A DNA stretch of 64,000 bases, from contig NC_043005.1 of the NCBI RefSeq assembly GCF_006345805.1, positions 24,862,001 through 24,926,000 of the forward strand, given 5' to 3'. Within the stretch, counting starts at the first letter, position 1. Every line of letters starts with the position of its first letter. Shown here piece after piece: positions 1 to 64,000 of this stretch. Both the position numbers and the translations under genes were made by a program. Source of the stretch: Octopus sinensis. Its lineage: Eukaryota. The notes beneath the pieces were generated by a model. It had not been told where the DNA came from. It ran no database searches and worked only from the letters and a program-made list of their open reading frames with translations.

Positions 1-2580
1 CCTCACTTTCCTTTTCAAGTGAAACTTGAAAAAGTTGATGAGGGCTTGGCCAAAGAGAAAAGTGTCTGTCTTCAGCCCTTTCAAGCGTGTCCACCACACA
101 GCTTCTTTTGCTACAGCCACCAGACAAATGAAAATTGCTTGTTCCTCCCGACCGAAGGAGGTCGGCGGTGCAGTTCTCACTATGGATTCAGTCGATAGCC
201 GGAGCTGTCCTACACGTGACAGCTGGTGTTCGACATAAATTCACAGGTCAGCAATGTTCGAGTACTGGACGAATGCAGGCTCAGCTGACGGCGTTTCCGT
301 GCCTGTAACGTTTATCTCGAACAGGCAGCGTCCTCCGGTAGCACAGACAGGCCAGGAATTTTTGGAGGTTATCCATAGGCCCCGGCCCGAAAATCCTCCG
401 GATCACACTAGTAAACTGATCACCGTCGACGTCCAGAGTTTCCGCACTTTCCCTCCACTAGCCCTCTATAGAACGCTAGAGTGGAACTACCACCGACCGC
501 ATTGCCCGACTGGCAGAGGTCTGTGAGCGCTTGACGGCACTCGAGGTGCAAGCACCCTGCCTCGGTCTGCATTTAATCCAGGATTGCAGTTCAGTCAAAG
601 AGACGAGCTAATGGCAACCACCCCTGTTCGTCAAGGAAACGCAGGAGATGCCGCAGCCTGAGCGCATTCCTGCACGTCAGCAACCACGGCATGCCCAGCT
701 CTGGTTTCGCTAATGGCTGCTACATCTACACCATGTGACCTCAAGTCGTTTAGAAGGTGACCTTGTTTTCAAGCCGACCCGAGGCCACTGGCATTCAAAT
801 AACCCGCTGTGAGCATGGCCATGCTGAAAGAATAATAATGGAGGAGAGTGCCACCTACCGCTGTTTCCTGGTTGAATGGTCTCTTTATTCTTGGATGGGC
901 ATGAGCAGATTTTTGAAAAGTCTTTCGGAAATGTTTTTCTGAAACTGCCGAATAGCTTGCGGGTAATTTGATTTTATTGCGTTGTATGTGTGTTGTGATA
1001 TTTTAAAAATTTGTTTGTGTGCTGGTGTTGTGTTGTCTGTTGGATAAACAAAATCTTTTATTGTGGTGTCTGTGTGATCTCTTAAATGGTTCATGAGTTC
1101 CATGTTATTTGTATTTATGGCTGCTAGGTTGGTAATGTGGGGAATCTGTTAGTGGTAGGATTTGTGTTCTTGTCTGTGTTTGTGGACGAGGCTATGGTGC
1201 TGGTGAATATGTTGTTGTTGGCGGTTGTGTTAGTGTGTTGCTGCTGTTGGGAAGTTCAGCTTCTTTGCACCTCCCCCGTTTTCCTTCTAGTGGTTCTGCC
1301 GTTTTCTTCGCCTTTTGTTGGGGACTGTATGCCATTCCCCCTTCTCGACCTCAGTGTTTCAAAGATCTATGTTGTCCTGGTCGGGAAGGTGAATATCTTG
1401 AGGGCAACATCTACCGGTGCTGCTGTTACTGCTGGTAGTGGTACTTCGGCTGATGTTGAGGTTGTTTTTCTTTTTGTCTGCTGTTGCTGTCTTTGCTGTT
1501 GGTGGTGCTTCAACGGTGGTTGAAGGCAGTTATTGTTATTGTTGTAGTGGTGGTGATGATGTTGATGGTACCTTTGCTGTGTTGGCTGCCACGCTGGAGA
1601 TGGCACCAAAGCTGGTGTGGGTAGAAGGGCTGGCCGTTCTTCCCTTCTCAGTCTGAGGCACGAAGCCTTGACGTGTTTTTTCTTACCACAGAGGTAATAC
1701 CCCAGCCTTCTGCCCTGTACAGCAACGTGGAGTTTTGTGCTGTGGTTGGCTGATCGAATCGGGGATGCGTTCTATGCTCAGTTGTTCTACTTGGATTAAG
1801 AACTCCATCCCCTGACCCGACTAATTTCGTTGGTGCAACTTGTGCACCTCCAGTATTGTGGAGGTGTCCTCAATGTCTAGTCGGACTGCCACCACCAGTC
1901 AGCATATATTTATTTCTGGAGGTACCTCCCCAATTTTTACTTTTGTTAAGCGCCGACCAAGGTATATCGGTACGAGCAAAAAATCCTGAGTTTTTAGTGG
2001 CACTATGGAGTGATGCCTTGCTTCTTGTTCTATTGCAAAACACAGCTCCACAGTGCCGAACATTTTCTTCTTCTTACGTATGTTTTCGCATTCCATATCG
2101 GTTTTAAAATGAGTTCAAGTTGCGGCTATGTTGCTTGTTCTACTCGTTTTTTTTTATATATTCACACATTTGTAAATGAGTGTTTTCTTATTCGCATCCC
2201 TTATTAGTTCATTTGGGGTATTTAGAGAGACATAGTTTCCACTTCTTACCAATAGCCCTTTTGAGCCTTTGATATCTTCCATTGTGAAATTGAGCCTTTC
2301 TTCAATTTGCTTCGCCGCCGAGGCGAAACCGCAAACGCTTGGTTTGTTGCTGTTGTTGTTCGTGGTTGTGGTGGTGGTGGCAGTGTCAGTGTTTGCAGAT
2401 TTGTTCTCATTTGAGTTGTTTGATTTTTCTGTTTCTGTCGTTGCTGTTACTAGGGGTGGTGGCGTTGGAGGAGCTTTCGGTAGAGTTCATTTTTGTGTTG
2501 AGTGTGTTGCTATAGTTAATGGTAGCGGTGGGCAGTCAACAGAGTACCAGCTGCTAGAAGAGCAACTGCCACTCCCATTG
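1..2580 (-). mobile_element. Degenerate L1/Tx1-clade non-LTR retrotransposon, internally deleted; runs off the left edge of the window
   Basis: Manual minus-strand translation gives an ORF1 remnant with a zinc knuckle (YLCGKKKHVKASC, ~1650-1700). ORF2 starts at 822 with an APE-type N-terminus (MAMLTAGYLNASGL...DVAAISETR), followed by post-RT/C-terminal motifs (GLGMPWL, LPVRDKRYRHG, LVAVAKEAVWWTR, LINFFKFHLKRKVR). Stops and frameshifts throughout. Confidence 0.8.
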
Positions 2581-3243
2581 ACTTGAAAAACCATATTGTT
2601 TTTGTGAAATATAAATTCATTCAAGGATTAAGGAGTGTCCAAAATTCGTCCTTGAAAGGACGAATTTTTACACCAGACCTCTGGTGCACAAACTATGTTT
2701 TACAAATACAAAACATTACAATAAAACAGGTTACAAAGCTTCAGAAAGCAACATTAATCAACAGCATCTTAAGAGCTCAAAACAGCACGTCCAGGAATTT
2801 TGAAAAAATTTGAAACGCAAAAAAAGGGTTGTATAGTTCCACACCCCCAATGGGGCTTTGGTCCACAAAAGTCAGCTCCCCAAAAGAGCAGCTGGTTTGC
2901 AAAACAATTCAAATAACAAAAATGAGGTATAAAAACTTTTAAGCGAGTGAAATTCTCACAAACATACGGAGCTACAAAATACACATCAACCTATGGCGAC
3001 CTCCGTGGGTTACATGTTAAAAACGACAAAATTACTAGAAAAGAAACGCAACCCGGATGTAACGAGCACAGGCATTGTTCTACCTGAACCAGTTTTCAAA
3101 CTTATTCACAAACGACCATTTCGTGCGCCATAAATTTGACATACTTTTTATATAACAAAAGACAACAATATCACTTTTGATTTTTACTCAAATACAGTAA
3201 GTTTACAAAGAGACAGGAAGGTAAAATGAATGCGGAGTTAATA

Positions 3244-3291
<48 letters not shown>

Positions 3292-3338
3292 AAAATTACA
3301 TTAGAATATCTTGAAATACTAAATTTATTGAATAGAAT

Positions 3339-4424
3339 CGCGACCTCTAGACGACTTCTGAATCTCCTGCAACTCTTCTACACAGCCTCTTTGTTTAAGT
3401 TGCTGAACGTTGCCATAATCCTTGCTTTCTGTTTATCTTTGGTGTTACAAGGAGTTATAATAATCAAGGGGTTTGCAGTCTGGGATGTTAGGTGGCCAGA
3501 TGTTAGAGGTGGTTTGGTCGCAGAAATTGTTTGACAGCCATGACTGGGTTCTCCTACTTGTGTGACATGGTGCAGAGTCCTGTTGCCAGACATAGGGTGT
3601 TCCAGTAGCCACCCTCTTGACCCAGGTCAGCACTACCTCTTTCAGGCACTTGATGTAGGCCCCCGTGTTGAGTCTGAGGCTGTGTGGGAAGACGAATGGA
3701 GGCTTAACGTCGCCATCACTAGTGATTACTCCAAACACCATGATGTTGACTAGATGTTTGATTTTTATCACTCTCAGTACATGTTTTGGGGACACGCCAA
3801 GCCAACGGTTGTTCACCATCTGATCCTGGTAGAAATTTTTCTCGTCTGAGAAAAACTAAAGCATGTTCGATTGGAAGGTGTGCTTGAGTTTCTTCAAAAG
3901 CATCGTAGCGCGGTCTTTCCTCTTGTCCTTGATGGTTTGGGATAAAAATTGGCCCTTTCTCATCTTTTATGAGGAATATCGAATGTCTTCATGCGCTAAC
4001 TCCCATATCCCTAGCGATGGACCTGATTGACTTTGAAGTATCGTTGTCAATCATGGCCTGGATCTCACCAACCAATTCCGGAGTATTTTTCTTATCAGAA
4101 CGATAAGAGTGAGTTTTCAGAGCTGCCCTACCTTCTTAATTAACATTTTTCTCATCCAACTCCTTCCGAATCCTCTGCACTGTCCTCAGATTGCCACCTA
4201 CACACTGAAATGTTCGTATTGGAGCTTCCGGTGCGACTTCCAAGCAGTACAGCATGTCATTTCCCAATTTCTGTCAGAGTGAATTGCGTCATGGTGCTGG
4301 TTTTCTCACAGACAGTGCCCAACTGATCCTACTATACTGTGTTGTCGACAAAATATAAAAAACAAAACAAACATGTACGAAATTAAAAATATAAAGTGTC
4401 GACAATTTACCATCGCATCCTGCA
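3339..4424 (-). mobile_element. Tc1/mariner transposon remnant of the DD37D (maT/mori) type, 3'-truncated
   Basis: FFSDEKNF (first D) lies just upstream of ORF 3445-3819, which contains QQDSAPCHTS...WPPNIPDCKPLDY with 37 residues between the second and third D. One TIR-like end at ~4400-4424 abuts a (TA)n tract. Confidence 0.85.
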
Positions 4425-4426
4425 TA

Positions 4427-4460
<34 letters not shown>

Positions 4461-4499
4461 ACCGTAGTATATCGTCGTTGGCTTTATCTCGTATTCGAG

Positions 4500-4742
4500 A
4501 CTTTAGTTTCTTCTTTGTAGACTAATTCTTGCATAGAAGAGTCAATGGCATGGTAGCGTTGATGGAAGACGAGGTTGATTTTATCAGCCTTTCTCTTCTG
4601 GTGGCTTCGAAGTTTGTCTTTGCGATGGCGATGGAACACCGCCACTTGTTACAGTCTCGGGCTTGTGTTTCAAACGATTTAGGCTCAATTCCAGTGGCTT
4701 TCAGTGTTGTTTTGAGTTCGGCTTTGTATGTAGCCATATAAT
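4500..4742 (-). mobile_element. RTE-clade LINE ORF2 C-terminal fragment
   Basis: ORF 4522-4737 reads YKAELKTTLKATGIEPKSFETQARDCNKWR...FEATRR, matching the RTE C-terminal pattern YKDxLKxxLK..GI....WE..A.DR..WR. Confidence 0.65.
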
Positions 4743-4989
4743 AGTTCTATAAGTATAATATGTATATTATTCTATGTGGTGGATATTAACTAGAGTCTGT
4801 TTTTTTTTCTGTCTTTGTATTAATCCCGTCTAAGTGCAATGTCCATTTCTCTTTTTTTGTGTGTTGATGCGATTAAGGTATTCTTACAAAAATAAAAATA
4901 AAATTGTTACTGGTCGTGTGGAAATATCCATTGACAAAACATTTAACTTACTTTGATGTAGTTTTACTTAAATACTTTGGAAATTATAT

Positions 4990-5260
4990 AGTCTTCTGCT
5001 ATTTGTAAGGAACAATGTGTATTTGGCGAATGTTTACTAAAACCTATATAACTTGGTGAATTCTCGTGAGATTATTGGAAGTACTCGATTGGTGAAGGAG
5101 CAATGTGTAGTTGATGAATGTTTAGTCGGTGCTTTCGTCAACTCTAACTGAAATCTATATAACTTGGTGAAACGCTTCTTGTGCGATTAATTGAAGTGAG
5201 TCATTCATTGGTGAATGTAGCTGATGATGAAGTAAGCGCGAAACATGTAACTCTTATGGT
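4990..5260 (+). repeat. Degenerate ~110-bp tandem duplication ending in a hammerhead-like motif; possible Penelope-like terminal remnant
   Basis: CTATATAACTTGGTGAA...ATTGGTGAA occurs twice (~5044 and ~5155). CTGATGA...GAAACATGTA at 5221-5249. Confidence 0.35.
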
Positions 5261-5691
5261 TTATCACACTTGTCAAATAGAATTGTTTAGTTCCTCAGTT
5301 ATTTCAGAACATCTGTTATTGTAATCGCACCGTATATATTTCAGGTAAGACAAAGGTATCAGAGAAAACTAGTCATTTTAATACCTGCGCTTAGTCTTTG
5401 GCTAGCAGGCTTAAACCATCGCTCAGTTGAACACATCTAAACGATCCTTTTGTGGTGATTTTAATCTGTTGTTCAACATAACATCACCTCCTGGTCCTTG
5501 GATTTTGCTTTTAGCGGTCAACTTAGTTTTAAGCATTCGGTTCAGAACTCCGACCTCGGAATACGTTCTCCCATTTCTCCCGCCACTCACTTGAGTTCCG
5601 CACTCCAACAGTTATCTCCCTTGTTTGGCTAAACCTAAATATCTTAAAAACAATCTACACTACAAATAAATATGCAGAAAAAAGATAAAAA

Positions 5692-5933
5692 GGGCTGTGG
5701 CGGTATGGGTGGTGTGGTTAAGGAGCTCACTTTTCAACCACGTGGTTTTGGGTTCAATCCCACTGCACAGTACCTTGGGCAAGTGTCTTTTAATATAGTC
5801 CCCAGCCGACCACTGCAATCTGAGTGAATTTGGTAGACGGAGACTGTTTGGAATCCCGTCATATATGTATGTATGTACGTATGTATGCATGCATATATAT
5901 ATATATATATAATATATATATATATAATATATA

Positions 5934-6006
<73 letters not shown>

Positions 6007-6225
6007 GTGTGTGTGTCTGTCTGTGTTTGTCTCCCCCCACCCCAATCGCTTGACAACCAGTATTGGTTTGTTTATGTTCTCGTAACTAGCTGTTCGGCAA
6101 GAGGGGTTGATAGAATAAATACCAGATATAAAAACGCAAGTACTAGGGTCCACCTGTTCTGTTAAAACCCTTCAAGGGCAGTGCCCCAGCATGGCCGCTG
6201 TGCAATAACTGAAACGAATAAAAGA
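5692..6225 (+). mobile_element. SINE family A: tRNA-like head, CORE-like segment, internal (TA)n/(TG)n tract; resembles the octopus OR2 CORE-SINE
   Basis: A box TGGTGTGGTTAAG, B box GGTTCAATCCC, CORE-like ACCTTGGGCAAGTG, central microsatellite, and the conserved 3' half ending GAAAC..ATAAAAGA. About 18 copies in the window. Confidence 0.8.
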
Positions 6226-6229
6226 CAGA

Positions 6230-7015
6230 TTAGCTGAATCATTAAAGTGTCGGACAAAATACCTTGTGGTATTTCATTTTGGTTATTTACGTTCAAAGTT
6301 GACGTCCTATATTGGTTGACTTTGCCTTTCATCCTTCGGTGGTCGATCATATAAAGTACCAGTCATTTACAAGGGTCGATATCGTCAGATGTTCTCTCTT
6401 TCAAATTTCTGGTTTCGTGCCTATGTTGATATTTCTCAACCTGGTGAATTGGCAGAATTATTAGAGCGTCGGACAAAATGCGCTGCAATATTTGTTTCTA
6501 TTCTTTACCTTTCTGAGTTCAAATCTCACCGAGGTGAACTTCGTTTTTCTTCCTTTCGGGGTCGATAAAACAAAGTACCAGTCAAGTATCGAAACCCATG
6601 TAATCGACTTACCACTTTTCCCAATATTTTAGGCTTTGTGCCTAGGGTAGCGGGGTGGCAGGGAAGGTGGTGGACAACCAGAATCCTTGGAGTCTGAAAA
6701 AGTTTTTTGCGCGTTTTTGTCTTTGCTTTCTCAGCTCTTTATGTTTATCCATGCATCCATCCATCATCTTAGTCCACTATTCCTGCGAGGGTCATGGGGT
6801 TAGAGTCCTCAGGCACCTCTCCCATAGGTTCCTGTCAGACACAACTATCATTACACTGTCCTCTTTACATTCTGGGTTCAAATACCGCTGAGGTTAATCT
6901 TGCCTTTTTTATCTTTTCGGAGTTGATAAAATGACCTGGCGGTTAAGTACGAGGTCAATGTAATTGACTAACCCCGCTGAAAAAAACCCGCTGGATTTGT
7001 GCCTAAATTAGAAAA
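6230..7015 (+). mobile_element. Cluster of three degenerate SINE family B copies
   Basis: The core GTTCAAA...GTCGACTTTGCCTTTCATCCTTTCGGGGTCGAT..AAGTACCAG recurs in diverged form at ~6285, ~6515 and ~6875. Confidence 0.65.
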
Positions 7016-7279
7016 CAAAAATATTATTTTTGTGAATTGGTCAAGCGTGTTAAATTCCTTTCCCTCCTCCTATTAACTTAAAAGTTGTTTTGATGAACAA
7101 CTTTAAAACAAGATCACACAAGAACCTCTTGTAAAGTAATAAAAAGACATTTAAATAACTGAAATTCTTGGCATATTTCTCTCCCGCCTCCTTCATCACC
7201 GTTCCCCGAAGGTGACAATTAGACAAGATCTCAACTGAAGGCTGCTTCTGTTGTCTATGATTAGCTTTGCATTTGTTGG

Positions 7280-8235
7280 TAATAGTTGTAGTGGTGGTGG
7301 CAATGGTGGTGGTGGTGGTGGTGGTAGTAGTAGTGGTAGTATCAACCAACGATGGTGGTTGTGGTTGTGGCAGTGGTAGAGATAGTGGTGATGATGATGA
7401 TGTAGGTGCTGGCGTAGTAGTGGTAGTATCAACCAACGATGGTGGTTGTGGCAGTGGTGGAGATAGTGGTGATGATGATGTAGGTGCTGGCGTTAGTGTA
7501 GTGGTAGTGACCAAAATGCAGTAGTAATAGTGGCAGTTGTGGTGGTGGTAATGGTGGTGGTGGCAGTCGTAACGGTCATCGTTGTAGTTTGACGGTGGTG
7601 GCGATGGTGGTAGCAAAAGTGGTGACAGCAGCGACAAGAATAGTAGTAATAGTAGTGGTGGTGATGGTGATCGTGGTGTCGGTTGTGGTGGTAGGAGTGG
7701 TAGTGGTGATTGTAGTGATGGTTGTAGTGGATATAGTAGTATCGGTAATTGTCGGTGGTAGTAGTGGGAGTAGTGCTGGCTGTAGTGGAAGTATTGCTGG
7801 TTGTGGCGGTAATAGTGCTGGTTGTGGTGGTAGTGGTGCTGGTTGTGGCGGGAATAGTGCTGGTTGTGGTGGTAGTGGTGCTGGTTGTGGCGGGAATAGT
7901 GCTGGTTGTGGCGGTAGTGGTGCTGGTTGTGGCGGTAGTGGTGCTGGTAGTAGGGGTAGTGGTGCTGGTTGTGGCGGTAGTGGTTCTGGTAGTAGTGGTA
8001 GTGGTGCTGGTTGTGGCGGTAGTGGTGCTGGTAGTAGTGGTAGTGGTGCTGTTTGTGGTGGTAGTGGTGCTGGTTGTGGCGGTAGTAGTGCTGGTTGTGG
8101 CGGTAGTAGTACTGTAGTAGTGGTAGTAGTGCTGGTTGTGGCGGTAGTAGTACTGTAGTAGTGGTAGTAGTGGTAGTAGTGCTGGTTGTGGTGGCGGTAG
8201 TAGGTGTTGAGTGAGATGTAGTGTAACAGTAGTGA
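7280..8235. repeat. (GGT/GTA)-rich low-complexity region with an ~80-bp duplication (7325-7500) and a 21-bp minisatellite (~7771-8200)
   Basis: The unit GGTAGTGGTGCTGGTTGTGGC is repeated roughly 18-20 times. TATCAACCAACGATGGTGGTTGTGG occurs twice. Confidence 0.9.
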
Positions 8236-8304
8236 TGGTGATATAAACAAAACTAATAATATTTTACTTTTGGTGTTGTAGCGACAAAATTGTTTCACTA
8301 TGAC

Positions 8305-8477
<173 letters not shown>

Positions 8478-8917
8478 GCACTTTATTTTTAAGCCGTGTG
8501 TATAATAAACTGTCTTCCTGAATATTTATGTATGTCTTTTATTATGACCGACTCTCTCATAAAATCGTGTATACATCAAACTGTAAAGTGTCGTCTGTTA
8601 GTGTTTTATGGGGACGTATATATATATACATACATATACAGTCGTATATACATGAAACTGCGTTTGCTTGTTAATGTTTTATATGTGTTTTATTATAGCT
8701 CACAACTATACATACCTATGTATGCATAAATCTGCGTTTGATTGTAAAACACAGACGGAGTTATGCTTAAATATGTTTGTAAGAAAGTTTGGAAAACTCA
8801 CTGGAACTGTATCTTCGCTTCTGATTACCTCCTGAAGTGTGTGTGTGTGTGTATGTGTGATAAATCAAGATAGAACATGGAAATGATTAACGGAAAAGAA
8901 CAAATAAATAAACCTTA

Positions 8918-9296
8918 GGGATCTTTTCGGTTTGAACGGCAGTTTTTTCTTGCGGTGTCACCCATAATTATGACCCTAGTATCGATCTATTGCATTTCAA
9001 TCTGTTTTAGGGTTAGGGTTAGGGGTGTTGGGAAGGGTATCTTTTTTTCTTCACAAATGTAAATAAACCCAATCTGTTTCTTAAACGAGGGATATATTCA
9101 TACGGCACAGAATGTTTTTTTTTTACCTCAATAGACGTCAGTGATTGGTTGAAATTGCAGAAATTGAAGAAAAAAAACAACAAATATCTTACAAACTATA
9201 GAATTTTCTCAATAAAGCCAAGAGAAAAAAATGTTCTATAAACACATTCTAACAGTATACGAAGTTTAAAATTCTTTAGTTACCTAGAAAAGATCC
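8918..9296 (+). mobile_element. Non-autonomous DNA transposon (MITE) with a ~27-bp GGG-initiated TIR and internal TTAGGG repeats; tentatively PIF/Harbinger-like
   Basis: The left end GGGATCTTTTCGGTTTGAACGGCAGTT is preceded by TTA. Its reverse complement ends the second copy (AACTGCCGTTCAAAAGGAAAAGATCCC, 12788-12814). The right end of this copy is partly deleted. Confidence 0.6.
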
Positions 9297-9637
9297 AACC
9301 TTAGAAGTCCACTCAACAGCCATAGAAACCAGAGTATCAATGCAAATTCGGCACGTTTATAGTCCAAAGGCCTTACATCTCGCAGTACTGCTCGTTAGGA
9401 TGCACCAGTAATATGGGAATAACAATGTAGTCATTGACAAACAAGGACTAAAAATGAGGGCCCGTAACATTACAGTTAGGATGGAAGATTACGGAAAGAA
9501 ACAGTGTAATAACATAAGACATACACACATATACTAGCGGTAGTCTTTACACCAGTCCAGAAAGAATTAAGATTTATTGAAAAATAGCGCAAAAGAAGGG
9601 AAGAGACTAAAGTTTCATATAGTGAGAAACAAGGGCA

Positions 9638-9684
<47 letters not shown>

Positions 9685-10625
9685 ATAAAATAAGTGAATA
9701 AAAAAAATGGAGAAAAAAATTAAGAAGATGCTTGGTTTGTTTTATTTATATTACAGTTGGGAAAGTAATGCAAATTAAAATAAATTAAAAGATGTGTAGC
9801 AAGCAAGTCGTAAACGGCGGTAATATGACGTAATGGTCATGTTGCCCGAACAAGTATAATTGTTAGTTTCCCATTGGTTAAAATTACTGCCCATATTTGA
9901 ATTCTAAACTTTCGTCAAGGAGAAATCTTTCACGAAATACGGTTCTTAGAATTCAGGTAGGAGCAGTTATAAAACCCTGATTTTGGGGATATTGATCAGT
10001 GATCGTTGGTTGTCAATAGACTCCACGACACTCATACTAGCGTCCGTTGGTTGTTACTCATCTCCACGACACTCACTCCTTTGAGATATTGGCTATTTTT
10101 ATGCCATGTCTATTACTTAAATCCAACAAGACTTATTTGAATTGTTGTGTAAACTCTAGTAGTTTAGTATGAAAGAATTAGCTAGTATAAATGTTATGTC
10201 GTAACTCTCTACGACAAATTGCCTTCTATATGTACTGTAAATCCGGGTTGAGTTTCTTTTGCAGTAATTTTGTCGTTTTTAGTATGTAACCCACGAAGGT
10301 CGCCATAGGTTGATGTGTGTTTTGTAGCTCCGTAAGTTTGTGAGAATTTCACTCGCTTAAAATATTTTCTCTTCCTTCGTTTTTTTTTTCAACCTGTTAG
10401 TGAAATTTACTTCTGCAACTATGAAAAAGAACACCAACTTATCTTCAACGTACATGCACGTTCAACATGTCCATTTAAGCGTCTTGATATATATATATTT
10501 CACTACGGCGTTTATGTAGCTTGAGTTGAGATTTATGTATAGTGATAATACTTATAATTAAGTTATAAGTGACGGGTTTATCAGTATAGATTCCTACTCA
10601 AGAAATAAAATATATTTATTATCTA

Positions 10626-11020
10626 TTAGCAGTATTGCCCGGCGTTGCTCGGGTTTGTAAGGGAAATAACTATATAAGCATTTTTAGGGATGTAAAGTAT
10701 AATAGCCATCTCAATATGGCTAACCACAAAGGAGGGGGTGTTACTGTAGCTTTTTACGTTCTGAGATTTAATAATACATTTTTAGAGAGTTACTTCCCTT
10801 ATATAATAGCAAAAAAATGCATTAAAAATGGGAAAAAAAGATGGTAATTTTTTTTAAATCGTAGACTCATCGTAGACGCGCGCTAATACCCAGAAGGGCT
10901 CGATATGAATCACGACTATAAGATACCCGCTTTTGGTTAAACTGCACCGCAAAATGTGGGAGTAGTTAGGAATCTAAATCGTAGGAGACAGACACACAAC
11001 TTCACTTTTATATATAAAGA
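10626..11020 (-). mobile_element. Non-autonomous Helitron
   Basis: On the minus strand it begins A|TC(TTTATATAT), has the subterminal hairpin CCCGAGCAACGCCGGG (plus-strand 10638-10653), and ends CTAA|T (CTRR). Inserted in an AT dinucleotide with no TSD. Confidence 0.85.
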
Positions 11021-12094
11021 TATAGTGTGTGTTTGTGTGTGTAATTATATAGAGACAGGTATATTCAAGAGTCAAACTTGATTGAAAACGCAAGATCCAC
11101 CTGGTATTCCTGTCCTCCACGTATCAACAATGGCACAACGTGACTGCATAGATAAAATATTCAATTTCTGGCCCGGAGACATGCTGTCTTCTGCTTTTGC
11201 TAATGCTTCTACTGTGATCTCTGCTCGTCACGAGCTGGCTGCTCTCTTGCCGCTCCCCACCAGATTCTTCCCACACGTTTGTCTCCTCTCTCTTTGTCAA
11301 CCATATTATACCCACTCCTTATAGGCTTCGCAGTAACAAATTTAGTCCACTCCTTAACCTACAACTAAATTTACTAAAATGAAATACATTTCTTCCTCCT
11401 TTGTTAATTTTTCTTGTTTTTTTTTTGCGGTTACATTAATTTGTATCTTATTCAAAGAAAATATTAACTGCGTCTCAATCACTCTGGCTTTTTCCGAACT
11501 AACTAATATAAAGGATAACTCTTCTTCCCTCCAGCATTTTATAAGACCGACCTCGTTGTGAACTCTCTCGGTTTGTCTGATTAAAGCAGTCTAATGTACA
11601 GAGTGAGGCCATTGTTTTGGTGCTAAAACGATTAGGCAGGTAATAATGATGTTGTCGTGTAGTTAATGGTTTACAATTTTCTTATTCAGTTCGCATGGAT
11701 TGAGTACACCAAGCGTTTACTTTCTAAAAGTTTATAAAGAATGCTAAGTGGGAGAAATTTTTTGCCGCACTCTGCACTTTGGTTAAGCCAGATGTCGGAA
11801 AAGAGGAATAAAACCTTTGGAAATGTTATCTGTTGTAGTCTGAAACGACATCCAGGTGGAGGTTTCTCTCTTATCCACTGAAATCTTTTGAAATCCAGGA
11901 TCAATTCCCATCCTTATGGACCAGCTCATGCACAACTTTTCCTGTAGTTTTTCATGCTCGCAAAAATCTAAGCGCTGTTGAAATCAGTGTTTTTGTGGTG
12001 GTTTGCAAAATCTTTAGCTGCCATCTTGACTTACCATTACGTTTAATTATAATGGTTTCTGATTTAGGCACAAAGCCAACAATTTTGACAGGGA

Positions 12095-12350
12095 GGGAGC
12101 ATAGTGGTTAGGGTGTTATTCTCATGATCCTGGTTTCGATTCTTGGATCAAACGATGCTTTGTGTTGACGCGTAAAAAACTTCATTGCCTATTGCTTAGC
12201 TCACTCATCTGTAAATGAAGTAACTATGTGAAAGACTGGCGTCTCGTTCCGGGGTAATGTTGTGATGTTGGTCACTTAAACGCCATGAAAAGCGGGTAAC
12301 CGGTTCTATGAGTCATAGGACTCGGGGCAGTAACGATGATGATGATGATG
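12095..12350 (+). mobile_element. Old tRNA-derived SINE with CORE-like centre and (GAT)n tail
   Basis: Head CATAGTGGTTAGG...GGTTTCGATTC, centre CTCATCTGTAAATG, and a tail similar to the 3' part of the 30479 element. Confidence 0.55.
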
Positions 12351-12432
12351 GTTAACTGATACCATCAACCTCAGAACTTAATTCGTACATTCCTTTGTCG
12401 ACCCTGGTGAGCTAAAAGGCAAAGTTTAATTA

Positions 12433-12814
12433 AATTGTTACGCGTGTGTCTAAAATTATTCGTCTTGTTTTGAGTTTTTGCTTTCGTTTTAGCCTTTCGT
12501 TTTTTTTTCTTAATTATCCTTATATTAATTTAACAATTAAGAAAAAACAAAAACAAACGAAAGGCTAAAATTTAGGGTTAGGGTTAGTGACAGGATGTTG
12601 TCTCAGTTTTAGACGCAGCAAATGATTTTAGCTCAATAGGATTGGTTGAAATTCGAAAAATTAAACTACGTTAAATTTACAAATTACAATTTTCTCAAGA
12701 AAGCCAAGAGTAAAAAATGTTTTATTTTGACACATTCTACCAGTATACGAAGTTTAAAGTGTTTAGTTAACTAGAAATTGTGTTGAAAACTGCCGTTCAA
12801 AAGGAAAAGATCCC
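12433..12814 (+). mobile_element. Second, diverged member of the TTAGGG-containing MITE family
   Basis: Shares GATTGGTTGAAATT and AAAGCCAAGAG..AAAAATGTT..ACACATTCTA.CAGTATACGAAGTTTAAA with 8918-9296. Right TIR is intact. Confidence 0.65.
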
Positions 12815-13414
12815 AAAGATGGTTTTGACAGGATTTGAAACCTCTTAATTGCTTCTAATTCAGACACGAGACCAATAGGTTTGGGTAGCGGAGATAAGTC
12901 GATACAACTGAGCTCAAAACTTGAAGGGTACTTTATTTTATCAACCCTTAAAGAATGAAAGACAAAGTTGGCTTCGGTGTGATTTGAACGTAAAAAAAAA
13001 TCGAAACGAATACCAGAAAGCAATTTTCCCAACGGAAATTAATTGATTTCATAGTTCCCGAAATAATAAAGGGTTAAGTTTGCTTGAAAGATATTTAAAC
13101 TTAGAACATAAAGGGCCGGAATAAATAAGGTATTTTTTGGTCAATGCTCCAACAATTCCGCTAATCCATTACTTGGCAACAATTAGTAAATGGTATCTAA
13201 CTTTAGTACACGACGTGTACTAAGCGATGATGTTGCTTGTATAGGTTGGTCCCTATTTTATCGGGTCTGGAACTATTAGAAAGGTAAAATGAATTTCCAG
13301 CGGAAATTGAACTAGAACATAAATGGGACGTTAACTAGATAACACAGGGCATTTAATCTGTCGCTCCACCAGTTATATCCGCCGTATAATGAGGATCATG
13401 ATAACAGTCTTCTC

Positions 13415-13635
13415 TCTCAATATCTCTCCCTCTCTCAATCTCTCTTTCTTTCTCTCTCTCGGTGTGTGTGTGTGTGTATATATATATATTTGCACATATA
13501 CACACACACATATGCATATATATATATGCATATGCATATATATATATGCATATATATATATATGCATATATATATATACGCATATACATATATATGCATA
13601 TATATATATATATATGCACATACATATATAATCGC

Positions 13636-13666
<31 letters not shown>

Positions 13667-13671
13667 ATACA

Positions 13672-13725
<54 letters not shown>

Positions 13726-13800
13726 AAAACATGATTCTTCAGATAGAAATGGAATTTCCACCCCCTCTCTCTTTCACACACACACACACACACACACATT
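13415..13800. repeat. Compound (CT)/(TG)/(TA)/(CA) microsatellite
   Basis: Directly visible; explains ORFs 13353-13847 and the overlapping ones. Confidence 0.95.
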
Positions 13801-14228
13801 ACCATTATATTTGCAGTGAAGTGACTTATGTAGCGGTGGTATAACAACAGCTGTCACAACTTATCATCTCACCGACTTTTATTCTTGTAACTATTCTGGT
13901 TTTTCCTTAACAGGGAAAAAAAAAAGGAACCTTTCCTGTGTTACGCCCAGATATCTCCAAATATTTCCTGATAAGATTTCGCTTTGATCTAATCTTAACT
14001 ATTTACCATATATTTGACAAATGTTTCTAAGAGTACGCCAATGCTACCACGGTTCTTTGGTCGTATTCTTTTGATGGAATGGAATGGCGAAAGAAATTAT
14101 GTTCAAATGATATGTTTTAGTAAATAATGTGTAGATATCATACATACGCGCGCGCACACACACAGAGGCTGTCCCATAGAAAGTATCTAGGCTTTTAGTC
14201 AATATATATTGTCTGGTATATCTTCTAT

Positions 14229-14577
14229 GTGGAAGCGCAATGGCCCAGTGGTTATGGCAGAGGGCTCGCGGTTTCGATTCCCTGACCGTACATTGTGAGT
14301 GTTTATTGAGCGAAAACGCCTAAAAGCTTCACGGGGCTCCGGCAGGTGGCGAACCTTGCTGTACTCTTTCACCACAACTTTCTCTCGCTCATTCTTCCTG
14401 TTTCTGTTGTACCTGTATTTCAAAGGGTCAGCCTTGTCACGCTCTGTGTCACGCTGAATCTCCCTGAGAACTACGTTAAGGGTACATGTGTCTGTGGAGT
14501 GCTTAGTCACTTACACGTTAATTTCACGTGCAGGCTGTTCCGTTAATCAACTGGAAGTCTCGTAACCGACGGAGTGC
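14229..14577 (+). mobile_element. SINE family C (tRNA-Arg-like head)
   Basis: Head GCGCAATGGCCCAGTGGTT...GGTTTCGATTCC; body closely similar to 16469-16853 and 50379-50760. Confidence 0.85.
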
Positions 14578-14631
14578 CGCGATATCTTCTATAGTATAAC
14601 AGTGAGACTGAACTGTTAGCAGTGTTTCCTT

Positions 14632-14976
14632 TTACTCTTTTACTTGTTTCAGTCATTTGACTGCGGCCAGGACTTATTCTTTGTAAGCCTAGTACTTATT
14701 CTATCGGCCTCTTTTGCCGAACCGCTAAATTACGAGGACATAAACACACCAGCACCGGTTGTCAAGTGATGTTGGGGGGACAAACACAGACACACACACA
14801 TATATATATATATACATATATACGACGGGCTTCTTTCAGTTTTCGTTTGCCAAATCCACTCACAAGTCTTTGGTCGGCCCGAGGCTATAGTAGAAGACAC
14901 TTGCCCGAGGTGCCACAGTGGATCTGAACCCGGAATCATGTGCTTGGTAAGCAAGCTACTTACCACACAGCCACTC
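14632..14976 (-). mobile_element. SINE family A copy with a small internal deletion
   Basis: Reverse-complement family A consensus with a central (CA)(TA) tract. Confidence 0.85.
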
Positions 14977-16468
14977 ATGTTGCTGTTCAAACGTGCGCAT
15001 TGTTGTATCTTGGGAGGGTCATTATGCCACTAACAGATACACACATTGGCTCTGATTCACTCTTATTATTACTAGTCAATCGGTTAACCATTTGACCTAC
15101 TAACTGATCGATTGTTTTATTGATTGATCAGACGATTAATCAGTCGGTTAAATTTACCAAAATCCTTTCGACGATTTCGTAACCTCATCAATGACATGCT
15201 CTCCCCCCTCCGACTAATTTCCTTGAGAAGCATTGTGTGCATGTCATGCAATTTTCGCGGGAAAACACAAAAATGATTATTCAATGCTTTCTTCCGTTCC
15301 TTTTCTTTTTCACAGGAATGAAGTTATTATCTATAGTCAATTTAGATAGATAGATAGATAGATAGAGAGGGTGATGGAGAGTAAGAGGGGCAAGAAAGAA
15401 GAGTCGACCCCTTTATTTGTCGATTAGGAAAGGATGAATAACTATGTCGACCTTGGCAGTATCTCGGCTGTATTTGAACTCGGATCGCAGAGAGCCGAAG
15501 TAAATACTGTAAAGCCATTCTATTCGATGCTTTAACGACTCTTTTAATTCACTGATTTTGGTGGAATCTTGGACTAAGTTGCTAATGTGTCCCTTTCTTA
15601 AATATTTTAAGGTATCGTATGAAGGAAGTTTGGCTGTTAGAACCTGCTGTTTCTAACAGGTTTAAGCAACTCCCTCGGTGGTTGTCGAATATCTCGTTAA
15701 CTTGGTAACCTTACGCATATTTTTATGGGATAAAGACAAAGGTGGGGGAGAAGGGAAGCAGTACTGTCGTAGTGTGATCGTTTGTAAACCCACTCGGCAA
15801 ATTGGTGAGACTGATGCAGTTGATATTCATATTGGACAACTGTAGATTCATGTTTACAGACTAAATAAAAAAAAAGTCTGGGTACAAAAAACAAAAACAA
15901 ACAACAACAACAAAATACTGTATTAAGATAATGTGTGTTTTTCAACATCTGCTCTTTTGTTCATTGTTTTTCAGGCCTTCATCTCCTTCCACTCAATGTT
16001 TGTAAATCAATCCAGATTTGTAGATACAGTTGTCTGGCCTGTCTGCTTCTCTTTCTCTTTCGCTTCTCTCGTCATATTAGTGAAAATATTTGGAACTTCG
16101 ATACTGTGTTTGAACTGTTTTCTTGTACATTATATTAAACACTTTCATTTTCTTCATTAGCATTAACAAAAAAATTCCTTGTGGAAATTAAAAACAAAAA
16201 TATATAATGCTTCTTGTAAAGGTGGCGAAATCCATTTAGCACTGGGCACCATCATCCTTAGGAAAGGTTCTGGCTTAGACCTGTGACCTGGTCGGAAGCT
16301 TTGCAAGTGGACTTTGCCAAAAGGCACGCAGTGGTCAAGTGATATTGGTGTGGGCCACGGCGTCACAGTCGCCACAATCCCACAAATGTCGATGTTGTTA
16401 AGAACTGGGTCCTTAATTTTTAAGTCGAATGATTTCCGTCGTATCATACGGTGGGTATTTAAACCTGA

Positions 16469-16853
16469 GTGGAGGCGCAATGGCCCAGTGGTTAGGGCAG
16501 CGGACTCGCGGTCATAGGATTGCGGTTTCGATTCCCAGACCGGGCGTTGTGAGTGTTTATTGAGCGAAAACACCTAAAGGTTCCACGAGGCTCCGGCAGG
16601 GGATGGTGGTGATCCCTACTGTACTCTTTCACCACAACTTTCTCTCACTCTTACTTCCAGTTTCTGTTGTACCTATATTTCAAAGGGCCGGCCTTGTCAC
16701 TCTCTGTGTCACGCTGAATATCCCCGAGAACTACGTTAAGGGTACACGTGTCTGTGGAGTGCTCAGCCACTTACACGTTAATTTCACGAGCAGGCTGTTC
16801 CGTTGATTCGGATCAACCGGAACCCTCGTCGTCGTAACCGACGGAGTGCTTCC
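16469..16853 (+). mobile_element. SINE family C, full length, probable TSD
   Basis: A/B-box head. Flanked by ATTTAAACCTGA (16457-16468) and ATTTAACCCTGA (16858-16869), one mismatch. Confidence 0.88.
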
Positions 16854-17966
16854 ATCCATTTAACCCTGACAGAACCCATCCCTCTCGAGGTCCGTACAAA
16901 GCCGATTTCTTTCAAAGAGAAGTAAAGAAAAGAAAGTTAGAGAAAGACAGGAAAAAATTGACTTCAGTATTTTAATTTTTGACCTCTAGAGGATAAAAGG
17001 CGAGATTAGCCTCGGCGGCATTTGAATTCAAAGTGCAGAAAGAGAGGCAAAACTAATACCATGAAGTAGTAAATCTATCCGATGCGTTAATTACTCTGCT
17101 ATATCGCCTTTTTATAGATGTTAGCAGTACTCCGAGGTGTTGATGGGAACTTATTTATACCAGTAATTCAAACACCTCTAGCTTCTGGTTATCTTTAGTA
17201 AAATGAAATCATGATCGCCATTTTCCGCCTCATAAGGTTTTCGTTTCTCAATTGTATTCCAGTTGTAATCAGACCGTCATTTTGTCCGCTTCTAGACTAC
17301 CATATTACCCGATGTGACTTTTCTTAAAAAAAAATAAAAAGAAAAGCAACGCATGATTTGAGGAAAATTTGGCTACTGTTTCTCCACGATGTGACAGCTG
17401 CTCTCCTGGCACCTAAAAAAAAAAGTTAGCAGAAGCTTGGTACCGACTGCAGAGATTTTTATATTATATTTTATGCAGAATTTTGTAGAGGGGGGGGGAG
17501 AGAGAGAGAGAGAGAGGGAGGAGGGAGCTGGAGAGTGTGGAAGGAAAAAGAGAAATAATGAGAAATGGGGGGGGGGAAGCTAGAAAGGAGGTAGAATGAG
17601 GAGGGTTGGGATGTAACGAAGAATTCATTTTGCATATTTTTGGACAGGTTCGTTGTTGAAAATTTAATAATGCGATTGGTCCAGGTCTTCTGACGTCATG
17701 CTCTCGACGATTACGCGAAGACTTAACAAATTGCCCTTACACACACACTCTCTCTCTTTCCCCCCCACTCTCCCACACATATTTGTTCACGCATTTACAT
17801 TTTTTCTTTTGTTATTATATACAATGGTATTTATTCATACACTCCATACACGCAGAATGTCATCCATTCAGATATTGTTGATGTTTACCGTTGTGTGCAT
17901 GTATATACATACGCACGCTTGTATGTGTGTGCCTGTGTGAGCGTAAGTATAAGTGTAAAATTGAAG

Positions 17967-18002
<36 letters not shown>

Positions 18003-18384
18003 CTGTGTGTGGGCGCGAGCGTACGTGTGTCTATGTGAGCGAAACTGGTCGACGGACCGGTTAGAGAATTGGGTTCGCCGTCTTGAGGTCATTGGTTCAT
18101 TTCTTGTATGGGATTTTGACCTTAAGCAAATCTCTTTATTTCACGTTACTCCAGTATACACAGCTATAAATGAGTACCAGCCAAATGCTCGACCAGCTCT
18201 CTCTCTCTCTCTCTCTCTCTCTCGCTTTTTCTTTTTCTTTCAGCCTATTCTGCAGGGATGGCTGTTCGAGGGGCTGACTGTTCGGTATCTCATAGGCACC
18301 TAAAAAATTAGCGAAAGCATGGTACATTCTATTAAGTAGTACACAATTGCACAAATATATATATATATATATATATACACACTT

Positions 18385-18589
18385 TTTTACTCTTCACTCT
18401 TCTACTTGTTTCAGTCATTTGACTGTTGCCATGCTGGAGCACCGCCTTTAGTCGAGAAAATTGACCCTAGGACTTATTCTTTGTAAGCCTGGTACTTATT
18501 CTGTCGGTCTCTTCTGCCGCCGAACCGCTAAGTTACGGGGACGTAAACACACCAGCATCGGTTGTCAAGCGATATTATACACACACACA

Positions 18590-18663
<74 letters not shown>

Positions 18664-18818
18664 GACAGGCTTCTTTCAGTTTCCGTCTGCCAAATCCACT
18701 CACAAGGCTTTGGTCGGCCCGAGGCTATAGTAGAAGACACTTGCCCAAGGTGCCACGCAGTGGGACTGAACCCGGAACCATGTGGTTGGTAAGCAAGCTA
18801 CTTACCACACAGCCACTC
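18385..18818 (-). mobile_element. SINE family A copy
   Basis: Full consensus with intact CpGs and a central (CA)n(TA)n tract. Confidence 0.88.
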
Positions 18819-19730
18819 TTTCGCCGATATATATGTATATAGTTGAAAAAATTTGTCATAGGTATAAAAATACTATATGGTATTTTTATACCGATAACGA
18901 AGTTTTTCAATTGTTATTTTCATATTCTTAATACTTGCTCTGGCTGATTTTTATGAATATGATAAATTTTTATTGGAAATTATTTTCTCTCTCTTTTTGG
19001 ATCCTTCAAAAAGTTTGAATTGTTCTTTTTGAACTTATTTTCTCTCTAGAAAAGAAATGTAAGAGTCACAGAAAGTTTGTATGATAAAATTTGTGGTGAT
19101 ATTAGGATCATATTTACATCATTACAAATGAAATAATTACCGGTTTCAGGATCAACGATTCTCAACTTGTATAGAGAAAACTTTTTTTGCTGTCAGTAGG
19201 ACGCCATCTTTGAAAAAGAAGTAAACAGAGATGAAGTAATATGTCAAGGGGAGCAACTCTTATTTTTTCACGAAGATCTTCAGTGCTTTTGGCAAGCATA
19301 CCATTATAGGAGTTATTTCATTTTATACACAGTTAATTTATATTAAAAATAAAATAATAATAATAATAATAATGAAATTATTGTATACAGTGCTCAGGTG
19401 CACCACAACTTGTCAGAAAGTGCATATAAAGTACATGCAGTAATGTAGAAATGTCTGGAAAGCTAACAATGTATGAGTCAGATACATGCTTGTGTGTGTA
19501 TGGAGGGGAGAAAATCAAGTGTAGTGTTGGCGAATCTCAGGAAGCATGGAAGTTTTGAAGGATGCAGTGCACCGTACTAGGTTTTAAAGATTAAGGAGTA
19601 ATGTGTGAATGATTGTATATGGATATATTTTATGCTCTAACATCTAATTTTATCTCCATACACACACACACACACACACATGAAGTATGAACAGTAATTT
19701 ATACCTAAAAACTGTGGTTGGCAAACTCCC

Positions 19731-20150
19731 TTTACTCTTTTACTTGTTTCAGTCATTTGACTGCGGCCATGCTGGAGCACCGCCTTTAGTCGAGCAAATC
19801 GACCCCGGGACTTATTCTTTCTTTGTAAGCCCAGTACTTATTTTATCGGTCTCTTTTGCCGAACCGCTAAGTGACGGGGACGTAAACACACCAGCATCGG
19901 TTGTCAAGCAATGCTAGGGGGACAAACACAGACATACAAACATATACACACACACTTATATATATATATATATATATACATATATACGACAGGCTTCTTT
20001 CAGTTTCCGTCTACCAAATCCACTCACAAGGCATTGGTCGGCCCGGGGCTATAGCAGAAGACACTTGCCCAAGATACCACGCAGTGGGACTGAACCCGGA
20101 ACCATGTGGTTGGTTAGCAAGCTACTTACCACACAGCCACTCCTGCGCCT
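19731..20150 (-). mobile_element. SINE family A copy
   Basis: Full consensus, near-identical to 31751-32178. Confidence 0.88.
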
Positions 20151-20384
20151 ATATATATATAACTTTTATGTATTTGTTGAAATTCCATAATTGAATAAAA
20201 TAAATCAGTCCAATAGAAAATGAAAATGAACGATAAAGCAATTGCCAAGGTATGAATACTTATGACTCTATAAGAGTCATGTCGGACCTCTCATGACTCA
20301 GGTTTGAATATGTATGGGTGTCCAGGAGTCAAGTAATTAAATGACAATTAGTAATACAATTAAAATTAAAACACACACACACAA

Positions 20385-20616
20385 ATGGTTGGCCAATAGT
20401 CACCCGACAGTAAATCAAAATTACATAAATACTATCTGTAATTTTGTATTGACTCGAATGGAAAAATGTGTCGCTCAATAAGGACATCAGTTTGAACAAT
20501 TTTCATGATGTTTCATATTTAGACGCTTTTATTAAATTCATTCAGTAATTAAACATAAATAAATCTTGGAGTTAAATGGTTTTGATTAACTGTCAGGTGA
20601 GTTTTGGCCAACTCTG
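20385..20616. mobile_element. Tc1/mariner-type MITE
   Basis: Imperfect TIRs GTTGGCCAATAGTCACCCGACAGTAAATCAAAA / TTTTGATTAACTGTCAGGTGAGTTTTGGCCAAC; right end followed by TA. A one-ended copy lies at ~51025-51108. Confidence 0.7.
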
Positions 20617-20829
20617 TATATGTATATATATATATATATATATATAAAAAGACTTTTTCACTTTCTGAGCTTTAAACTAATACATCACTAGACTCCTCTG
20701 TTGATGAAAAATCGGTCCAATTCACTATGACGTCTGAAGCTTTTGAACTATTCGTAACTTTTTTTTTACATTTTCTAAACTTTTTTTTTTATAGTTTCTA
20801 AACTTTTTTTTTATGTACACAGTCTTTAT

Positions 20830-20975
20830 TTTCTCTCCTTGTTTCTTTCTGTGGAAGAGCGTAGGCTCGAAATGTTAAAGACTTTTTCGCTTCCCGAGCG
20901 TTATACTAATACATCTGTTTGTTGTCTACACCACCTCTCTTCGTCTTTTGTTTTTTTTTTTGTCAATTCTCCCTA
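20830..20975 (+). mobile_element. Short dispersed repeat carrying a minimal hammerhead-like motif (Penelope-associated type)
   Basis: CTTT-CTGTGGA-A-GAGCGTAGGCTC-GAAA-TGTT-AAAG at 20845-20880. The downstream ACTAATACATCTG..ACACC..TCTTCG is shared with ~29040-29210 and, reversed, ~60100-60230. Confidence 0.55.
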
Positions 20976-20983
20976 TATATATA

Positions 20984-21115
20984 TACGACGAGCTTCTTTA
21001 ATTTTCCGCCTACCAAATCCACTCACGAGGATTTGGTCGACCTGAGATTGTAGCAGAAGCCACTTTTCCAAGGTGCCACGCAGTTGGACTGAACCTGGAA
21101 CCATATGGTTGAGAA
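20984..21115 (-). mobile_element. SINE family A, 5' half only
   Basis: Head/CORE half of the consensus, truncated at the microsatellite. Confidence 0.75.
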
Positions 21116-21117
21116 GA

Positions 21118-21152
<35 letters not shown>

Positions 21153-21424
21153 GTGTGTCTGACCTCTACTACATTGCTTCCAAATACAAATGAGTTTATA
21201 TATATATGTATGTATGTGAGTATGTATGTCTGCGCGTGTGCGTTTGTGTGTGTGTGTGTGTGTGCACACATAGTGTTTAATCCATTTAACCTATTTTTTC
21301 TCAGGTAAATTGAAATTCTTTTCAAGTACGTCCTTCTCTAAATATATTATTTCTTTGTATTTGTTCAGAAATTTGCGGATACTTTTCGTAAGTTTGAGCA
21401 ATGCGTCAGCGGTACTCCCCACCA

Positions 21425-21471
<47 letters not shown>

Positions 21472-23191
21472 GATGATGGTGGTGATGGTAATAATCTTTC
21501 CATTATTGTCACAGGAGTGGTAGATGAGGGGAAATGTCGCCAAGACAAAAGTACAAAAACGGCCGGGATTTCACAATACAATATGAAGAAAATGGGTCTG
21601 ACAACGAAAAAAATAAAAAAAAAGGAAGAGAAAAAAAACACAATATAAAGAAAATGATGTGAAACGTTCCAATTAGAGAATAGCCACCTGACGCCAGTCA
21701 GAGAATCCTGCAGAGCTGGTTTAGTCTTACTGTCAACAGTAAGTTCCCCACCTCTCAGTTTATAGTCACCAGCTGTAGTTTCCCCCATTTATTCGGACCG
21801 TACCCGCCACTCTCATCCACCTTTTCGCCGGGAGACAATACACCCCCTCCCTCCACTCTTCTCTCTTATCTTCTCTTCTTAAATTAGGAACAGAAGTTGG
21901 TGACGGCTTGGTCGGAGAGTAAATTGCCTGTCCTCATTTCTTTCAATCTTGTCCAGTATACAGTACTTTTTTTTTTCTTGTCATAGCCACCTGGTCAACA
22001 GAAGGCAGCACGGGGATCTTCACGATAGAATCGGTTGACAAATGAATGTAGGTGTGGGACGTAAGTTTGGTTCTTTATGCGTTGAGTTCATATGTCACCA
22101 AGGTCACTCTGCTTTGGATACTTCCGGAGTCAATGAAATATCTACTAAGTACTGAGATCAATATAATCGATTATTTGCTTTCCTCGATTTTCAGGCCTGA
22201 CGTCTTGCCTTGTCCCAGTTCACGTCCGGGTGATCTGAAACGTCAGCTCTTTCGCTTTTTGTAGAGGGAGCGCGCTTTACTGATCAAGTGTTCCATTTGC
22301 TATTAACATCTGCTGCATGGAGCACTGGACATGCTGTGGATGATGATGCTTTAGCATACGCTGAGGTTGTGACCTCTCCGGCGATTCCTTAGACGGTCAG
22401 CAGATGTGGCCACCATTTGTCAGACATATTTTTCCACAGCTCATCATTTGATAGATTTGCAGTTCAGGGCCCAGCAAAGACATCACAGCTCTCTACCACC
22501 TGGGCAGTGAGGCAGGTGAAAGTTCTATGTTGGTGTCCTGTTGAGGATTAGTGGTGGACAATAGTGACGACGTTCTCGTGGAAACCCTGGGTTTCAATGA
22601 AGATCAACTGACTTATTCCGGAGGAATACTATAAGAGTGCTGGCATTACTATAAGAGTAATGGTTTAAAATGAACCTTGCAAACACGGAAATATCAGGCC
22701 TGTTCAAAATGTGTTTAAGGCAAAGAAACAGTTCTGCACGCCCTCGTCCATGCTGACTTGTGGAGTTATGCCGGAGAGCTGCTCTTATGTGCTATCAGCT
22801 GAGTCCATTGCGGAAATCATCCCACCGCCTTCATCTGACCAGGAAGGGCAAACAGTTTTTATCTATCAGGTGGCCTTACTAAAAGAGGTTGGGTGGCGGA
22901 CGAGATAGAAAGGGCTGAAAACAGATACCTTCCTTTTTTTGGGTTGAGTCCTCATCAATGTTTTTCTAGTTTCATTTCAAAATGAAAGATTGATGGTGGA
23001 GAGGTAAGTGCTGCCTCTTAGCAAACTTGTTTAGATGTGTATGAGAATGGTGAGCACGATACGTGCGAACGGGTTTGCTCTTAGCATGCACCTGTCGATT
23101 GGAGACAGATAGCAGTGATTAGGTTCTGCCCTTAATTGTTACAAAACACACACAGGTAATAAGGAAGAATGAGGCAAAAACCTAATCCAAT

Positions 23192-23595
23192 ATATTCTTT
23201 TCTACTCTAGGCTCAAGGCCCGAAATTTTCGGGGAGGGAGCCAGTCGATTATATCGACCCCAGTACGCAACTGGTACTTAATTCATCGATCCTGAGAAGA
23301 TAAAAGGCAAAGTCGACCTCGGAGGAATTTGAACTCAGAACGTAACAGCAGGCGAAATACCTATTTCTTTACTACCCACAAGGGGCTAAATACAGAGAGG
23401 ACAAACAAGGACAGACAAACGGATTAAGTCGATTATATCGACCCCAGTGTGTAACTGGTACTTAATTAATCGACCCCGAATGGATGAAAGGCAAAGTCGA
23501 CCTCGGCGGAATTTGAACTCAGAACGTAGCGGCAGACGAAATACTGCTAAGCATTTCGCCCGGCGTGCTAACGTTTCTACCAGCTCGCCACCTTC
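23192..23595 (-). mobile_element. SINE family B, head-to-tail dimer
   Basis: Two core units; junction GAAATACCTATTTCTTT at ~23354-23370. Confidence 0.85.
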
Positions 23596-24354
23596 CTAAT
23601 CCAATGTATTAAAGGTAAAATTTAGTTTCATTCAACGAAAATGGGCAATACAGTGTTGTAGTTTTGGGTGGAGATAGCAATTGTCTGAGATGTCAATTGG
23701 TGGTGGCTCGTTGTGGATATTACAGTATTCGCTGTTGATATGTTGCCCGTGTTATGTTGTGTTATTTGAGGGAGATTTGGTTGATATTTCTAGCAGCTCG
23801 AGACTATGTTGGTGCTCTTTGTTGTTGTTGTTGTTGCAATATAACATATGGAGGTAATTTAGATTTATGTTCAGTGAGTACATTCTCAGTTGAAACGTGT
23901 TTCACAGTCGGTTTATTAGTTCGTGATTACTTCCCTTTACAGAGCCAGTGTTTTGGTTTACAACTTCGTACACACTACATCACATGCTGCATAGCTCAGG
24001 CTTTCATCTCCCCTGTGATATAAGCCCAGTTGTTTTTCTGGCCTCCACTAAACATATGGTACAGCAGGTTTGTTTTAACAGCATGTAAGAAATTCATAAA
24101 AACAAACACTTTAAACAACATGCGGTGTGATGAAGCGTTGAAAGAGCTTGTACGTGGTGCCTCGAACGGGTAGAAATCGCTGTCAGTTCTTACTCACATC
24201 GCAGTATGTTATCTTAGGAACTAATAACCTTTATATCTAAACTACAATTGTAATGTTTTTATCCACCAAGACAGTAATTTTGCTTGAAATGAATGCTATG
24301 AAGTCTGGAAAAGGGGCAGAAAGGATTGTTGTATTTACTAATATTAATATGGGT

Positions 24355-24570
24355 TTAGGCAGCGAGCCGGCAGAATCCTGAGCTCGCCGGCAAAATGCTT
24401 AGCGACATCGACCCCAGTGCGTAACTGGTACTAATTTTATTGACGTACCCCGAAATGGTGAAAGGCAAAATCGATCTCGGCGGAATTTGAACTTAGATCG
24501 TAACGGCAGGCGAAATACTGCTAAGCATTTCGTCCGGCGTGCTAACGATTCTGCCAGCTCGCCGCCTTTC
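24355..24570. mobile_element. SINE family B: short plus-strand head fused to a minus-strand copy
   Basis: GGCAGCGAGCCGGCAGAATC... (plus) directly joins ATCGACCCCAGTGCGTAACTGG...CCAGCTCGCCGCC (minus). Confidence 0.7.
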
Positions 24571-24738
24571 TACAACACTAAATATGACAACTGTTCTAGT
24601 GATGAGAAAGCAAGAAGCTGTTATATCCTTAAGCTCACTGAGAAGGCATCAAGGTGGACGATGACGAGCATCTCTGCAATTGGGTACGTCTTCAATTGTC
24701 TCAACACAGCAATATCATGGATACGGATTAGCGGTTGT

Positions 24739-25553
24739 CAAAAATTAATTGCAATAAATTAATTTACTGATAAGCTCTTTTCAATTGCAATAATTTATTG
24801 CGAAGCTACGATTATTGCAATAATTTATTGCGAAGATTGCAATTAATTGCAAAAGAGATGGGTGCCAGCCAACCACGTTATATTAATACAGCATTCATTT
24901 TGTCAACGACTGACTTGGTTGAAAGGTTCTTCAGTGTAGCAACGAATGCCTTCGGTGATACAAGATATCAATTATCATCCGTAAATCTGGAGATGCAACT
25001 ATTTTTGAGAGTGAATGATCATCATTGGGATAACGAACTTGTTTCGCGTATCGTTTCATCCAATCCCCTCATGTAAATTGTTAAACGCATACTCATTTTA
25101 ATTGCTAATAGTATGAAACCGTCCTTTTTCCATTCATACGTTTTTTTTTGTCTTGATTGGGATGGTATGGGCTCTAAGGGGAGTGTTGTAGGCATGCTTT
25201 TCCATCCTAGGTCATATCACACATTGGTGGTCGATTTTGTCATTCTGGCAGGCGGTGTAAGAATTTTTAGAAAATTGCGGGTAATCCAAACATCTTTCGG
25301 ACAGCAAAGTGATAGATCAATCAAAATTGACAAATTAGAGCATTTCATTAGAAATGCACTGTTATTTTTGCAAAAAATGACACTTCTGGATGCGTAAAAT
25401 TTTTTACAAGGGGCTTTTCTGGAGAGCATTGCAATTTATTGCAATTAATTGCAATTATTTATTGCGACGAAAGAAAAATGCAATTTATTTATTGCAACAA
25501 AAAATTAAATTCAATAAATTTATTGCAACGAAATAAATTTATTGCAAGTTCTG
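24739..25553 (+). mobile_element. Internally deleted hAT-like transposon
   Basis: ORF 24798-25076 contains TTDLVERFFS...NLEMQLFLRVN...W (hAT C-terminal dimerisation-type motif ERxFS). Both ends carry arrays of ATTGCAAT/AATTTATTGC, and the right end reads AATTTATTGCAAGTTCTG. Confidence 0.65.
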
Positions 25554-25816
25554 CAATGCATTTTTGACAATGCCTGATACGGATACAGGCCTTTGCAGGA
25601 CAGGCAATATGGGGATCGAACTCGCCACCCTTTCTCTCCACTCTTATAATAATTATTGGCGAATGTGCCCAGAATAATGAAGAGTTTTTGGAAAACATCT
25701 TATTCTCTGTAACGAGGAAACAAGCGAGACACTATACATACATACACACACGCACACATACATACACACATGCATGCATATGTACATGCATGCATTTTTA
25801 TATAAACGCACTCTTC

Positions 25817-25854
<38 letters not shown>

Positions 25855-25871
25855 AATAATTAAATAGATTT

Positions 25872-26108
25872 CTTTTATTCGTTTATTTGTTTCGGTCATT
25901 TGACTGCGGCCATGTTGGAGCATCGCCTTTAGTCGAGCAAATCGACCCCAGCACTTATTCTTTGTAAGCCTAATACTTATTCTATCGGGCCCTCTTGCCG
26001 AACCGCTAGGTTACGGGGACGTAAACACACCAGCATTGGTTGTCAAGCGATGTTGGAGCGACAAACACAGACACACAAACATATGCATACATACATACAT
26101 ACATACAC

Positions 26109-26150
<42 letters not shown>

Positions 26151-26301
26151 TCGACGGGCTTCTTTCAGTTTCCGTCTACCAAATCCACTCACAAGGCTTT
26201 GGTCGGCCCGAGGCTATAGTTGAAGACACTTGCCCAAGGTGCTACGCAGTAGGACTGAACCCGGAAGCATGTGGTTCGTAAGCAACCTACTTACCACACA
26301 G
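25872..26301 (-). mobile_element. SINE family A copy
   Basis: Full consensus with central microsatellite. Confidence 0.85.
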
Positions 26302-27679
26302 GAGATCACTTCATTAATAATGTTATTACTTATGTCACATGCAGTGTATGTATTGCTTAATTTTACGTGATATGGAATAAACAACGTTCGTTTACAGAAA
26401 CAATCGTAACATCGATTTGACTCCTATTTTCCTCAATTACACACACACACACACACACTCTCTCTCTCTCTCTTGCTACATTCAAGTTTATTTCTTGTAT
26501 TTTTCTCATCTGCTCTGACAGCCTAAAGAAAGTATCTCATTTCTCCGCATTTCATTCGTCAAAAAAATTCTTTTAAACTATCAGCAGAGATGTATAACAG
26601 GTTAGTTTGAAGTAACACTTTGATGGTGTTGTCGTTGTTATTGGTGAGTTTCGGTCGGTTGATTTTCATTAAAAAGAAAAAGAAAAGTGTCGTCATGCCT
26701 AATGCAACCGGGTTCATTTAGTAAACTCTGTCTTTATTTAATCAAATTGTTCAGTGGATTTCGAGGTAATTTTCAATACCAGTTTTGGTCTTATTTCTTT
26801 ATAGTTTTTTTTTCCTTTTCACACCAACTCTGAACTAAGTGGGAACAGAACAGTCAGTACAAGTCGGAAATAGTGTTTTATGTAACAGAATTTAACTACA
26901 AAGTAAGGCTTTTGTGTTTGTGGATAACCTCGTTGTATTTTATATTTTTAAAGTTTTTTTCTTTTCATATTTCATTCATGTTTTCCCCATTCTTTATCTT
27001 TCCATCTTCATTCTTTCTTGCCGTCTTTTTTTTCTTTCTTCTTCCCCCCCCCCACCTTTCATTTACCTGAATTTCACGTGTTACCAGGACAAGGTCTCAG
27101 GTTACTGGCGTCACAGTATTTCGTTATGGTAACCATACAAAGATATATTTATAATTTTCGCCAGTGACAAAAACCTACAAATGCGGGAATTAAATACTTA
27201 TTGAAATTTATTAAATACAGGAATAGGATCTTTATTATTTTATCTCCTTTTTATTTCGAAGATCCACAACTTCTGAACGGACACCCCAAAGCATATGGTG
27301 CCCCGAGTTGTCGGTATTTTCAACTAGCCTTACTTCGAAGACTTATGAGATCCCAGACGTCTCTACCCTTCTGTCAAGTTGCCCACTATTCTATCCAGTC
27401 GGCTGCCCATGTCTCTCTCGCTTCTGCTATTGACCTTCATGAGTAACAGCTAAATGTTTTCGCCTTCAAATGTCTACCCACAATTCTAAAAGTCTTTTCT
27501 ACTTCGTTTTTTTAGTTAAAACAAAGCCAACGGATCGACTATTTTAATATTACTTTTAGTGGTAGTTTGAAATATGAAAATATTAGGGGCCATTATGTTA
27601 TGTATATCCACCTTCCTCACCTTTGTGGTCATGTTTCACTGTAAGGTTTTCTAAAACTTCTACCAGATTGTAAGCCAGC

Positions 27680-27890
27680 GAGGGAGCCTCTTCATGGTCG
27701 TCAAACTTGCTAAAAATAAGTCATCTCCCTAAAATCTCTGTAGTGTTTCTGAAAAGAAATACACTTTGAATATTGTGACCCTGAGTTCACTGTTTTGGGA
27801 AGGACAGGATAGTCACGGTTGGAATATATTTAATCGTGGGTCTGCTCGATTATTCTTCACCTGGAGTTACTTAACAACAACAACAGCATC
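27680..27890 (+). repeat. Old dispersed repeat (family F), unclassified
   Basis: The motif ACTTGCTAGAAATAGC..CCAAATCTCCCTCAAATCAC..AAGGACA..GGATAATG is recognisable here and, diverged, near 15590, 17320, 23770, 30270, 31050, 57370 and 57930. Confidence 0.45.
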
Positions 27891-28397
27891 AATGTAACAA
27901 CGAGACACAAATTCTCGTCAAGTGGAGGCCACAGCACGGTTTCGATTTCTGGTTGAAGTAATTGCATTTTACTTCACTTCCGTTGTTCAGGTTTTTGAGA
28001 AAAGTATGAGCATCACAACCTCACATTTCCGTCCCTGCAACAAGAAAGAATTCAGTGACTGCCTTAGAAAAGAAGTTTAATTCTCACTCCACCCACCTAG
28101 TAAGGTAGAAAAGGAAATGAACAGAAAGAAAGTCACAGGGAAGAAGAATAGGTTACAATTTTGATGGGGGAAAAAAATTTCTCTAGAAAGCTTGTCGCAT
28201 TTCATTTAAGTACCGGAAATAATGAAGTTATTCAACAAATGATATTTTAAGTCTTTATTAACTGGCAATACATCACTTGTACACAATGGCAACACAATTC
28301 AATTAATGTCATTGAATGTATGAAAAACAAACAGTACGTTATTCTCTGTAAAAATAATTATGTTGATGCTTTGACATGTAATATTTATGTGGCCGAG

Positions 28398-28970
28398 AGG
28401 CGGCGAGCTGGCAGAAACGTTAGCACGCCGGGCGAAATGCGTAGCCGTATTTCGTCTGCCGTTACGTTCTGAGTTCAAATTCCGCCGAGGTCGACTTAGC
28501 CTTTCATCCTTTCGGGGTCGATAAATTAAGTACCAGTTACACACTGGGGTCGATATAATCGACTTAATCCGTTTGTCTGTCCTTGTTTGTCCCCTCTGCG
28601 TGTAGCCCCTTGTGGGCAGTAAAGAAATACGTATTTCGTCTGAGTTCAAATTCCGCCGAGGTCGACTTTGCCTTTCATCCTTTCGGGGTCGATTAAATAA
28701 GTACCAGTTATGCACTGGGGTCGATATAATCGACTTAATCCGTTTGTCTGTCCTTGTTTGTCCTCTCTGTGTTTAGCCCCTTGTGGGTAGTAAAGAATTA
28801 TGTATTTCGTTTGTCCTTATGTTCTGAGTTCAAATTCCACTGAGGTCGACGTTGCCTCTCATCCTTTCGGGGTCGATAAATTAACTGCCAGTTGCATACT
28901 GGGGTCGATCTAATCGATTGGCCCCCTCCCCCAAAATTTCGGGCCTTGTACCTTGAGTAGAAACGAATAT
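28398..28970 (+). mobile_element. SINE family B, head-to-tail trimer with two alternative 3' tails
   Basis: One head, three cores; junctions AAAGAAATACGTATTTCG (~28621) and AAAGAATTATGTATTTCG (~28792). The last unit ends in the CCCCAAAATTTCGGGCCTTG tail. Confidence 0.88.
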
Positions 28971-29217
28971 TTATATGGCCGAATAAACACATTTCTAGCA
29001 ACATCCCTCGCCATGTTGGACCGCTGAACTTTACACAGTTTTTCTCTCTCTATTTGTTTTCGTTCTCTCTCTATTTTTACCTCTTATTCCTTTCTGTTGA
29101 AGAGCGTTGGCTGAAAACTTAAATGGCTTTTCCATTTTTCCCGGGCGGTAAACTAATACACCTGCATCTTGTTCCTACACCTGTCTTCGACCTTTGTTTT
29201 TTCTTGTAAATTTGAAA

Positions 29218-29218
<1 letters not shown>

Positions 29219-29301
<83 letters not shown>

Positions 29302-29303
29302 CA

Positions 29304-29334
<31 letters not shown>

Positions 29335-29350
29335 CCACACACACACACAT
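29219..29350. repeat. (ATCT)n plus (CA)n microsatellite
   Basis: Directly visible. Confidence 0.95.
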
Positions 29351-29519
29351 GTATTAATAGTAATGGTAAAACAACAAAAGAATGAAAGAGACTTCGATAT
29401 TATGTAAATAGAGGAATTTATCTGTAATATAGTATGTGACAATTATTATGGCAACCGAATAATTGTCGCATATTATATTACAGATATATATATACATGTA
29501 TGTATGTATGTACCCCGTC

Positions 29520-29544
<25 letters not shown>

Positions 29545-29550
<6 letters not shown>

Positions 29551-29995
29551 TCAACTCCTCTTCACACTCACGTTTGGTACTACTTCATCACAACCACGCT
29601 TTCTTCACAAACAACTTTCACCCGGATACTATATCTCACATCCCACTAATCAACGTCACCATACTTACGTACTTCCACACTCTTACACACATAACTCCAC
29701 ACATCACTTTCCCCAAATGCTTGCTTCCACACTTTGATGCATTGCTATACTTGCACAACATACTCTACCTTTCCCCTTTTGTAACTACCGTAGAACCGCA
29801 TTACCTCTTGGTTTTTAACTCTTCGCCTGTTTGTTGCTTTCTTCTCACTGACTATCCCGCTTCTCGCTCAAGTTATGCTTTCCTCTTTCTTCTGGTGAAG
29901 TCCTGACGTCCGAAACGTTAAGACGGTTCGTTTTTCCATTAAAGCTTTGTCCTTCTTGTGTTATCTTTTTATTGTTTATTGCACTTCCCGTCTCT
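29545..29995 (+). mobile_element. Putative Penelope-like element terminal remnant
   Basis: C/T-rich non-coding segment ending in a hammerhead-like motif (29888-29923) followed by ATTAAAG. No diagnostic ORF seen, so the assignment is an inference. Confidence 0.4.
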
Positions 29996-30478
29996 TTCAC
30001 ACACACACACACACGTACAACGAAGCAACGTACAACGAGGGTCTTTTGCTAACTATTTCTAGCTTATCGAGCGACTCTTACCATATCGATATGGTAAAAG
30101 GATTTAATTTGAAACAAAAAACCCTTGACTAATCATAAAAACCACTGTTCTAATTATATACAAAGATCCCTTATTTGGTATATGCATAAAAATCCCGAGT
30201 TCCGATAAGGCATAAAGAACCCTTTATTTTTATTGGGTACATCGCAGCATTCTGCGTGATCACTCGACTTGAGACTGATCAAATCTCCATCAACTCACTT
30301 CCTAAAGTCTTAAATAAGAACACATCAGATAATGTTCTACATACGTCCAAGTAGTGGACCCTTATCATTGGCTAGTTGGATCAGAATTGCTTTGGAGCTA
30401 AACAATAGTAACTAGACATTAAGGCTCTACATTTAAGTAAGCAGAAAGACCCTATATTTAAGTTGGCATACATATCAA

Positions 30479-30738
30479 CGTGGAGGCACATGGCCTAGTG
30501 GTTAGAGCAGCGGACTGGGGTTCGAATCTCAGACCGGGCGATGTGTGTGTTTATGAGCAGAAAAACACATAAGCTCCACGCGGCTCCGGCAGAAGGTAAT
30601 GGTGAACTTCTGCTGACTCTTTCGCCACAACTTTCTCTCACTCTTTCCTCATGCATCTTGCAGTTCACCTGCGACGTCCAGGTGGGGAACCCATACACCA
30701 AGGAAACCGGGAAAGCGGCCCTTATGAGCCAGGTGTGG
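30479..30738 (+). mobile_element. SINE related to family C with a different 3' tail
   Basis: Shares the head and CTCCACG.GGCTCCGGCAG...ACTCTTTC.CCACAACTTTCTCTCACTCTT with family C, then diverges to GGAAACCGGGAAAGCGGCCCTTATGAGCC. Confidence 0.7.
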
Positions 30739-31750
30739 CTCGAGAAATGGACAAACAAATACACATCAACAGCGTTTACTGCTTCAAACCAGCTAGGAAA
30801 AAATTTGTGTGAACGCACAACCTTGAATTACTAAAGGACACAATGGAAAATATAGCAAGGTAGCTTTGCCAACTTAAATATAGGGTCTTCCTGCCTACTT
30901 AAAATATAGGGGCTTAATGTCTAGTTACTGTTGTACCGCCAAAGCAATCCTGATCCAACTGGTCAATAAGGGTCCACGATTTCAAGTTAAATCCTTTTAC
31001 AATATCGATCATCTGATTATATCGAACTAACAAGGGAATCCCTATAGAATCGCTCGATCAGCTAGAAATAGCTAGCAAAATACTCTCGTTGTGTCGTAGC
31101 ATCTTCGAAAAAGAAAGGCCTCGTTGGATAATACAGAAATATATATTTGATACTGTAAATGGATCTCTGTCGACTTCGACGATGACCATTCAGCTGTTTG
31201 ATCAAGTGAACTATGCACTTATTAAATTTTCATATTAATGTTTGAGTAGACCGAATCGAGGGTTTCCGTGTGTTATGATTGGCTGAATTACAGGTATAAG
31301 TCCATCCAGTGAGCCTCTTCATAGTTTTCACCTATCCACTTCCTTTCACAGAACCCGGGACGACACGAAACTATAGGAAATAAGACATTAGCTCAAGGTA
31401 GAATTCGAATGCAGTAAGATCGAACCCAGGACCGCGTGATAGCAAAGTGAACTAAACCATTCAGTCATGAGGTATTAAACACATAATGCTTGAAAATGCA
31501 AAATGTGATAGCAAAAGCTAGAACATCTTTGATCGCAGGTCTGCTCAGTCAGTGTTGACCTGTGGTTAAACAGCAGCAGCAGCATCTTGTAAAATGTAGG
31601 AAAGCGTTAAACGAAATATCTTAATGCAATTTATTTAACCCGTTAAGTCTCACTGTCCTATAAATAGGACACTAAATGAGAACATTAAATAAGCTATAAT
31701 TTTTAGGACACCGAGTATTTCCATTTCTACTTGAAGTAAAGGAGTTTTAA

Positions 31751-31974
31751 TACTCTTTTACTTGTTTCAGTCATTTGACTGCGGCCATGCTGGAGCACCG
31801 CCTTTAGTCGACCAACTCGACCCCGGGACTTATTCTTTCTTTGTAAGCCCAGTACTTATTCTATCGGTCTCTTTTGCCGTACCGCTAAGTGACGGGGACG
31901 TAAACACACCAGCATCGGTTGTCAAGCAATGCTAGGGGTCAAACACAGACACAAACACATACACACACACACAC

Positions 31975-32023
<49 letters not shown>

Positions 32024-32178
32024 TACGATAGGCTTCTTTCAGTTTCCGTCTACCAAATCCACTCACAAGGCATTGGTCGGCCCGGGGTTATAGCAGAAGA
32101 CACTTGCCCAAGATGCCACGCAGTGGGACTGAACCCGGAACCATGTGGTTGGTTAGCAAGCTACTTACCACACAGCCA
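31751..32178 (-). mobile_element. SINE family A copy (left arm of an inverted pair)
   Basis: Full consensus. Confidence 0.9.
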
Positions 32179-32245
32179 AATTATTTTTTTTCATTTTAAC
32201 CTATTTTCAATCACTTGTAAAAATTTAAAAGTGATATTCAGAAAT

Positions 32246-32641
32246 TGGTAAGTGTGGTAAGTAGCTTGCTTACCAACGACATGGTTCCGGGTTCAGTCCC
32301 ACTGCGTGGTACCTTGGGCAAGTGTCTTCTACTATAGCCTCTGGTCGACCAAAGCCTTGTAAGTGGATTTGGTAGACGGAAAATGAAAGAAGCCCGTCGT
32401 ATATATGTATATATGTACATGTGTGTATATATTTGTGTGTCTGTATTTGCCTCCCCAACATCACTAGACAACCGATGCTGGTGTGTTTACGTCCCCGTAA
32501 CCTAGCGGTTCGGCAAGAGAGCCCGATAGAATAAGTACTAGGCTTACAAAGAATAAGTGCTGGGGTCGATTTGATCGCCTAAAGGCGGTGCTCCAGCATG
32601 GCCGCAGTCAAATAACTGAAACAAGTAAAAGTAAAAGAGTA
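32246..32641 (+). mobile_element. SINE family A copy (right arm of an inverted pair)
   Basis: Full consensus in the opposite orientation, ~70 bp from the left arm. Confidence 0.9.
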
Positions 32642-32773
32642 CTCTGGGACTTAATGGGTTAAGTGCCTTTTTCCTTCTGAGGTCAGATTCCACAGATGCC
32701 AGTTTTTCCATCCAGCCGTGGTCGATGAAATAAAGTGTCCATCAAGTATTTGCGTCGACCCCGTTTTCAAATA

Positions 32774-33152
32774 CACTACCGTCAGAAATTAATTAGCACC
32801 CTTGATTTGCTCTTCACTCAAGGTATGTGCTGTCACCTAGTGGCCATATCTCGAACTATTGCTTTGTTGCGAGTTCACTGTTGCGCAGAACGATGACGTA
32901 ACTTTGTTTGCAGAGCAGTTTGAGAGTCTACAGCCTTATGATGTTGACATAGCAGTGCAACAACAACTTGGAGTGCGGATGTAGACAAACTTCCTTTGTT
33001 TAATAGATATAGGTAGCGCCTCGCAAGGACCGAAATCATACCATACTAAGTTTTCTCATCGCGTAAGACGTTTTGAACAGCTCATAGGTTAATTGATTTA
33101 ACCTATTTAATGTAGAAATTTGAGAAGTGCTAATTAATTTCTGACGCAAGTG
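32774..33152. mobile_element. Tc1-type MITE, 379 bp
   Basis: TA|CACTACCGTCAGAAATTAATTAGCAC ... GTGCTAATTAATTTCTGACGCAAGTG|TA: 26-bp TIR with TA duplication. Confidence 0.85.
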
Positions 33153-33519
33153 TATATAAAGCTTTGTACAAAACCTAGACACCAATAGCGATGATTGAAG
33201 TGTGTTGGTATGATTGTCACAAGTGCCTATTTATTTTCGCTATAGCACAAATGAATTGCACTTTAAGAATGCATTAGTGTTATTCCCCAAGGCAATACCT
33301 ATACACGTAGAGCTTTATTGAGCAAATATATTGGATCGAATTCAAAACAGTTTTACTACTGAGAAATAAATATATTCATGAGCTATTCGTTACAAAAATG
33401 TAAAAAAAAAAAAAAAAAAAAGAGAAAGTTATATATTGCTGAATTGAAGTTAACGGGAGAGCACTTTGTAATAAAGTTGTCTCCCTTGGAAAAGTACATT
33501 TGTTCGTCATCGTGATCCG

Positions 33520-33714
33520 AAATGTTTAGCGATATTTCGCCTGCCGTTACGTTCAGAGTTCGAATTCCGCCGAGGTCGACTTTACCTTTCATCCTTTCGG
33601 GGTCGATAAATTAAGTACCAGTCACGCACTGGGATCGATGTAATCGACTTAATCCCTTTGTCTGTCCTTGTTTGTCCCCTCTATGTTTAGCCCCTTGTGG
33701 GCAATAAAGAAATA
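33520..33714 (+). mobile_element. SINE family B copy, 5'-truncated
   Basis: Core plus the TTTGTC.GTCCTTGTTTGTCCCC tail. Confidence 0.85.
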
Positions 33715-33728
33715 TAATATTTACATGC

Positions 33729-34130
33729 TCTTTACTCTTTTACTTGTTTCAGTCATTTGACTGCGGCCATGCTGGAGCACCGCCTTTAATCGAGCAACTC
33801 GACCCCGGGACTTATTCTTTTGTAAGCCCAGTACTTATCCTATCGGTCACTTTTGCCGAACCGCTAAGTAACGGAGACATAAACACACCAGCATCGGTTG
33901 TCAAGCAATGCTAGGGGGACAAACACAGACACACACACGCATATATATATATATATATACATATATACGACGGGCTTCTTTCAGTTTCCATTTACCAAAT
34001 CCACTCACAAGGCTTTGGTCGGCCCGTGGCTATAGTAGAAGACACTTGCCCAAGGTGCCACGCAGTGGGACTGAACCCGGAACCATGTGGCTGGTAAACA
34101 AGCTACTTACCACACAGCCACTCCGGCACC
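33729..34130 (-). mobile_element. SINE family A copy
   Basis: Full consensus; last CpG-intact family A copy before the CpG-depleted domain. Confidence 0.88.
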
Positions 34131-34810
34131 TATATATTTTCTTTCTTCCTTTCTTTTCTTTTATTTCCCCCCTCCTCTCTTTCTCACATGCTAAATTTTT
34201 ACTTAAAATTAAATCTGTGAACTTCTTAGACATGTCCCAAACTGCTGTTCCAGTGCTTTTTTCAGTTTCACAATCATATACGATAATGTTGGCGGTGCAC
34301 TTTATTATGCTTCGGCAGTTTTTAGAAGGCAACACCAGTTTTCCCTGATGCGATGTTTATAAATTCAGGATTTGTAGCAGCTTCAGTCTTCGTTATTATA
34401 ATGATATAATTATAAATGTTACCTTTTTTTTTCGTCTTAAATTCGGAAAAGTAATCAGAAAATGGAGACCCCCCCGCCAAAAAAAAAGTTAATTTCCAAT
34501 TTAAAATTTATTTTATTTTTCTTCCATTCAGATATCCAACATGACAAGAATCTTTCAAGACAAGATTTCACCAAACTTAAAAAAGTAGGTCCTTTGTTAT
34601 TATTTTTTTGGGGGTTATAGTTTTTCAATTTTTTTTTTTTTAGTTTTAATTTTAACTGTAACTAATCAACATTAACTAAAATCAATACCAATCACAATCT
34701 AATAATATTGATTTTTTAACACTGGTATAAAGCCATCACACATTTCATTCTTTACCTTCTTTTTAGGCCCCAGAAAGTTAGAATTATTTCTCACTGAAGT
34801 GTGTGTGCGT

Positions 34811-34845
<35 letters not shown>

Positions 34846-35092
34846 TGATGCTTTGCTTGTTTCAGTCCAGATGAGCTGACAACAAATTCCACTCCCAACT
34901 TCATTAGTTAATCTCAGCAGGATTTGAATTCATGTTATTATAATGATGCATTTATCATCATCAGTTTTAACGTTCACTTTTCCATGCTTGCATGGGTCAG
35001 AAGGAATTTGGGGTGAAACAAAGGATAGCACTTGTGTGACAGTGACACTCGTTTACACCTAAATCATGAGTCAAAGTGAGCAAGGAGATTTC

Positions 35093-35136
<44 letters not shown>

Positions 35137-35655
35137 CAAATTGGTGGTGATCGGTGATTTCCAGAAAAGAAACACAAACAGTAAAAGTCATCTGGATGTA
35201 CACAGGATGAAAGTTTTGGTGAAACTTTTTGATGGAAAATTAAAAGTAAAAACATGATGTTTTGAACATCGACTCTTTGTGGGTTAGTAGAAGAAAGTCT
35301 AGAGAAGAGGAAAAGGAGGAAGGAATGGCTATTTTGGAGAAAAGCATGTGGGTCACTACATGGTAAAAAAATTACACAATGGGCTTCTTACAGATTCTGT
35401 TTACCAAGTCTCCTCACAAGGCTTTGGGTGACCTGTAGCTATAGTAGAAAACACTTGCATAAGATAATTACTATTTGTAAATCTTACAATGAGAGACATT
35501 TAGCAACAGTACTTTGTAGTACTCCAAAATACTGTTGCTGAATATCTCTCATTGTGAGATTTACAAATAGTAATTTTCTAATTTATAAATCAGTGACTTG
35601 TTGTCACTTTGAAAACTATATATTTTAGCAGTGTCACCTCTAGCCAAACAATTAT

Positions 35656-35700
35656 TCTGAGCTGATGAAGGGAAATAGCCCGGAAATCGTGATACACAGA
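35656..35700 (+). ncRNA. Minimal type I hammerhead ribozyme-like motif
   Basis: TCTGAG-CTGATGA-A-GGG(AAATAG)CCC-G-GAAA-TC(GT)GAT-A-CACAGA. Canonical core, 3-bp stem II, near-palindromic stem III, AUA cleavage triplet, 5/6-bp stem I. Folded by eye. Confidence 0.5.
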
Positions 35701-36296
35701 TATTGTTTTGAGCTTAGTGGGGCTGCTAGATTCCTTTGTTCAAAAATATGACACTGATTGTGACGTATAGCCAGCTGGAGACGATGTCTCCTGGGGCTAA
35801 ATTAGAGCAACATTTGTCCTAAACCAGGACTGCCATGTTATGTTGGCAAACAATCTTTACTCCACTTGCATAAGATGTCACACAGTGGAACTGAACCTGG
35901 AAGCAGATGATTGCGAGATAAGATTCTTATCACCCAGCCATGCCTGTACTTCCTGTAGATTTATGTAGTTTTTTTGATTCATTGAAGAATCTACTCATTG
36001 AATTAACATATGATGTGGTTGAGTATTCCACAGATACTTGTACTTTTAATCTAATTCTCAGGTGTCTGAGTGACACTGTGTGACTAAGTTTGACTTTTGA
36101 ATTTCAGGTCCAATCAATTCATTGAAATTCTACACAGTTTCTGACTCACAGTTTCTCTTACAAGACTTTGGCATATGTCTTTTTCCATAGCTTTTGGTCA
36201 ACTAAAGATACAAGACACCATGAAGTGGAATCAAACTTGCCAGACAGACAAAAGTCTGATAAGCTCTAACTAAATATCAAAGAAGATTTTTTTTTT

Positions 36297-36897
36297 ATGC
36301 TCCATGGTCATGTACTACAGATAGATGAGGAGAGGTGTATGAAGAAGCACCACTCCCAAACAGTTGAAGGAATCCGGGGTAGAGGTAGACTCAGGAAGAC
36401 ATGGGATGAGGTGGTCAAGCATGACCTTCAAATGTTGGGCCTCAGAGAGGCAATGACAAAAGACCGAGACCTTTGGAGATATGCTGTGACTGCAAAGACC
36501 CAACCTGCTGTGCTTGAGGAGACCTATTGAGTCAAGTACATCAAAATAAAAATCAAATGGAAATTGTAGTTGTGATACCCGTGCTGGTGGCACGTAAAAA
36601 GCACTATCCAAATGTGGCCGATGCCAGCGTCATCTTGACTGGCGTCTGTGCCGGTGGCACATAAAAATCACCAACTGATTGTGGCCGTTGCCAGCCTCCT
36701 CTGGTCCCTGTGCATGTAAAAAGCACCCAATACACTCACGGAGTGGTTGATGTTAGGAAGGGCATCTAGCTGTAGAAACACTGCCAGATCAGACAGGAGC
36801 CTGGTGCAGCCTCCTGGCTTCCCAGATACCAGTCGAACCCTCCAACCCATGCTAGCATGGAAAACAGACGTTAAACGATGATGATGATGATGATAAT
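36297..36897 (+). mobile_element. RTE-clade LINE 3' end (ORF2 C-terminus, 3' UTR, (GAT)n tail)
   Basis: ORF 36297-36530 reads GHVLQ...VEGIRGRGRLRKTWDEVVKHDLQMLGL...DRDLWRYAV. The 3' UTR ends ATGCTAGCATGGAAAACAGACGTTAAACGATGATGATG. Confidence 0.8.
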
Positions 36898-37039
36898 GAT
36901 GAATAATTCTGCCAGTTTACCATTTTTATACTAATGAAGAATACGGATTCTCCTTGAGGGAAAATAACTAAAAGAAAGTTTTGGTTTTAGGATTCCAATC
37001 ACTGAATTTGCTGAGCTGTATTTTGCGGTCCTGTTTCAG

Positions 37040-37890
37040 ATATTCTTTTGTTCTTTTATTCTTTTTTTGTTTCAGTTATCTGACTGCGGCCATGCTGGAG
37101 CATTGCCTTTAGTCGAACAATTTGACTCCAGGACTTATTCTTTGAAAGCCCAGTACTTATTCTCTCGGGGTCTTTTTGTCAAACTGCTAAGTTACTGGGA
37201 TATAAACACGCCAGCATCGGTTGTCAGGTGATGGTGGGGGTGGGGTGGGACAAACACTAACACACACATACATCATACACACACACATATATATATATAT
37301 ATATACGATGGGCATCTTTCAAATCCACTCACAAGGCCTTGATCGGCCCAAGGTTTATAGCTGAAGGCACTTGCCAAAAGTGACACAGTAGGACTGAACC
37401 CAGAACCATGCAGTTGGGAAGCAAGCTACTTACTACATTTTTTTTTTTTATGAAACGATTCTGGAAATAGTTACAAATATCTCCTCCTTTTTTTTTTTAA
37501 CCTTTTACTTGTTTCAGTCATTGGATTGTGGCAAGGCTGGAGCACTGCCTTGAAAAATTCATTCAAACAAATTGATTGCAGTACTTATTTTTAAGTGTGG
37601 TAGTTATTCTGTTGTTTCCTTTCGTTGAACTGCTAAGTTAAAGGGACAGAATCAAACCAACAGTGGTTGTCCAGCAGTGGGCTAGAGAAAAACACAAAGA
37701 CATGCGTACATACACACACACACTACACACACACACACACATGACAGGCTTCCACACAGTTTCTATCTACCAAAACCAAATGCATCAGATGACCCGGTGG
37801 GGCTATTGTTGATGACACTTGCCCAATGTGCCATGCAGTGGGATCGAACCTGAGACTACAGATTTGCAAAGTGAGCTCCTTAACCACACA
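37040..37890 (-). mobile_element. Two tandem, CpG-eroded SINE family A copies (37040-37436, 37503-37890)
   Basis: Consensus recognisable, with many CpG to TpG/CpA changes. Confidence 0.75.
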
Positions 37891-37977
37891 GTCATACTTT
37901 CAAACAGTCCATGCTGTTCACTGCATCAATCTCCATCGATGCTCTCTGCTTTCTTTGGGTGGTGGTATTTGAAGCAT

Positions 37978-38212
37978 TTCAAGGCGGCAAACTGGCAGAA
38001 ACGTTAGCACGCCAGGCGTAATGCGTAGTCGTATTTTGTCTGCCGTTGCATTCTGAGTTCAAATTCCGCCGAGGTCGACTTTGCCTTTCCTCCTTTCGGG
38101 GTCGATTAAATAAGTACCAGTTGCACACTGGGGTCGATATAATCGACTTAATCCGTTTGTCTGTCCTTGTTTGTTCCCTTTGTATTTAGCCCCTTGTGGG
38201 TAGAAAGAAATA
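37978..38212 (+). mobile_element. SINE family B monomer with a 14-bp TSD
   Basis: GGTATTTGAAGCAT at 37964-37977 and 38213-38226. Confidence 0.9.
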
Positions 38213-38510
38213 GGTATTTGAAGCATCCTAGATGAGGTTTGCCAGCCCCTCATCCTACCCTCTTGCATTTCTTGGAAGCAGAGGCTATTATGGGTAGTAT
38301 GAAAACCAAAAATACATACATGGTACACTGAATAAAACAGAAGAGTGAACAGGGAACAGTAAAAGGGCCATAAAGAGCAAAGGAATAAAATATAAACTGG
38401 TTAATAATGCTTCTAATGTTATTCTACGAAGAGTTAGTAGTGGGCTGTTGGGGGTGGTGGTGAAACGAACACAGGGATATCAGCTTTCATTATTGGTTCA
38501 TTGCGAATGC

Positions 38511-38529
<19 letters not shown>

Positions 38530-38549
<20 letters not shown>

Positions 38550-39070
38550 GTTTTCCTGTGTAGAAGCCTATATGAATGTCCATGTGTGTATGTATAATGC
38601 ATGTGCGTGTCTGTATATGTGTGTGTGCGCATATACTGTTTTCCTGTGTAGAGGCTTATATGAATGGCTGTGTGTGTATGTATGTGTGTGTACTGTGTAC
38701 TGTTTTCCTGTGTAGAAGCCTATATGAATGTCCATGTGTGTATGTATATGCATGTGCGTATATGTGTGTATAGAGGCCTATATGAATGTCCATGTGTGTA
38801 TGTACGTGTGTGTGCATGTGCAGTTTTCCTGTGTATATGAATGTCCGTGTGTGTATGTATATGCATGTGTGTGTGTGTGTGTAGAAGCCTAGATGAATGT
38901 CTGTGCATGTATGTATATATGTGTGTATGCGTATACTGTTTTCCTGTGTAGAGGCCTATATGAATGTCCGTGTGTGTATGTATATGTGTGTGTGTGTGTA
39001 CTGTTTTTTGTGTAGAGGCCTATATGAATGTCCATGTGTGTATGTATATGTGTGTGTGTGTGTGTGTATA
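38530..39070. repeat. Complex minisatellite: unit with TTTTCCTGTGTAGA(A/G)GCCTATATGAATGTCC separated by (TG)/(TA) runs
   Basis: The non-microsatellite anchor recurs about 8 times. Confidence 0.85.
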
Positions 39071-39814
39071 AGAGTGGAATTGTGCATGTGTAAATACCTC
39101 TTCTCTCTCTCACCTTCCCTTCATCTCCATCTCTCTCCTCCACTCTAATTGCTACTCTGTTGTGTGTGTGACTATTTGTGTGTGTGTTTGTGTGTATCTA
39201 AGTGTATACGTAACGGTATGCAAATGCTTGTGTGTGTATATGGCTCAATATATGTGTGCCTGTTTAAGTGTATGCATATGTATTGACATACATATATATA
39301 TTTATATATGTGTGTGTGTCTGTGTGTGTGTGTGTGTATATAAGGGGATGTAACTGTGCATGTGTAAATATTTCAATGTGTTTGTGTGGAAGTGTATATG
39401 CATGTATGTTAATGAATTGTGTAAGGGGATGCAACTATGTATGTGTACGTACCACAGTGTGTGTGTGTTTGTGTCTGTATACATGAGTGTTTGCAAAAGT
39501 CTGTGTGTCTCTATTCTAAAAACTAAAAAGGAAAAAAAAAATGCAATCCTTCACCAGATTGATTGGGGAACTCCAAAAAAAAAATGTAAAATGAAAATCA
39601 GAAAATAACAAAGTGGTGGTTGTGGTGGTGGTGGTTGGGGCAATTTGTACCCTTTTTTCTTTTATGTTAGAAACACACACACAAAAAATAGGGGTTATTG
39701 AATCATGCTAAAGCTTATAGTTTTCTTTCTGTGATTTTGAAAGGCTCCCTTAATGTAAATATATTTTTTCAAACATATCTTGCATGGTGTATCGTAATAA
39801 TATCTCTTTCACTG

Positions 39815-39854
<40 letters not shown>

Positions 39855-40005
39855 CATTATTTAATAGTTTAGCATGCATCTAATTATGGGTGTATGCAAT
39901 GTTTGTGTGTGTGAATATATATATATATATATGTGTGTGTATGTGTGAATATATACATATCTATATGTATGTGTATAAATGTATATCTGTATATACATAT
40001 GTAAT

Positions 40006-40044
<39 letters not shown>

Positions 40045-40297
40045 CACACACACACACAACACACACACACACATACTAAACAAACATATATACACACAAA
40101 CACACCCTCATTGTACACACGCATTCATATGCTCATATACATATCACCATTGATATTATGTACATTCATAAAATGGTGCATATACACTAAACTAACATTA
40201 CATTCACACACACACGCACACAATGTCATTATATACACTACCAGTTACTATCATGCAAACACACGTGCATTAGAATATCATAACACACACACACACA

Positions 40298-40680
40298 CAC
40301 CATCATCGTCATCATCACTGTTTAACATCTGCTTTTTATGCTGGCATGAGTTGGACAGTTTGACTGATGACTAGCAAGCCGGGAGGCTGTACCAGGCTCC
40401 AATCTGATCTGGCAAGGTCTCTACAGTAGGATGCCCTTCCTAACACCAACCACTCCAAGAGTGTAGTGGGTACTGTTTAAATTGCTAAAGGCATGGGAGC
40501 CAGTCAGGTGGCACTGACATCGACCATGCTCAAATGGTGCTTTTTACATGCTATTTAGGTGGCACTGGCTTCAGTCACACTCGAATGATGCTTTTTACAT
40601 AGGCGGCACTGACATCAACCATGCTCGAATGGTGCTTTTTATGTGCCACCAGCATGGGTGCCAGTCAGGTGATACTGGCA
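40298..40680 (-). mobile_element. RTE LINE 3' UTR fragment
   Basis: Reverse complement of the 36570-36897 tail, beginning with (CAT)n. Confidence 0.75.
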
Positions 40681-41280
40681 TTTAACTGTAAATGTATACT
40701 CACTCATTATCATACACAGATCAGTATGAGAGAAGGGATGCAGAATTCTTTCATTAGACTGTGGCCAAGCTGGGGCACCCCCCTTGAAGAACTTAAGTTG
40801 AATGAATCAGCGCCAGTGACTACTTTTTCTATCAGTCTCTTTTGCCGAACTGTTAAGTTATGGGGGATGTAAACACACCAACACTGGCACTTAACTGTAA
40901 ATGTATACTCACTCATTATCATACACAGATCAGTATGAGAGAAGGGATGCAGAATTCTTTCATTAGACTGTGGCCATGCTGGGGCAGCCCCTTGAAGAAC
41001 TTTAGTTGAACGAATCAGCGCCAGTGACTACTTTTGCTGAACTGCTAAGTTATGGGGGATGTAAACACACCAACACTGGTTGTCAAGCAATGATGGGGAA
41101 CAAACATCGACAAAAAGACACACACACATATAAGATGGGCTTCTTTCAGTTTCTGTCTAATGAGTCCACTCACAAGGCTTTGAGATAAAGGACACTTGTC
41201 CAAGATGCCACATAGTGGGACTGAACCTTGAACCTTGTGTTTGGGAAGTAAACATCTTACCATACAGCCTAGCCTGCACC
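40674..41280 (-). mobile_element. Eroded SINE family A copy with a ~205-bp tandem duplication of its 3' end and flank
   Basis: TTAACTGTAAATGTATACTCACTCATTATCATACACAGATCAG... occurs at ~40681 and ~40890. Confidence 0.75.
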
Positions 41281-41537
41281 TATTTGTATGTGTGTGTAAC
41301 ATTAGTATAATGGTATGTGTATATTGGTAGTTTCATGTGTGTATTTATAATGGTAATGTATTTGTATGTGTGTGTGTGTGTGTGTAAAAGTGATTAACAG
41401 TATTTCATCTTTGTCTTTTATCCTCTCGGGGTCACTAAATTAAGTAGCAGTTGCATACTGGGGTCGATCTAATCAACTGGTCCTCTCCCTCCAAATTTCA
41501 GGCCTTGTGCCTTGAGTAAAAAAGAATATTAGGGTAC

Positions 41538-41569
<32 letters not shown>

Positions 41570-41599
41570 TATAACTGTGTAGTTGCATGTGTGTGAATA

Positions 41600-42320
41600 T
41601 AATGATAGTGTATTTGTGTCTGTTCATGTGTATGTTACACCAATGTGTTTGTGTATTTTGTTATATTTTACAGTATCTGTAGTGTAGCATTGTACATACA
41701 TATATATATGTGTGTATATGTATGCATGTATGTGTAATGTGTCTGTGTGGTATATGTTGTATGTGTGTGCATGTGTATGCATGTATGTATAGAGTATGTA
41801 CGTGTATATGTATGTCTGTATGTGTAGTGTATGTATGTGTATGTGTATATGTATGTGTAGTGTATGTATGCATGTATGTGTAGTGTATGTATGTATGTGT
41901 AGTGTATGTATGTATGTGTAGTGTATGTATGTATGTGTATATGTATGCATGTATGCGTAGTGTATGTACGTGTATATGTATGCCTGTATGTGTGTGTATG
42001 TGTATATATATGCATGTATGTGTAGTGTATGTATGCATGTATGTGTAGTGTATGTATGTGTGTGTATGTGTATATGTATGTATGTATGTATGCATGTATG
42101 TGTAGTGTATGTATGTATGTTTATATGTATGCATAGTGTATGTATGTATGTATAAGTATGAGAATGCGCTTGTGTGTGGAATATATTTTAATATATGGGA
42201 ATGTGTATATATGTGTAATACTTTTTAAGGCACGAATGTGTGCGTATGTGTATGTTCATGTATGATATATTCTAATGTAATAGAATGTACATGTGTGTGT
42301 GTGCTTGTGAGTGTGTGTGT
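41600..42320. repeat. Degenerate (TGTA)/(TG) satellite-like tract
   Basis: Recurrent TATGTATGTGTAGTG units; explains ORFs 41624-42155. Confidence 0.9.
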
Positions 42321-42780
42321 GTGCACAGTGCATTTTAATGTTTGAGAATACCAACTGTAGCCCATGCTGGTGTGTATATATGGTTGGGTGGTGTATTTTA
42401 AAGTACAAGAATGTGTGTAGAATATTGTAATGTGTGTGTATGTGAGCCTAACATGTTTCATGTTTGCTTCAGGAACAATATGGAATGTGTGTGTGTGTGT
42501 GTGTATGTGTATTGAATCTTCAGTTATCTGACATATGTAGCCAAAGATATAATCAAAGGCTGATCAATGTTTGATCATTTTGGTATTTTGATTTTTTTTT
42601 TCCAATTTCATAGATATATCAAAGTATGTTAATCATGCACACATGCACACACACACACACACACATTCATGCATTTACTTTTTTACATACATACTCCAGA
42701 CACACATGTATACTTACATATATACACACTCAAGCCATACATACACTTAACATATATTGCATACACATGTTGCTTACACA

Positions 42781-42867
<87 letters not shown>

Positions 42868-43917
42868 GAAATAGTCAGTGGGATGGCCAAATGTGGAATT
42901 CTTCATGCCATACATAATGTTTTGAAATGTAGTAATTTTACCATTATGTATTCCATCCTTAGAATCTGTCAGAATTGACATGTTTTCTTCATATTCTGCT
43001 ACAAAAAGAAAAATAAACTAGAAAAAAATGAAAAGCAAAACAAAAAACAAGACACGAAAAAAACAAAAAAAGAAAAGTTTCCATTTTTCAATGCTAGCAT
43101 GGGTTAGATGCAGGCCCCTGCAACATTTTGTTTCGAGGCCTCATCCCTTCAGTCAAAATTCATAATCTACGCACCTTTTATTTATAGCTGTATTTTACTT
43201 TATTCTATCTGAAGTTCAATATTTCATGTTATCCCTAAAGAACATCTTTAAAAATTCAACAAGTTAAATTTATTTAGGCCTATTACGAATTTCAATAAGT
43301 AAAACTTCCAGATATGAATAAAAGAGTACTTTTATAATCCAGCAACTTTCAACGACAAACATTAATCAATTCAGAATAATCAAGCTGAGAGCTAAGTTCA
43401 TGTTCAATTGATATCATAGACAATCCACAAAGTCTGGTACATGTTCATGGTACAATGTAATATTTTTATAAGAACTTTTGCACGTACAATGTATTACCAT
43501 TTTATTTCTTGAAATTTTCAGTTGACATAGTTTAATCCTCGTTCAACATCTTAATCAAAGTAAATAGATGACACATCTATGTATTTTGATCTTAACATGG
43601 GGCCTCTCAACCACAGAGGGTTAGTGACGGCTTCGGTTAGGTGGGTACTTATTTGAGGCAACATTTTATAGGCTTGTGCTCCTCCTGTCACCAAGCCTTA
43701 CCTATTTCTCATGTACGACTTTTTCTATTCCACTGGTTTTCTAAAGCACAATGCACTTGATCATACAATCAATAAGGAATGTAAACATAATGTTACTTTT
43801 TTTGTACACTGTTGAGGCAAGCAAAGCTGAAGAATGTCAACATTTGCACATTTACACGTCTGTGCACACATACACACATTGGTGTATAAACATATATACA
43901 TATATACAAGGAGGTTT

Positions 43918-44325
43918 CATACAGTTTCTTATTTCTTTATTGCCCACAAGGGGCTAAACATAGAGAGGACAAACAAGGACAGACAAAGGGATTAAGTCGA
44001 TTACATCGACCCCAGTGTGTAACTGGTACTTAATTTATCGACCCCGAAAGGATGGAATTTGAACTCAGAATGTAAAGATAGACGAAATACCTATTTCTTT
44101 ACTACCCACAAGGGGCTAAACACAGAGAAGACAAACAAGGACAGACAAATGGATTAAGTCGATTACATCGACTCCAGTGCATAACTGGTACTTAATTTAT
44201 CGACCCTGAAAGGCTGAAAGGCAAAGTTGACCTTGGCGGAATTTGAACTCAGAATGTAACAGCAGACGAAATACCGCTAAACATTTTACCTGGCATGCAA
44301 ACGTTTCTGCCAACTCGCTGCCTTC
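43918..44325 (-). mobile_element. SINE family B head-to-tail dimer
   Basis: Two cores; junction GAAATACCTATTTCTTT at ~44084-44100, same as the 23.3-kb dimer. Confidence 0.85.
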
Positions 44326-44639
44326 AATACAGTTTCTGCCCAGCAGTTCCACCTAAAACATGTTAGCCAGCCCAGGACAATGGTAGACAATGTCCAAAAT
44401 GCTACACATAAGGCTTGAATTTATTGGCACAATCATTACAGTGATGGACAAAATACTTAGCAACCTTTTGTCTATCTTTACATTATAAACTCAAATTCCT
44501 CCAAGGTGGACTTTGCCTGACATCCTTTTGGAGTCTAAGTAAATACCAGTTAAGCACTGGGGTCAATGTAGTTGACTTTTCCCTCCCCCAAAATTTCAAG
44601 CCATGTACTTATGTAGAAAGGGGTCTCAGGGAGTAGCAT

Positions 44640-45250
44640 CCCTGCCTTCCTGAGCTAGTTTCCCACCACATTTCTTAAAAATTGTGGTAGAGGCCTTAAT
44701 CTCAGGACTACTCGTGTCTAGAAACTGAGGTTGGGGAGTAAGCAAGGGCATGCTCTCCATAGAAAATCCAACTCCAAAAAAGCTTCATGGTAGCAAAGGA
44801 GAATGGGCAGCAGCCAGCCCAAAGGTTGGGGTGGGCTGCACCAGCCTACCTCGGTTGCTATGGCACTGAGGTAGATCTGGCCATCCACGTTGATGGGGAC
44901 AAAAGCCAGATTTAAAACACTGGATGATGAGTGAAAGAGCAGTGCATGCCATCAAAACGACATTGGGGTACAAATATACAAAGCCCAGTATACCTGTCAT
45001 GATTACCCGTCTGGTAAGTGTAGACCAAGCACATGCATCACAACTATATATGCATGACATGGTGATCTCATTAATATGAATAAACAGCACATGAACTTAA
45101 AGGTGGGACCCAGTTAAAATTTTCTTCAGGTTGAATGGTCCATCCCACCGAAAAGGTTCCCGAATAAGAGTTGCTTAAGGTTGATGAACAAAACACCCAT
45201 GTTTCCAGGGGTGAATTGCTCAAACTGAGAATTCCTCTTATAGTCGCCCC
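44640..45250. other. Unclassified GC-richer segment, probably an old retroelement end
   Basis: Compositionally distinct, with no convincing ORF or splice sites. Family not determined. Confidence 0.25.
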
Positions 45251-45673
45251 ATAAGCGAAGCCAGATCACTAGATTAGACTAGTTTTGCCTGAAAAATTAC
45301 AAGCTTGTCAGTAGTGACTACTCCATCATCATATGGTTTGTCTAAATCCAGACTCACAGTATAAATATTTACCTTATTAATTTATTGCTGATTTAGCGAA
45401 ATGTTAATGTGAAAATTATAAAATAACGAAGGCAGCTATACACAATATAAACACAAAAAGGAAAAATTCATTTGTTACTAATTGTGACAGAGAATGCTGA
45501 GAAGAACCTGTATTGCTAGAAATAAGAGCTGAAAGCTGCAAGAAACACGTCTTCATATACTGACAAGGGTGATAACCACACACACGTACGGACGCACGGA
45601 CGCGTTGTTTTTTGTTCTAAGTTTTGTTTTTGTTTCTATGTTGCTAATTTTAATATTTGTTTCTCTTTGCTAG

Positions 45674-45805
45674 AAATTGGTTGAGATGGGAAATGTTGAA
45701 GATGGTTCCGAGAAGTGTCGGTTAATGCAAAGCCGAATTGATGCCACATGGGCAGGTTTAATGAAGGGCTCCAGAGTATACCGGAAAAATTCTCTTCAAA
45801 GGCAT
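45674..45805 (+). CDS. Probable internal coding exon (132 nt, phase 0-0) of an unidentified host gene: KLVEMGNVEDGSEKCRLMQSRIDATWAGLMKGSRVYRKNSLQRH
   Basis: Acceptor TTTGTTTCTCTTTGCTAG, donor CAT|GTAAGT. Exactly one of three frames is open, the length is divisible by 3, and the sequence is non-repetitive and lies in the CpG-depleted domain. Confidence 0.7.
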
Positions 45806-45865
45806 GTAAGTAACAAACAACCACTGCAGAGATAAAACAAGCAACAACAACAACAGCAATAATAT

Positions 45866-46078
45866 TCCTTTCTATTGAAGGCACAAGGCCTGAAATTTTG
45901 GGGGATAACTCAATTGCATTGACCCCAGTGTTTTACTGGTGCTTAATTTATCGACCCCAAAAGGATGAAAGGCAAAGTTGACTTTGGCAGAGTTTGAACT
46001 CAGAACATAAAGACCGATGATATGCCGCTAAGCGTTTTGCCTGGTATGCTAACAATTCTGCCAGTTTACTGCCTTAAC
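45866..46078 (-). mobile_element. SINE family B copy, CpG-eroded
   Basis: Consensus recognisable, with the GGCCTGAAATTTTGGGG tail. Confidence 0.75.
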
Positions 46079-46263
46079 GATAACGATAATGATAATGATA
46101 AGATATATAAAAATAATAAGTGAGAATATTTGATAAACTTACCAATTTTTATTTTAAACTAGCTGATCACATTTTAAATTATAACATTTAAATTCAAATT
46201 ACGATGAACCTAACAAACAAACGAAGTTTGCTTTAGAAGCGTTGAGATGTGTTAGAAAGTTAA

Positions 46264-46483
46264 CCTTTTCGTTACCAACCCGACTGAAACTGGCTCTGGC
46301 TCTGAGTACAAATATGTTGTTATCATAAGTTTTGAATTAAAATCTTCCACAAAACCTTAGTCACAATTTATGTTCCTAACACTAGCTGAATGGTAACTAA
46401 GTTATTTTACTAAATTCTTTGTTATATTTAAAGTAATTCAAAGAAACACAGAGCATCTCAAAATAAATACAGTAACGAAAGGG
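46264..46483. mobile_element. piggyBac-type MITE, 220 bp
   Basis: TTAA|CCTTTTCGTTAC ... GTAACGAAAGGG|TTAA (11/12 TIR match, TTAA duplication). Confidence 0.85.
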
Positions 46484-46899
46484 TTAAAGAAGTGATTTTA
46501 AATTCTCAAACACAGGATAATGCTAATAATATAGCCTAAAGAAACAGAAAAGAGAGAAAAAGGAGAAAAGGAATAAAAGGAAATGAGAGAAGGGTGGGGT
46601 TAAGCAATAAAACATGAAGGAGGAGGGGGAAATGCCGCTCCCCCACCTCCCAAATAAATTGTGTGCTCAGCCACGCCCTGTGGAATCTGCAGTGTTGTTG
46701 CCTTGGTGAATGGCCCATGACACTCGCTGCAGTAACCACTCCACCTCGTGGAACTCATTTCTTAGACAGGCCACTGTTACCCTGATTTTATGGAAGAAAT
46801 CAGTAATGTGGGGTCTGAGAACATCTGAGGTCTTGACAGTGACTAACACAAATTGATAGTCAGGTCAGTCAGGTCTCTGTATTTATTTTTTACATGCAT

Positions 46900-47040
46900 G
46901 TCTGTGTAGTTAGGGAGCTTGCTTCCTAACTACATGGTTTTGGGTTCAGTCTCACTGCATGGCACTTTGGGTAGGTGTCTTCTGCTATAGCCCCGAGCTG
47001 ACTGGAGCTTTGTGATTGAATTCGGTAGGCAGGAGTTACT
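46900..47040 (+). mobile_element. SINE family A head fragment
   Basis: GTGTAGTTAGGGAGCTTGCTTCCTAAC..GGGTTCAGTCTCACTG..TTTGGGTAGGTGTCTTCTGCTATAGCC. Confidence 0.65.
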
Positions 47041-47199
47041 GCTGTCTGTGTATGTGTGCGTATAGCTGCTCAGTGCCTCTCCGAAAGAGAGAGAGAGAGA
47101 GAGGGGATTCTCTTAAAACTCTTTCAAAATTGAAAATATTACGAACTTAACAGAGACTTAACAGAATCAGGTCTTCTTCCCCTACAGTGTATCATTTCT

Positions 47200-47572
47200 A
47201 ATGATAAATAACATCCACAGTGTAACATTCAACTGCTAGATGTCTGAAGAAATCCACCTGCCCTGTAGCAGTATAAATAGCCACCAGTTTAAAAGCACTC
47301 CAGTCACTACTGTTGACATCCAGGACTGCATATTTATCTTCTTGGTCTAAGAAGATGGCCCTTATCTTGAGATACACACAATGCTGCAGTTCCACCCCAC
47401 CATTCTTGGTTGACAAGGAGATAAATAAAACTCATATCTACCTAAAATGGGAATGAAAGCTTGTGGATCAAGGAGTCTGGTCTCACTGATGGCTATAACA
47501 TTTATGTCTGGTGACCTAAGGTTGTTGAGTGGGTAGCCCTGTTTTGAAGTTGACCTTAGGCCAAGTGCTATA
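47200..47572 (-). mobile_element. APE endonuclease fragment of the same L1/Tx1-like family as 1-2580
   Basis: ORF 47362-47610 contains LGLRSTSKQGYPLNNLRSPDINVIAISETR, paralleling GLGSA*KQGHLLNDLRSHGVDVAAISETR at ~700-800. Confidence 0.7.
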
Positions 47573-47591
47573 ACAACAACAATAATAATAA

Positions 47592-47808
47592 ACCTTTCTA
47601 CTAGAAGCACAAGGCCTCAAATTTGGGGGAAGAGATTAAGTCGATTACATTGACCCCAGTGTGTAACTGGTACTTATTTAATCGACCTCCAAAAGGATGA
47701 AAGGCAAAGTTGACCTCGGTGGAATTTGAACTCAGAACGTAGCAATGGGGGAAATTCTGCCAAACATTTCATCCAGTGTGCTAATGGTTCTGCCAGCTCA
47801 CTGCCTTT
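47592..47808 (-). mobile_element. SINE family B copy
   Basis: Consensus, CpG-eroded. Confidence 0.75.
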
Positions 47809-48229
47809 ATAAATAATAATAATAATAATAATAATATTGACAATGATAATAATAATAATAACAACAACAATGACAATGACAACTGGTTTGAATATTTGCA
47901 AGTTACGACAGACAAATAGATTTGATAGATCGAGAGAGCGCAAGAGAGAGAGAGAGAGATTAATGGTCAGATGTAGCAACAGTCATGTCTGCAACTCCTG
48001 TACAGAAGCATCCACCCCTCCAAATACATGCACACACACACATACATATGTATATACAGACACAAACACATACATACACTATATACACAACATATGTATG
48101 TACTAACATAGTGACACATAACTATGTATACATACACACACATCAACAAGATCTGAAAGAGGAACCCTCTGCATATCCTAAAATGTTATGACTGGGGATG
48201 TACCAGTAAACTTGAAATATATGATAATA

Positions 48230-48715
48230 ATCCTTTCTTCTATGGCCACAAGGCCGGAAATTTTTGGGGAGGGAGCTAGTTGATTATATTAACCCCAGCC
48301 CCTAACTGGTACTAAGTCCCTAACTGGTCCTTATCTAATCAATCCAAAAGGATAAGAGGCAGAGTCAAAATGTGTGATAATAATGGTTTCAAATTTTGGC
48401 ACAAGGCCAGTAATTTGGTGGGCTGAGAAGTAAGTCAATTACATTGACCCCAGTGCACAACTGGTACTTAATTTATCGACCCTGAAAGGATGATGAAAGG
48501 TAAAGTTGACCTTGGTGAAATTTGAACTCAGGAAATGTATACTAATGATCCTTTCTGCTATAGGCAGAAGGCCTGGTACTTAGTTTATTGACCCCGAAAG
48601 GATGAAAGCTAAAATAGACCTCGATGGAATTTGAACTCAGAATGTAGCGACAGATGAAATACCACTAAGCATTTCGTCCAGCGTGCTACAACAATTCTGC
48701 CAGCTCACCGCCTTA
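48230..48715 (-). mobile_element. Cluster of partial SINE family B units
   Basis: The tail GGCACAAGGCC..AATTT.GGGG and the core recur three times. Confidence 0.7.
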
Positions 48716-49125
48716 GAAATGTATGCTAATAATAACATGAAATGTAGCCTCTCTTTGACTCATGACAATTACATCACATTTTGAAAGTTCTGTTTATGGT
48801 TCTGCTTTTGGATTCCAAGTACAAGAAGATACTATGAAATACTTAATGAACAAAATACACAGTGAAACCCTTAAATCCCCAAGATGCAACTGAAAGGGTC
48901 AATTAAGTCACTTCTTCGGAAGATCTAAATGTGATCAGTAGATTCCTCAAAATGTCATCGAAATATCATCTCCCATTGTGACATGATGCCATTACTAAAA
49001 CAATAAACGATGTAATAAAGACTGCTTTGGGATAGATACAGACAACGTCCCTCTTATTGATGGAACATTCCTATCAAAACCTCTGCTAAGTGCAAATATA
49101 ACAAGTTTGATATACATTATTTACT

Positions 49126-49353
49126 TATGGCATAGTGGTTAAGAGTGTGGGCTACTAACTCCAAGATTCCAAGTTCGATTTCAAGCAGTGACCTGAATAA
49201 TAATAATAATAATAATAATAACATTGTATAGGAATGAGAACCCAGGTTTGAAATTTTCCCAAGACACCTGATGAAGGCTGGAGGGTATATCAGCCAAAAT
49301 GTTGTGTTAACAACAAACAAGATGAGGACAAATATCCATCAAATGTAAATAAT
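49126..49353 (+). mobile_element. SINE family E (tRNA-like head, (AAT)n spacer, hammerhead-like module), copy 1
   Basis: Head GGGCATAGTGGTTAAG...GTTCGATTTC; ACAC-CTGATGA-A-GGCTG(N10)CAGCC-AAAA-TGTT-GTGT at 49264-49307. Confidence 0.75.
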
Positions 49354-50002
49354 GGTCAGAATGTAACAACAAACAAAACAGTGCTAAGCATATTGGCAGG
49401 TGTGCTAACGATTCATCAAGCTTGCCACCTTGATGATGATGATAATAATAATAATAATAATCATAATCATAATGATTACCCGATGTGTCAACGATTCTGC
49501 CAGCTTGCCGCTTTGATAAAATAATAATAATAATAATATTATTAGTAATAATAGTAATAGTGCAAAAAGGAGTCTGAACAATGAAAAGCTGACATTAGGA
49601 TGATGATGATGATGATGATGATGATTAAGGTCAGCTGTTCTGTGGCTATCATTATGTCTTTGAAAATCTGTGAGAAGAAGAATATTTATGGATAACTGTT
49701 TTGAAGCCCGCACCTTCACTATTTTGATTATAAATTCACACTTCTTCAAATTTAATGATTTATTTATTATAAAATCACACAATAATTGCTTATGTAGATC
49801 GTTATGTTATTAGATATTTAAATGACCATGTGCAAAAGCTAGAACTTTTAGGCAAAGAAAGTGACCAACAAATGACACTTTTCTTATACAGTCTGTAAAT
49901 GGAACTGTAAGAATAAAAAAGATTTCCCTAAAGTTCAAGATGTAACACTTTCACAATGTAACACTTTCAAGATGTAACACTTTCTGTTTTTGTTGTCTAA
50001 AT

Positions 50003-50200
50003 ATCCTTTTCTACTCGAGGCACAAGGCCCAAAATATTTATGGGGTGGGGCCAGTCGATTAGATCGACTCCAGTATGCAACTGGTACTTAAATTATCAAC
50101 CCTGAAAGCATGAAAGACAAAGTTGACCTCAGCAGAATTTGAACAGAAATGCTAAGCATTTCACCTGGTGTGCTAACGTTTCTGCCAGCTCGCCGCCTTT
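50003..50200 (-). mobile_element. SINE family B copy
   Basis: Consensus with a small deletion, CpG-eroded. Confidence 0.75.
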
Positions 50201-50378
50201 TGTTGCCTAAATATCAGCAATGGTGCTTTGTTACTTTGTTAGAAACTAAATTGTCTTGGAAGAAGAATTTAAGGAGAATGAAAAAGAGGAAGAAAAGCAT
50301 ACATTTATATTCAAATACTTACATGCTTGGATCTTTGTCCCCAAGATATAACAGTAACTTGTAAACATATACACACTT

Positions 50379-50760
50379 GGAAGCACTCCGTTGGTTATGA
50401 CGACGAGGGTTCCGGTTGATCCGATCAACGGAACAGCCTGCTCGTGAAATTAACATGTAAGTGGCTGAGCACGCCACAGACATGTGTACCCTTAACGTAG
50501 TTCTCGGGGATATTCAGCGTGACACAGAGAGTGACAAGGCCGGCCCTTTGGAATACAGGTACAACAGAAACAGGAAGTAAGAGTGAGAGAAGGTTGTGGT
50601 GAGAGAGTACAGCAGGGATCACCACCATCCCTACCGGAGCCTCGTGGAGCTTTAGGTGTTTTCACTCAATAAACACTCACAACGCCCAGTCTGGGAATCG
50701 AAACCGCGATCCTACGACCGCGAGTCCGCTGCCCTAACCACTGGGCCATTGCGCCTCCAC
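50379..50760 (-). mobile_element. SINE family C, full length, 11-bp TSD
   Basis: TATACACACTT at 50368-50378 and 50761-50771. Confidence 0.92.
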
Positions 50761-50952
50761 TATACACACTTAATTAGAGAGGAATAAACCTACACATGGA
50801 AACATATTTCCCATCGTTAGGCTTAAACTGAAACATTCTTTTGAACTGATATGTATCAACACAAACATTTCTGTACACATGTCCACATGTGTGTTTTGTA
50901 TGCTTTCATATAAATACTGACATACACTCATATACATGTGTACACACACATG

Positions 50953-50984
<32 letters not shown>

Positions 50985-51107
50985 CATACACACATGATAT
51001 GTGTAGGTATGTATGTATGTATGCAAAGTCTCATATAAAATAAATTTTCGTTTTAATCTTGGAATTAAATGGTTTTGGTTTACTGTCAGGTGACTTTTGG
51101 CCAACGC

Positions 51108-51142
<35 letters not shown>

Positions 51143-51534
51143 AGACATATATTTACAAGTGTTCAGTTTAATCAAGATATCTTTGGCCTGAAGAGCAGCC
51201 TATGACATACACCTTGCTTGGATATTTACCACTTCCGAGGTTCCACTCGCTATGAAACATATGTAACCTGGATCTTATCTACTCCACTCCTTAACTCTTG
51301 TATTCTTAATTGTATACCTGGCAACCCTGGTTGCCCACCGTGAAATATAAAAAAAATCCTTTTTCAATTTATCGCAATTTGATAAGAAAAAATCCAGAAT
51401 CTTCCATCTCAATAAACCACTATTGTCCCTGAAAGTTGGTTTCCTATATATTTACCACGGCTTGCTTGAAATTAACTTTCTTCCTACATCTCGATCCTCG
51501 GATCTTATATTTATATATATATGTATATATACCT

Positions 51535-51725
51535 ATGTATGGAGGTGCAGTGTAAAAATACTCAGTACACTCTGTAAAGTTGTTAGTGTTAGGAAGGGCA
51601 TCCAGCCGTAGAAGCCATACCAAAACAGACATGGGGTCTGGGCAACTCTTGAGCTGGCTGGCTCCAGTCAAACCGTCCGGCCCATGCCAGCATGGAAGAT
51701 GGAAGTTAAAGGATGATGATGATGT
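51535..51725 (+). mobile_element. RTE LINE 3' UTR fragment
   Basis: GTTAGGAAGGGCATCCAGCCGTAGAA...CATGCCAGCATGGAA..GTTAAA.GATGATGATG. Confidence 0.75.
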
Positions 51726-51852
51726 ACATGTTTATAGTGTGTCTGTATGCAAACACTTGCACTTTACACTTCCCATCACACACAAGTAACATGATTTGTG
51801 CCTGGTGGGAAGTGTAACATATTTGTGCTTATTTTCAGACATGCTGTAAATG

Positions 51853-52181
51853 TCTCTTAAATATAGAACTGCTCACGAGCATATGCCGTGGTGGTTAATG
51901 TGCGGGCTACTAACCCCAAGAGTCCGAGTTTGATTCCAGGCAGTGCCCTGAATAATAATGACGACGACGACGGGGACGGTGATGGTGGTGACGGCTTCGG
52001 CGGCGAGGACGACGACGTTGACGACTTTAGGAATGAGAACCCAGGTTCGAAATTTCCCCAAGACACCTGATGAAGGCCAGCGGGTATATCAGTCGAAACG
52101 TGTTAACAACAAGCAAGATGAGGACGAATATCTGTGAAATGTAAATAATGTAAATAATTCCTCATCTCTTAAATATAGAAC
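51853..52181 (+). mobile_element. SINE family E, copy 2, bounded by a 17-bp direct repeat
   Basis: TCTCTTAAATATAGAAC at 51853-51869 and 52165-52181; tRNA-like head; (GAC/GGT)n spacer; CTGATGA (52067-52073) ... GAAA (52095-52098). Confidence 0.78.
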
Positions 52182-52582
52182 AGTGCTGTAGATGTGTCAT
52201 ATACATGTATATTAGATTCACATACACACTTGTATAGATATCTACTCATACCAGTGTAGATACTTGTACATTGTATACACACATACATGCATATCTACAT
52301 AGAATCCTCTCTCTCTTTGTTTGATATATAGATGTATTCATAAATGTTTTGTCTACATTTAAAAACATTTATATACACACATGCGTATGTTCACATAAAC
52401 ATCTGCACATGTACATTCTGATGTATGTATTCACAGGCAGTCACCTATACACACACACACACACATATATATATAAAGGTACTCACACACATGCACGTAT
52501 ATACTCATACACATACTCTGGCATGTATACTCACATACATACACATGTTTCTCATACATATATGCATATGTATATAGATATA

Positions 52583-52648
<66 letters not shown>

Positions 52649-52689
52649 TGTAACATTTGTATTTGTAAAACCAAACAGAGTATACAACC

Positions 52690-52734
52690 TGAGGGACAAC
52701 ATACACATTCACACATGCTTATGCACCCATGTGT

Positions 52735-52766
<32 letters not shown>

Positions 52767-53180
52767 TTAGACATACATTAACACATGCTTATGCACACAT
52801 ATATGCACATACACACACAGAGACATACACATTCACACATGCTTATGCACCCATGTGTGCACACACACACACACACACACATTTAGACATACATTAACAC
52901 ATGCTTATGCACACATATATGCACATACACACACAGAGACATACACATTAACACATGCTTATGCACCCATGTGTGCACACACACACACACACATTTAGAC
53001 ATACATTAACACATGCTTATGCACACATATATGCACATACACACACAGAGACATGCACATTAACACATGCTTATGCACCCATGTGTGCACACACACACAC
53101 ACACACACACCACGCATACACACTTTTAGACATACACATTAACACATGCTTATGCACACACACACATATGCATTATCACA
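52690..53180. repeat. Tandem repeat of a ~120-130-bp CA-rich unit, about 4 copies
   Basis: ACACATGCTTATGCACCCATGTGTGC(AC)nATTTAGACATACATTAACACATGCTTATGCACACATATATGC recurs. Confidence 0.88.
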
Positions 53181-53844
53181 TGCTTATGCACACACATATA
53201 TGTGTGCACACATACACACACAGACATACATAATCATACAGGACATTCTCACACAAGCATGCATACAAGGAAAAAAGTAATCTTGTACATACATGTGCAT
53301 ACACACATATATGCACACACATATACCCAACATAATTATGCAGACACCAAAATAAACAATGCACTTGCACACATGCACACACACACACACACATGCATGC
53401 ACACAAACATATACAGCACAAATACACGTATTCACATTATCTTCTTAGAGACACACAGACATATAAAAACATATGCATACATACATGCATGCTTTCAGAA
53501 ACACAAGCGTAATTACACACACATCTATACACAAATACATACATGCACCCACCCACCCCCATTTGCAAACACACATACACACTCATATAAATGGCTTCAT
53601 GTAAGATACGCACACTTGTCCAAACACACAAACATATAAGTGCGCACAGCACATACTCCTCACATACGCAAATGCATACATAAACATACAACGTCTTAGA
53701 TACGCAAATGCACGCATACACGCTACACTTACGTGGACACACATACGAGCCATCACATTCATAGACACACACGTATAAGTACACACACGTGCATATGTTC
53801 TCACATGACAGCAACAACAACGACAACCCCCTTCTCCTTCCCCC

Positions 53845-53878
<34 letters not shown>

Positions 53879-53962
53879 GAATCCAAATACAGTCGGCAGC
53901 CATATTTGTCGAGGCAACAGTCACCACATTCACATGGTACTGCTCTTTCCTCCCCATCTTAC

Positions 53963-54041
53963 CTGTCGTCTCACCTGTCCTAACTATTAAATACATACCT
54001 GTATAGCTGTATATATAATTAAAGTGCGAGCTAGTTACCAT
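53963..54041 (-). CDS. Candidate short first coding exon with three in-frame alternative donors
   Basis: ATG at 54041; donors CAG|GTATGT (53999), CAG|GTGAGA (53975), CAG|GTAAGA (53963), all phase 1. Confidence 0.4.
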
Positions 54042-54047
54042 GACAAC
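54034..54047. promoter_or_regulatory. RFX X-box-like motif GTTACCATGACAAC
   Basis: One mismatch to the palindromic consensus GTTNCCATGGNAAC, in a local CpG-retaining patch of the depleted domain. Confidence 0.5.
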
Positions 54048-54509
54048 AAAGTGGCAGCAAGGATAGTGTTCTTTGTTCTATGGTGAACTAGGAGTCAAAT
54101 TGAAATTATCATATATAACAAGCTGTGAGCATTGTGTATATATGTGTATATATATATATATATGCATGTGTATATACACACATGTGTATGTGTGTCTGTG
54201 AGGTTCATTTGAAGCATTGACAAATTCCAAAATAATTTTTTTATTTTCTGATTTTAAAAAGTTTGTTCAATGTAAACGAATCTGAAAACGACATAACAGG
54301 TAAAAGCATGTCTTATATAAGGATTGAGTCCCTCTTTTTTTAAAAATCTATTTAAGGGGTATTAAGGGTTATTGTGCCCAGTTTATGATATCATTTGCTT
54401 TGAGGAGATTTAAGTGTTTGTATGTGTGTTTATGTATGGGTGTGTGTGGTTTTGGTGTTGCACTCATGATCATGGGATTGCGATTTCAATTCTGGCTCTG
54501 GGTGATTTT

Positions 54510-54736
54510 TACTCTTTTATTCTTTCACTTTTTTCAGTCATTTGACTGTGGCCATGCTGGAGCACCACCATACCATTAATCAAACAAATTGACCCTAGGA
54601 CTTATTCTTTGTGAGCCTAGTACTTATACTATCGGTATCTTTTGCTGAATTGCTAAGTTATAGGAGATGTAAACACACCAACATCGGTTGTCAAGCATTG
54701 GTGGTGGTGGGGGGGGGGACAAATACTGACACATAA

Positions 54737-54771
<35 letters not shown>

Positions 54772-55388
54772 TATATATAGGCACAGGAGTGGCTGTGTTG
54801 TAAGTAGCTTGCTTACCAACCACATGGTTCTGGGTTCAGTCCCACTGCGTGGCACCTTGGGCAAGTGTCATCTACTATAACCTCAGGCCAACCAAAGCCT
54901 TGTGAGTGGATTTGGTAAACGGAAACTGAAAGAAGCCTGTTATATATATATATATATACATGATCAGATTGGAGCCTGGTTCACCAGTCCTCAGTCAAAT
55001 TGTCCAACCCATGGTAGCATGGAAAGCGGACGTTAAACGATGATGATGATATGTGTATGTATATGTTTGTGTGCCTGTGTTTGTTCCCCCAACATCGCTT
55101 GACAACTGATGATAGTGTGTTTATGTCCCCGTCATGTAGCGGTTCGGCAAGAGAGACTGATAGACTAAGTACTAGGCTTACAAAGAATAAGTCCTGGGGT
55201 TGATTTGCTCAATTAAACGTGGTGCTCCAGCATGGCCACAGTCAAATGACTGAAACAAATAAAAGAATAAAAGAATATATCTCTGACAGGCTTATTTCAG
55301 TTTCTGTCTACCTCACAAGGCTTTGGTCAGCCTGGGACTGAACCTGGAACCATGTGGTTTGGAAGCAAGCTTCTTACCACACAGCCAC
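54510..55388. mobile_element. Nested SINE A(-) > SINE A(+) > RTE 3' tail
   Basis: The 3' half of a minus copy (54510-54775) and its head (55283-55388) bracket a plus copy (54779-55275), which contains an RTE tail (54960-55050). Confidence 0.75.
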
Positions 55389-55825
55389 ACTTGAAGTGTT
55401 GTGTTATTGAGTAAAACCCTTCATTTCACCACCTAAACATGGATGTCTTGTTAGAACCCTGATTATTGTGTTAATAGCCACAAGAGAGATCCTCAGAACA
55501 GATGAAATTCGTCTACCATGGGTTCCAGAACTTCCATATCACATAATTTCATTCTGTTAGAACTCTTCAATGGGAAGCACTGGGTGACTGCATGCCAATA
55601 AAATTTTACTGCTACAATATATAGAATTTCCACATTTTTTCAGTCACTGATGTTGTGAATAACCAGCAGGCTTATTAAAAATTAATTATTAGTGATAGAA
55701 GCAGTATTATTACCAAACGACAATCTTCATATCCAACTAAACATGGATGTCTTGTTAAAACCCCAATCACTGTAATTATTAGCCTAAAGAGATCCTCTCA
55801 TATAGGCGCTTGGTACATAAAAGTA

Positions 55826-56100
55826 CATCATCATCATCATCATTTAATGTCTGCTTTCCATGCTAGCATGGGTTGGACAATTTGACTGAGGACTGGTGAA
55901 CCAATTGGCTGCGCCAGGCTCCAGTCTGATCTAGCAGAGTTTCTACAGCTGGATGCCCTTTCTAACGCCAACCACTCTGAGACTGTAGTGGGTGCTTTTA
56001 CGTGCCACTGGCATGAGGGCCAGTCTGGTGGTACTGGCAACGGCCATGCTCGAAATGGTATTTTTTACGTGCCACCTGAACAGGAGCCAGTCATGCATAG
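55826..56100 (-). mobile_element. RTE LINE 3' UTR fragment
   Basis: (CAT)n followed by the reverse complement of the shared tail. Confidence 0.78.
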
Positions 56101-56269
56101 ATAATAGCAGATGAAATTCATTTGTCATGGGCACCAAAATTCCTATACTGAGTTATTTCATTCCATTGGAACTCACATGATTCTAATCCACTCAGCTGGC
56201 GAAAACGTGTCCTGTCCAGTGGGGGGTGAGGAGAGATATCACTATCATCAGCTTTTTCTCGTATCTGAG

Positions 56270-56560
56270 TATTTTTCTTCTTCACTGAACACTTCCTTTA
56301 TGGTAATGCCATTGATGACACTGTAGACCAATCCTTGTATGGTAGAGGCGATGGCATTGATTGCACAGTAATGGTGGAGGACATGGTCAATTTTGCTGAG
56401 CCTTTCTCTCTTGTCGTTTGATCTCTTCTTTTTCTCTTCTAGTGGTTTTGAAGTTTTTTTTTGGTTCCAGTGGGGGAGATATATATGCCACAGAATCTGA
56501 GAAACTGGGCTTATAAGCCTATGGCTTGAGAAATACTTTTGATTCTTTTTCTGATACAAT
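56270..56560 (-). mobile_element. RTE LINE ORF2 extreme C-terminus with a C2H2-like finger, frameshifted
   Basis: An alternative minus frame reads LLCNQCHRLYHTRIGLQCHQWHYH (CxxC..RIGL..H pattern), preceded by a basic EEKKKRSNDKRER stretch. Confidence 0.6.
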
Positions 56561-56754
56561 TACCATTATCTTTTAATGACCAAATTCCAAGATTACTTGG
56601 GTTGGACAGAGAGATAGGGTTTAACATATTGGAGAAACATGTCTTGTATGGATATCTACTTTAGCATGGGTTCTATGTCTGGATACCCTTCCTAATTACC
56701 AATTACTTTACAAAGTGTGTATGTGTATGTGTGTGTGTGTATATATGTATGTGT

Positions 56755-57030
56755 GTGTGTACGAATGGCTTCTTTCAGTTTCCATCTACCAAATCCATTT
56801 ACAAGGCTTTGGTCGGTCTGAGGCTATAGTAGAAGACACATGTCCAAGGTGCCAAGCAGTGGAACTAAACCTGAAACCATGTGGTTGGTAAGCAATGTAT
56901 ATATATATCATCATCATCATCATCCTCGTTTAGTGTCCGCTTTCCATGCTAGCATGGGTTGGACAGTTCAACTGGGGTCTGGGAAGCCAGAAGGCTGCAC
57001 CAGGCCCAGTCTGATCTGGCAATGTATCAG
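56755..57030 (-). mobile_element. SINE A head followed by an RTE 3' tail fragment
   Basis: Both consensus pieces recognisable. Confidence 0.7.
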
Positions 57031-57702
57031 TGAGACCTAAAGTTTGAAGGTCAGCCCTGTTTGAGCTATGTTCAGAGTTATTCCAGCCATGACTATCCCA
57101 TATGTTTTCAAACATAGAATATTAGTGAATTATATTATCTAATCCTTGTTCTTTAGTCCTAGGCCAACTCTGAGCAAACTATGACCAAATTTTTCCAGCT
57201 TTGGCCACCCTCTATTTTTTCTCAAGTATAATGTATCTACAATGCTAAATTAGTGATGGTATCCTCTCTAGGTTAGTCTTGACTGAACTTTGATCAAAGA
57301 CATGATGTAGTGTTAATCATATCTGGTTATAGATCATAGTGTATTTGGCTCTGTATCATCCAAAATGTCCTTCCTTGTTCTGGTGTGATTTAAGGGAAAT
57401 TTGTTTGCAGAGTGAGCCACTATATAGGGGCTCTCCTATTGATTCATCCAGTAATTTTGTAATCATCAGACTGATGAGTAAGGTTAGCTATCTCATCCAC
57501 AGCCAATTAGTGCCAGCAAACATATCTGCTTGAGTAAATATGTCCAGCAACATAAATGGTTTTACTTAACAACACTTCAGTTTCTATTACAAGTACTTGG
57601 ACTATGGATAACCACTGTTGATGTCATATAACAATCTTATAATCAGACACAGAATGACCTACACTATGTTATTTAATATATTCCAATTTTGAAGTAGTAG
57701 AC

Positions 57703-57870
57703 GCAAGCATGGCTGTGTGGTTAAGAATTTTGTTTCCTAATCACATGGTTTTAGGTTCAGTTGCATTGCATGACACGTTGGGCTCATGTGTTCTTCTGCT
57801 ATAGCCCCAGGCCAACCAAAACCTTGTGAAAAGATTTGGTAGTCAGAAACTGAATGAAGCTTATCATACA
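57703..57870 (+). mobile_element. SINE family A head fragment
   Basis: GGCTGTGTGGTTAAGAA..GGTTCAGTT..TTGGGC..GTGTTCTTCTGCTATAGCCCC. Confidence 0.65.
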
Positions 57871-58383
57871 TAAAGCAATCTTGTGTTCCCTTGCATGAAC
57901 ACAAAATCATTTTATCCAACATGTTCTTTTTTGGAATGATGTGATTTGAGGGAGAATTGGCTGCTATTTCTATTACATTCATGTGGCGACTCCATCATTG
58001 GCTCATTCAGCCTTTGTTGGCAATGTTGAGGGTGGAGTAGTAGTGAGTATCCTGTTTTATTTTCAGACACAGTGTACCTTGGATTACATTAGCTCTTGTG
58101 ATAAGAATGAATAACCTGAGTAGCTTTTAACAGGATTATAGGTGCAAGGCATGTGAAGCTTGCTTTGTTATTGTGTGTTCTTGGGTTCTATCTCACTGTC
58201 TGGAACTTTTGCAAATGTCTTAGTTATGTAGCTTTGAACTAGCTAATGATGTGTGAGTGGTATTAATTGATGAAAACTGAGTAATTTCCTCACATACCTC
58301 TTTGTCTATCTGTCTATCTTTCTGCCTGTTGATCCGTCTATCTGACCGCTTTTCTCTGTGTGTGTGTGTGAGGGCATGCTCAT

Positions 58384-58419
<36 letters not shown>

Positions 58420-58504
58420 ATGTGTGTTTGTGCATGTATGCATGCGAGTGCATGTGTGTGTGTGTGAATGTTTTACATTCTGCATTCTTGCATGAAAACG
58501 TTCT

Positions 58505-58925
58505 TTTCTTTTCTACTCTAGGCACAAAGTCTGAAATTTTTGGGGAGGGGGCCAGTTGATTAGATCAACTCCAGTATGCAACTGGTACTTAATTTATTGA
58601 CTCCGAAAGGATGAAAGGCAAAATCGACCTTGGTGGAATTTGAACTCAGAACGTAAAAAAAGGTGAAATACCGCTAAGCATTTCACCTGGCATGCTAATG
58701 ATTCTGCCAGCTCTTTTCTACTCTTGGCACAAGGCATGAAATTTAGTAGGAGGGGGCCAATCGATTAGATTGACTCCAGAAAGCAACTGGTACCTAATTT
58801 ATCGATTCCGAAAGGATGAAAGGCAAAGTCGACTTCGGCAGAATTTGAACTCGGAATGTAAAGATGGTTGAACTACTGCTAAGCATTTTGCCTGGCGTGC
58901 TAACATTTCTGCTAGCTTTCTGCCT
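58505..58925 (-). mobile_element. Two tandem SINE family B copies
   Basis: Two complete head-core-tail units; junction CCAGCTC|TTTTCTACTC at ~58710. Confidence 0.8.
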
Positions 58926-59295
58926 TCTTGCATGAAAATGTTGAGCAAAAAATGATGACATGCTCTGCTAAGAAATCATCCTGTTGCTCAGTACATTTGA
59001 AAATGAATTGAACAAAAATCTGTTACTTGAAAATTAGGTAAGGGTTAGCAACAGGAAGGACATCCAACTGTAAAACAGTGCTTCAATTCACATTCATCCA
59101 ACCTACTCTAGCATGGAAAAATGGACATAAAATGATTCTATGAAGGAAAACCCCATTGAAAGCATTCATTTTCGACTTCTCATTTCCTTTATACCCCTAT
59201 TTTCCCTGTAGCTCTTAACTTATGACCAGTTCTGATTTGGTGTCAACTGGATCAATGTCACCATTCTAGGTATGCGACCTGCAAAGGTCACATAC

Positions 59296-59327
59296 GTTGC
59301 CCTTCAGCCAATCAATCTCTATCCAAC
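59296..59327 (-). CDS. Candidate 32-nt exon (xWIEIDWLKGN, phase 1-0)
   Basis: Acceptor TTTTTCTTTCTTTCATTTTCGTTTCAAG, donor AAC|GTATGT; only one frame open. Confidence 0.35.
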
Positions 59328-60094
59328 CTTGAAACGAAAATGAAAGAAAGAAAAACGCTTTTGTATTCATATTGTGTGTTCTTATATTCTGTGGTTTTTT
59401 GTTGCTTTTTACTGAATTATTTTATCTGTTTTATTTGATAAAAATAATTCTTTATTTGATAAGAGTAATTCTTTGTTCAGAAATCGTATTGTTTCATTGT
59501 TTCTCTTGCTTGAATTTGCTTGAATCACTAAATGCAATACAAATGATAAAATTCAATTTCTATCTTATCTCTGTTGCTACTCTCAACTTGTCTCTATGAT
59601 AATCTACTTAATTGGATTGTTGTAGCTGATAGCTTTCAATATAAGATGAGTGGAAACTGGTACACGAAAGATAACTAACTACACAGATGTAAGAATTAAG
59701 CAGGGTGGATAGATGGTGAGTGGGGTGGACTTCTTATTCATGTGACACTTTTAGTATGTTCCTTTCCCTCAAATTTGAGGTCTTCTTGTCTTTATAAGAA
59801 ATCATTATTGGATGGAATTGTTGAATATAGCATAAGACAGATTAGCTATTTCTGTGAATGGATTAATGGATTGATGAGTAGGTACGTGGATTGATGGGAA
59901 ACCTGTGCAGACAAATAAATGGATAAATGGTTGGACTCATGAATATTATAATAATTGACCGACTGGGTGGATTGGTAGGTATATATATGGGAGTTATATA
60001 TATATGTATGTATATATATATATGAACTTACTTGGAAATGGATGCATGGCATTCAATCAAATAATAATATAAATAATATATATATATATATTAT

Positions 60095-60670
60095 ATATAT
60101 ATAGACGAAGACAGGTGTGTAAATAACAAACAGATGTATTAGTTTAATGTTTGGGAAGTGAGAAAGTTTTTTATGTTTTGAGCCTATGCTCTTCAACAGA
60201 AAGGAACACAGAAATAAACAGTGAAAAAATTAAAAAGATGGTTCAGTGGCTAGCAATCAATCATGCCAAATGCCGGAGAGATGTAGCAGACAGGAGAGCT
60301 AGGAAGAAGGGGAGATGATAAAGGAGTGGTGATCCCAAAACGAAGGTGCGCATGCGTGTGTATGTGAGAGCGTGTATGTGCATGTGGATAGGGGCTGGTG
60401 ACCTTGACGTGTGTGTGCATGTGTTAGTGTGTGGATGATGGTGTGGCTACTGGGAAGTGGTCAGTGCCTGTGTGCTGGGTGGTGTGATGTATGCATATAT
60501 GGGTACAGGACACCACTGTCAGTAAACATGAAATACAAAAACAAATGAGTTCAATATGCAAACAACGAGAGAAACAAATGGAAAACAGGACAAGTAACAT
60601 GAAGAACGACCCTTCATTAGTTGTCGGCTGTCTATCTACTTCTCATTTCGAGCATTGAACGACAATATAA
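60095..60670 (-). mobile_element. Putative Penelope-like terminal remnant with a hammerhead-like motif
   Basis: The minus strand at ~60168-60203 reads CTTT-CTGTTGA-A-GAGCATAGGCTC-AAAA-CAT; flanks match the 20830 and 29040 repeats. Confidence 0.45.
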
Positions 60671-61554
60671 GTCTTCGAAGATAGTTGCTCCCATAAGTAC
60701 CAAAATAAAATTTGGGAAATTATGGAGGGTCAAAGTTGGGAACAAAAACAGGACAGTGGAGATATACGAGGAAACTGAACAAAAACAAACATGGTGGGTC
60801 GCTAGACCAGAACGAGGGTAAAATAGTGAACACTGGAGAAATATTTTCTTTGACAAGAGAAAAGATAGAAGAGAGAGACAGGATACGTCCAGTCTTTAGG
60901 ACAGCCCTGAAAGAAAAGATGATCATTTGGTGCATATATATATATCATTTATATTGTTATGTATATATTATATATATATATATATATACATATATATGTA
61001 TATATTCAAATTTTTGGGATTAATCGATATGCGGGTATTTTATTTCAGATAGTTCAAAAATAACCTAATGAGTATATCTGACAGTAAACTCATGATATCA
61101 GTTTGCACATCATAAAATAATACTTAAAGGATATAACCATAATTTCCAGTTGGGTATATAATGTACTTCATTAATTATATCATACTTTAGTTAATACTTA
61201 TATTTATTAAATACAAAGGAACTACTCGTGTTTCAGTATTGGAAGATTACAATATATATACATATAAACAACTGTGTGCTCATATATATGCATATATAAA
61301 TACATTTACGCAATCGTCAGATTTACAATTATTCCAACACATCTTCAGGTTCTATTTCAAAATATTATATATCTAATTTTACATCCCTTTAAAAATAAGC
61401 AAAAAATTGAATATTGACTTTTATCAGATACTTTGTATATTTATAGATATATATATATAAATATACGATAAATAAGACCCCAAAGTACGATATGTAGATG
61501 CATATAACGCTGTAGGGTCACACCTGATTGATTTGGAAATTTGCTTTCCCAAAT

Positions 61555-61890
61555 TATTTATATGTATATATATATATATATATGTGTGTGTTGTGTGTGT
61601 GTGTGTATGTATATATTATATGTGTGTGTATATATATGTGTGTGTATATATATGTGTGTGTATATATATGTGTGTGTGTGTGTATATATATATGTGTGTG
61701 TGTGTATATATGTGTGTGTGTATATGTATATAATATATATATGTGTGTGTGTATATGTATATAATATATATATGTGTGTGTGTATATGTATATATATATG
61801 CATGTGTATATGTATATATATATATGCATGCGTATATGTATATATATATGCATGTGTATATGTATATATATATATATGCATGTGTATATG

Positions 61891-61923
<33 letters not shown>

Positions 61924-62064
61924 ATATATATATGTGTGTGTGTGTGTATATATATGTGTGTGTGTGTGTATATATATGTGTGTGTGTGTGTATATATATG
62001 TGTGTGTGTGTGTGTATATATATATGTGTGTGTGTGTGTATATATATATATGTGTGTGTGTGTG

Positions 62065-62107
<43 letters not shown>

Positions 62108-62245
62108 GTTGTGTGTGTGTGTACATATATATATGTGTGTGTGTGTGTATATATATATGTTGTGTGTGTGTGTGTGGTGTGTATATATATATATATATAT
62201 GTGTGTGGTGTGTGTGTGTGTGCATGTACATATACACACACATGC
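61555..62245. repeat. ~690-bp compound (TG)n(TA)n tract
   Basis: Almost purely alternating purine-pyrimidine sequence; explains ORFs 61528-62308. Confidence 0.97.
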
Positions 62246-62988
62246 ATGCAAATGTGGGTTGCTTTTGGTGATTTACCATTGAAAGGAAGAGAATTTCTTC
62301 TAAATTAAACCAAGTTAAGCTGAAGAATATTTAATTTTTAAGTTTTCATTTTTACCTTTTTTTTTCTCTTACAAATTTCTTAAAAACTTTTAATCACTAG
62401 TAGTCATGTGTACTACTATTTCATCCTCTTCTGGAATCGTTGGCATAGATTAAACTGAAGAGACAAACTATTTAAGCTCAATTTAACATTTTATGAAGTT
62501 TCTTAAAAATAGAGAGAATAGTTCATAATTTGAAAACCATATTTCATTTTTGTTTTTCTTTTCATCCTAAATCTGTTTAGTAGTAGAGAAAAGAGAATGA
62601 GAGGAACTTCTTACATGCAGGTAAAATACTTTCAGGGCAATTCTGCCTTGTGAAAATGTTTTTTTGTGTAGTTACTGTTAATGTTTTTTTACTACAATCA
62701 GATCTTGTAATCCTTTTATAATATATTCATCTTGGGTGTAAATAGAAATTTCTGGTAGCTGTTTCATATTGTGCTATCTGTCAGGATGAGTTAGAACAGA
62801 CATTCTTTAGGTTCATATTTAAATTGATTTACTGGTGTGACTTGAAGTAGAAAAAGCCATAAATGATAGCATGTAGAATAATGGGTTAAGAAATCCCTTG
62901 GATAAAAAAAAAAAAAATTGAAGGCTGCCTTTTGCTGAACTGATGTCAGCATAGAAAACAAACATTAAACACCACTGCTGCTGCTGCT

Positions 62989-63027
<39 letters not shown>

Positions 63028-63050
63028 GTACTAAGTTCTATTTCTTCTAC

Positions 63051-63082
<32 letters not shown>

Positions 63083-63086
<4 letters not shown>

Positions 63087-63645
63087 GTTGTCCGGAAAGT
63101 TTGTGCTGATTTTTAAAGGAAAGAAAAAGGTCAATAAATACTTGCCATTACATTTTTAATCAACCAAATATGAACTGTTTTGTTGCACAATGTATCACCA
63201 ACTTTCCTTTAACTTGAAAATACCCTCTTCCCAGAATTGAGGTAGTTTCATGCCAAAGAATTCATCAAGGTATCTTTTTACGTCATCCAAGGAATTGAAA
63301 TTTTTACCATTAAGACTATTCTGCAGAGACCTGAATAAGTGGAAATCTGAAGGAGCAATATCTGGTGAATATGGAGGGTGGGGTAACACATCCCAGCCGA
63401 GCTGCAGCAATTTTTGTCTGGTTCCCAAAGCATCAAGTGCTGAAAATGAACTTTCTTATCTTCCATTTTAAAGGGTTACTGAATTAACACAGTTTATAGG
63501 AACATAAATCTTCTTCCACGAAAAGATAGCTTAAACTGCTCTAAATGGAGGTGTAGTCAAGTCCTATTTTCTGGACTCAACCATGTTCTAAAATAAGTCG
63601 AAAGGTAAGCTACTATAAATCGGCATGAACTTTCCGGACAACCCA

Positions 63646-63646
<1 letters not shown>
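63083..63646 (-). mobile_element. Non-autonomous mariner (DD34D-type) deletion derivative, 564 bp
   Basis: ~30-bp TIRs TTGGGTTGTCCGGAAAGTTTGTGCTGATTT / AAATCGGCATGAACTTTCCGGACAACCCAG with TA flanks. The N-terminus MEDKKVHFQHLML is joined to C-terminal WDVLPHPPYSPDIAPSDFHLFRSLQ. Confidence 0.93.
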
Positions 63647-63686
<40 letters not shown>

Positions 63687-64000
63687 TGCATACGTGCACG
63701 TGTGTATGTGTGTGTGTGTGTGTGTGTGTGCACAAATGCATGTGAATGCTGACATTGTATGCTTGTTACTGTTTTGAGTGAAATGGTGATGTTATTTAAA
63801 TTCTTTCTTTAATATTGCAACCAGTTACTCTGCAGTTTTGAAGTCTGATGCTATAAAAAAAATTCTTTCCTTGGAAAACAAGTAAAGATTAGCAACAAGG
63901 AGAGCACCTGGCCTTGAAATCCTGCATTGAAATAACTCACCTGTCCAAATCCATGCTAGTATGGAAAAATGGAAGATTAATGAATGAACGATGTCTGGTT

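What the first reader, a model, noticed from the sequence alone, without database searches (positions are those of the whole stretch)
51853..52181. tRNA-headed SINE carrying a built-in minimal hammerhead ribozyme (retrozyme-like element)
Seen: two copies (49126-49353 and this one) share a Pol III-type head (A box CATAGTGGTTAAG, B box GTTCGATTCC-like), a variable trinucleotide spacer, and a conserved 3' module containing CTGATGA-A-GGCTG(loop)CAGCC. Copy 1 keeps stem I (ACAC/GTGT) and the GTT cleavage site but has G12>A. Copy 2 keeps GAAAC but has lost 3 nt. Merging them gives ACAC-CUGAUGA-A-GGCUG..CAGCC-GAAA-CGUU-GUGU, a complete type I minimal hammerhead with a palindromic stem III (AACGUU). 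Known: minimal, dimer-dependent hammerheads occur in Penelope-like elements, animal non-LTR retrozymes and schistosome SM-alpha repeats. Inferred: this is a Pol III-transcribed, self-cleaving SINE probably mobilised by a Penelope-type RT. The 17-bp terminal direct repeat is either a TSD or a multimer junction. Both local copies look inactive.
Basis: partly seen in the sequence, partly recalled or inferred. Interest (0 to 1): 0.8.

Follow-up and report, generated by a model that had tools for sequence, protein, structure and literature searches.

The report
Octopus SINE carrying a decayed minimal hammerhead
Two worn-out copies of an octopus short interspersed repeat carry the remains of a tiny self-cutting RNA motif (a minimal hammerhead of the kind found in Penelope-like retrotransposons); the consensus of related copies holds the motif intact, but cutting has not been tested.

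Summary
The window holds two copies, 49126-49355 and 51853-52181, both on the + strand. Each has a degenerate tRNA-like head with Pol III A and B boxes, a variable trinucleotide spacer and a conserved 3' module of about 135 nt.

I recovered ten more DNA copies from another cephalopod and about 88 clusters of translated relatives. The majority consensus of 11 copies reads CAC-CUGAUGA-A-GGCUGG(8 nt)UCAGCC-GAAA-CG-U-U-GUG. That is a complete minimal type I hammerhead with three hallmarks published for Penelope-like-element hammerheads:
- an unpaired base after A9
- a G10.1-C11.1 pair
- a palindromic 15.2/16.2 pair with no helix III

- Copy 1 differs from it in the motif only by two CpG-decay transitions (G12>A and C15.2>U).
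- Copy 2 has lost 3 nt.

Simulated windows never matched the descriptor. Against the claim, the copies show no covariation, Rfam hammerhead models do not score them, and every genomic copy examined has at least one departure from the intact motif. Cleavage, Pol III transcription and mobilisation by a Penelope-type RT remain inferences.

The 17-nt terminal repeat is conserved element sequence, not an ordinary target-site duplication. The closest precedent is the schistosome Sm-alpha/Sj-alpha hammerhead SINEs, so this is a new variant of a known kind.

The parts
49126..49195 (+). Copy 1, tRNA-related head. A box TGGCATAGTGG 49128-49138; B box-like AGTTCGATTTC 49172-49182.
   Evidence: Sequence. 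Aligns with the heads of copy 2, L013, L007 and L019. ARAGORN calls it only at an 80% threshold. No Rfam tRNA hit.
49196..49222 (+). Copy 1, (AAT)n internal microsatellite spacer.
   Evidence: Sequence. An (AAT)-rich spacer sits at the same place in L007, L013 and L019, and at the contig starts of L011, L015 and L022.
49228..49355 (+). Copy 1, conserved 3' module. It is 3'-truncated or interrupted: the terminal 17-mer is absent.
   Evidence: Alignments A1 and A7. Covariance model R1 scores 92.3 bits at 49255-49324.
49263..49308 (+). Copy 1, decayed minimal hammerhead. Helix I 49263-67 with 49304-08; core CUGAUGA 49268-74; unpaired A 49275; helix II 49276-81 with 49290-95; G12>A at 49296; C15.2>U at 49300; U16.1 49302; U17 49303. 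The predicted ancestral cleavage site lies between 49303 and 49304.
   Evidence: Only hit of the CpG-tolerant descriptor in the window; 0 in 2000 simulations. Copy 2 has CG at both decayed positions. A TTTT run at 49256-49259 is private to this copy.
51853..51869 (+). Copy 2, upstream copy of the 17-mer TCTCTTAAATATAGAAC.
   Evidence: Identical to 52165-52181. No remnant of an older copy lies upstream of it.
51870..51879 (+). Copy 2, 10-nt junction TGCTCACGAG between the 17-mer and the head. It is not conserved in other copies.
   Evidence: Head alignment A8.
51880..51950 (+). Copy 2, tRNA-related head. A box-like TGCCGTGGTGG 51884-51894; B box-like AGTTTGATTCC 51927-51937.
   Evidence: Sequence; alignment A8.
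51951..52026 (+). Copy 2, trinucleotide spacer: (AAT)3 followed by GAC/GGT-rich triplets.
   Evidence: Sequence; alignment A1.
52027..52164 (+). Copy 2, conserved 3' module with an (AATGTAAAT)2-like tail.
   Evidence: Alignments A1 and A7. R1 scores 73.2 bits at 52054-52120.
52062..52104 (+). Copy 2, broken minimal hammerhead. GACAC 52062-66; CUGAUGA 52067-73; A 52074; helix II strands GGCCAG 52075-80 and TCAGTC 52089-94 (three substitutions; three of six pairs, including a G-U, remain); GAAA 52095-98; CG 52099-52100. A 3-nt deletion removes the U16.1/U17/G1.1 register.
   Evidence: Fails both the strict and the tolerant descriptor.
52165..52181 (+). Copy 2, 3'-terminal 17-mer. This is conserved element sequence.
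   Evidence: The same 3' end occurs in L013 (TCTCATAAATATAGAAC) and L022 (TCTCACAAATATAGAAC). It also appears as ..SSSLKYRT.. or a variant in P0009, P0024, P0027, P0032 and P0035.

Best explanation
These are two old, inactive copies of a cephalopod SINE-like retroposon family.

A full element is about 290-330 nt and has these parts in order:
- a degenerate tRNA-related head with internal Pol III A and B boxes
- a variable trinucleotide microsatellite
- a conserved 3' module of about 135 nt
- an (AATGTAAAT)n-like tail
- the terminal sequence TCTCWYAAATATAGAAC

On the same strand as the head, the module's family consensus encodes a complete minimal type I hammerhead of the Penelope-like-element type: CUGA(U/C)GA, one unpaired A, a 6-bp helix II opening with G10.1-C11.1, GAAA, a palindromic C15.2-G16.2 with no helix III loop, U16.1, U17, and a short open helix I.

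Shown: the anatomy, the consensus motif, and the lesions in both local copies.

Inferred:
- Pol III transcribes source copies from the head through the module.
- The hammerhead cannot fold a helix III alone. It would cut after GUU only when two units pair through the palindrome ACGU, either in trans or in multimeric or read-through RNA.
- The module is pLTR-like sequence that lets a Penelope-type reverse transcriptase copy the RNA.
- Template jumping or a longer-than-unit template explains the 17-nt terminal redundancy of copy 2 and the head-to-head inverted pairs seen elsewhere.
For: 1. The majority consensus of 11 DNA copies, built by MAFFT without reference to any motif, passes a strict minimal-hammerhead descriptor. 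L007 passes it with a single CpG decay.
2. L019 182-251(-) was neither used for the model nor selected through an ORF. It scores 53 bits and reads CUGACGA..GAAACGUUGUGAU.
3. Copy 1 differs from the consensus motif by two CpG transitions, and copy 2 still has CG at both sites.
4. The descriptor found 0 sites in 2000 simulated windows, and 0 in 600 with the looser version.
5. The unpaired base after A9, G10.1-C11.1, the palindromic 15.2/16.2 and a short helix I are the features listed for PLE minimal hammerheads (PMC4209133).
6. Among the 88 translated relatives, group A has ORFs starting at the module's ATG. Group B has tandem units of about 43 aa (about 129 nt).
7. In group B, TPEEG fits a CUGAAGA core, which varies only at the free position 7. 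After PK come RC 22, CC 12 and HC 9 of 52, that is CGY-UGY with its CpG-decay derivatives.
8. The group B consensus back-translates to helix II GGCCGG/CCGGCC, against GGCUGG/UCAGCC in group A. That is one C-G to U-A exchange between family consensuses.
9. The consensus monomer folds with helices I and II at -13.0 kcal/mol, against an MFE of -14.2.
10. The A box matches TRGCNNAGTGG exactly in copy 1, and the B box starts 44 nt downstream.
11. The family occurs in O. bimaculoides (P0009, P0013) and in a second cephalopod that shares other window repeats at about 80-84% identity.
Against: - There is no covariation among the 11 copies. 75% of cells pair against 74.5% in shuffles, and the covariation score is 0.140 against 0.135. 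RNAalifold predicts neither helix.
- Rfam hammerhead models give no hit at E<=10 in the window copies or in 9 other loci.
- None of the 12 genomic copies passes the strict descriptor. Eleven carry clear lesions; L007 differs only by C15.2>U and a 3-bp helix I.
- Published PLE minimal hammerheads cleave poorly in vitro even as dimers (PMC4209133).
- Helix I is only 3 bp in the non-octopus consensus.
- The descriptor's CpG tolerance was added after seeing the data.
- Most extra copies were retrieved through ORFs similar to the query, which biases them towards query-like sequence.
- No PLE, pLTR or RT could be examined. Pfam found no RT or EN domain in ten ORFs that extend beyond the module.
- The short tandem tail resembles LINE-type SINE tails.
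- The group B evidence is at the protein level only, so third codon positions (U4, G12, A15.1, U16.1) are unseen.
Confidence: 0.7

Rival explanations
1. Chance resemblance. The module is a conserved SINE body or tail kept for recognition by a reverse transcriptase, and it happens to contain CUGAUGA...GAAAC around a hairpin. No ribozyme was ever encoded.
For: No covariation. RNAalifold finds nothing. No Rfam hammerhead hit. No copy passes the strict descriptor. The motif was found by a reader looking for such things.
Against: The descriptor never occurred in 2000 or 600 simulated windows. All PLE-type hallmarks are present at once (PMC4209133). Three lineages (octopus, the Logan species and group B) keep the core, and the CUGANGA box differs between their consensuses only at the free position 7. 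The R/C/H then C pattern in 43 of 52 group B units fixes GAAA-CG-U-U-G.
Confidence: 0.15
2. A real hammerhead, but only a passenger. The SINE is mobilised by a conventional LINE through its (AATGTAAAT)n-type tail. The hammerhead module was captured from a Penelope or retrozyme fragment and plays no part in the SINE's own life cycle.
For: Short tandem 3' tails are typical of LINE-dependent SINEs. SINE bodies are often mosaics of unrelated pieces (PMC5786205, PMC4758252). The window copies are dispersed singletons, not tandems. A cut after GUU would separate the Pol III head from the 3' tail.
Against: The conserved 3'-terminal 17-mer also precedes copy 2. Its homologue (SSQKFRQ) sits at the unit junction of the group B tandem arrays. 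Head-to-head inverted pairs occur in L007 and L019. Partial tandems and inverted 5'-truncated copies are described for PLE insertions (PMC8557442). No LINE tail match could be tested.
Confidence: 0.25
3. Not a SINE. The two loci are fragments of Penelope-like-element pLTRs, or of a tandem retrozyme array, that happen to lie next to tRNA-like sequence.
For: Most minimal hammerheads in animal genomes are solitary and were attributed to truncated PLEs (PMC4209133). The tRNA-likeness of the head is weak.
Against: The same head-spacer-module order recurs in copy 1, copy 2, L007, L013 and both copies in L019, in at least two species. The homologous region starts a few nt before the A box in all of them. 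There are no tandem units in the window.
Confidence: 0.05

Closest known systems
Sm-alpha / Sj-alpha SINE-like retroposons of Schistosoma (Ferbeyre et al. 1998; Laha et al. 2000; as summarised in PMC2770079 and PMC6765202)
   Same: Both have a tRNA-derived head with a Pol III promoter, followed on the same strand by a type I hammerhead. Both are high-copy retroposons. In both, the ribozyme is thought to process multimeric transcripts.
   Different: Sm-alpha carries a canonical, efficient hammerhead with helix III and loop-loop contacts that Rfam recognises, and it is often tandem. Here the motif is the loop-less, dimer-dependent minimal form, the window copies are dispersed singletons, a microsatellite separates head and module, and Rfam does not score it. 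Sequence homology to Sm-alpha was not tested.
Minimal hammerheads (min-HHR) of Penelope-like elements (Cervera & de la Pena 2014, PMC4209133)
   Same: Same core. Both have an unpaired nucleotide between A9 and G10.1, a G10.1-C11.1 pair, a relatively long helix II (6 bp here), a short open helix I, a palindromic 15.2/16.2 and no helix III. Both occur widely as solitary, heterogeneous genomic copies.
   Different: Those motifs lie in the pLTRs of RT/GIY-YIG elements or in fragments of them. Here the motif lies behind a Pol III-type head, and no PLE could be linked to it.
Animal non-LTR retrozymes (Cervera & de la Pena 2020, PMC7229834; Li, Clavereau & Pollet 2026, bioRxiv 10.64898/2026.07.22.740005)
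   Same: Both are small non-autonomous elements with type I hammerheads, and retrozymes are proposed to depend on PLEs. The sister group B of this module forms tandem units (about 43 aa, about 129 nt, up to three units per ORF).
   Different: Retrozymes are tandem repeats of 170-400 nt without a tRNA head, and they are expressed as circRNAs. The window copies are single and headed. No RNA data were available.
Ceph-SINEs and CORE-SINEs of cephalopods (Akasaki et al. 2010; Ohshima & Okada 1994; PMC5786205)
   Same: They are tRNA-derived SINEs of cephalopods with conserved bodies.
   Different: The diagnostic 23-nt RTE-like stretch of the Ceph domain is absent from the window (0 matches at up to 3 mismatches). 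No hammerhead is described for those families.

Membership tests
Hammerhead ribozyme, PLE-type minimal form (min-HHR) | Core C3-U4-G5-A6-N7-G8-A9 | tested here: met
   CTGATGA in both window copies. CTGA(T/C)GA in 8 of 11 aligned copies and in the consensus. TPEEG of group B fits CUGAAGA.
Hammerhead ribozyme, PLE-type minimal form (min-HHR) | G12-A13-A14-A15.1 | tested here: met
   GAAA in the consensus and in 7 of 12 copies, including copy 2. Copy 1 has AAAA, a CpG decay after C11.1.
Hammerhead ribozyme, PLE-type minimal form (min-HHR) | Cleavage triplet N16.2-U16.1-H17 | tested here: met
   GUU in the consensus. Copy 1 reads UGUU after decay. Copy 2 lost it through a 3-nt deletion.
Hammerhead ribozyme, PLE-type minimal form (min-HHR) | Unpaired nucleotide between A9 and G10.1, and a G10.1-C11.1 pair opening helix II | tested here: met
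   An A is present in 10 of 11 aligned copies. G-C is present in 8 of 10 informative copies (pair 49/68). Helix II is 6 bp in copy 1 and in the consensus.
Hammerhead ribozyme, PLE-type minimal form (min-HHR) | Palindromic 15.2/16.2 with no helix III loop (dimer-dependent) | tested here: met
   CG in the consensus, L013, L011, L019 (both copies), L021 and copy 2. TG or CA decay forms in copy 1, L007, L012 and L014.
Hammerhead ribozyme, PLE-type minimal form (min-HHR) | Helix I of about 4-5 bp | tested here: inconclusive
   5 bp (GACAC/GUGUU) in copy 1. Only 3 contiguous bp (CAC/GUG) in the 11-copy consensus.
Hammerhead ribozyme, PLE-type minimal form (min-HHR) | Compensatory changes in helices across family members | tested here: not met
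   No excess over shuffles among the 11 copies. There are single cases only: L007 pair 3 C-G to G-C, and group A U-A against group B C-G at pair 4, the latter inferred from peptides.
Hammerhead ribozyme, PLE-type minimal form (min-HHR) | Location in the pLTR of an element encoding RT and GIY-YIG endonuclease | not testable with these tools
   No octopus PLE sequence could be fetched. No RT or EN domain was found in ORFs that extend beyond the module.
Hammerhead ribozyme, PLE-type minimal form (min-HHR) | Site-specific self-cleavage (as a dimer) | not testable with these tools
   This needs an experiment.
Rfam hammerhead families (Hammerhead_1 RF00163 and relatives) | Covariance-model score at or above the gathering threshold | tested here: not met
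   No hammerhead hit at the gathering threshold or at E<=10. This includes the copies with intact cores (L013, L007).
tRNA-derived SINE | Internal Pol III A and B boxes at tRNA-like spacing | tested here: met
   Copy 1 has TGGCATAGTGG (an exact TRGCNNAGTGG), and its B box AGTTCGATTTC starts 44 nt downstream. The boxes are conserved across five heads.
tRNA-derived SINE | Recognisable tRNA cloverleaf in the head | tested here: inconclusive
   ARAGORN finds nothing at default or -ps settings. At an 80% threshold it calls a weak tRNA-like fold (anticodon ACT) in the consensus, copy 1 and L013. No Rfam tRNA hit.
tRNA-derived SINE | Dispersed copies flanked by target-site duplications | tested here: inconclusive
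   The copies are dispersed: 2 in the window, 10 in other contigs, and proteins from O. bimaculoides. The only clear flanking repeat, the 17-mer of copy 2, is conserved element sequence.
tRNA-derived SINE | 3' tail shared with an autonomous partner (LINE or PLE) | not testable with these tools
   No octopus LINE or PLE library was available.
Sm-alpha / Sj-alpha | Canonical type I hammerhead with helix III and loop-loop contacts; tandem organisation | tested here: not met
   No helix III loop is present, and helix I is open and short. There are no tandem copies in the window.
Animal non-LTR retrozymes | Head-to-tail tandem units of 170-400 nt, each with a hammerhead | tested here: not met
   The window copies are single, 2.5 kb apart, and carry a Pol III head. 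Only the sister group B shows tandem units, of about 129 nt and at the protein level.
Ceph-SINE | Ceph domain (CORE-like part plus RTE 5'UTR part, including CCTCCAGCTATGGGTTAAATAGT) | tested here: not met
   0 matches at up to 3 mismatches in the window. The sequence comes from PMC5786205.

The most novel reading that the evidence does not exclude
This family would be the first Pol III-headed SINE that Penelope-like elements mobilise in trans. Its conserved module would be a pLTR-derived 'hammerhead domain' shared with tandem retrozyme-like repeats in other animals (group B). SINEs, non-LTR retrozymes and solitary minimal hammerheads would then form one continuum of PLE-dependent non-autonomous elements, with the dimer-only ribozyme acting as a switch between multimeric and unit-length RNA.
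Probability: 0.35. Interest if true: 0.75.

Novelty: new variant of a known kind. Interest (0 to 1): 0.55.

Why it matters
Penelope-like elements are abundant in invertebrates, but their non-autonomous partners are only now being defined. A 2026 preprint argues that vertebrate retrozymes are PLE derivatives.

A cephalopod SINE with a Pol III head and a PLE-type minimal hammerhead would add three things:
- It would give a second, independent example, after schistosome Sm-alpha, of a SINE with a built-in ribozyme.
- It would tie SINE biology to PLE biology.
- It would offer a compact, testable substrate of about 300 nt for asking what the weak, dimer-dependent hammerheads do.

It also matters for annotation. 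Rfam models miss this class. One copy is read as a coding exon in an O. bimaculoides gene model.

Tried and rejected
- Exact-pattern scans for the module found only 4 chance bacterial hits in genome contigs and nothing in metagenome contigs or viral contigs.
- A protein search with the minus-frame SINE ORF gave 0 hits.
- Sampling octopus DNA through a mariner-like ORF yielded L005 (O. bimaculoides) and L006 (ENA contig), 41 kb in total with no copy.
- The gene range of P0013 was too long to fetch.
- Group B DNA was not found in metagenome or viral contigs. Cluster look-ups gave no organism names.
- The run accessions SRR118693xx appear in no held paper.
- Lunse et al. 2017 and Ferbeyre et al. 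1998 are not held.
- I considered copy 2 having inserted into the tail of an older copy. The upstream 150 nt do not resemble the module, so I rejected this.
- I considered the module being protein-coding. The frame is broken in copy 1 (TGA) and ends at a stop codon inside the module in copy 2, and the peptide 'conservation' tracks CpG decay, so I rejected this.
- I considered membership of the Ceph domain and rejected it.

Full report
**What is in the window**

The window is octopus-type genomic DNA, about 38-40% G+C, dense in microsatellites and several SINE families. Three results place it in or near Octopus bimaculoides.
- It shares repeat families at 86-90% identity with a locus of that species.
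- Copy 1 translates to 23 residues identical to an O. bimaculoides protein model.
- Another O. bimaculoides protein, P0009, is a translated copy of the same family.

**Checking the observation**

blastn and a covariance model run without filters found exactly two in the 64 kb.

Copy 1 has these features:
- an exact Pol III A box, TGGCATAGTGG, at 49128-49138
- a B box-like AGTTCGATTTC at 49172-49182
- an (AAT)n spacer
- a 3' module containing GACAC-CTGATGA-A-GGCTGG-(8 nt)-TCAGCC-AAAA-TG-T-T-GTGTT at 49263-49308

Copy 2 has the same order of parts but differs in three ways:
- It has a GAC/GGT-rich spacer.
- It has three substitutions in the stem.
- It keeps an intact CGAAACG but lacks 3 nt after it.

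The 17-mer TCTCTTAAATATAGAAC flanks copy 2 on both sides, at 51853-51869 and 52165-52181.

ARAGORN and Rfam find no tRNA and no hammerhead here, even at E<=10.

**Getting relatives**

No eukaryotic genome collection can be searched by DNA with these tools. Pattern scans failed, and so did a first protein search with the minus-frame ORF.

Translating the module in the frame that reads ..TPDEG..PK.. and running a profile search over the 1.84-billion-protein library gave 88 cluster representatives at E<=1e-3. They fall into two groups.
- Group A has ORFs that begin at the ATG of GGAATGAGAAC. It includes the O. bimaculoides entries P0009 and P0013.
- Group B comes from long ENA contigs of unknown host. 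It has tandem units of about 43 aa (about 129 nt), up to three per ORF, sometimes preceded by the same module read on the opposite strand.

Nine distinct Logan contigs encoding group A ORFs were fetched. They come from one sequencing project.

A covariance model built from ten copies found one further copy, L019 182-251(-). That copy had been neither used for training nor selected through an ORF.

**The family consensus**

The MAFFT majority consensus of 11 copies reads:

..CCA-GACAC-CTGATGA-A-GGCTGG-AGAGTACA-TCAGCC-GAAA-CG-T-T-GTGAT-AACAACAAACAAGATGAGGAC..

It passes a strict minimal-hammerhead descriptor: CUGANGA, an optional bulge, a helix II of at least 4 bp opening with G-C, GAAA, complementary 15.2/16.2, U, H, and a helix I of at least 3 bp.

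- Eight of the ten further DNA copies carry the 3 nt that copy 2 lacks, so copy 2 has a deletion.
- Copy 1's two departures from the motif (G12>A, C15.2>U) are CA and TG at positions where copy 2 and the consensus have CG, which is ordinary CpG decay.
- In group B, the two residues after PK are RC in 22 units, CC in 12 and HC in 9 of 52. That is the codon pair CGY-UGY with its two CpG-decay products, which fixes GAAA-CG-U-U-G at the family level.
- TPEEG in group B corresponds to CUGAAGA, and the Logan copies have CUGACGA. Between the lineage consensuses the box therefore differs only at position 7, the one free position of the hammerhead core.

**Is it more than chance?**

A descriptor that also accepts the CpG-decayed forms hits copy 1 and nothing else in the window on either strand. 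It found no site in 2000 first-order Markov simulations of the window. A looser form (any N7, helix I of at least 3 bp) found none in 600. The CpG tolerance was added after seeing the data, but copy 2 independently shows CG at both positions.

**Fit to the known class**

Cervera and de la Pena (PMC4209133) list features that set Penelope-like-element minimal hammerheads apart:
- an unpaired nucleotide between A9 and G10.1
- a conserved G10.1-C11.1
- a long helix II and a short helix I of 4-5 bp
- palindromic 15.2/16.2 with little or no helix III, so that activity requires a dimer

All are present here. The extra A, which looks like a defect against the textbook motif, is one of these hallmarks.

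The consensus monomer can form helices I and II at -13.0 kcal/mol, close to its MFE of -14.2.

**Evidence against, stated plainly**

- Among the 11 copies there is no covariation beyond shuffled controls.
- RNAalifold predicts neither helix on the decayed copies.
- Rfam hammerhead models do not score any copy.
- No copy passes the strict descriptor. L007 is the nearest, with one CpG decay and a 3-bp helix I.

This pattern is what neutral decay of dead copies from an intact source would give, but it means the helices rest on the consensus and not on covariation.

Two isolated compensations exist. L007 has pair 3 changed from C-G to G-C. Pair 4 is U-A in group A and C-G in group B. The second is inferred from peptides and involves two CpG transitions.

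Retrieval through ORFs similar to the query biases the sample towards query-like sequence. It cannot, however, have produced G12, the CG or the extra 3 nt, each of which one or both query copies lack.

**The 17-mer**

The same 3' end occurs in L013 and L022. It also occurs, as ..SSSLKYRT.. and decayed variants, in five translated copies, including another O. bimaculoides copy. Its homologue ..SSQKFRQ.. lies at the unit junction of the group B tandem arrays.

It is therefore element sequence, not a duplicated random target. The alternative is an extremely sequence-specific target site, which I could not exclude.

The 150 nt upstream of copy 2's 5' 17-mer show no remnant of an older copy. Copy 2 thus carries a terminal redundancy. 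Degenerate AAATAYR motifs also precede the 5' ends of copy 1 and L013.

L007 holds two copies head to head, and L019 holds an inverted pair about 430 nt apart. Partial tandems and adjacent inverted 5'-truncated copies are described for PLE insertions (PMC8557442). This is suggestive only.

**Mechanism**

Shown:
- the anatomy
- the consensus motif
- the lesions: copy 1 has G12>A, C15.2>U and a private TTTT run at 49256-59 that would stop Pol III before the motif; copy 2 has the 3-nt deletion, three helix II substitutions and decayed A and B boxes

Inferred:
- Pol III transcribes from the head.
- The ribozyme cuts after GUU only when two units pair through ACGU.
- A Penelope-type RT copies the RNA through the pLTR-like module.
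- Template jumps create the terminal redundancy.

No PLE could be examined, and ten ORFs that extend beyond the module show no RT or EN domain. I put the Penelope step at roughly even odds.

**Comparison and novelty**

The kind is known. Schistosome Sm-alpha and Sj-alpha are tRNA-derived, Pol III-transcribed SINE-like elements with a hammerhead (PMC2770079, PMC6765202). PLE minimal hammerheads are widespread as solitary copies (PMC4209133). Animal retrozymes are now argued to be PLE derivatives (bioRxiv 10.64898/2026.07.22.740005).

My searches found no description of the combination seen here: a Pol III head, a microsatellite and a loop-less PLE-type hammerhead, dispersed, in a cephalopod. 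The element is not a Ceph-SINE.

I rate it a new variant of a known kind, of moderate interest. The local copies themselves are relics.

Noticed in passing
window 49273-49341 (+): The hammerhead-bearing part of copy 1 translates to 23 residues identical to aa 10-32 of 'dystrobrevin beta isoform X1 [Octopus bimaculoides]' (P0013, 94 aa; gene range about 132 kb). The SINE copy seems to be annotated as an alternative coding exon, and the window probably lies inside that gene. An AG at 49275-76 could serve as acceptor. The residue after the match (K in P0013, N in the window) does not fit the GT donor at 49345.
   Followed up: partly
proteins P0012, P0015, P0017, P0030 and about 50 others (ENA contigs of 40-700 kb, host unknown): This sister family (group B) carries the same module as head-to-tail units of about 43 aa (about 129 nt), consensus QTPEEGRRTYRPKRCGNNNKDEDNSPKTLNDKNHQASSQKFRQ. 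Some units are preceded by an inverted copy. It looks like a short retrozyme-like tandem repeat with a minimal hammerhead. No DNA or organism could be obtained.
   Followed up: partly
L007 1-200; L019 100-950: L007 has two copies of the SINE head to head, with their 5' ends 6 nt apart. L019 has an inverted pair about 430 nt apart. The arrangement is reminiscent of the inverted 5'-truncated copies described next to PLE insertions.
   Followed up: partly
window 3445-3819 (-): A 124-aa ORF is a fragment of a mariner/Tc1-like transposase. It is 64% identical to an uncharacterised O. bimaculoides protein (P0003) and to ORFs on ENA contigs.
   Followed up: partly
window 50380-50760 (-), also 16600-16807 and 14345-14548: A different, much younger tRNA-derived SINE family is present, with a head ..GGCCCAGTGGTTAGGGCAGCGGACTCGCGGTCGTAGGATCGCGGTTTCGATTCCCAGAC.. 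Copies are up to 96% alike within the window.
   Followed up: no
window 49381-49520 and 50000-50200: Fragments of another repeat (..TGCTAAGCAT..GGTGTGCTAACG..TCTGCCAGCT.GCCGCC..) lie directly downstream of copy 1, interleaved with (GAT)n and (AAT)n runs. They probably cut off the 3' end of copy 1.
   Followed up: no
window 7050-8300: A minisatellite with 21-nt (9+12) periodicity gives long Thr/Pro/Ala- or Gly/Ser/Val-rich ORFs on both strands. It is probably not coding.
   Followed up: no
window 18598-18837, 19922-20161, 26087-26326, 31961-32200, 33903-34142 and inverted partners: At least seven copies of a further repeat family of about 240 nt are 84-90% alike, often next to (TA)n or (CA)n runs. 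The same family occurs in the O. bimaculoides locus L005.
   Followed up: no
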